29,399 nucleotides of DNA, taken from contig JASHWL010000104.1 of assembly GCA_030044105.1 (NCBI GenBank), positions 1 through 29,399 of the forward strand, in the 5' to 3' direction. A model generated the notes under the pieces. That model did no database searches. It was not told the DNA's origin and was given only the letters and a program-made list of their open reading frames with translations. Both the position numbers and the translations under genes were made by a program. This document shows, one piece after another, positions 1 through 29,399 of this stretch. Position 1 is the stretch's first letter, and each line of letters begins with the position of its first letter. This DNA comes from Thermoplasmata archaeon (GTDB lineage: Archaea > Thermoplasmatota > Thermoplasmata > Lutacidiplasmatales > UBA184).

Positions 1-179
1 CGGCGGCACTGGATGCAGCGCTTCGCCTCGAGCACCGCATCCTCCCGGGAGTACGCGTGGAGGACCTCCCGGAAGTCGGCCGTCCGGACCTCGGGCGGCT
101 CTTCCGGCACGGGCACCCGGACCGGGTTGAGCTTGGGCGGCACGACCTTGGGGGTCGGGGAGACGGCTTCCGGCGGCAT
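1..179 (-). CDS. N-terminus (partial, runs off window) of a GltD/SudA-like NAD(P)H-dependent Fe-S flavoprotein (glutamate synthase small-subunit-like)
   Basis: Not in the ORF track. Manual translation from ATG at 179: MPPEAVSPTPKVVPPKLNPVRVPVPEEPPEVRTADFREVLHAYSREDAVLEAKRCIQCRR. The R..DF.EV...EA.RC..C pattern is typical of the N-terminal Fe-S domain of GltD/SudA proteins. Confidence 0.75.
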   Translation of the reverse strand, partial: MPPEAVSPTPKVVPPKLNPVRVPVPEEPPEVRTADFREVLHAYSREDAVLEAKRCIQCR

Positions 180-205
180 CGGCGGCGAAACTAGCCCGCG
201 GAGCC

Positions 206-212
206 GATAAAG
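206..212 (-). promoter_or_regulatory. TATA-like box (CTTTATC) for the GltD-like gene, probably a leaderless transcript
   Basis: AT-rich island about 28-33 nt upstream of the ATG at 179 in a very GC-rich background. Confidence 0.4.
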
Positions 213-261
213 CGCTTCCGGCGCCGCCGGGCCCTCGGCCCCCGAACGCGGCCGCCGGCGA

Positions 262-275
262 GAGAAAACTATAGG
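262..275 (+). promoter_or_regulatory. BRE/TATA-like promoter of srp54
   Basis: Purine-rich GAGAAAA immediately followed by CTATAGG, about 50 nt upstream of the ATG at 325. Confidence 0.5.
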
Positions 276-324
276 TGGCTTCCCCCTCCCTAGACCGCCG
301 CCGGCCGAGCCGGCGGGGCGGACG

Positions 325-1665
325 ATGGTCCTCGACTCACTGGGGAAGTCGCTCCGGGGCGTTCTCCAGAAGATCGCCCGCGGGTCGACCGTGGATGCCG
401 CGCTCCTGGCGGAGGTCGTGCGGGACATCCAACGGGCCCTCCTGCAGGCCGACGTCAACGTCCAGCTCGCGCTCGAGCTCACCCAGCGCGTCCGGCAGCG
501 GGCCACGCAGGAGAAGCCGCCCGCCGGCGCCAGCCTGCGCGACTTCCTCATCCGCATCATCTACGAGGAGATCCGGGGCATCCTCGGCAAGGAGCGGCCG
601 TTCGAGCTGAAGCCGAAGCGGATCCTGCTCGCCGGCCTCTTCGGCCAGGGCAAGACCACCACGGCCGGGAAGCTCGCCCGCTACTTCCAGAAGCGCGGCG
701 TGCGGGTCGGCCTCGTCGCCGCGGACGTCCACCGGCCGGCCGCGATCGACCAGCTGGAGCAGCTGGCGAAGAAGGTCGGCGCCGAGTTCTACGCGAACCG
801 CACGGAGCGCCGGGCCGAGGTGATCGTGCGCGAGGCGCTCGCGAGGTTCCCGCCGCACCTCGCGGTGATCGTCGACACGGCCGGCCGGACCGGCATCGAT
901 CCCGAGCTGATCGCCGAGCTCCAGCGGATCCGGACCGCCCTCACCCCGGACGAGACGTTCCTGGTCGTCGACGCCGCGATGGGGCAGACCGCGGGCCGGA
1001 GCGCCGAGGCGTTCCACAAGGCGGTCGGACTCACCGGCGTCATCCTCACGAAGCTGGACGGCAGCGCGAAGGGCGGCGGCGCGCTCTCGGCCGTCGCGGT
1101 GAGCGGCGCCCCGATCGTCTTCATCGGCACGGGCGAGCACCTCGACGAGCTCGAGCACTTCGAGCCGACCCGGTTCGTCTCCCGGCTCCTGGGGATGGGC
1201 GACATCCAGACCCTGCTGGAGCGCTTCGAGGAGCTCTCCGACAAGGAGGCGGCCGAGAAGGCCGCGAAGAACCTGATGAGCGGCCGGTTCACGCTGCGGG
1301 ACATGCGCACCCAGCTCGCCTCGCTCGGCGAGATGGGGCCGTTCTCGAAGCTGATGTCGATGATCCCGGGCGTCGGGGCCGCGAAGATCGACGAGCAGCA
1401 GATGGACGCGACCCAGGTGAAGCTCCGACGCTTCCGCACGATCCTCGACTCGATGACCGGCGACGAGCTCGACGACCCGCAGGTCATCAAGGCGGACCGG
1501 GTCCACCGGATCGCCCGGGGCAGCGGCAACCGCACCCAGGAGGTACGCGCGCTCCTGAAGCACTACGAGGCGACGCGGAAGGCGGCCCACGGCCTCGCCT
1601 CCAACCGGCGGCTTAGGCGCCAGCTCGAGCGGCAGTTCAGCGGGGCCGAGGCCACGCCGGAATGA
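325..1665 (+). CDS. srp54: Signal recognition particle 54 kDa protein
   Basis: N domain (ALLQADVN), GTPase motifs G..G.GKTTT, DTAGR, TKLD, GTGE, and M domain (FTLRDM..QL...MGP..LMSMIPG, RIARGSG). 446 aa. Confidence 0.97.
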   Translation: MVLDSLGKSLRGVLQKIARGSTVDAALLAEVVRDIQRALLQADVNVQLALELTQRVRQRATQEKPPAGASLRDFLIRIIYEEIRGILGKERPFELKPKRILLAGLFGQGKTTTAGKLARYFQKRGVRVGLVAADVHRPAAIDQLEQLAKKVGAEFYANRTERRAEVIVREALARFPPHLAVIVDTAGRTGIDPELIAELQRIRTALTPDETFLVVDAAMGQTAGRSAEAFHKAVGLTGVILTKLDGSAKGGGALSAVAVSGAPIVFIGTGEHLDELEHFEPTRFVSRLLGMGDIQTLLERFEELSDKEAAEKAAKNLMSGRFTLRDMRTQLASLGEMGPFSKLMSMIPGVGAAKIDEQQMDATQVKLRRFRTILDSMTGDELDDPQVIKADRVHRIARGSGNRTQEVRALLKHYEATRKAAHGLASNRRLRRQLERQFSGAEATPE

Positions 1666-1681
1666 GACGGGGAGCCGTCCG

Positions 1682-2221
1682 ATGACCGCGGCCGTGTGGG
1701 AGGTCGTGGTCGGCGTCCCGCTGCTGTTCTTCGTCCCGGGGTACACGATCGCGAAGGCGACGTTCCCCGAGTGGCGGGTCCGCGGCCCGACCGCGCTCCG
1801 CCGCGCGCTCGAGATCGGTACCCTCGCGTTCGTGCTCAGTGTCGTGCTGACCGTCCTGGCCGGCGAGCTGCTGCTCGCGGCGGCGCCCGGGGGGTTCCAG
1901 GCGAACTGGACGGACCCGGTGCTCGAGTCGGTCCTGGCGGGGGTGGCGCTCGTCGGGCTCCTCGCCGGCTGGCTGCGCGGCGCGTACGCGCGTGCCGCCC
2001 CGACGCCTCCGGTGCCCGAGCCCGACGCCGGCGAGGAAGGGGCGTGGGAGCTGACGCGACGCCTCGAGGAGCTGGGCCGGGAGGAGCGGCGGCTCCGCCA
2101 CGACCTGCGGGTCTCGGACGCTCCCGAGGCCCAGCGCGCGGCGATCCGCGCGGAGATCGACCGGCTGGTGGGCGAGCAGGAGGCGCTCGGGCGGGAGCGG
2201 GAGGCGGCGTACGGTCGGTAG
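1682..2221 (+). CDS. DUF1616-like membrane protein with C-terminal charged coiled coil
   Basis: LLFFVPGY...FP followed by LE...L..VLSV hydrophobic segments resembles DUF1616. About three TM segments, then an E/R-rich helical tail. Confidence 0.6.
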   Translation: MTAAVWEVVVGVPLLFFVPGYTIAKATFPEWRVRGPTALRRALEIGTLAFVLSVVLTVLAGELLLAAAPGGFQANWTDPVLESVLAGVALVGLLAGWLRGAYARAAPTPPVPEPDAGEEGAWELTRRLEELGREERRLRHDLRVSDAPEAQRAAIRAEIDRLVGEQEALGREREAAYGR

Positions 2222-2246
2222 TCGGCGGGCGGCCGGGGAGGTCAAG

Positions 2247-2588
2247 ATGGTGGTCGTGGTCCGGGGCGAGATCCGGCTCACGACCGGCAAGATCGCCGTG
2301 CAGGTCGCCCACGCCGCGGTCCTGCTCGCGGAGCGGGCCGCCGTGCAGGAGCCGCGGGTGTACCACGAGTGGCGCCAGCAGGGACAGAAGAAGATCGCGC
2401 TGACGGTCGAGCGGCTCGAGGAGCTCGAGCGGATCGACCGGGCGGCCCGGGCCCGGGGGATCCTCACGGCGTGGGTGGAGGACGCGGGTCTCACCGAGGT
2501 GGCGCCCGGGACCCGGACCTGCCTCGGTCTCGGCCCCGCGCGGAATTCGGACCTCGATCCGATCACCGGAAGCCTGCCGCTCCTGTGA
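2247..2588 (+). CDS. pth2: Peptidyl-tRNA hydrolase, Pth2 type
   Basis: VVVVR...GK.A.QVAHAA, W...GQKKI, EDAGLTEV.PGT.TCLGLGP, D..TG.L.LL. Shine-Dalgarno-like GGAGGT upstream. Confidence 0.95.
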   Translation: MVVVVRGEIRLTTGKIAVQVAHAAVLLAERAAVQEPRVYHEWRQQGQKKIALTVERLEELERIDRAARARGILTAWVEDAGLTEVAPGTRTCLGLGPARNSDLDPITGSLPLL

Positions 2589-2635
2589 CCGGGCGGGGCT
2601 CCGGTCCCGTCACCGGATCGTGCGCGATTCGGGCG

Positions 2636-2643
2636 TATTTATA
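2636..2643 (+). promoter_or_regulatory. TATA box (TATTTATA) of dppB paralogue 1
   Basis: Consensus-like octamer starting 66 nt before the ATG at 2702. Confidence 0.6.
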
Positions 2644-2701
2644 GACGGGAAGGGCTCGACCGGACGCAGTTGACGGGCATCCGGTCGGGAGGGAGCGGGC
2701 G

Positions 2702-3928
2702 ATGAAGATGTGGGCGTACATCGTCCGGCGATTGCTGCTGATGGTGGTCATCATCATCGGCGTGATGACCGTCACCTTCGCGCTGGTCAGCGCGGTGCCC
2801 ATCCAGGACCGGCTCGCCTCGTACCTCGGGCCTCCGCCGAAGGGGACCCCCGGGGGGTACAGCCCCTACCTGACGCCGGGCGAGGGGGTGTGCCCGGCGA
2901 ACGCCACGTCGAACTGTCCGAACCCGTTCTACCAGTACGCGATCAATCGGCTCGGGCTCGGCGGCCCGGTCTACCTCCAGTGGGGGATCTGGATGTACGA
3001 CAGCTTCACGCTCAAATGGGGCTACGTCGCGAACCACAGCGAAGCGGCCGCGGCGTTTCCTCCGGCGGACGGCAAGCCGGTCCTCACCGTCCTCGGCTGG
3101 TTCCTGCCGTACTCGCTCGAGCTCGGCGTGGTCGCCCTGCTCGTCCTCTTCGCCTCCATTCCCCTCGGGATGTACGCCGCGCAGATGCGCAACCGGCCCG
3201 CGGACCAGGGGATCCGGGTGCTGTCGTTCTCCGGCCTCGCGTTCCCGGACTTCCTCTTAGGGACGATCCTGCTCCTCGCCGTGCTGCTGCTCTTCGGGGC
3301 GGCGAACCATTGGCAGTCGTACGGCTGTCCGGGGTACGGGACCCTCTTCGATGTCTACGGCTCGTGGCCACCCCCCGGGTGCTTCCCGGATGCCGTGGCG
3401 ACCAATTCCGGATATCCGGCGTGGCTGATCGGCGGCTACCTGAGCACGCCCACCGGATTCCCCACGATCGACGCCGCGATCCACGGCGACTACGTCCTCG
3501 CGCTCGACACGATCTTCCGAATGCTGCTGCCGGCGATCATCGTCGTGTACGACTCGATCGGCTTCCTGCTGCGCTTCGTGCGGAACAGCATGCTCGAGGT
3601 GATGAACCTCGACTTCGTCCGGACGGCGCGCGCGAACGGCCTGCCCGAGCAGGTCGTGCTCAAACGGCACGCCGGCCGGAACTCCTGGAACGTCACCCTG
3701 ACGGTGCTCGGGCTGACGATCGCGGGATTCTGGGCGGGGTTTCCGGTGATCGAGTCGATCTTCGGCCTGCACGGCGTCGGCTACATCCTCGCGGTCTCGG
3801 TGGCGCAGCCGATCGACTACGGCCTCACGTTCGGCTCGACGATCCTGTTCACGATCATCATCGTCCTCGCGAACCTCGTCGTCGACATCATGTACGCCTA
3901 CCTCGATCCGCGCGTCCGGCTCGGTTGA
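2702..3928 (+). CDS. dppB: Peptide/nickel ABC transporter permease, DppB/OppB type, paralogue 1
   Basis: N-terminal YIVRRLL...GV.T.TF, EAA-loop region RFVRNSMLEVMNLDFVRTARANGL, C-terminal VDIMYAYLDPRVR. 408 aa. Confidence 0.93.
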   Translation: MKMWAYIVRRLLLMVVIIIGVMTVTFALVSAVPIQDRLASYLGPPPKGTPGGYSPYLTPGEGVCPANATSNCPNPFYQYAINRLGLGGPVYLQWGIWMYDSFTLKWGYVANHSEAAAAFPPADGKPVLTVLGWFLPYSLELGVVALLVLFASIPLGMYAAQMRNRPADQGIRVLSFSGLAFPDFLLGTILLLAVLLLFGAANHWQSYGCPGYGTLFDVYGSWPPPGCFPDAVATNSGYPAWLIGGYLSTPTGFPTIDAAIHGDYVLALDTIFRMLLPAIIVVYDSIGFLLRFVRNSMLEVMNLDFVRTARANGLPEQVVLKRHAGRNSWNVTLTVLGLTIAGFWAGFPVIESIFGLHGVGYILAVSVAQPIDYGLTFGSTILFTIIIVLANLVVDIMYAYLDPRVRLG

Positions 3929-3992
3929 ACCGGCGCGATTTTCGCGCGGCACTCGGTAAGTAGTCCACCGGGTCCTCGCCGCTCGGGCCCCC

Positions 3993-4000
3993 TATATATA
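3993..4000 (+). promoter_or_regulatory. TATA box (TATATATA) of dppB2-dppC-dppD-dppF
   Basis: Perfect TATA octamer in the intergenic gap, starting 66 nt before the ATG at 4059. Confidence 0.65.
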
Positions 4001-4058
4001 GCGGCTCATGTCTCGGCATGGCTCGGCGGCCGGGAGACCGCCGAGGGGGGCGGCGGCG

Positions 4059-5285
4059 ATGCGGATGTGGACCTATGTGGTTCGCCGCCTCCTCCTCATC
4101 GTCCCGATCATCCTCGGCGTGATGACCATCACCTTCGTGCTGGTCAGCGCGCTCCCGCTCGACGAGCGGTTCACGGCGTACCTGGGAGTTCCCCCGAAGG
4201 GCCAGTCCTACGCCCCGACGCTCGCGCCGGGCCAAGGGGTCTGTCCGGCCAACGCGACGCAGAACTGTTCCAACCCGTACTACCATTATGCGCTGAACAA
4301 GCTCGGATTGAACCAAGGCGTCTGGGTGCAATGGGGCGTCTGGATGTACAATAGTCTCACGTTCAATTGGGGTCACGTCGGGAACGCGAGCGACGTGGTG
4401 GAGACCGTCTATCCCGAAGCGAAAGGACTGCCGGTCACCGAGGTCCTGGGCTGGTTCCTTCCCTATACCCTGGAGCTCGCGGCCTTATCGCTCGCGATCA
4501 TCATGGCCGTCGGCATCCCGCTCGGCAACCTGTCGGCCGTCTACCGGAACCGGCCGGTCGACCAGGCCTCCCGCGTGATGTCGTTCTCCGGGTTCGCGCT
4601 GCCGACGTTCCTCCTCGGGAGCTTAGTGCTCGCCGCGGTGCTGATCGGCTTAGGGTCCCTGAACGGCTACCACTCCTACTTCTGTAGCACCGGCACCACA
4701 TTCCAGGACTTCACGGGGTCCTGGCCACCGGCCTACTGTTACGCCTCGCCCGATCCGACCAATCTCGGGTATCCGAGTTGGCTCACCGCCGGCTACATCA
4801 GCCACCCGACGGGCTTCCCGACGATCGACGCGCTGATCCACGGCCAGTGGTCGCTCGCCGGGGACACGATCCTCCGCATGATCCTGCCGGCGCTCATCAT
4901 CGCCTACGGGACGATCGCGCTCCTGCTGCGGTTCGTCCGGAACAGCATGCTCGAGGTCATGAACCTCGACTTCGTCCGGACCGCGCGGGCGAAGGGCGTC
5001 CCGGAGCGGACCGTGGTGCGGCGCCACGCCGGGCGCAACTCCCTGAACGTCACGATCACGGTGCTGGGTCTGACGTTCGCGTCGTTCGTCGGCGGGTTCC
5101 CGGTCGTGGAGTACCTGTTCAACCTCCGCGGCGTCGGGCAGCTCCTCGCGTACTCGGTCATCACCCCCATCGACATCGGCCTGATCTTCGGGACCACGCT
5201 CCTGTTCACCTTCCTCGTGGTCGGGGCGAACCTGATCGTCGACGTGCTCTACGCGTATCTCGACCCGCGGGTGCGGCTGGGGTAG
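4059..5285 (+). CDS. dppB: Peptide/nickel ABC transporter permease, DppB/OppB type, paralogue 2
   Basis: Same motifs as paralogue 1 (RFVRNSMLEVMNLDFVRTARAKGV, YAYLDPRVRLG). Start placed at 4059 (MRMW) by alignment with MKMW of paralogue 1. 408 aa. Confidence 0.93.
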   Translation: MRMWTYVVRRLLLIVPIILGVMTITFVLVSALPLDERFTAYLGVPPKGQSYAPTLAPGQGVCPANATQNCSNPYYHYALNKLGLNQGVWVQWGVWMYNSLTFNWGHVGNASDVVETVYPEAKGLPVTEVLGWFLPYTLELAALSLAIIMAVGIPLGNLSAVYRNRPVDQASRVMSFSGFALPTFLLGSLVLAAVLIGLGSLNGYHSYFCSTGTTFQDFTGSWPPAYCYASPDPTNLGYPSWLTAGYISHPTGFPTIDALIHGQWSLAGDTILRMILPALIIAYGTIALLLRFVRNSMLEVMNLDFVRTARAKGVPERTVVRRHAGRNSLNVTITVLGLTFASFVGGFPVVEYLFNLRGVGQLLAYSVITPIDIGLIFGTTLLFTFLVVGANLIVDVLYAYLDPRVRLG

Positions 5286-5310
5286 CCGGACGGAGGCGGA
5301 GCGGAGAACG

Positions 5311-6450
5311 ATGAGCACGCCCGAGCCCGCCGCACCGGACGTCTACGAGACCTCCACACGGGGTCCGTCGTTCCGCCAGCGGATGGCCCCCCGGATCGCG
5401 CAGAGCAAGAGGACCTGGTACTTCCTGCGGCGGAACGGCCTCGCGATGGCGGGACTGATCATCCTGCTCCTGATCGCGGCGGTCGCGATCTATGCGCTCT
5501 CGACCCCGCTGTCGTACCAGTACATGACGGAGTACTGCGCGACGAACGGGGCCACGTGCCTGGTCTCGCCCTCCGTCTGCACCTACCCCCAGGGCACGGT
5601 GGCGCCGGGTCCCGGCTGCTACCAGACCCCGGCGGACTTCCCGTCGGTCATCGCGCCGACCTGGGCGAGCCTCACGCAGCCCGGGCCGTTACCGCTCGGT
5701 TCGCTGTCGGTCGATCCCCCGATCCAGTACTTCTACAACACCTATGACGGGCTGTTACGAGGCTCCGATTGGTCGATGCTGATCTCGCTCACGATCGTGG
5801 GCGCCGGCGCGACCATCGGGCTGTTCCTGGGGGCCGTCTCGGGCTACATGGGCGGCGTCGTCGACGAGGGCCTGATGCGGCTGGTCGACATCTTCCTCTC
5901 CATCCCCCAGCTCCTCTTCGTGATCGTCGTCGTGACCGTGCTGATCACGCTGTTACCGACGAGCGGGACCGATTTCGCCGCGCATATCTACCTCCTGATC
6001 GGCGGCTTCCTCGTGACTTGGTGGCCTTTCTATGCGAGGCTCGTGCGAGGTCAGGTCCTCGTCGTGCGGGAGCAGAAGTACGTCGAGGCGGCGCGCGCGA
6101 GCGGCGCGAGCCGGGGACGGATCATCCTCCGTCACATCGTCCCGAACAGCGTCTACCCCGTGTTCATCCAGATGTCGCTCGACGTCGGCACGATCCCGAT
6201 CATCATCGGCACGATCGTCTTCCTCGGTATCCGGATCTTCCCGTCGACCTACCTGCCCGAGTGGGGCACGATCGCCGCGCTCTCCGTGTTCGACCTGAGC
6301 GCGTTCTGGAATTCCTGTCAGATCGCCGCCTGCGTCATCCCGTGGTGGCAGCTCCTGTTCCCCGGGCTCGCCCTGTTCCTGTTCGCGATCAGCGTGAACT
6401 TCCTCGCCGACGGGCTCCGGGACGCCCTGGACCCCCGGCTGCGGAGGTAG
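5311..6450 (+). CDS. dppC: Peptide/nickel ABC transporter permease, DppC/OppC type
   Basis: GAVSGYMGG.VDEGLMRLVDIFLSIP, EAA motif YVEAARASGAS..RII.RHI.PN, terminal N.LADGLRDALDPR. Confidence 0.93.
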   Translation: MSTPEPAAPDVYETSTRGPSFRQRMAPRIAQSKRTWYFLRRNGLAMAGLIILLLIAAVAIYALSTPLSYQYMTEYCATNGATCLVSPSVCTYPQGTVAPGPGCYQTPADFPSVIAPTWASLTQPGPLPLGSLSVDPPIQYFYNTYDGLLRGSDWSMLISLTIVGAGATIGLFLGAVSGYMGGVVDEGLMRLVDIFLSIPQLLFVIVVVTVLITLLPTSGTDFAAHIYLLIGGFLVTWWPFYARLVRGQVLVVREQKYVEAARASGASRGRIILRHIVPNSVYPVFIQMSLDVGTIPIIIGTIVFLGIRIFPSTYLPEWGTIAALSVFDLSAFWNSCQIAACVIPWWQLLFPGLALFLFAISVNFLADGLRDALDPRLRR

Positions 6451-6455
6451 GCCTC

Positions 6456-8156
6456 GTGGCAGCGGCGGCCCCCCGGACCTCTTCGTCGTCGGCCCCGGCG
6501 GACGACAGCCCAGCCCTCGATGCCTCGGCGCTCGAAACGGTCGCGGACCCGAGCCGACCGGACGCCGATCCGATCGTGCTCAACGTCCGCGAGCTCCGGA
6601 CCTACTTCTACACCTACGACGGCGTCGTGAAGGCGCTCGACGGCGTCACGTTCAAGCTGCGGAAGGGAGAGACGCTGGGCCTCGTCGGGGAGACGGGCTG
6701 CGGGAAGAGCGTCACGTCGTTCTCGATCACGCGCCTCATCCCGGACCCTCCTGGCCGCATCATGTCCGGGAGCGTCCTGTTCCGGGGGGCGGACGTGCTC
6801 TGGGACCTGGAACGCGAGGCGAAGTTCAAGCCGATCGGCGACACCGGGCGGGTCAAGATCAAGCGCTCGTTCCGCCGCATCCGCGCGGCGACCGAGCGCA
6901 TGTCCGCGATCCGCGGGGGCGGCATCTCGATGATCTTCCAGGAGCCGTCCCAGGCGATGAACCCGATCTTCTCGATCTCCGACCAGGTCTCGGAGGCGCT
7001 CCTGCTCCACCGGGGTCAGGAGGTCGTGCAGCACCTGCTCGACGCCGACGAGGGCAAGGTCGCCGCCCGCGTCGCCTCCCGGGGCGCAGGGAACGCTCCG
7101 CCCCTCGAGGGGTCTCCCCCGGAAGAGTCCGCGACGACCCTGGACGCGGCGATCGATCGGCTCGTCGTCGCGGCCCGGACGTCGGACCGGCCGGGGGCGC
7201 TGGCCGCGGCGGCCGACATCGGCCGGCTCGCCGGCATCCGGACGATCGGGACCGAGTGCTACTACACCGCCCGGGATGCCGGCGCCACGCTGTCGGAGTC
7301 CGGCGCCGAGGTCCGCAAGCGGTTCGCGCGCCTCAAGCTCTCGCCGCTCCAGCGCAGCTACCTCCGCCGCGAGAAGAAGCGAATGGAGCTGGTCACGAAG
7401 CTCAACCAGGTCTACCTCGACGAGATGCGGGCCCGGTCGCCGCGGGGCCGCGAGCGGCGCTCCATCGGCCGGAAGATCCGGGCGCTGCGGTGGAGGACGT
7501 TCTACTTCGGCCTCTGGGGCATCCGGAGCCACGTCAAGAAACCCCTCACCAACGAGGCGTTCTGGGAGACGGTGCAGCTGCTCGAGGGCGTCGCGATCGC
7601 GAACCCGGCGCGGGTCGCGCGCGGCTACCCCCACGAGCTGTCGGGCGGCATGATCCAGCGCGTGATGATCGCGATGGCGCTCTCGGCGGACCCGGACGTG
7701 CTCATCGCGGACGAGCCGACCACGGCCCTCGACGTCACGATCCAGGCGCAGATCCTGGAGATGATGCGCCAGCTCAAGCACCGGGTCGGGACGGCGATCC
7801 TCCTGATCACCCACGACCTCGCGGTGATCGCGGAGGTCGCGGACCGGGTGTGCGTCATGTACGCCGGCGTGATCGTCGAGACGGCGCCCGTCCAGGAGCT
7901 CTTCCGGCGGCCGCTGCACCCGTACTCGCAGGGCCTCCTCTCCTCGATCCCGCGGGTGGACGAGCCCTCGAAGCGGCTCGCGTCGATCCCCGGGGCGGTG
8001 CCGAACCTGATCACCCCGCCGACCGGGTGCCGCTTCCACCCTCGCTGTCCGTACGCGATGCCGATCTGCAAGGAGACCCGGCCGCCGACGACGGTCGAGG
8101 GAGAGGGTCACACCGTCGCCTGCTATTTATACAAGGGTCCCGTCGCCGTGAACTAG
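6456..8156 (+). CDS. dppD: Peptide ABC transporter ATP-binding protein DppD/OppD with large internal insertion
   Basis: Walker [10 protein letters not shown]-loop FQEP, signature LSGGMIQR, Walker [13 protein letters not shown]-loop ITHD, C-terminal [10 protein letters not shown] Cys cluster. GTG start at 6456 follows GGAGGT. 566 aa. Confidence 0.9.
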
Positions 8157-8163
8157 GAGAGCC

Positions 8164-9375
8164 ATGGCCCTGCCCGATCCAGCCATGGACGGTCGGCCCG
8201 TCGTGCTGGCGGCCCGGAACATCCGCAAGCTCTTCCCCATCCGCGGGGGGGTCTTCTCCTCGCACATCGGTGACGTGCACGCGGTCGATGGCGTCAACCT
8301 CACGGTCCGCCAGGGCGAGACCGTGGGGCTCGTGGGAGAGTCGGGCTGCGGCAAGACCACCATGGGCCGCCTCGTCCTGCGGCTGATCGAGCCGACCTCC
8401 GGCCACACCTACTACCGGCCTCCGCCCGAGGTCTTCGACCGGCTCGACGGACTGTACCGCGCGATCGCGCCGACCGGCGCCGAGGAGCCCAACAACGGGA
8501 AGGCCGCCGCCGCCGCCGAGAGCCTGGCGCAGCTCGACGAGATCGCGGAACAGTACTCGCTGTACCGGAAGTCCGGACACCAGATGCGGGAGCTCCGCGG
8601 GCGCCTCCAGATCGTGTTCCAGGATCCGTACAGCTCGCTCTCGCCCCGGATGCTGGTCCGGGACATCGTGACCGAGCCGCTGGCGATCCAGCACGTGGGC
8701 ACGCGCGCCCAGCGCTACGAACGCGCAGCCGAGCTCCTCCGGGAGGTCGGGCTCAACCCGGAGCACCTCTGGCGGTTCCCGCACGAGTTCTCGGGCGGGC
8801 AGCGCCAGCGGATCGGGATCGCGCGCGCGCTCGCGCGGCGTCCGGAGTTCATCGTGCTCGACGAGCCGACCAGCGCCCTCGATGTCTCGGTGCAGGCCCA
8901 GATCCTGAACATCCTGCGCACCCTCCAGGACGAGCAGCAGATCTCCTACCTGTTCATCTCGCACCACCTGTCGGTCGTCCGGGCGATGAGCCAACGGGTG
9001 GTCGTGATGTACCTCGGCCAGATCGTCGAGGAGGCGATGACCGACGAGCTGTTCACCCGGACGCTCCACCCCTACACGCAGGCGCTCCTCTCGGCCATCC
9101 CGATCCCCGACCCGACCCTGAAGCGCCAGCGCATCGTGCTCCAGGGCGACGTGCCGAGCCCCGCGGCCCCGCCGTCCGGGTGCCGCTTCCACACCCGCTG
9201 CCCCGCCGTGATGCCGGTCTGCTCGAAGGTCGAGCCGAGGCTCGCGGAGATCCGGCCCCGGCACTGGGTTTCCTGCCATCTGTACACGCCCCCCGCGGAG
9301 GTCGCTCCGGAGGCCTCGGCGGCCGCCTCGGCGCCGCTCCCGTCGGACGCCGCCCCCTCCGGCGCCGCGAGCTAG
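8164..9375 (+). CDS. dppF: Peptide ABC transporter ATP-binding protein DppF/OppF
   Basis: [31 protein letters not shown]-terminal [11 protein letters not shown]. 403 aa. Confidence 0.93.
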
Positions 9376-9401
9376 GCGCCCGGAGGCTCTCGAGGAGGGC
9401 C

Positions 9402-9959
9402 ATGGCGACGGACGGATTCCCCGAGGGGGGGCCCAGCACGAGCTCGGGAGGGAAGCGTCGCTGGTTCGGGCTGCCGAGCCAGTCCGACCTGCCCCCCGAG
9501 GTCCGCGAGGAGATGGAGCTGGCCCGGCAGGACCCGGGACCCACGTGGCGACAGTGGTTCTTCTTCAGCGCCGCGAAGTGGTGGCTGGGCCTCGCCTTCC
9601 TCGTCGTGGACGTCTGGATCCTCGTGAGCGCGCTCACGTACGGTCCGCTCACCCTGCTGCTCCTCGTGGTCGCGGTCTACGCGGAGATCTTCACCTGGCA
9701 GTACCTCTGGCACCGGCCCGAAGGCCGGTCCCAGAGCGCGAAGGGTGCGCGCCGGATGTGGTGGATCCGACCCGTGGCGGTCGGGCGGTGGACGCCCGAA
9801 GCCGAGGAGGACCGGGTCCCCGCCCCGGTCTCGGGGGCCACGGACCATGGCCCGGACCCGCGAGAGTTCCTGCAGGACATCTGGGGCCCCCGCCCAGCGG
9901 TCGGACGGAGCGAGGCCCGACGGGGAGGGGCGCCGGCCCCACCGAAGGGACGGACCTGA
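9402..9959 (+). CDS. Hypothetical membrane protein (two TM segments, Trp-rich)
   Basis: GAGGAGG Shine-Dalgarno before the ATG at 9402. Hydrophobic hairpin KWWLGLAFLVVDVWILVSAL / LTLLLLVVAVYAEIFTWQYLW. Lies at the end of the dpp operon. Confidence 0.7.
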   Translation: MATDGFPEGGPSTSSGGKRRWFGLPSQSDLPPEVREEMELARQDPGPTWRQWFFFSAAKWWLGLAFLVVDVWILVSALTYGPLTLLLLVVAVYAEIFTWQYLWHRPEGRSQSAKGARRMWWIRPVAVGRWTPEAEEDRVPAPVSGATDHGPDPREFLQDIWGPRPAVGRSEARRGGAPAPPKGRT

Positions 9960-9971
9960 GAAGAACAAGCT

Positions 9972-10000
9972 CGCCGAGGACCCAGGCCGGGTCCTCGGCG
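9972..10000. terminator. 12-bp GC stem-loop between convergent genes
   Basis: CGCCGAGGACCC-AGGCC-GGGTCCTCGGCG is a perfect inverted repeat. On the minus strand it is followed by a pyrimidine run (TTGTTCTTCT). Confidence 0.6.
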
Positions 10001-10052
10001 GCGGGGAAAGGGTTGCGTGCGTCCTGTCGCGTTCGATCTTACGCGGCCCCGC

Positions 10053-13000
10053 TCAGACCACTCCGTTCCCCTGCACGAAGTAGAACAGGTTGTCGCCTGC
10101 CCACATCGGGTTGAGGTCCAAGGTCGCCGGGTTGATCCACGGCGCGTAGGTGCCGACCCCGTCCTGCTGGAGGGTGTACTGCTGGAGGGACAGCGCGTTC
10201 CCGATGTGCTCGATCATGTTGTAAAGCAGCGTTCGGGTCGCTCCCGCGGGCGTCGTCCCCGCGATCCCCATCCAGTAGTCCATCGTCATGAACGCCACGC
10301 CCTGGCAGTCCTGCGGGATGTAGGGGGTGTTCGCCCAGAACGGCAGGTTGTCGAGGTAGCTCTCGCACGACTGCCCACCGATGGTGCCCGAGTTGTAGGC
10401 CGCCTGGCTGAACGTGTAGAACGTCGCGTCCGGCGAGCCGTACGACCCGTTGGTCCAGAGGGTCGGCATGTAGTCCGTCGGGTCCGGGAAGTCGGGCGCC
10501 CAGCCGAGCGTGTAGAGCGGCAGGGCCAGCGTGGACGGCGGGCTCGAGAGCGTGTCGGTCACGAGCTGGCTGAAGCTCAGATCGAACGTGTTCGGCTGCA
10601 GAGCTCCACCCGACAGCGCCTCGATCTCGTGGATCCACAGCTGGATCGCCGCGTCCCCGCTCGGGTCGCCGAGCTCCCCGATGATGGGGAACTCGCACGG
10701 GTTGGAGGTGGTGCAGTGCTGCGCCACCCACGAGTCGTAGAGCGGGCTCGACGTGTTCGAGTACAGCTGGGCCCACCACCACGCGGCCGTCCCGGGCACG
10801 GTCGGCGTATTGCCCGGATCGGTCGAGGGCCACGTGATGTTCTCGGGATAGTAGTTGCCCATCCCGCTCGGGATCGCTCCACCGTAGTTGGACCCGTACT
10901 CGATGCCGTCGACCGTGTTGATGGTGTTCTCCACGGTCGTGTACGGGAAGGCGTAGTTGATGAAGTTCCGCACCGAGTCCGAGGCGAAGAAGGTGCCCGG
11001 GACGTTCAGGGTGAACGGATCGATCGCCTGGGCTGCCTGGACGTCGAAGGTGATCGCGTAGCTGTAGAAGAAGATGTTCAGCGTCGGTGCAGTGACCGCG
11101 CCGATCTTCCCCTCCGAGATCAGCGACAACATCGTCGGCGTCTCGGGCGGCAATATCGTCGCGAAGTCCGTCTGCTGCGCGATGTATTGCTGGATCCCTT
11201 CGGTATCCGAGTCGTCCCAGTAGACCTTCACGTTCGGCGCGTAGGTCCCGGGCGCCGGCTCGCACCACTGCTGGCCCACGCAACCGGTGGGTTGCTGGTA
11301 GGCCGGGTTCGCCGCGAGCGTGTAGCCGACCGCCGCGTTCCAGGCGCCGACCAGGTAGTACGGGCCCGAGCCGACCGCGTTGTAGCGGACCTCCTTGTTG
11401 ATCGCCGGGTTGTTAAACTCGAGCTCCTGCATCGCATCCCACCCGGTCATCCCGAGCGTGTTGTTGATGTAGTTCAGGAAGGTCACACCGTTGATCGACT
11501 CGGTCGTGCTGGTGTAACCCCCGGGCAGGGTCGTCGGGCAGTCCCCGCTGCTCGGGCAGGTCGAGGGGAGCGTCCACCCGGGCAGCATCGCGCCCGTCCC
11601 CTGCTGCGTGAACCAGCCCGCGGGAACGATCCCGCTGCCGAGCGGGTCCGCGATGAACTGCAGGAAGTTCGACCACGCGCGCGGAGGCAGCGTCAGGCCG
11701 TTCTGCGCGCCCGGCGCGTTCGCCACGAACGTCACGCAGCCGTTGTCCTGACTCATCGCGATCGCCGGACAGTAGCTACTGTCGTTGACCAGCATCGAGT
11801 TGAAGATATTGTACGGGGTGTTGTTGAACGGCTGGTGGATCCCGTACCCGGTGAGCGCCGAGCTGTCCCAGGTCAGGTTCCCCGCGGGTAGCAACGCTTC
11901 CGAATCGATCCAGCCGGCGGTCGCCTCGATGGCCGGAAGGTCCGCGTAGGACATCGTCCGGGCGAAGCTGAACACGACGTCCGACGGGTAGACCGGCCAC
12001 GACACCTTGGTCGTCGGGTCATAGAACCGGGCGTTGGAGTCGAGGACGAACGTCCAGTAGACGTCCTGGCCCTGCGAGTTCGCCGTCAGAAGGTCGTTGC
12101 CGCCGTAGAGCGACGCGCACTGCGCCGTGCCCGGAACGCAGGTCGCCAGCTGCGGGATGAACGTAGCGGTGCTCGTCCCGTTGTAGGTGACCAGCGTCTG
12201 GTAGACGTTGTAGACGATCTCGGCGCTGACCGTGTCGTAGGAGATCGCGGGGTCGATCGTCGTCGCGCCCGCCGGAGCGACCTCGTACGCGGTGATCGTC
12301 CCCGAGTGGGGCGAAGTCGCGGAGTGGCTCGAGCTGGTTCGGCACTGGCCGCAGCCCGGCGCGAGTCCGCTGGGGCTCACGTAGACCGACCAGGTGTAGT
12401 TCTGGTAGATCGTCTGCGAGGTGGCGGTGTCCAGGATCGGACCCACCATCGTGATGGTGTAGGCGCCTGCGGAGGCGAAGCTGTAGGTGGCCGACCCGCC
12501 CGAGGACGTCGGCGAGGCCGACGTCTGCGTCCCGCCGGTGGCGGTGAAGGACGTCGTCTGCGGAACGTAGGCCGGGTTCGCCGGCGCGGTCGTGTAGGTG
12601 GCGGACACGGAGATCGTCCCCTTGCCGCCGGAGAGCCAGCCGTACTGGGTGGCGGCGGTGGAGCCGTTGGTCAGGGTCGCCGTGACGGTCGGGTAGTAGC
12701 CCGAGCTCTGCGTGCCGAGCGACGGGCCGATGACGACGGGGTAGAGCGCGGCCGTGCCCGTGTGCCACACGCCCTTGACCTCCGCCTGGGCGGAGACGAC
12801 GTAGGTTCCGAGGCCCGCGTAGGTGTGGCTGAACGTCGGAGCGAGCTGGGTGGTGTTGGTGCCGTCGCCCCAGTTCACCTGGTAGTCGGACGCGGCTTCA
12901 GGAACGCTGACGGTGACAGGAAGACTTTGGCCCTGGGTCAGGGTAAGGACAGAAGTACCGAACGCGGGAGAATACGCCACGAACGTACTCACGTCGTTTC

Positions 13001-13214
13001 CCCCGGCGGCCGCCTTACACGCCGCGCTCGTCGCCGGAGCGCAGGACGTGACGGTCGTGGGCGAGGAGCTGCTGACGGAGCTCAGCGCGGCATAGCCGCC
13101 GGCCCCGACCACGATGATCACCACGATCAGGATCACCGGCGCGAGGACCATCGACGCGCCCCTTCGGCCCGACCAGTTCTTAGGATTCTCGTTCTGCTGT
13201 GCGCTCATGGACAT
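10053..13214 (-). CDS. dppA: Large family-5 (peptide/nickel) ABC substrate-binding protein with N-terminal membrane anchor and PKD-like domain
   Basis: TIDPAISYD..S.EI..NVYQTLV, DVVFSF.R, GSGPYY, LGWAPDFPDP.DY are family-5 SBP hallmarks. VNWGDG...HTY...G.Y.V is a PKD-like repeat. Start uncertain among 13226, 13214 and 13208; 13214 follows GTGAGGG. Confidence 0.85.
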   Translation of the reverse strand: MSMSAQQNENPKNWSGRRGASMVLAPVILIVVIIVVGAGGYAALSSVSSSSPTTVTSCAPATSAACKAAAGGNDVSTFVAYSPAFGTSVLTLTQGQSLPVTVSVPEAASDYQVNWGDGTNTTQLAPTFSHTYAGLGTYVVSAQAEVKGVWHTGTAALYPVVIGPSLGTQSSGYYPTVTATLTNGSTAATQYGWLSGGKGTISVSATYTTAPANPAYVPQTTSFTATGGTQTSASPTSSGGSATYSFASAGAYTITMVGPILDTATSQTIYQNYTWSVYVSPSGLAPGCGQCRTSSSHSATSPHSGTITAYEVAPAGATTIDPAISYDTVSAEIVYNVYQTLVTYNGTSTATFIPQLATCVPGTAQCASLYGGNDLLTANSQGQDVYWTFVLDSNARFYDPTTKVSWPVYPSDVVFSFARTMSYADLPAIEATAGWIDSEALLPAGNLTWDSSALTGYGIHQPFNNTPYNIFNSMLVNDSSYCPAIAMSQDNGCVTFVANAPGAQNGLTLPPRAWSNFLQFIADPLGSGIVPAGWFTQQGTGAMLPGWTLPSTCPSSGDCPTTLPGGYTSTTESINGVTFLNYINNTLGMTGWDAMQELEFNNPAINKEVRYNAVGSGPYYLVGAWNAAVGYTLAANPAYQQPTGCVGQQWCEPAPGTYAPNVKVYWDDSDTEGIQQYIAQQTDFATILPPETPTMLSLISEGKIGAVTAPTLNIFFYSYAITFDVQAAQAIDPFTLNVPGTFFASDSVRNFINYAFPYTTVENTINTVDGIEYGSNYGGAIPSGMGNYYPENITWPSTDPGNTPTVPGTAAWWWAQLYSNTSSPLYDSWVAQHCTTSNPCEFPIIGELGDPSGDAAIQLWIHEIEALSGGALQPNTFDLSFSQLVTDTLSSPPSTLALPLYTLGWAPDFPDPTDYMPTLWTNGSYGSPDATFYTFSQAAYNSGTIGGQSCESYLDNLPFWANTPYIPQDCQGVAFMTMDYWMGIAGTTPAGATRTLLYNMIEHIGNALSLQQYTLQQDGVGTYAPWINPATLDLNPMWAGDNLFYFVQGNGVV

Positions 13215-13266
13215 TGTGTCCCTCACGACCCCCGCGACGGGGTCTTACGGCCGAGCCCTGAGCCGG

Positions 13267-13274
13267 TATATATA
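13267..13274. promoter_or_regulatory. Palindromic TATATATA box between divergent dppA and rpe
   Basis: Only TATA-like element in the ~80-nt gap. It lies 22 nt upstream of the rpe GTG (13296) and about 53 nt upstream of the dppA ATG. Confidence 0.65.
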
Positions 13275-13295
13275 CTCTTAGAAGTTGTGCGCGCC

Positions 13296-13991
13296 GTGCC
13301 GGGCGGAGAGCGCCGGCTCCGCCTGGCCCCTTCGCTCCTCAGCGCCGATTTCGGTGCCTTGGGGGAGGCCGTCCGGACCGCGGAGGCGGGCGGGGCGGAC
13401 GCCTTCCATCTCGACGTGATGGACGGCCATTTCGTTCCGAACATCTCGTTCGGTCCCGCGCTGGTCGCGGCCGTGCGAGCACGGACCCGCCTGCCGCTCG
13501 ACATCCACCTGATGATCGCGAACCCGCTCAAATTCCTCGATGCGTTCCGCCGGGCCGGGGGCGACACGCTCGTGTTCCACGTCGAGTCCGACGACGATCC
13601 GGCTGAGGTCGTCCGCGCGGTCCACGCGATGGGACTGCGCGTGGGGGCGGCCCTCCGTCCGGACACGCCGTTCTCCTCGGTCGCTGGCCTAGCCCCGGAC
13701 GTCGACCAGCTGCTGGTGATGAGCGTCCATCCGGGCTTCTCCGGCCAGCGGTTCATCCCGGACGTGCTCCCGAAGGTCGAGGCCGCTCGGGCGCGTCTCG
13801 ACGAGGTCGGCCACGGCGGCGATGTCTCGATCGACGGCGGGGTCAACGTCGCGACGGCCGCCGAGGCCGCGCGCGCGGGGGCGACGTTCTTCGTGTGCGG
13901 GAACGCCGTCTTCGATGGCCAGCCCGTCGCCGAGAACCTCCGCCGGCTCCGCGCCGCGATCGAGGAAGGAGCGGCCCATGCGGTTCGCTGA
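13296..13991 (+). CDS. rpe: Ribulose-phosphate 3-epimerase
   Basis: APSLLSADF, HLDVMDGHFVPNISFGP, DIHLMI, FHVE, MSV.PGFSGQ.F, IDGGVN. Start set at the GTG at 13296; the upstream part of the tracked 561-aa ORF is antisense shadow of dppA. Confidence 0.95.
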   Translation: MPGGERRLRLAPSLLSADFGALGEAVRTAEAGGADAFHLDVMDGHFVPNISFGPALVAAVRARTRLPLDIHLMIANPLKFLDAFRRAGGDTLVFHVESDDDPAEVVRAVHAMGLRVGAALRPDTPFSSVAGLAPDVDQLLVMSVHPGFSGQRFIPDVLPKVEAARARLDEVGHGGDVSIDGGVNVATAAEAARAGATFFVCGNAVFDGQPVAENLRRLRAAIEEGAAHAVR

Positions 13992-15762
13992 GCTCGCCGG
14001 CGCCTACGGGCGCCTCGAGGCGACCTCGAAACGCCTCGAGATGCGCCAGATCCTGGCGGACCTGGTCCGCCCGCTCCGGGGGGAGGAGCTCGCCCACGTC
14101 CTCTACCTCTCGCAGGGTCAGCTCCTTCCCGAGTACGAGGGCGTGGAGCTCGGCGTCGCCGGTTCCCTCGCCGTCCGCGCGCTGGCACAAGCGTCCGGGG
14201 TCGCGGAGGCGACCGTCGCCTCCCACGCGAAGCGGGCCGGCGACCTCGGGACCACCGCCGAGGAGCTCTTCGCGCCGCACGCACCGCCCGCCGCGAGCGC
14301 CGCGCTCTCGGTGCGCGATGTCTACGAGGGCCTCCGCGCGATCGCCGCCGCCAAGGGCGAGGCCTCTCAGGCGGAGAAGATCCGGGTGCTGACCGGGCTG
14401 CTGGAACGAGCCGGTCCCCAGGAGGCGAAGTTCCTGATCCGGTTCGTCCTCGGGACCCTGCGCGTGGGCGTCCGCGAGATGACGATCCTCGACGCGCTCA
14501 CCCTCGCGTTCGCCGACGGATCGAAGGACGCGCGCGCGAAGATCGAGGCGGCGTTCAACGTATCGAGCGACCTGGGCCTCGTGGCGCGGGCGCTGGTCGA
14601 GCACGGCCTCGACGGGGTCGGCCGCATCGGGCTCGAGGTCGGTCGGCCGATCCGCCCCATGCTCGCCGAGCGCGAGCCCTCGCTCGACGCCGTGCTGAAA
14701 CGCATGGGCGGCGAGGCCGCGCTCGAGTACAAGTACGACGGGCTCCGCATCCAGGCGCACGTCCCGGCGCACGGGCCGCCCGAGCTGTTCTCGCGCCGGC
14801 TCGAGAACATGAGCGCGCAGTTCCCCGAGCTGATCGCCGAGCTGCCGAAGGCGCTGGCCGTGAAGCCGGCGATCGTCGAGGGCGAGTGCGTGCCGATCGA
14901 TCTCGACACCGACGAGATCCAGCCGTTCCAGGAGGTGTCGCGGCGCCGGGGGCGCAAGCACGACCTGGACAAGGTCCAGGCGGAGATCCCGGTCGCGCTG
15001 TTCCTCTTCGACGTGCTGCTCGCCGGCCCGGAGGACGTCTCGGCCGAGGACTTCCCGGCGCGCCGGCGGCGGCTCGAGCAGCTCCTCCGACCCACCGACC
15101 GCGTGCGGCTCGCGCAGCAGCGGATCGTGCGGTCGGTCGACGAGGCGACCGCGTTCCTGGAGGAGGCCGTGAGCGGGGGAGCCGAGGGCGTCATGGCGAA
15201 GTCGCTCGGGCCCGGAAGCCGCTACCGGGCGGGCGCCCGGGGCTACTGGTGGATCAAGTACAAGCGGGACTATACGACCGGGCTCACCGACTCGATCGAC
15301 GGAGTCGTGGTCGGGGGGTTCGCCGGACGCGGGCGTCGGGCGGGGCGGTTCGGCGCGTTCCTGCTCGCCGTCTACGACGCGAAGCGGGACAAGTTCGAGT
15401 CGTTCTGCAAGGTCGGGAGCGGGTTCGACGACGCGCAGCTGAAGGAGATGCCGCGGCGCATGAAGCCGTTCGAGGTCGAGGCGGCGCCCCCCTCCGTGGA
15501 GACCGGGCTGACCCCGGACCAGTGGTTCCGGCCCGGGGTCGTGATCGAGGTCCGCGGGGCCGAGCTGACGCTGAGCCCGATCCACCGAGCGGCCGCCGGG
15601 GCGATCCGCCCTGGGGTCGGCTTCGCCCTGAGGTTCCCGCGGTTCACCGGACGGATCCGGGAGGACAAGTCGGCCACCGATGCGACCACCTCGAAGGAAC
15701 TCCTCGAGATGTACCGGGGGCAGGTCCGTCGCGAGGCCGCGGAGGGCGACGGCGAGGCGTGA
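13978..15762 (+). CDS. lig: ATP-dependent DNA ligase
   Basis: Motif I EYKYDGLRIQ, III EGE, IIIa FDVL, IV EGVMAK, V WIKYKRDY, VI LRFPRF..IREDK. Archaeal-type DNA-binding domain at the N-terminus. ATG at 13978 overlaps the rpe end. Confidence 0.96.
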   Translation: MRFAELAGAYGRLEATSKRLEMRQILADLVRPLRGEELAHVLYLSQGQLLPEYEGVELGVAGSLAVRALAQASGVAEATVASHAKRAGDLGTTAEELFAPHAPPAASAALSVRDVYEGLRAIAAAKGEASQAEKIRVLTGLLERAGPQEAKFLIRFVLGTLRVGVREMTILDALTLAFADGSKDARAKIEAAFNVSSDLGLVARALVEHGLDGVGRIGLEVGRPIRPMLAEREPSLDAVLKRMGGEAALEYKYDGLRIQAHVPAHGPPELFSRRLENMSAQFPELIAELPKALAVKPAIVEGECVPIDLDTDEIQPFQEVSRRRGRKHDLDKVQAEIPVALFLFDVLLAGPEDVSAEDFPARRRRLEQLLRPTDRVRLAQQRIVRSVDEATAFLEEAVSGGAEGVMAKSLGPGSRYRAGARGYWWIKYKRDYTTGLTDSIDGVVVGGFAGRGRRAGRFGAFLLAVYDAKRDKFESFCKVGSGFDDAQLKEMPRRMKPFEVEAAPPSVETGLTPDQWFRPGVVIEVRGAELTLSPIHRAAAGAIRPGVGFALRFPRFTGRIREDKSATDATTSKELLEMYRGQVRREAAEGDGEA

Positions 15763-15840
15763 TCCGGCCGACCGAGAGTGCTTCTCCGCCCAAAGGCATA
15801 AGAAGGCCGGGCTGCGTCGCCGACAGTCGGGTACGCCACC

Positions 15841-16137
15841 ATGCTGGTCGAGATGACCGAACTCCTGGGCCGCCAGATCTACACGCCCGATGGACGACTC
15901 CTCGGCGAGGTCGACAACGTCATCGTCGACGTCGAGGCCGCGAAGATCGATGGGATCTACGTCGACGAGACCAGCCCCATGTTAGTGGAGGATTCCCGGC
16001 CCACCAACGTGCCGTACCGGTGGGTGTCCGCCGTCAACGACGTCGTGCTGCTCAAGTACTTCCCGAAGCGGGTCTCCCTGAAGAAGGCCCCGGCGCGCGG
16101 CGCGAAGGACGTCGCGGCGGCTCCCCCGGCGCAGTAG
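15841..16137 (+). CDS. PRC-barrel domain protein (CdpB-like)
   Basis: E.T.L.GR.IY..DG..LGEV..V.VD and PYRWV.AV.DV.L are the pattern of small archaeal PRC-barrel proteins. 98 aa. Confidence 0.85.
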   Translation: MLVEMTELLGRQIYTPDGRLLGEVDNVIVDVEAAKIDGIYVDETSPMLVEDSRPTNVPYRWVSAVNDVVLLKYFPKRVSLKKAPARGAKDVAAAPPAQ

Positions 16138-16143
16138 CGCGGT

Positions 16144-16250
16144 GCGGGGATAGCCAAGCCCGGTAACGGCGCGGGACTTAAACGCCCCGATCGGGGGCGA
16201 AGAGATCCCGTCGCGTCAGGCGTTCGCCGGTTCAAATCCGGCTCCCCGCA
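16144..16250 (+). tRNA. tRNA-Leu(UAA) with a 22-nt intron; CCA not encoded
   Basis: Acceptor GCGGGGA/TCCCCGC plus discriminator A; D arm GCC..GGC; anticodon stem CGGGA/TCCCG with CT-TAA-A; long variable arm; T arm GCCGG-TTCAAAT-CCGGC. Confidence 0.93.
16183..16204 (+). other. tRNA intron at the canonical 37/38 position (boundary could shift by 1 nt)
   Basis: Extra sequence CGCCCCGATCGGGGGCGAAGAG interrupts the anticodon loop, forms its own GC hairpin, and pairs GAA/G with CUU of the loop in a bulge-helix-bulge-like fold. Confidence 0.8.
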
Positions 16251-16302
16251 TGCCCGCTCGAGGCGGCGCGAGGGTCAAGCGGCCCGGGGGCCTCGGGCGA
16301 TC

Positions 16303-16914
16303 GTGCGCGCGTCGCAGCTCGCCCGGGCCCTTTCGCGGGTGCCGCCGTTCCCCCGGCCGGACCCCCGATGGGAGCAGGTGCTCACGCCCCCGGGACCGGC
16401 CGTGGAGCTGCTGCTGGCCGCCGATCGGTTCGACCCGCTCGCCGGTCGGTCGGTCCTCGACCTGGGCGCGGGGACCGGTCGGCTGGCGATCGGGGCGGCC
16501 CTGCTCGGGGCGGGCCCGGTCGTCGGCGTGGAGATCGACCCCGCCGCCGCGGAGCTCGCGCGCAGCGCCGCGCGGACCGCGGGGGTGGCCGTCGACCTCG
16601 TCGTCGCGGACGTGGCGGACTACCGCGCGCCCGCGGACGTGGTCCTGCTCAACCCGCCGTTCGGCGCGCAGCGTCGGCACGCGGACCGCCCGTTCTGGGA
16701 CGCCGCGTTCGCGCTGGCCCGGCGCTCCGCGCACGGGTTCGCGCTCGCCGACTCCCGAACCTTTATAGCGCGTCGCGCGGTCGCGCGCGGCGCCCACATC
16801 ATCGAGACGCGACCGGTCGCCTGGGAACTGGAGCGGACCTTCCCGCACCACACCCGGAATCGGGTCCCGATCCCGGTCGACCGCTGGGCGATCGAGACGC
16901 ACGGAGATCGATGA
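16303..16914 (+). CDS. Predicted RNA N6-adenine methyltransferase, METTL5/COG2263 family
   Basis: EQ..TP, SAM-binding LDLGAGTG, catalytic NPPFG, C-terminal F.HH. Adjacent to csl4 as is usual in archaea. Confidence 0.85.
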   Translation: MRASQLARALSRVPPFPRPDPRWEQVLTPPGPAVELLLAADRFDPLAGRSVLDLGAGTGRLAIGAALLGAGPVVGVEIDPAAAELARSAARTAGVAVDLVVADVADYRAPADVVLLNPPFGAQRRHADRPFWDAAFALARRSAHGFALADSRTFIARRAVARGAHIIETRPVAWELERTFPHHTRNRVPIPVDRWAIETHGDR

Positions 16915-17498
16915 CCGAGACCGAACTGCCGAAGCTCGTGCTGCCCGGGGAGTACCTCGGGGCGGCCGAGGAGTTCCTGCCGGGGCCCGGCACCTACGAG
17001 GACCGGGGGCGGATCTACGCGGCCGTCCTGGGCAGCCCGACCGTCGAACCGCGGGACCGCAGCGTGCGCGTCGCGCCCCGCAACCCCGTCCCCAGCATCG
17101 AGGACGGCGAGCTCGTCTACGCCCGCGTCGACGAGATCAAGACGGCGATGGCGATCTGCACGATCCTGTCGACCGCGTCGAACCCGCGCGGGATCCCGGG
17201 GACCCCCGAGGGGACGGTCCACATCTCGAAGGCGAAGGAGGGCTACACCGAGACGCTCGCCGGCGAGTTCGCCGTCGGCGACCTGCTCCTCGCGCGCGTG
17301 CTCCAGGCGCGGCCGTCGGTCAAGCTCTCGACCGCCGCCAGCAACCTCGGCGTCGTCGCCGCGCGCTGCCAGGTGTGCCACGCGCTGCTCGCGCCCCAGG
17401 GCAAGGAGCTCGTCTGCCCCCGTTGCGGGCACCGGGAGCACCGGAAGCTCGCGGTGGGCGAGATCGCGGGCCGTCCCGATGGCGACGCCCGCGACTGA
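16911..17498 (+). CDS. csl4: Exosome RNA-binding subunit Csl4
   Basis: VLPGE.LG..EEF.PG.GTYE N-terminus, S1 domain (G.VHIS...F.VGDL..ARV), C-terminal zinc ribbon C..C...CP.CG..E.RKLA. ATGA overlap with the methylase stop. Confidence 0.93.
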   Translation: MTETELPKLVLPGEYLGAAEEFLPGPGTYEDRGRIYAAVLGSPTVEPRDRSVRVAPRNPVPSIEDGELVYARVDEIKTAMAICTILSTASNPRGIPGTPEGTVHISKAKEGYTETLAGEFAVGDLLLARVLQARPSVKLSTAASNLGVVAARCQVCHALLAPQGKELVCPRCGHREHRKLAVGEIAGRPDGDARD

Positions 17499-18711
17499 CG
17501 AGGAGCGCCGGCTCGCGCGCCTCGTGCGCGCGCACGATCGCTGGCGATCGCGCGAGGTGTTCAACCTCCTTCCCAGCGAGAACGCGGTGTCGCCCGCGGC
17601 GCGTCGCTTCCTGGCGAGCGACCTCGCCGGCCGCTACACGCTGCCGATGGCGGCCGAGTTCGACGGCGAGGCGCTCGACAACAGCTACACCGGGACGCGC
17701 TACACCGATCAGATCGAGGCGCTGGCCAACGCCGCGGCGGCGCGTGTGTTCCGCGCCCGGTGCGCGACGGTCCGACCGCTGTCGGGCCACATCGCGGCCC
17801 TCTCCGCGCTGGTGCCGCTCCTCCCGCCGGGATCCCGCGTGCTCGCGATCCCGCCCGATCGCGGGGGGTACGACGGGTACGCGCCGGGGTTCGTCCCCGC
17901 GCTCCTGCAGCACGTCGTCCGTCCGCTGCCCGCGGACGGCGAGGGATTCTCGGTCGACGCGACGGTCGCCGCGGAGGCGATCCGACGGGAGCGGCCGAAC
18001 GCGGTCCTGCTCGGCCAGAGCTTCTTCCTGTTCCCGTATCCGCTGCGCGCGATCGCCGAGGCCGCGCACGCCGTGGACGCGCTCGTCCTCTACGACGCCT
18101 CCCACGTGCTCGGACTCATCGCGGGCGGCGAGTTCCAGGATCCCCTCCGCGAGGGCGCCGACGTCGTCGTGGGCAGCACGCACAAGTCGTTCCCGGGACC
18201 TCAGGGCGGGCTGCTGCTGACCGACCGGGAGGATCTGTTCGCCCAGATCGACCCGGCGCTCGTCTGGCGCGTGTTCGACAACGCGCACTGGAACCGCATC
18301 GCGGGCGTCGCGCAGACTCTGCTCGAGCTCGAGCGCGTGGGCGTCGAGTACGCGCGTACCACGGTCGGCAACGCGCAGCGGTTGGCCCAGGAGCTCGACG
18401 CCCGCGGCGTGCCGCTGATCGCAAAGGCCCAGGGCTTCACCCGCTCGCACCAGATCCACCTCGACCGCCCGGCGCTGCGCGCGCAGCATGGGATCGGAGC
18501 CGGCGCGCTGGCCCGCCGGCTCGAACGCCAACGGCTGTTGATCGACCTCGTGGGACGGATCGGCACTGCCGAGGCGGCCCGGCTCGGGCTCACGACGGAC
18601 GACATGCCGCGGCTCGCGGACCTCCTCGTCCGCGGCGGGATCCGGGGGGAGCGCGTCGCCGCGGAGGTCCTCGCCTGGCGGCGCCAGTTCCCGGCGCTGC
18701 GGCTCGCCTAG
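17479..18711 (+). CDS. Serine hydroxymethyltransferase-like PLP enzyme (divergent; possibly a folate-independent aldolase)
   Basis: L.PSEN, YDASHVLGLIAG.EFQDPLREGAD, PLP-lysine motif STHKSFPGPQGG and RIGT match archaeal SHMT, but several SHMT-specific motifs are altered (see findings). Confidence 0.85.
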   Translation: MATPATDEERRLARLVRAHDRWRSREVFNLLPSENAVSPAARRFLASDLAGRYTLPMAAEFDGEALDNSYTGTRYTDQIEALANAAAARVFRARCATVRPLSGHIAALSALVPLLPPGSRVLAIPPDRGGYDGYAPGFVPALLQHVVRPLPADGEGFSVDATVAAEAIRRERPNAVLLGQSFFLFPYPLRAIAEAAHAVDALVLYDASHVLGLIAGGEFQDPLREGADVVVGSTHKSFPGPQGGLLLTDREDLFAQIDPALVWRVFDNAHWNRIAGVAQTLLELERVGVEYARTTVGNAQRLAQELDARGVPLIAKAQGFTRSHQIHLDRPALRAQHGIGAGALARRLERQRLLIDLVGRIGTAEAARLGLTTDDMPRLADLLVRGGIRGERVAAEVLAWRRQFPALRLA

Positions 18712-18751
18712 CGCGACGCCCGCCGGTTCGATTCGGGTCCTTACAGAAGAG

Positions 18752-18776
18752 CTCCCCCCGCTGAGGGCGGGGGGAG
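18752..18776. terminator. 10-bp GC stem-loop between convergent genes
   Basis: CTCCCCCCGC-TGAGG-GCGGGGGGAG inverted repeat. On the minus strand it is followed by TCTTCTGT. Confidence 0.55.
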
Positions 18777-18810
18777 AGGAAAGGGTACGGTGAGCACCGG
18801 TTCCCGGCGC

Positions 18811-21336
18811 TCAGGTGCCGCCGCTCGAGGGAGGCGTGCTCCCCGAGTCCGTGGTGGTCCCGGCCGCAGAGGTGTCGGTTCCGCCGGTGGTCCCCGGCTG
18901 GCTGCCCTGCTGCCACTGCTGCGGGGGCTCCTGGGTCTTCGAGCCGCCCCACATCATCCGTCCGACCAGCAGCGCGACGATCATGCCCACGATCAGGCCC
19001 ACCAGCAGGAGGATCGTCCCGGCGACCGCCGGCGAGAGGCTCCCGAGCAGGGTGACGTTGTGATACGTGCTGCTGTTGATGTAGACGGTCGTCGAGGAGA
19101 CCGACGTGATGGTCAGCGTCGTGTTGTCGTAGACCGGGGGACCCGACGTGAGCGTCATCTCCACCGAAGCGGTGTACGAGCCGGCCGCCGTCGCGTCCCA
19201 CACCGCGGTCGCGGGCACGCCCGGCGTGAGCTGGGTCATGACCGCCGTGAAGACCGGTACGGTGCCGAGGTAGACCGTCAGGCTCGCCCCCGAGATGAAG
19301 TCGCCCTGGTAGAACGTCGTGAACGTGACGTTCCCGGTCGCCAGCGGGATCGGCGACGAGCCGGACGGCGACAGCGTCACGATCGTCGCGTCCTGTCCGA
19401 TGAAGAACGCGGGACCGATCGAGGCCGTGCCGAAGGCCACCGACCCGTTCAGCGGAGCGCCGATCCCGTCCACCGTCACGTTGACGGTGAAGTAGAAGTC
19501 GTCCGACGGCGAGGTCTCCGCGCACACCGCCGCGACCGTGCACGTCGACACCGTCGAGGCGCTCACCGGGAAGACGTAGGAGAGCTGGCCCGGGTACAGC
19601 GCGATCGGATAGAACGCGATCGCGGCCGGGATCGTGGCGTCCACGACCGCGAGCACAATCGTCGTGCTCTCGTTCGTGATCGTCGCGTTCGTCACCGAGA
19701 GCGTGAACCCGAGATCGAACGGCGCCGTGGAGACATCGATGTAGTCGGACACCGGCGTGGTGAACTTCGCGGAGATTGCCGTCGGATGCTGGGCCAGCTC
19801 GTCCACGAAGATGGGCACATTGAACGGCAGGCTGTAGGGGGTCCCCACGCTGCTGGAGATGCCGGTGACCATCGCCCCATCGGCGGTGGCGTTAGCGTAC
19901 AGGGTCAACGCGTCCCCGTACGCGCCCGAAGTGATGTCCGCCGGAGTGATGGCCAAGCTCCAGGTGTAGTTGACCCACTGCGTGCCCAGCGGCGAGGTCC
20001 CGTTGCTCACTTCCTCGAGGCTGAAGTAGGTACCGAGCGTTGTGTTCGCCGAGTCGTTGACCGACCAGCTCGTGAGCACCGTGGAACCGTCGACGAGGAC
20101 GAAGTACGCGGTGTAGGTGCTGTTCCACGTCAGGAAGCCGTAGGTAACGCTGCTCAGGTTGAGCCACCCGTACTGGGTGTATGGCAGCGGTTGGTAGGGC
20201 ACGGGCGATCCGTCAATTCCTCCGTAGGCAAGCGTCGTGCCCGAGATGGTCGAGAGGTCGAAGACCTGCTCTGCTCCGGGCGCATAGCCCCCGACGGCCG
20301 TTCCGTCGACGTTGGCCCCGACCAACAGTTCCAGCTCGCCTCCGCCGCCCAACGCGGTGACCAGCGCGGACCAGGTCAGGTTCAAGGCGCTAGCATTCAG
20401 GGTGAACGTGTACGTGATGTTCGTCCAGTACCCCGTCCACGAGGTTCCGTTCGAATCGACCGCACCAGTGGGACTCGCCGGATTGATATCAAAGGGGACG
20501 GTCCCGTTGACCGAGTCGTTCAGGCTCACGACGCCGATCACGGACAAGGTCGGCGCGTAGTACACCGTCACCCATGCGCTCACGGTGGCGTTGGTCGCGG
20601 CGAGGTAGCTCGAGTTCACCCAGAGCTCGACGGTGAAGTTGAACGGCACATCCGTCGCGTACGTCGTCGCGAGAGTCTCGTTGGTCGCGGGCAGCACGAA
20701 CCCCGCGCTCGCGAAGGTCGTGAGCACCGCCGAGTCGATGTAGGCGAGCGAGGAGGAGGCAAAGCCGCCCCCGGTCGACGCGCCGTTCTCTGTGACGTAG
20801 ATCGTGAAGGTCACGTTCTGAGTAAAGCCCGCACCCAGGAAGCTATAGCACGAGGCGTCGGTGCAGCCGAGGGTGGCCGCGTCGAGGTCCGCGGTCCACG
20901 TGTAGTTCGCGTAGGGGACCCCGTTGATCACGCTCGACGTGACGAGCGCGCTGTCGATCGTGTCGTTCAGGCTCACGTTGGTCGGGAAGTACGTGATGGG
21001 TGTCGTCGTCAGGTTCGCGGTGACGTAGGCGAAGGTGGTGGTGTCGGAGATGACGCCCCAGGTGATGTTCGTGTAGAAGGTGATGTTCGCCGGGAACGTC
21101 GGACCCGGCGTATAGATCAAGCCGATGGTGACCGAGGTCGTGTCCTGACCCTGCGCGGCGGGCGTCGGCGACGCGCGCGCGGGAGCGGCGGAGCTCGCCG
21201 AGCTGCTCTTCCCCGAGTGGGATGCCAACCCGGCCGCGGCACCCAGCCCCGCCGAGCCGAGCACGAGGCCCGCGAGGACGACAACCGTTACACCAATCGC
21301 CAAGGTACGATAGTTCAACCCGGCAACGCGACGCAT
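18811..21336 (-). CDS. Secreted, C-terminally anchored Thr/Ser-rich surface glycoprotein (S-layer/cell-surface-like)
   Basis: N-terminal signal peptide, ~720-aa beta-rich ectodomain with about 30 N-x-S/T sequons, TM helix (AVAGTILLLVGLIVGMIVALLVG), short Q/G/T-rich cytoplasmic tail. 841 aa. Confidence 0.85.
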   Translation of the reverse strand: MRRVAGLNYRTLAIGVTVVVLAGLVLGSAGLGAAAGLASHSGKSSSASSAAPARASPTPAAQGQDTTSVTIGLIYTPGPTFPANITFYTNITWGVISDTTTFAYVTANLTTTPITYFPTNVSLNDTIDSALVTSSVINGVPYANYTWTADLDAATLGCTDASCYSFLGAGFTQNVTFTIYVTENGASTGGGFASSSLAYIDSAVLTTFASAGFVLPATNETLATTYATDVPFNFTVELWVNSSYLAATNATVSAWVTVYYAPTLSVIGVVSLNDSVNGTVPFDINPASPTGAVDSNGTSWTGYWTNITYTFTLNASALNLTWSALVTALGGGGELELLVGANVDGTAVGGYAPGAEQVFDLSTISGTTLAYGGIDGSPVPYQPLPYTQYGWLNLSSVTYGFLTWNSTYTAYFVLVDGSTVLTSWSVNDSANTTLGTYFSLEEVSNGTSPLGTQWVNYTWSLAITPADITSGAYGDALTLYANATADGAMVTGISSSVGTPYSLPFNVPIFVDELAQHPTAISAKFTTPVSDYIDVSTAPFDLGFTLSVTNATITNESTTIVLAVVDATIPAAIAFYPIALYPGQLSYVFPVSASTVSTCTVAAVCAETSPSDDFYFTVNVTVDGIGAPLNGSVAFGTASIGPAFFIGQDATIVTLSPSGSSPIPLATGNVTFTTFYQGDFISGASLTVYLGTVPVFTAVMTQLTPGVPATAVWDATAAGSYTASVEMTLTSGPPVYDNTTLTITSVSSTTVYINSSTYHNVTLLGSLSPAVAGTILLLVGLIVGMIVALLVGRMMWGGSKTQEPPQQWQQGSQPGTTGGTDTSAAGTTTDSGSTPPSSGGT

Positions 21337-21356
21337 GAGCCCCCGGAAGACTTCCG

Positions 21357-21365
21357 TTACTTAAA
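21357..21365 (-). promoter_or_regulatory. TATA box (TTTAAGTAA) of the surface glycoprotein gene, near-leaderless
   Basis: Located 21-29 nt upstream of the ATG at 21336. Confidence 0.6.
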
Positions 21366-21409
21366 CCTCGCGCCAACATTTTCGGTGCGACGCGTATACT
21401 GCGTCATCC

Positions 21410-22009
21410 GTGACTCGGCCCCTATCGCGTCGTCGCCGGCCGGCTGCCCGCCCGCCCTCGCCGCCGGACTCCCGACCCGTCGCGCTCACCGGGACGCCGG
21501 GCAGCGGCAAGTCCACCGTCGCGCGAAGGCTCCGGAGACCCTGGCGGCCGACGGAGGTCGGGGCGCTCGCCCGGCGCGCCGGTGCCGGCCGTCGCCGGGG
21601 TCGGGGGACCGAGGTCGACCTTCCCGCCCTGCGCCGTTGGATGGGCCGGCATCCGAGCCCTCCGGGGACCGTGCTGGTCGGCCACCTCGCCCACCTTCTT
21701 CCGGTGTCGGGCGTGATCGTCCTGCGATGCCATCCGTTGACCCTGGAGCGCCGCCTCCGGCGCGCCCGCCGGGGGAGCGCCCGGGACCGGCGCATGAACT
21801 ACGTGGCCGAGGCGATCGACCTCGTCGCCCGTGAAGCAACCGAACGTAAGGTCCCGGTCTGGCAGATCGACACCTCGCGCTCCGGCGTCGCGGCGGTCGC
21901 CCGCGCCGTCGAGCGCCTGCTCCGCACCCGGCCCGAGCCGACCGATCGATCGGTCGACTGGCTCTCGGACCCGCGGGTCACCGCGCATCTTTTGGACCGG
22001 CCGAGATAA
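21410..22009 (+). CDS. Archaeal adenylate kinase, AK6/Fap7 (hCINAP) type
   Basis: P-loop VALTGTPGSGKST, GHLAHL motif, VIVLRCHP..L..RL, N..AEA.D. Exact start uncertain. Confidence 0.8.
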   Translation: MTRPLSRRRRPAARPPSPPDSRPVALTGTPGSGKSTVARRLRRPWRPTEVGALARRAGAGRRRGRGTEVDLPALRRWMGRHPSPPGTVLVGHLAHLLPVSGVIVLRCHPLTLERRLRRARRGSARDRRMNYVAEAIDLVAREATERKVPVWQIDTSRSGVAAVARAVERLLRTRPEPTDRSVDWLSDPRVTAHLLDRPR

Positions 22010-22017
22010 CGGCGCCA

Positions 22018-22680
22018 ATGGTGCTGGAGGGCTATCGCGCCCGCCTCCAGCCGTACATCCAGCGCCTCGGCCGGCCGTTCTACGGCTGGACCCCCTCGCA
22101 GCTGAGCGGGACGGCCCTCGCGCTCGCTCTCGGGGCGGGGGTCCTCGCGGTCCTCGTCCGATGGACGAGCCCGCTGCTCTTCCTCCCCGTCGCCGTGCTG
22201 ATCTTCTTCGCGGGGCTCTTCGACGTCCTCGACGGCGAGGTCGCGCGGGCCACGCACCGCAGCTCCGTGCGCGGCGACTTCCTCGACCACGTCTTCGACC
22301 GGTACGCGGACCTCGCCATCGTGCTCGGGATCGCCGCGTCGGGCTTCGCGATCCCGATCCTGGCGCTGCTCGCGCTCGCGAGCCTCCTGCTCACCAGCTA
22401 CATGGGGACCCAGGCGCAGGCCGTCGGGCAGGGGCGGCTCTACGGCGGCCTCCTGTCCCGGGCCGACCGCCTGGTGGTGCTGGCGCTGGCGGCGTTCCTC
22501 GAGTTCGACTGGTCGCTCCCCTGGCCGTGGGCCCCCTCGGCGCCCTGGGAGCGGTTCGAGCTCTACGGGATCGGGTTCACGGTCCTCGACGTCGCGATGC
22601 TCTACTTCGTCATCGCCGGCCAGTGGACGGCGATCGCCCGGGCGCTGCGCGTGTACCGGGCCCTGCCCCCCGGGACGTAG
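22018..22680 (+). CDS. CDP-alcohol phosphatidyltransferase (archaeal phospholipid head-group synthase)
   Basis: Signature D.LDG.VAR.....S.RG.FLD..FDRY.D; SY....A....G...GG...R..R. Confidence 0.92.
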   Translation: MVLEGYRARLQPYIQRLGRPFYGWTPSQLSGTALALALGAGVLAVLVRWTSPLLFLPVAVLIFFAGLFDVLDGEVARATHRSSVRGDFLDHVFDRYADLAIVLGIAASGFAIPILALLALASLLLTSYMGTQAQAVGQGRLYGGLLSRADRLVVLALAAFLEFDWSLPWPWAPSAPWERFELYGIGFTVLDVAMLYFVIAGQWTAIARALRVYRALPPGT

Positions 22681-23791
22681 GTCCGTCGTCGTCCGTCGCG
22701 AGGACCCGGCCGCCTCTCCACCTATAGTACTGTAATGGGTGGCGGAGGTCCGGGCGGTAGCACAGCTCGTCGCGCTGCCGGTCGACCGGACGGTCGCTCG
22801 CGGGATCCCCGTCCCGGAAGCAAAGCCCGTGGCTCCGGAGCGTGTCGCACTCGGGCGGCGTGTACCCGGCCCCCCCGTCGTGGTGCGTGATGTGCTCGAC
22901 CTGGTACCGGGTGATCGACTCGTCGAAGTCCGGCGCTCCGCGGTAGGCGTCCACGATGGTCTCGAAGTCGGCGCCGGCCCGGTGGAGGAAGGCGGCGAGC
23001 GCGAATCGTCCGGCGTGCGAGAGGTTCTCCCCGGCCTGCAGCATCCGCTGCATCTTGCGGATGCAGGGCGGGAACAGCTCGGGCCGCAGGGCCGCCGCCC
23101 CCGGCCCGCCCCGCGCGACGGGGGCGGGGCTGCGTTCGGCGAGCCGGCGGAGCAGGTCGGCCTCCTGCTGCCGGACCCGGTCCCGGACGTCCTCCGCGAG
23201 GGGCAGGGGCGCGGCGAGGCGGAGCCGGATCGCCTCCTGGACCAGGCGGGCGGCGCGGACCCGCCCGACGCGCACGTTCCCCCCGGCCACCTCCTGCCGG
23301 CTGAGGCGGAAGTCGGCCTCCCGGATCGGGACCGAGAGACGGAGATAGTCGACGAGCGGGAGCTCGATGCGGTCCCCCGCGACGACCGTCGCGCCGAACC
23401 CGAGCCGTCCGGCGACCTCGGTGAGCTCCTCGGCCGGCACCGTCGCGAGCCGCGCGTACGTCCGCTTCGCTTCGGCCACCGCCCATCGCCGGAGCGCAGC
23501 GGAGGACGGGGCCGCCGCGAGGACGATCTGGGCGAACAGGAACGACAGGTACCGTTCCTCCGGACCGGCGCGCTCGAGCTCCGCGATGTCGCGGGTGGCC
23601 CGCGGATCGTCCGCGGCCGCGAGGATCCGGGCGGACCCGATCGCCCGGGGACGGGCGTAGGCGGGGTCGTCGAGCAGGCCGCGGACGGAGACCGGGTCCC
23701 CGCCGAGCAGCCCTTCCGCTCCCGGGAGGAACGGGTACTCCGCGAAGAGCGAGCGCGCGTCTAGAGGAGCCGAGGCACGATGAACTGCCAT
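22610..23791 (-). CDS. priL: DNA primase large subunit PriL
   Basis: YPFL N-terminus; C-terminal Fe-S domain FPPCI, G.NL.H.GRF.LA.FL, PDFDE.ITRYQVEHI, Y.PP.C.TL...GLC and a fourth Cys (DELC). This is the C-terminal 393 aa of the tracked 855-aa ORF. Confidence 0.92.
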   Translation of the reverse strand: MAVHRASAPLDARSLFAEYPFLPGAEGLLGGDPVSVRGLLDDPAYARPRAIGSARILAAADDPRATRDIAELERAGPEERYLSFLFAQIVLAAAPSSAALRRWAVAEAKRTYARLATVPAEELTEVAGRLGFGATVVAGDRIELPLVDYLRLSVPIREADFRLSRQEVAGGNVRVGRVRAARLVQEAIRLRLAAPLPLAEDVRDRVRQQEADLLRRLAERSPAPVARGGPGAAALRPELFPPCIRKMQRMLQAGENLSHAGRFALAAFLHRAGADFETIVDAYRGAPDFDESITRYQVEHITHHDGGAGYTPPECDTLRSHGLCFRDGDPASDRPVDRQRDELCYRPDLRHPLQYYRWRGGRVLATDDDGPTSRGAGPGTRAAPGRSPSTGRR

Positions 23792-25098
23792 GCGAGGAGC
23801 ACCAGGACCAGGACGGAGGAAGCGGTGACGGCTCGGGTACCGAACTCGTCGAGACGGGCTGCCGACCACCCGGCCCGGAACCGGGCGGCCACGGAGGCCG
23901 CGAAGTCCCGGAAGAGGAGCCCGCCGTCGAGCGGGACGAGCGGGAGCGCGTTCGAGAGGCCGAGCAGGAGGTTCATCCAAGCCAGCCAGTACAGCACGTT
24001 CGCGAGCACCCAGAACGCCCCCGATCCGGCGCCGGCGAGGGGGCCGGTCAGGTGGAAGAACTGGACCGTGGAGCCTCCCACGGGCTCCAGCGAGGCGAGC
24101 GGGAGCACCAGCCAGTAGATCGACCCGTCGACCGGACCGTAGGAGCTCGACCACGGCGCGACGAGCACGGTCTTGAGGTCGGCCGGCGTGAGGAAGGAGA
24201 CGCCGACCCCGAGGAACCCGCGCCCGGCGACCGTGGGGCTCGGGGCCAGGGTCACGTTCACCGTGACCAGGTGACCGGCCGTCGAGGTGTAGTAGACGAC
24301 CGTGACCCGTTCGCCCGGGGTCGTGTGCTCGAGGGACGACTCGAACGCGTCGACCGTGGTGGTCGCGGTGCCGTTGATCGAGGTGATGATGTCGCCCGGC
24401 GCGATCGTCGCGTTCGCCGCCGGCGTGCCCGACTCCACCAGCGTGACCCCGACCCCGTTCGCGTTCGGGGCGACCGACCCGCTGACCATCAACGAGAGGC
24501 CGACGAAGAACGCGACCGCGAGGAAGAAGTTCGCCAGGACCCCGGCGGCCGCGACGCGGTCCCGCTTGCGGCGCGGGGCGGCGTTCATCTCGGCGTCGTC
24601 CTGCTCGACGAAGGCCCCGACCGGGACGACGCACCAGAGGACCCCGATCGTCTTCACGCCGATCCCCTGGGAGCGGGCGACGACCCCGTGCGCGAGCTCG
24701 TGCAGCACCACGCCGACCACGAGCGCCAGGATGCCGTAGCCGACCGGGATGATCGGGTTGATCCCGGGGAGCCCGAGGGCCTCCGTGACCGGGGGCGCGT
24801 TGGACGCGTTCAGCCGGAGCGCGAGCACCGCGTCGAAGGCGAGCAGGAGCACGATGGAGGCCATCGCGATCGCGGCCAGCGCGACGCCGAGGTCGGACAC
24901 CGCGGTCCAGAACCGGCGGAAGCGCGCCCATCGGTCGATCGCGGCCCGTCCGCGCTTGGTCTTGATCATGAGCGCGGGCCCGAGCAGGGTGAGCGCGTGG
25001 TCCGGACCGATGTGGCCGGTTCGGTAGAGGGCATAGACGATCGCGCCGTAGATCGCGATCACGAGGACGGCGATCTCGTAGCCGAGGTACGGGTCCAA
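23761..25098 (-). CDS. Site-2 protease (M50 intramembrane metalloprotease) with PDZ domain
   Basis: HELAH zinc motif, GAFVE, AAAGVLAN, PDZ-like insert (PA....I.PGD.I.SING), NALPLVPLDGG. Start placed at TTG 25098 because the tracked upstream extension overlaps the S53 gene. Confidence 0.9.
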   Translation of the reverse strand: MDPYLGYEIAVLVIAIYGAIVYALYRTGHIGPDHALTLLGPALMIKTKRGRAAIDRWARFRRFWTAVSDLGVALAAIAMASIVLLLAFDAVLALRLNASNAPPVTEALGLPGINPIIPVGYGILALVVGVVLHELAHGVVARSQGIGVKTIGVLWCVVPVGAFVEQDDAEMNAAPRRKRDRVAAAGVLANFFLAVAFFVGLSLMVSGSVAPNANGVGVTLVESGTPAANATIAPGDIITSINGTATTTVDAFESSLEHTTPGERVTVVYYTSTAGHLVTVNVTLAPSPTVAGRGFLGVGVSFLTPADLKTVLVAPWSSSYGPVDGSIYWLVLPLASLEPVGGSTVQFFHLTGPLAGAGSGAFWVLANVLYWLAWMNLLLGLSNALPLVPLDGGLLFRDFAASVAARFRAGWSAARLDEFGTRAVTASSVLVLVLLAWQFIVPRLL

Positions 25099-25201
25099 GT
25101 ACGCCCCGACCGTCGGACGCCGCGGCTGCGTAATAGACTCTACGGGCGCGCGGCGCGGGGCGCAACGATAAGCCCACCGACCGGCACTACCGGCGCCACC
25201 G

Positions 25202-28200
25202 ATGGGCCCGCGCGTGGTTCTTGTGGTAGGACTGATCGCGGCGCTGCTCCTCGCGGGCCTGCTGGCGGCGGTGGGCCCGGTGATCCGGACCGGTGGCCCG
25301 AGCCCCGCCGGGGCGCCGGGGGACTCCGGCGCCGGTACCGCTCCCGTGTCCACCGGCGTGACGACCATCGCGCCGGGCTACTCGCCCTCGAACGGCGTCC
25401 ACGAGGCGGGCCCGGTGAACGATACGACCTCCCTCTCGGTCGCGGTCGGTCTCGAACCGCGGGACGAGTCGGGCCTGGCGGACTACCTCGTCGATCTCTA
25501 CACGCCCGGCTCGAGCGTCTACCGACAGTTCCTCTCCCCCCAGGTCCTGGCGTCCCGGTACGGAGCCACGCCCGCGGACCTCTCGGCGGCGCTGGCCTAC
25601 TTCCGGGGGTTCGGGCTCTCGGCGGTCGCGAGCCCGGACGGTCTGATGGTCGAGGTCTCGGGTCCGGCGCCCCGCGTGGGAGCGGCCTTCGACACGAGCT
25701 TCGAGCAGTTCGTCGCTCCCGGAGGTCGCACGTTCGTGAGCCACCTGGGGGCCGCGCAGCTCCCGGCCGATCTGCCCTGGACCGGAGCGCTGGGGCTCGG
25801 CAACGCGACGGTCCTCGAGCCCGCGGCGGTCGCCTCGCTCGGCGCGTCGACGGCGGTGGCCGGGCCGGCGGCCAGCGGATGCTCCGGCGGCTCCCCGTAC
25901 TCGCCGTGCCAGATCTGGACGGGCTACGACCTCGCCGATGACCTCGCGAACGGCACGAACGGAACGGGGGTCACGATCGGGGTCGTGGACACCTACGACG
26001 CCGCCGAGAGCCAGGCCGACCTCGAGCGGGATCTCGCCGACTTCGACAGCGGCTTCGACCTCCCCACGCCCACCGTGCACTACCTCTACCCGGTCCCGAC
26101 GACGGTCGACCTGAACGCCACGGACACGGACTGGGGGCTCGAGGAGGCGCTCGATCTGGAATGGACGCACGCGACGGCGCCGGGCGCCACGATCGACATG
26201 ACGTTCGCCCCGAACTCGGGCGTCGGGCTCTACGAGGCCGTCGATTACCTGGTCGCGAACGATCTCGTCAACGTGCTCTCGCTGAGCTGGGGCGAGCCGG
26301 ACGTGGGGATCTACAACGCCTACGAAGCACCCTGCTCGGCCGCCTGCAACGCGAGCACCGACGGCTCCTACGCGATCCTGAGTCCCGTCCTCGAGTTCGC
26401 GGCGGCGGAGGGGATCAGCGTCTTCGCGGCGACCGGCGACTGCGGCGCTTCCGACGGGACCAGCGGCGTGGCGACCAACTATCCGGCCTCCGACCCGTAC
26501 GTCACCGGCGTCGGCGGGACCGACCTCGACCTCGCGTCCGACGGCGCCTACGAGAGCGAGACCGCCTGGTCGGGGAACTCCTCGGGCGCCTCCTATCCCG
26601 GCTGCGACAATCAGGGCGGTTCGGGCGGGGGGTACTCGCCGTTCCCCCGACCGTACTGGCAGACCGGCCCCGGCCTGACGGCCGGTACGACCCGCGCCGA
26701 TCCCGACGTGTCCGCCGTCTCGGAGCCGGGGGTCGACATCGTTCAGGGCGGAACCGCGGGGGCCGCGGCGGGGACGAGCGTGGCGACCCCGATCTGGGCC
26801 GGGATCGCGGCGGTCGCCGACGACGTGCACGGGGCCCCGCTCGGCTTCCTCGATCCGTCGCTCTACGCGATCCTCGACAGCGCCCGCTACACGGACGACT
26901 TCCACGAGATCACGAGCGGGTCCAACGGGTACGCCGCCGGCCCGGGCTGGAACCCGGTGACCGGCATCGGCTCCCCCATCGCCGGGGCGCTGATCGCCGA
27001 CCTCGCCGGGACGCCCGTCGCGCGTTCCACGCTCGCGGTCTCGCTCAACGCGACGGTCACCTACGGGCCGGCCCCGCTCTCGGTCACGTTCTTCGCGAAC
27101 GCGACCGGCGGCACCGGCACCTATCCCATCACCGGGGTGTACTTCGGGGACGGCACGTCGGGCGACGTCCCCGCGGCCGGCGTGGCCCACGTCTACGACG
27201 CCCCGGGCGTCTACGCGGCCGAGGCCTACGTGTGGGACAGCGGCGCCAACGTCTCGGACTCGATCCCGATCGCGATCGTGGTGGGCTCGGGGAGCACGCT
27301 GTCCGTCGGGCTCGTCGCCTCCACGACCGCGCCGGCCGTCGGCGCGACCGTGACGCTGACGGCGGAGGTCTCCGGCGGAACGGCCCCGTACACCTACGAC
27401 TTCTCGTTCGGCGACGGGACGTTCGTGAACGGCTCCTCGAGCCCCGTGGTCGATCACGCCTTCGCGGTCGCGGGCGGCTACTGCGCGGTCGTGATCGCGG
27501 TCGACTCGGCGGAGCCTCCCGACGGAGGGGAGAGCGTGCCCGTGGCGATCTCCGCGGGCGGGGCCCCGGCCCCCGACTGCGCGGTCGACCGGGGCGCCTT
27601 CGCCCTGAGCGCGGCGTCGGACGTCCCCGAGCGCGACGCGCCCGCCGACTTTCCCGACCTGTTCCAGCTCACGGGGGGCCTCGGGACCTACTCCATGACC
27701 CTGGTCTCGACCGACCCGTACATCCGGGCGTGCGGCTGCGCGATCTTCCGGGCCGCCGGGACCTATCCCGTCACGATGTTCGTCAACGGCACCGGGACGG
27801 GCCCGTTGGAGGCCTCGACGTCGGTCACCGTGGCGCCCCGCCTCTCCGCGATCTTCTCCGTTCCCACGGTCTACGGTCCTGCCCCGCTGACGGTCGAAGC
27901 GGACGCTACCGTCTCGGGTGGCCTGGGGGCGAACGCGACCCAGTGGACCGACGGCGACGGGCACACGTACTCGGGCGACTCCGTGAGCGTCACCTACGCG
28001 GACCCGGGGCTCTACTGGCTGACGGGCCAGGTCTCGGATCAGGGACAGGGGAACGCGAGCGAGGCGTTCCTAATCGACGTCCGCACCACCGGGGTCTGGG
28101 TGACCGCGACGATCGGCCCGGTCGTCTCGGTGCCGAGCGCCACCACGATCAACTTCACCACGAGCACGAGTCCGTTAGTGCCCGCGCAGGGCGGGGCGTT

Positions 28201-29044
28201 CTCGGACCACTGGACGCTCGCCGCGGGCGGCTCCTCGTTCCAGGCGGACTTCTCGAGGACGTTCTATGCGCCCGCGACCGATCCCGCCGACGGGCGCCTG
28301 AACGGGACGCTCCAGATCGAGTACGCGCCCGATGGCATCAACGTGAGCGAGCCGTTCGACTTCGCGTCGCTGTTCGCCGTGGAGATGGGGGGGTTCGCGC
28401 CGGCGGCGGACGCGCTCGTCCTGACCGACTCGCCCGGTCCGGCCCGCGGGGCGCCCCCGCTCGTGTGGACCGCGTCCGCTGCTGCGAACGGACCGGGAAC
28501 GACCGGGATCGCCTGGGACTTCGGCAACGGCGTGAACGCGACCGGGACCTCGGTGACCACGACCTACGCCTCGCTGGGCCTCTACACCGCGACCGTCGAG
28601 GCGAACGACTCCTTCGGCGACGCCGCGTGGGACGCGCACGGGGTCAGCGTCGGGATCGCGCCGTTCGCGCTCGCCTCGGGAGCGTCCGCCCTCAACGGGA
28701 CCGCCCCGTTCACCGTGGCCTTCTCGGCGGCAGCCTCCGGAGGGTATCCGCCGTACACCTACGCGTGGAGCTTCGGGGACGGGACGGACTCCGACGTCGG
28801 GAACGTGAGCCACACCTACGCGAGCGCGGGCTCCTACGTCGCCACGATCCGGATCACGGACGCGGTCGGCGAGGAGCTGCAGCGGACCTTCACGCTCAAC
28901 GTCAGCGCCGCGCCGGCCCCGCCTCCCCGGTCGCCCGCGGCGTTCTTGCCGCTCGCCGAGGTGGCCCTGTTGGGAGGCGCGATCGCGGCCGTCGCCGCGG
29001 CCGTGATCTCGATCCCGCGGCGCCGCGCCCCGCCTAGCCCTTGA
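25202..29044 (+). CDS. Membrane-anchored S53 (sedolisin/kumamolisin) serine protease with prodomain and multiple PKD domains
   Basis: Signal peptide, prodomain (Y.QFLS......YG), catalytic EEALD, oxyanion ATGD, nucleophile GTSVATP, Ca-site-like GW.PVTG.GSP, several W/F-x-FGDG PKD repeats, C-terminal TM followed by RRR. Confidence 0.92.
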   Translation: MGPRVVLVVGLIAALLLAGLLAAVGPVIRTGGPSPAGAPGDSGAGTAPVSTGVTTIAPGYSPSNGVHEAGPVNDTTSLSVAVGLEPRDESGLADYLVDLYTPGSSVYRQFLSPQVLASRYGATPADLSAALAYFRGFGLSAVASPDGLMVEVSGPAPRVGAAFDTSFEQFVAPGGRTFVSHLGAAQLPADLPWTGALGLGNATVLEPAAVASLGASTAVAGPAASGCSGGSPYSPCQIWTGYDLADDLANGTNGTGVTIGVVDTYDAAESQADLERDLADFDSGFDLPTPTVHYLYPVPTTVDLNATDTDWGLEEALDLEWTHATAPGATIDMTFAPNSGVGLYEAVDYLVANDLVNVLSLSWGEPDVGIYNAYEAPCSAACNASTDGSYAILSPVLEFAAAEGISVFAATGDCGASDGTSGVATNYPASDPYVTGVGGTDLDLASDGAYESETAWSGNSSGASYPGCDNQGGSGGGYSPFPRPYWQTGPGLTAGTTRADPDVSAVSEPGVDIVQGGTAGAAAGTSVATPIWAGIAAVADDVHGAPLGFLDPSLYAILDSARYTDDFHEITSGSNGYAAGPGWNPVTGIGSPIAGALIADLAGTPVARSTLAVSLNATVTYGPAPLSVTFFANATGGTGTYPITGVYFGDGTSGDVPAAGVAHVYDAPGVYAAEAYVWDSGANVSDSIPIAIVVGSGSTLSVGLVASTTAPAVGATVTLTAEVSGGTAPYTYDFSFGDGTFVNGSSSPVVDHAFAVAGGYCAVVIAVDSAEPPDGGESVPVAISAGGAPAPDCAVDRGAFALSAASDVPERDAPADFPDLFQLTGGLGTYSMTLVSTDPYIRACGCAIFRAAGTYPVTMFVNGTGTGPLEASTSVTVAPRLSAIFSVPTVYGPAPLTVEADATVSGGLGANATQWTDGDGHTYSGDSVSVTYADPGLYWLTGQVSDQGQGNASEAFLIDVRTTGVWVTATIGPVVSVPSATTINFTTSTSPLVPAQGGAFSDHWTLAAGGSSFQADFSRTFYAPATDPADGRLNGTLQIEYAPDGINVSEPFDFASLFAVEMGGFAPAADALVLTDSPGPARGAPPLVWTASAAANGPGTTGIAWDFGNGVNATGTSVTTTYASLGLYTATVEANDSFGDAAWDAHGVSVGIAPFALASGASALNGTAPFTVAFSAAASGGYPPYTYAWSFGDGTDSDVGNVSHTYASAGSYVATIRITDAVGEELQRTFTLNVSAAPAPPPRSPAAFLPLAEVALLGGAIAAVAAAVISIPRRRAPPSP

Positions 29045-29399
29045 CAACGCCGAGCGGCACGAGCCGCGCGACGCGGCGGGTGAGCCCCGCCCCCTCGGCG
29101 ACGCGGACGACCTCCTCGACGTCCTTGTACGCGCCGGGGGCCTCCTGGGTGACGCCCTCGCGGGAGCTCGAACGCACGACGATGCCCCGGCCCGCGAGCC
29201 CCCGCGTCACCTCGTCGTAGCGGAACGCGCGCTCGGCCGCGTGGCGCGACAGGCGGCGACCGGCGCCGTGGCACGACGAGCCGAACGACCGGGTCATCGA
29301 GGTCGGCAGCCCGGCGAGCACGTAGCTCGCCGTGCCCATGTCGCCCGGGATCAGGACCGGCTGACCGAACCGGCGGTACGGGGCCGGGACCTCCTCCCG
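29034..29399 (-). CDS. rtcB: RNA-splicing ligase RtcB, C-terminal part (partial)
   Basis: GQPVLIPGDMGTASY, SCHGAGR..SR, EAP.AYKDV..VV, P.GVVKG. The open frame continues to the window edge. Confidence 0.95.
   Translation of the reverse strand, partial: REEVPAPYRRFGQPVLIPGDMGTASYVLAGLPTSMTRSFGSSCHGAGRRLSRHAAERAFRYDEVTRGLAGRGIVVRSSSREGVTQEAPGAYKDVEEVVRVAEGAGLTRRVARLVPLGVVKG

Follow-up and report, generated by a model that had tools for sequence, protein, structure and literature searches.

A tandem pair of DppB-type permease genes upstream of single dppC, dppD and dppF genes in an uncultured Thermoplasmata archaeon: a candidate alternative B subunit

The usual description of type I ABC importers is one of a fixed set of subunits, with the specificity residing in the binding protein. 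In the E. coli DppABCDF importer (PDB 8z1v-8z1z), the scoop motif of DppB enters DppA, and DppB pairs specifically with DppD (PMC12136057). Orphan binding proteins can serve one translocator, as in the case of MppA with Opp in E. coli and of AliA/AliB with Ami in S. pneumoniae (PMC5736914, PMC12136057). The closest precedent for the locus considered here is the Opp system of Borrelia burgdorferi, which has five OppA proteins and two permeases, OppB1C1 and OppB2C2, with one OppDF, the permeases being reported as constitutively expressed (PMC5736914).

The present locus comes from the metagenome-assembled genome (MAG) of an uncultured Thermoplasmata archaeon of peat/acid soil (G000, 66% complete). 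Its features, numbered within the window (the whole stretch of DNA analysed, 29.4 kb with ~70% GC), are the following, G096 denoting the sister species:

2636..2643, + strand: TATA-like octamer TATTTATA, 66 nt 5' of the dppB1 ATG; the octamer-to-ATG leader is near-identical in G096
2702..3928, + strand: dppB1, 408 aa, PF00528; the more derived DppB-type permease paralogue
3929..4058, + strand: B1-B2 spacer of 130 nt; contains the second TATA-like octamer (3993-4000) and, just 3' of the B1 stop, a conserved T4 tract
3993-4000, + strand: TATA-like octamer TATATATA in the B1-B2 spacer, 66 nt 5' of the dppB2 ATG
4059..5285, + strand: dppB2, 408 aa, PF00528; orthologue-like DppB permease, 25 nt from dppC
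5311..6450, + strand: dppC, 379 aa, PF00528 and OppC_N; the sole close copy in G000
6456..8156, + strand: dppD, ATPase with oligo_HPY at its C-terminal end; its ABC domain holds a long insert
8164..9375, + strand: dppF, ATPase of 403 aa, ABC_tran and oligo_HPY
9402..9959, + strand: conserved small ORF 3' of dppF; the 185-aa product has two hydrophobic helices and matches no Pfam family
10053..13226, - strand: family-5-like solute-binding protein, very large (1057 aa), convergent to the operon

We infer the GTG start of dppD at 6456 from the reading frame and the dppC stop. The preliminary description had listed two DppB genes of 408 codons each, followed by a single DppC, DppD and DppF, and this is what the locus contains, both DppB products matching BPD_transp_1. 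It had also assigned the stretch up to 9959 to the importer; DppF does not extend that far, since its stop is at 9375 and 9402-9959 is a separate ORF, the frame of which is kept in G096 (73% at the amino acid level), G010, G003 and G022. The 1057-aa binding protein scores 21.8 bits against SBP_bac_5 (cut-off 32.4), its PKD match is likewise weak and below the cut-off, and it has no NCBIfam match. The synteny of a large binding protein beside the operon is conserved across the genus.

An assembly artefact is ruled out, because the B1-B2-C-D-F order recurs in a different species, G096 (84% complete), in which the gene order is identical and the amino acid identities are 94% for B1, 92% for B2, 93.5% for C, 90% for D and 92% for F. 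Peat and soil metagenome contigs from two studies cover the operon stretch, one of them spanning 3835-4046 and hence the B1-B2 junction; these (Logan) contigs are short, and their evidence is limited to presence in peat and soil and to bridging of the junction.

Both paralogues are members of the BPD_transp_1 family (PF00528), with E-values of 7e-29 (101 bits) for B1 and 1e-31 (111 bits) for B2, the cut-off being 26.4, and B2 matches E. coli DppB (E 2e-30) over TM1, TM2-3 and TM4-6. The full-length identity of B1 and B2 (BLASTP) is 61%, with 75% positives, which is close to, but slightly higher than, the 55-60% previously estimated by eye. The residues R307, T308, A309, R310 and G313 of the RTARA coupling-helix segment are invariant across 28 B sequences, B1 included, and this segment, with its RTA signature, aligns to the coupling helix of E. 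coli DppB. B1 retains all the family-invariant residues of the B alignment. PepT-type operon partners are present: the C-type permease carries OppC_N, and each of the two ATPases has an oligo_HPY C-terminal region. No cut-off of a substrate-specific NCBIfam equivalog such as DppB, OppB or NikB (350-590 bits) is reached, the best scores being 148 bits for B1 and 182 bits for B2, and B1 scores below B2 on all family models in this search. The term "peptide" should be taken as a family label only, and not as a substrate assignment.

In the tree, the B1 clade (G000 and G096) is sister to the B2 clade, with an ultrafast bootstrap of 96 and an SH-aLRT of 99. Because the two are sister clades, the duplication is lineage-specific rather than ancient, and an ancient paralogy or a horizontal origin of B1 is contradicted both by the same tree and by the species-representative genomes, among which no B1-like sequence of more than 57% identity was found outside G096. 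The pair is confined to G000 and G096; the idea that the pair might be ancient and conserved across Thermoplasmatota thus has to be abandoned. The identity to single-copy B genes of other species is 59-69% for B2 and 52-58% for B1, and the stem branches are 0.241 and 0.526, respectively, i.e., B1 diverged about twice as fast after the duplication. At columns conserved in the genus, B1 carries 16 lineage-specific changes and B2 carries 2, all 16 of the former being located within membrane segments (e.g., N157M, V161Q, G284D, L329W, F340I, and G345A).

The dN/dS between G000 and G096 is 0.066 for B1 (at a dS of 0.54), which is the lowest of the five subunits, the values for B2, C, D and F being 0.111, 0.076, 0.139 and 0.099, respectively. 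This check, suggested in the preliminary description, shows B1 to be an intact gene under selection. Absence or degeneration of B1 is not seen in the sister species G096 either, where the frame is open at 94% amino acid identity.

All-A/T octamers occur at just four positions in the window (2636, 3993, 8124 and 13267), the last of which sits just upstream of the binding-protein gene. That two of the four lie at an equal offset before both paralogues is far beyond chance, and the offset of 66 nt between TATA box and ATG is exact for both, as had been noted before. Between G000 and G096, the two stretches from TATA box to ATG have hardly changed, in contrast to the diverged sequence farther upstream. 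Such near-invariance, despite a coding dS of ~0.5, bears out the proposed duplication of a promoter-plus-gene cassette. In the other tandem arrays of the genus, an A/T-rich octamer is found 64-72 nt before the start in 8 of 11 B copies. A strict scan for all-A/T octamers gives a match in 37 of 102 regions upstream of B genes, and was discarded as a promoter definition for being too strict. No clear terminator was detected 3' of B1, where the T4 tract alone is conserved between G000 and G096; a hairpin around this tract was considered as a terminator and rejected, as it is without conservation in G096. With no clear terminator after it, B1 may be no more than the leading gene of an extended transcript.

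Most of the 150 species of the genus have a single B. In a tree of ~40 sampled species, there are at least seven independent duplications of B, of which three form tandem arrays, and recent, little-diverged lone B duplicates exist (e.g., in G053 and G048). B1 is not the sole accelerated duplicate, another being the downstream B copy of G007, G144 and G015. One DppD of the operon's type is present in each of the five tandem-array relatives checked (G096, G010, G108, G150 and G042), and a second full-length relative of the operon DppD was not found in G000 (MAG 66% complete). G003, G010 and G108 have lone DppC duplicates, which are recent and have no B, D or F gene anywhere near them, and G001 carries a DppC without B, D or F neighbours. 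A C with OppC_N is retained beside B in all operons of the genus. A second DppC of the operon's type was found neither in G000 nor in G096 (both incomplete MAGs; G096 at E<=1e-40). Two candidates for an extra close C in G000 were set aside, one being a fragment on contig C19 that is part of a separate C-D-F operon and the other a system on contig C23 that is only 28% identical. A tally at E<=1e-40 gives ~30 genomes with more B than C matches and ~18 with the reverse, and was rejected as a copy-number test because it is confounded by MAG incompleteness, by the threshold, and by other paralogous operons; the reasoning on copy numbers is instead based on locus-level synteny and trees.

G000 and G096 each have two large binding-protein paralogues, with the extra copy on contig C184 of G000 and contig C19 of G096, and the second paralogue arose on the stem lineage of the two species. 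Orphan binding proteins are abundant in the genus, reaching five or more per genome. Among the species with several binding proteins, most make do with one B, which means that a larger set of binding proteins does not call for a second B. The B duplication appears older than that of the binding protein in terms of rate-normalised depth, and a co-duplication of the two in one event is not supported because these depths differ. The earlier suggestion of a selectivity switch that resides in the permease instead of the binding protein cannot be upheld in this form, as the same two species carry the second binding-protein paralogue and orphans abound in the genus.

The predicted B1-C complex has a score of 0.71, the best of three controls being 0.01; the mark applied to this score is attained by 58 of 80 solved complexes and by 2 of 110 mismatched pairs. 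The contact agreement between the model runs is at least 85%, and the partner has a pLDDT of 74 or more. Since there are solved structures of DppBC and OppBC complexes, the pass is a matter of likeness only and not proof of binding by B1.

The best reading of these results, to which we assign a probability of roughly 55%, is that B1 is an alternative B subunit acting on the shared C, D and F after a tandem cassette duplication. A promoter-plus-dppB cassette was duplicated in tandem in the common ancestor of the G000 species and G096. The downstream B2 stayed orthologue-like and tightly linked to dppC-dppD-dppF, and the upstream B1 acquired substitutions in a burst, chiefly within transmembrane helices 2, 4 and 5, which was followed by strong purifying selection. 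The data show this history, the selection on B1, the conservation of the promoter-like leaders and, within the incomplete genomes, the copy numbers. We infer that B1 assembles with the sole DppC and the one DppD/DppF pair, that the two copies are regulated separately, and that they may differ in their substrate or binding-protein preference. The two promoters would set the ratio of B1-C-D-F to B2-C-D-F translocators, and the two large binding-protein paralogues of the same two species would deliver to both.

We have also considered that only the expression was subfunctionalised, with B1 and B2 being equivalent, with the same substrate and binding-protein preference, and the two promoters tuning the response to conditions or the dosage of B. 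This is rather unlikely. It would fit the conserved promoter-like leader on each copy, the coupling-helix segment and invariant family columns kept by B1, and the little-diverged recent lone B duplicates (e.g., G053 and G048). However, the 16:2 asymmetry of the changes and the twofold longer B1 stem imply altered constraints rather than mere redundancy, and a B is useless without a matching amount of C.

It is clearly less probable that B1 forms a separate translocator with a DppC, and perhaps an ATPase, from an unassembled part of the genome. Since G000 and G096 are 66% and 84% complete, respectively, a second DppC or ATPase may be unassembled, and the lone DppC genes of G003, G010 and G108 and the neighbourless one of G001 lend this idea some plausibility. 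Against it, B1 is directly upstream of the operon in both species, and the search for a DppC encoded elsewhere, which the preliminary description had named as a possible objection, returned no second close copy in either G000 or G096.

It is highly improbable that B1 and B2 form a heterodimer, or that B1 does not transport and instead modulates the translocator or serves as its decoy. A B-B pair is not sterically excluded, as B and C share one fold, but it would need a D-D pair, since the E. coli pairings are B with D and C with F (PMC12136057), and a C with OppC_N adjoins B in every operon of the genus; that B1 keeps all family-invariant residues also speaks against this reading. Finally, a decaying or functionless B1 is very unlikely indeed, because its faster evolution after the duplication and its lower scores on all family models are outweighed by the open frame in both species, the 94% amino acid identity, the dN/dS of 0.066 at a dS of 0.54, and the conserved promoter-like leader.

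A wider and more speculative proposal, which we consider doubtful, is that B is a swappable specificity module in this genus of peat and acid-soil Thermoplasmata. Promoter-bearing copies would have been duplicated repeatedly and would compete for one C-D-F core. Each copy would suit either its own orphan binding protein, by means of enlarged outside loops equivalent to the DppB scoop motif, or its own class of substrate, by means of changes in TM2, TM4 and TM5 (G284D, for example). If true, a type I ABC importer would be assembled combinatorially, with one membrane subunit as the exchangeable part. Specificity or regulation could then also be set in the membrane, and a heterotroph with a small genome could broaden its uptake range by adding a single gene. 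The B duplicates kept independently and repeatedly within one genus provide a natural series for locating the part of DppB that reads the binding protein or substrate, the candidates being the loops of the scoop region and the helices of the pathway. The case is a modest one, with a young duplication in two species, a putative function, and a modular precedent in Borrelia.

Compared with E. coli DppABCDF, the archaeal operon belongs to the same family of B-C-D-F heterotetramers, with the RTA coupling helix kept and with C-terminal oligo_HPY regions in D and F, but it has two B genes, whereas the E. coli system has one. The outside loops of the archaeal B are longer, ~90 versus 50 aa between TM1 and TM2 and ~55 versus 24 aa between TM3 and TM4, and contain Cys pairs; the archaeal DppD has a large insert, and the binding protein is about twice the E. 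coli size. As with MppA and AliA/AliB, extra binding-protein paralogues are encoded away from the operon, but in those systems the diversity is in the binding protein only, while the archaeal system also multiplies a membrane subunit. As in Borrelia Opp, several binding proteins and more than one permease would share a single ATPase heterodimer, and the components are dispersed and probably separately promoted: there are two B genes with one D of the operon's type found (both MAGs being incomplete), and two binding-protein paralogues each in G000 and G096. Unlike in Borrelia, where B and C are duplicated as pairs, B alone is doubled, in tandem, before one C in each of the two species. The locus is a variant of a known modular design and not a new kind of system.

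The importer genes in the window run in the order B1, B2, then C, D, F:

2702-3928, + strand: dppB1 (B1), BPD_transp_1 permease, 408 aa
2800-3070 and 3290-3450: outside-loop regions of B1, with corresponding parts in B2
4059-5285, + strand: dppB2 (B2), BPD_transp_1 permease, 408 aa
5311-6450, + strand: DppC-type permease, OppC_N present
6456-8156, + strand: DppD-type ATPase, GTG start, long internal insert
8164-9375, + strand: DppF-type ATPase
9402-9959, + strand: small ORF, 185 aa, two hydrophobic helices, no Pfam family
10053-13226, - strand (convergent): family-5-like binding protein, 1057 aa, weak family-5 binding-protein and PKD matches

The importer belongs to the peptide/opine/nickel ABC importer group, and its B proteins reach no substrate-specific equivalog in NCBIfam. 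The end coordinate 9959 in the preliminary description is that of the separate 185-aa ORF; DppF ends at 9375. The frame of this ORF is kept 3' of dppF in four relatives (the sister species G096, at 73% aa identity, G010, G003, and G022), and its product may serve the importer as an accessory membrane subunit. The DppD insert, about 170-250 aa within the ABC domain, is present in all relatives examined, which align with the entire 518-aa query at roughly 56-64% identity.

The window is contig C66 of a metagenome-assembled genome (MAG; G000) of 1.33 Mb in 223 contigs, 66% complete. Its sequence is present in peat and soil metagenomes from two studies, one contig spanning 3835-4046. The related contigs come from Thermoplasmata archaeon MAGs of peat and acid soils, including AcS and SubAcS isolates of a study of the Lutacidiplasmatales; for this order the study reports a GC content near 69%, extracellular peptidases active in acid, and a peptide/nickel ABC system (PMC9287336). 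Another contig of G000 (C19:1-2473) carries a second Dpp-type operon, truncated at the contig start, with the end of a C gene followed by D and F; its B gene is unassembled.

A B homologue is found in 141 of the 150 species genomes of the genus, mostly as a single copy. Along their full length B1 and B2 share 61% identity. Every other B is at most 57% identical to B1 apart from its orthologue (94%), which among these genomes occurs in G096 alone. There the B1-B2-C-D-F order is identical and the binding protein is likewise convergent. B2 is consistently nearer to the single-copy orthologues (59-69% identity, vs 52-58% for B1). In a maximum-likelihood tree of 51 B sequences, the B1 and B2 clades are sisters (bootstrap 96, SH-aLRT 99), with stems of 0.526 and 0.241, respectively. 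The sister clades and the G096-only orthologue thus place the duplication in the common ancestor of G000 and G096. The pair, which had been envisaged as possibly ancient and conserved, is neither ancient nor horizontally acquired and is confined to these two genomes. The evolutionary part of the case is solid.

Each B gene is preceded by an A/T octamer (at 2636 and 3993) beginning exactly 66 nt 5' of the ATG, two of just four all-A/T octamers in the 29.4-kb window (about 70% GC). From the TATA-like box to the ATG, G000 and G096 are almost identical for both genes, while the sequence further upstream diverges. Of the 11 copies in the remaining tandem arrays, 8 have an A/T-rich octamer 64-72 nt 5' of the start, in agreement with the earlier proposal that a promoter-plus-gene cassette was duplicated. 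Since the B2-C gap is only 25 nt and has no A/T box, B2-C-D-F look co-transcribed, probably together with the small ORF at 9402-9959. Termination after B1 is uncertain, as a T4 tract is the sole feature conserved between G000 and G096 3' of its stop. A further all-A/T octamer (8124-8131, + strand) lies inside the last dppD codons (Y-L-Y, TTA codon), 40 nt 5' of the dppF ATG, and could be an internal promoter or due to chance.

Between G000 and G096 (dS near 0.5), dN/dS is 0.066 for B1, 0.111 for B2, 0.076 for C, 0.139 for D, and 0.099 for F. B1 retains every invariant family column, the RTARA coupling segment among them, and its decay is very unlikely. Among alignment columns that at least 85% of the remaining operon-linked B proteins conserve, 16 carry a fixed change in B1, compared with 2 in B2. 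The 16 B1 changes are all in membrane segments (TM1, TM2-3, TM4-6); in the alignment to E. coli DppB, whose translocation pathway is formed by TM3-TM6 (PMC12136057), they fall in helices including pathway-forming ones. None is in the two long outside loops, the most variable parts genus-wide (38-42% identity). These loops, with conserved Cys pairs and N-x-S/T sequons, are about 90 and 55 aa in B1 and B2, compared to 50 and 24 in E. coli DppB. The pattern is one of sudden change and then of strong constraint, which is more in keeping with an altered role than with redundancy or decay.

Across the species genomes of the genus, tandem arrays have three separate origins, and one DppD of the importer's type is found in each of the five tandem-array relatives checked. 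Arrays and dispersed copies (L numbers, loci from relatives' genomes) are as follows:

Tandem array, two copies: G000 and G096
Tandem array, two copies: G042
Tandem array, three copies ahead of one dppC: G010 (L031), G108 (L047), G150 (L046)
Fast-evolving extra dppB, about 3 kb 3' of dppF: L032:7012-8220 (G007), L051:4653-5861 (G144), L043:5179-6387 (G015)
Lone DppC, without an ABC partner gene for several kb around: L048, L049, L050, L063
Lone DppB, likewise: L033, L058, L060, L061

The copies of the three-copy arrays correspond as orthologues, position for position, between G010, G108, and G150, which implies two successive duplications in the ancestor of these species. The extra dppB of G007, G144, and G015 has a long stem branch (0.55) and is a second example of faster change following duplication of B. 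Lone, dispersed B copies have independent origins in G017, G048, G053, and G126, and G003, G010, G108, and G001 have a DppC without a nearby B, D, F, or binding-protein gene. In the trees, the lone B genes, as well as the lone C genes from G003 and G010/G108, are placed as recent duplicates of the operon copies.

The large binding protein is also present in multiple copies in most genomes of the genus. Both G000 (contig C184:4779-7901) and G096 (contig C19, L144:5894-8947) hold a second paralogue, 65-66% identical by tblastn and with no permease or ATPase gene close by, which arose on the shared G000/G096 stem, as did the B1/B2 split. The rate-normalised depths differ, suggesting that the B duplication is the older, so coupling of the two in one event is not demonstrated.

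B1 and B2 are best read as alternative B subunits, which would compete for one C-D-F core; the functional part of this reading is inferred. In E. coli, DppB binds DppD and DppC binds DppF, and a scoop motif of DppB between TM1 and helix alpha-3 enters the DppA cleft (PMC12136057), making B the subunit best placed to read a binding protein; this may explain its repeated duplication. The predicted B1-C complex scores 0.71 (best control 0.01), a mark that 58 of 80 solved complexes attained, as did 2 of 110 mismatched pairs, but since DppBC and OppBC complexes are already solved, the score shows likeness only, not binding by B1. Agreement between the runs is at least 85% of contacts, with partner pLDDT of at least 74, and 4 of the 16 B1 changes (positions 16, 24, 345, and 387) map to the modelled interface with C. 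A purely regulatory split between B1 and B2 remains a rival to alternative subunits, as do an unassembled partner DppC for B1 elsewhere and a role of B1 in a B-B pair or as a decoy.

At the system level, the nearest precedent comes from Borrelia burgdorferi, in which five binding proteins and two permease heterodimers share one OppDF (PMC5736914). In that system B and C have been duplicated jointly, whereas in the archaeal locus B alone has. No published description of a B-only, separately promoted tandem duplicate was found in the literature searched; such a duplicate, recurring in one genus, is a variant of the Borrelia-like modular theme.

Follow-up and report, generated by a model that had tools for sequence, protein, structure and literature searches.

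A short serine hydroxymethyltransferase paralogue of the Ta0811 type, lacking the folate elements, in a Thermoplasmata archaeon

The open reading frame at positions 17,479–18,711 on the forward strand of the window, the whole 29,399-nucleotide stretch analysed, encodes P0001, a 410-residue PLP enzyme of the serine hydroxymethyltransferase (SHMT) fold and a short SHMT-family paralogue of the Ta0811 type. The derived active-site states that it carries define a large archaeal clade, and P0001 is an already known kind of enzyme that goes under the wrong name. We propose that it is probably an active, folate-independent threonine/β-hydroxy-amino-acid aldolase yielding glycine and an aldehyde, the counterpart of Ta0811 from Thermoplasma acidophilum. 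A preliminary description of this DNA had read the gene as an SHMT paralogue with lost folate elements, and had gone on to suggest both a link to transaldolases and a reaction that is different and possibly new. The paralogy and the loss of the folate elements stand, as a correct but already explained observation; the new reaction is not borne out, given that P0001 and Ta0811 share a well-supported subclade, and the transaldolase link is not supported by the evidence given below.

P0001 belongs to the SHMT superfamily (PF00464). The fold is present together with K236, D206 and R360, and the protein scores 85.3 bits with the Pfam profile (cut-off 27), the match being confined to profile positions 14–326. 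The AF2 model (pLDDT 96.2) has as its top fold match the M. jannaschii SHMT (4uqv, TM 0.91), which is also the best sequence match among solved structures (HMMER, E 5e-58). On the NCBIfam model for canonical GlyA, NF000586, P0001 reaches 218.6 bits, below the curated whole-protein cut-off of 335, whereas a canonical SHMT copy from the same genus scores 416 bits. Ta0811 likewise misses this cut-off, with 258 bits to the 219 of P0001. The Pfam search gave no match between P0001 and the classical threonine aldolase family, PF01212. LtaE (PF01212/NF007825), whose reaction is the one predicted for P0001, belongs to another fold-type-I family; the relation between the two is one of functional analogy, without family membership.

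Residue states were read from the HMMER alignment to 4uqv and from a MAFFT census of 151 sequences. Compared with canonical archaeal SHMTs (M. jannaschii 4uqv/4bhd and the glyA products of the genus, e.g. L013 and L021), P0001 has the same PLP lysine, aspartate, histidine, arginine and tyrosines, but is without Glu57, His126, the SNHH motif and the 15-residue pterin loop, and has gained a hairpin. All of the following features lie on the forward strand. First, R52-Y53-T54-L55-P56 (17,632–17,646) takes the place of RYAEG, and Leu55 occupies the column of the catalytic glutamate (E. coli E57); the canonical HRYAEGLPGKRLYQG has become GRYTLP followed by an insert and ...NSYTG. The insert (17,644–17,688) lies between the active-site tyrosines Y53 and Y70 and is modelled as a β-hairpin with strands at residues 56–61 and 64–68. 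Counted from the YAEG tyrosine to the Y65-equivalent tyrosine, the segment comprises 18 residues in P0001 against 11 in canonical forms, an insert of about seven residues. Second, GGHISH is replaced by GGYDGY (17,863–17,880), so that Tyr131 stands where the PLP-stacking histidine of the GGHxxH motif (E. coli H126) would be. Third, D267-N268-A269-H270 (18,277–18,288) replaces SNHH. Asp267 is absent from canonical SHMT; it is invariant together with Asn268 among 26 short forms (set A1), and Asn268 alone is invariant in a set of 57 diverse sequences (set A2). Fourth, the canonical loop segment is reduced to LLIDLVGRIGT (18,535–18,567) by a deletion of 15 residues that removes the pterin-binding NKN...P.D...PSG loop before R(L/I)GT, leaving four residues where canonical forms have 17–21.

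What remains is the apparatus for PLP and the amino acid. S33-E34-N35, Y53 and Y70 are kept, as are D206-A-S-H209 (18,094–18,105), with the aspartate for the PLP pyridine nitrogen and the active-site histidine, the Schiff-base lysine motif S233-T234-H235-K236 (18,175–18,186) and the carboxylate-binding R360. Over the 57 diverse sequences these PLP- and amino-acid-binding residues, D206 included, are invariant, with H209 at least 90% conserved. Each of the replacements listed in the preliminary description (YAEG by YTLP plus a short insert, GGH(I/L)SH by GGYDGY, SNHH by DNAH, and the deleted NKN loop) is therefore seen in the alignments, and so is the retention of the PLP lysine, the D-x-x-H pair and the carboxylate-binding arginine.

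The same derived states are common to more than 100 clusters at 76–95% identity, in which the frame is intact, and are fixed over a clade of about 125 sequences; the altered states are therefore not a product of chance or of assembly. Loss of the glutamate, the change of histidine to tyrosine and the loop deletion occur together in 132 of 238 sequences, and the short forms make up one clade (FastTree support 99, 125 tips; IQ-TREE SH-aLRT 96, all 67 such tips). The phylogeny that had been suggested as a check agrees with the paralogue reading, in that P0001 does not group with validated SHMTs. Within the clade, P0001 and Ta0811 share one subclade (FastTree support 91; SH-aLRT 99, 33 tips), apart from canonical SHMTs. 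These data also bear on the idea that P0001 is a catalytically dead or regulatory relic of an SHMT, as failure of the curated SHMT model could suggest. The PLP-binding and substrate-carboxylate residues are invariant across a deep and widespread clade, more than 100 clusters have an unbroken frame, and one clade member is reported to be active, making a relic extremely improbable. By their motifs, the short forms divide into three sub-forms or more, and a single member of the clade has been characterised.

That member, the short SHMT paralogue Ta0811, is said to cleave threonine without THF, in work by Ma'ruf et al. of 2021 in Extremophiles 25:393. A paper citing Ma'ruf 2021 reports Ta0811 to be unable to carry out the THF-dependent reaction and names the absent folate-binding loop as one of its features (PMC9876860). 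A class-wide genome search of Thermoplasmata brought up the T. acidophilum protein of the subclade, and an exact-sequence look-up returned CAC11940.1/Q9HJZ9; we identify it as Ta0811, its gene position being proportional to the locus number. The preliminary description had mentioned a Thermoplasma SHMT paralogue described as an allo-threonine aldolase, and was right in substance: Ta0811 lies in the same subclade and is reported to be defective in the THF-dependent reaction.

P0001 and Ta0811 share 38% identity (E 5e-89). In both the glutamate is lost, a tyrosine replaces the stacking histidine, the loop deletion is identical (...D..GRIGT) and a W-R-x-x-D-N motif is present; the same folate-loop deletion is found in P0001 and P0392. 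The genome of Ta0811 also has a canonical SHMT and no LtaE. The two proteins differ in the insert segment, which is trimmed to 11 residues in Ta0811 as opposed to 18 in P0001 (11–13 in Ta0811 and its Thermoplasmatales relatives taken together, i.e. 5–7 residues shorter), in their motifs (GGYTGY and DNYN in Ta0811, GGYDGY and DNAH in P0001) and in their neighbours, an aldehyde:ferredoxin oxidoreductase (AOR) and a CBS-domain protein at Ta0811 as against a methyltransferase and Csl4 at P0001. With 38% identity, a shorter insert and other motifs in Ta0811, the substrate preference of P0001 could differ.

P0001 is a paralogue, the second and shortened SHMT copy of its genus. Both a canonical glyA and the short form are present in 12 of the 13 same-genus genomes that are at least 95% complete; in the source assembly, which is 66% complete, the short copy alone was seen and canonical glyA was not. 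A few near-complete genomes (G049, G168–G170) show the short form only. Together with the known use of modified folates by archaeal SHMTs (PMC3697235), these genomes speak for a hydroxymethyltransferase that serves another one-carbon acceptor, for example a modified pterin in the remodelled pocket. Against it stand the missing acid–base glutamate and pterin loop, the presence of a canonical glyA alongside the short form in the genus, and the report that Ta0811 is without the THF-dependent reaction. We consider this alternative very unlikely.

How, then, would P0001 work as an aldolase? SHMT-fold enzymes are homodimers. P0001, a fold-type-I PLP enzyme from the clade of short SHMTs, would be dimeric as well. 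It would bind glycine or an L-β-hydroxy amino acid on Lys236 as the external aldimine. Asp206 would contact the pyridine nitrogen, Tyr131 would stack on the PLP ring in place of histidine, Arg360 and Ser33 would hold the substrate carboxylate, and Tyr53 and Tyr70 would be supplied by the partner subunit. With the proton-transfer glutamate replaced by leucine and the pterin-binding loop deleted, P0001 should be unable to pass a one-carbon unit to folate, a transfer that the canonical glyA product would handle alongside it. In the cell P0001 would most likely serve as a threonine aldolase, either to make glycine from threonine or to break threonine down.

Mutant SHMTs offer a parallel for the change at position 55. 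The SHMT glutamate is required for the folate-dependent reaction and dispensable for cleavage of allo-threonine (PMC5958214; PMC11323337). Mutants at this position (rabbit cSHMT E75L and E75Q; B. stearothermophilus E53Q, PDB 2vgs) lose folate-dependent activity while folate-independent cleavage is kept or improved (PMC5958214; PMC11323337), and Leu55 is the natural equivalent of E75L. Unlike P0001, where the whole pocket is remodelled, these mutants retain the folate pocket and the stacking histidine. One recent study proposed the glutamate as the base in the folate-independent reaction too (PMC11323337), in which case P0001 would need another base.

The same mutants raise the question of substrate, since E75L and E75Q speed up the folate-free cleavage of serine, releasing formaldehyde (PMC5958214). 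P0001 might thus perform the same folate-independent Cα–Cβ cleavage or formation on a substrate other than threonine, be it serine, cleaved without folate to glycine and formaldehyde, or another β-hydroxy or α-alkyl amino acid, with specificity set by the hairpin and a pocket containing Asp132 and Asp267. The hairpin does sit exactly between the two active-site tyrosines, its segment is longer than in Ta0811 and the Thermoplasmatales relatives, and Asp267, foreign to canonical SHMT, is as invariant among the 26 short forms as Asn268. Nevertheless, free formaldehyde is toxic, and both the distribution of LtaE and the adjacency of thrC in a lineage with the full 18-residue insert point to threonine. 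We regard a non-threonine substrate as unlikely on balance. It is quite doubtful, likewise, that the subfamily of P0001 and most Thermoplasmata members, which combines GGYDGY with the complete 18-residue hairpin, is not simply a threonine aldolase, its hairpin and new aspartates forming a pocket for a different physiological substrate or acceptor. If it were so, archaeal central metabolism would contain a reaction that has yet to be described for the SHMT fold. Such a pocket could serve, for example, to cleave serine without folate and pass the formaldehyde on to another carrier, or to synthesise an unrecognised β-hydroxy amino acid.

In Thermoplasmata, the distribution of the short form over families is nearly complementary to that of LtaE, detected with the LtaE-specific model NF007825. 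Ten of 19 families have the short form only, five LtaE only, two both and two neither (Fisher p = 0.045 at family level, among related genomes that, as kin, are not independent). Searches with the LtaE model gave no match across the genus and none in the 17 genomes of family f1 that are at least 95% complete. In family f14, LtaE occurs in a single genome, the only one to lack the short form; family f23 has both. This near-complementarity provides an independent and testable argument for the role of the short form, in keeping with the proposed aldolase. Strong PF01212 genes in same-genus genomes were considered as classical threonine aldolases and rejected, being of the tryptophanase/tyrosine-phenol-lyase type (NF009709, 637 bits).

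The assignment matters for annotation. P0001 and thousands of its relatives are named ‘serine hydroxymethyltransferase’ or ‘glycine hydroxymethyltransferase’ in databases. Metabolic reconstructions that follow these names would therefore attribute to uncultured Thermoplasmata, Bathyarchaeia, Nitrososphaeria and Asgard archaea a one-carbon-loading step that is almost certainly beyond the short form, and would at the same time miss a threonine-to-glycine route. No alternative annotation of short SHMTs is given in GapMind 2026 (PMC13759103).

The genomic setting bears on the suggested kinship with L-threonine transaldolases of the ObiH/LipK/FTase type, by which P0001 would build a non-proteinogenic β-hydroxy amino acid for a natural product. 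These enzymes (ObiH, 7k34; fluorothreonine transaldolase, TIGR04506) have the SHMT fold and do not use folate; P0001 resembles them in fold and in its altered folate elements, and matches 7k34 with TM 0.85. However, 7k34 ranks below dozens of SHMTs, and on TIGR04506, with its cut-off of 650 bits, P0001 reaches 172 where the canonical paralogue reaches 223, so that no specific relationship to P0001 is apparent. The gene is vertically conserved and appears to lie in a housekeeping operon (methyltransferase, Csl4, paralogue) rather than a biosynthetic cluster; there is no natural-product gene cluster near it, and no biosynthetic neighbour recurs over 28 lineage groups. A transaldolase is highly improbable.

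In that putative operon, from which P0001 would be expressed, a class I methyltransferase gene (Pfam; 16,303–16,914, forward strand) overlaps at its stop the start of an exosome subunit Csl4-like gene (PF14382; 16,911–17,498, forward strand) in the sequence ATGA, and the last 20 nucleotides of the latter overlap the start of the paralogue. The gene order is kept in relatives down to 44–50% identity. A functional link of the paralogue to the exosome was rejected: the linkage occurs in only 7 of 28 lineage groups, with no universal neighbour, and is absent in Thermoplasmatales, DHVE2, Bathyarchaeia and others compared; we take it as inherited synteny and co-expression. The neighbours in the source genus give no hint of function. 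Elsewhere, AOR adjoins the short-form gene in three unrelated lineages, Ta0811 among them; in DHVE2, a lineage with the full 18-residue insert, the gene overlaps thrC. These adjacencies fit the proposed aldolase, as do the four to six aldehyde dehydrogenases per genome in the source genus. The paralogue and a surface-protein gene converge, and the sequence between their 3′ ends contains a GC-rich hairpin (18,752–18,775) with a stem of at least 8 bp and the loop TGAG.

The open reading frame at 17479–18711 (+), in a window of ~70% G+C, was called as a protein of 410 aa, P0001, whose top relative among solved structures is the M. jannaschii SHMT (4uqv/4bhd, E 5e-58). P0001 matches the Pfam SHMT family PF00464 at 85 bits (cut-off 27), over profile positions 14–326 only, and does not pass NF000586, the NCBI curated SHMT model (218.6 bits vs a cut-off of 335). 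The preliminary description held that the folate-binding elements had been lost and the PLP residues kept, and this was confirmed both by alignment to 4uqv and by a census of 151 sequences. RYAEG is replaced by RYTLP followed by an insert, which places Leu55 in the column of the catalytic Glu; GGHISH has become GGYDGY and SNHH has become DNAH; and the NKN...PSG loop that precedes R(L/I)GT has lost 15 residues. Retained are S33-E34-N35, Y53, Y70, D206/H209, S233-T234-H235-K236 and R360, with residue roles and E. coli numbering as established for SHMTs. The AlphaFold model, built from an alignment of 57 sequences, is confident (pLDDT 96.2), predicts the insert to be a beta-hairpin (strands 56–61 and 64–68), and finds its closest structures among SHMTs, with 4uqv at TM 0.91.

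The CHARACTERISED relative is the 387-aa short copy in the Thermoplasma acidophilum genome G221. It is an exact match to CAC11940.1/Q9HJZ9, labelled 'glycine hydroxymethyltransferase related protein [Thermoplasma acidophilum]', and the genome has no other loop-less SHMT gene; this one lies at 864.7 kb, with the canonical SHMT at the very end of the genome. We take CAC11940.1 to be Ta0811, its relative position of 55% agreeing with locus number 811 of 1509. Ta0811 is reported to split threonine without THF and to be expressed above the canonical Ta1509. According to PMC9876860, which cites Ma'ruf et al. (2021), Ta0811 has no folate-binding loop and is defective in the THF-dependent reaction. 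P0001 and Ta0811 share 38% identity (E 5e-89), the loss of the Glu, GGY-GY, W-R-x-x-D-N and an identical deletion, and they fall into one subclade (33 tips, SH-aLRT 99 by IQ-TREE; 70 tips, support 91). Ta0811 does not pass NF000586 either (258 bits), whereas the canonical copy from P0001's genus does (416 bits). The hairpin and pocket residues of P0001 are unlike those of Ta0811, and its preferred substrate may therefore be another one. Judged by sequence, P0001 is a Ta0811-type SHMT paralogue, predicted to be folate-independent and of a kind already known. Such paralogues are routinely mis-annotated as SHMT.

Relatives of P0001 from uncultured Thermoplasmata form more than 100 clusters at 76–95% identity, and their usual label is 'glycine/serine hydroxymethyltransferase'. 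Searched exhaustively, the representatives at 50% identity yielded 352 proteins (E ≤ 1e-30). Of 238 aligned sequences, 132 combine a loop of fewer than 12 residues with Tyr or Phe in the stacking column, and nearly all of these 132 also lack the catalytic Glu (kept in 2). These short forms make up one clade (125 tips, FastTree support 99), and in an IQ-TREE analysis (LG+G4) of 92 sequences all 67 short-form tips again group together (SH-aLRT 96). Sub-form (a), with RY(T/S)LP plus hairpin and GGY(D/T)GY, occurs in Thermoplasmata, DHVE2 and one Helarchaeota MAG; sub-form (b), with RYTARDxFYxGT and GGYPG-, in Bathyarchaeia and Nitrososphaeria; sub-form (c) has RYxxxxYGG and GGYP(F/L)-. A separate SHMT-like group (representatives P0146, P0160, P0166 and P0174), which is not known to have been characterised, is outside both the canonical SHMTs and the short clade: it keeps the stacking His and a loop shortened to 14–15 residues, has Asp or Asn in the aligned Glu column, and carries the motifs RYADYxGRD...RYRGNR and GGHREA.

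In SHMT, the folate-dependent reaction requires the catalytic Glu, which cleavage of allo-threonine does not, and the E75L and E75Q mutants form formaldehyde faster in the folate-free reaction (PMC5958214), and Glu-to-Gln almost abolishes THF-dependent catalysis (PMC11323337). Since Leu is natural at this site in P0001, the pterin loop is absent, and the residues needed to form and hold the amino-acid external aldimine are all kept in invariant columns, the enzyme would most likely act on beta-hydroxy amino acids without a pterin, by retro-aldol cleavage or aldol formation. The earlier interpretation is supported in part: a paralogue that keeps the PLP residues and has lost the folate elements is borne out, a different, possibly new, reaction is not. 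That P0001 is a dead relic, or that it works with another one-carbon carrier, is unlikely. A role as a transaldolase is unlikely too; P0001 does score 172 bits with TIGR04506, but this is under the 223 bits of the canonical paralogue, and a biosynthetic gene cluster is absent around P0001-type genes. For the retro-aldol or aldol reaction, the catalytic base has been suggested to be the Tyr that corresponds to E. coli Y65 (PMC5958214), which in P0001 is the invariant Y70. Others favour the Glu instead (PMC11323337), in which case P0001, where the Glu is missing, would require a substitute base.

The P0001 gene is the sole SHMT-family gene of the source assembly (1.33 Mb, 223 contigs, 66% complete). 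A search of 24 genomes of the genus showed two such genes in most of those that are near-complete. One covers the whole profile at ~230 bits, with YAEG, GAHIS, SNHH and the NKN loop; the other is P0001-like, at ~80–90 bits. Both copies are present in 12 of the 13 genomes of the genus that are at least 95% complete. Therefore, the canonical glyA of the source genome most likely lies in its unassembled third. The tallies here and below take in three unpublished genomes (G019, G060, G242), on which no conclusion rests. Four Thermoplasmata genomes of 95–96% completeness, G049 (family f1), G168 (f21), and G169 and G170 (f22), have the short form only, with canonical SHMT not found at E ≤ 1e-20; should this hold, they would have no other SHMT-family gene.

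NF007825, the model specific to the classical threonine aldolase LtaE, has no match in four same-genus genomes 95–100% complete, nor in any of the 17 f1 genomes whose completeness is at least 95%. In 196 further Thermoplasmata genomes that reach this completeness, from 19 families, the short form occurs without LtaE in f1, f6, f10, f20–22 and f24–27 (80 genomes), LtaE with canonical SHMT only in f15–f19, both short form and LtaE in f23, and neither in f2 and f8. Of the six f14 genomes, G045 alone has LtaE, and it has no short copy; the other five carry a short copy of sub-form (c) and lack LtaE. The family-level table (2/10/5/2; Fisher p = 0.045) is descriptive only, kin not being independent; the distribution is independent support for the predicted role of P0001. 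In f8, an SHMT-family match to P0001 is absent at E ≤ 1e-20 from 14 genomes at least 95% complete; by genus, a match is present in 0/8 (g33) and 5/11 (g9). LtaE was likewise not found in this family.

Gene context in other lineages fits an aldehyde-forming, threonine-linked enzyme. The divergent neighbour of the Ta0811 gene encodes an aldehyde:ferredoxin oxidoreductase (AOR), with an aldehyde dehydrogenase nearby, and AOR-family neighbours recur in one Bathyarchaeia and one Geocrenenecus locus. In DHVE2, the short SHMT gene and threonine synthase (TIGR00260, 173.8 bits vs a cut-off of 167.1) overlap at the start of the former, as seen at L067:4824-5969 (+) and L113 (G184, on a contig of 1,486,778 bp); this looks like a thrC/short-SHMT operon, which would carry threonine synthesis straight on to glycine. 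P0001's own genus, in which AOR was not found, has 4–6 aldehyde dehydrogenases per genome and a threonine-synthase-like gene scoring under the cut-off. A tryptophanase/tyrosine-phenol-lyase-type gene (NF009709, 637 bits; L118:1396-2775 (-)) occurs in 28 of 38 high-quality genomes of the genus, whose members are Thermoplasmata of soil and peat, and was not found in the 66%-complete source assembly.

Upstream of the P0001 gene, on the same strand, lie genes for an ATP-dependent DNA ligase, a PRC-barrel protein, a class I methyltransferase and the exosome subunit Csl4. The methyltransferase stop and Csl4 start overlap as ATGA (16911–16914), and the Csl4 end overlaps the P0001 gene start by 20 nt (17479–17498), which makes co-transcription of these three genes probable. 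Their order is kept in the genus and in lineages of only 44–50% identity, was not found beyond them, and is read as inherited synteny. Downstream, an 841-aa protein (18811–21336, -) with no Pfam match has many N-x-S/T sequons, a C-terminal hydrophobic segment and a Ser/Thr/Gly-rich tail, and is probably a surface glycoprotein. Several close relatives (e.g. L024, L025, L028–L030) gave no match to it, and in these a Fap7-like kinase gene directly follows the P0001-type paralogue, which makes the surface-protein gene look like an insertion of variable presence flanked by conserved genes. An exact AACCCTTTCC lies at 10005–10014 (-), just downstream of a 1057-aa ORF (10053..13226, -), and TACCCTTTCC, with one mismatch to it, at 18778–18787 (-), just downstream of the surface-protein gene. 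Against an expectation of 0.48, two such matches were observed, a count that 7 of 100 shuffles attain. TACCCTTTCC adjoins a GC hairpin at 18752–18775.
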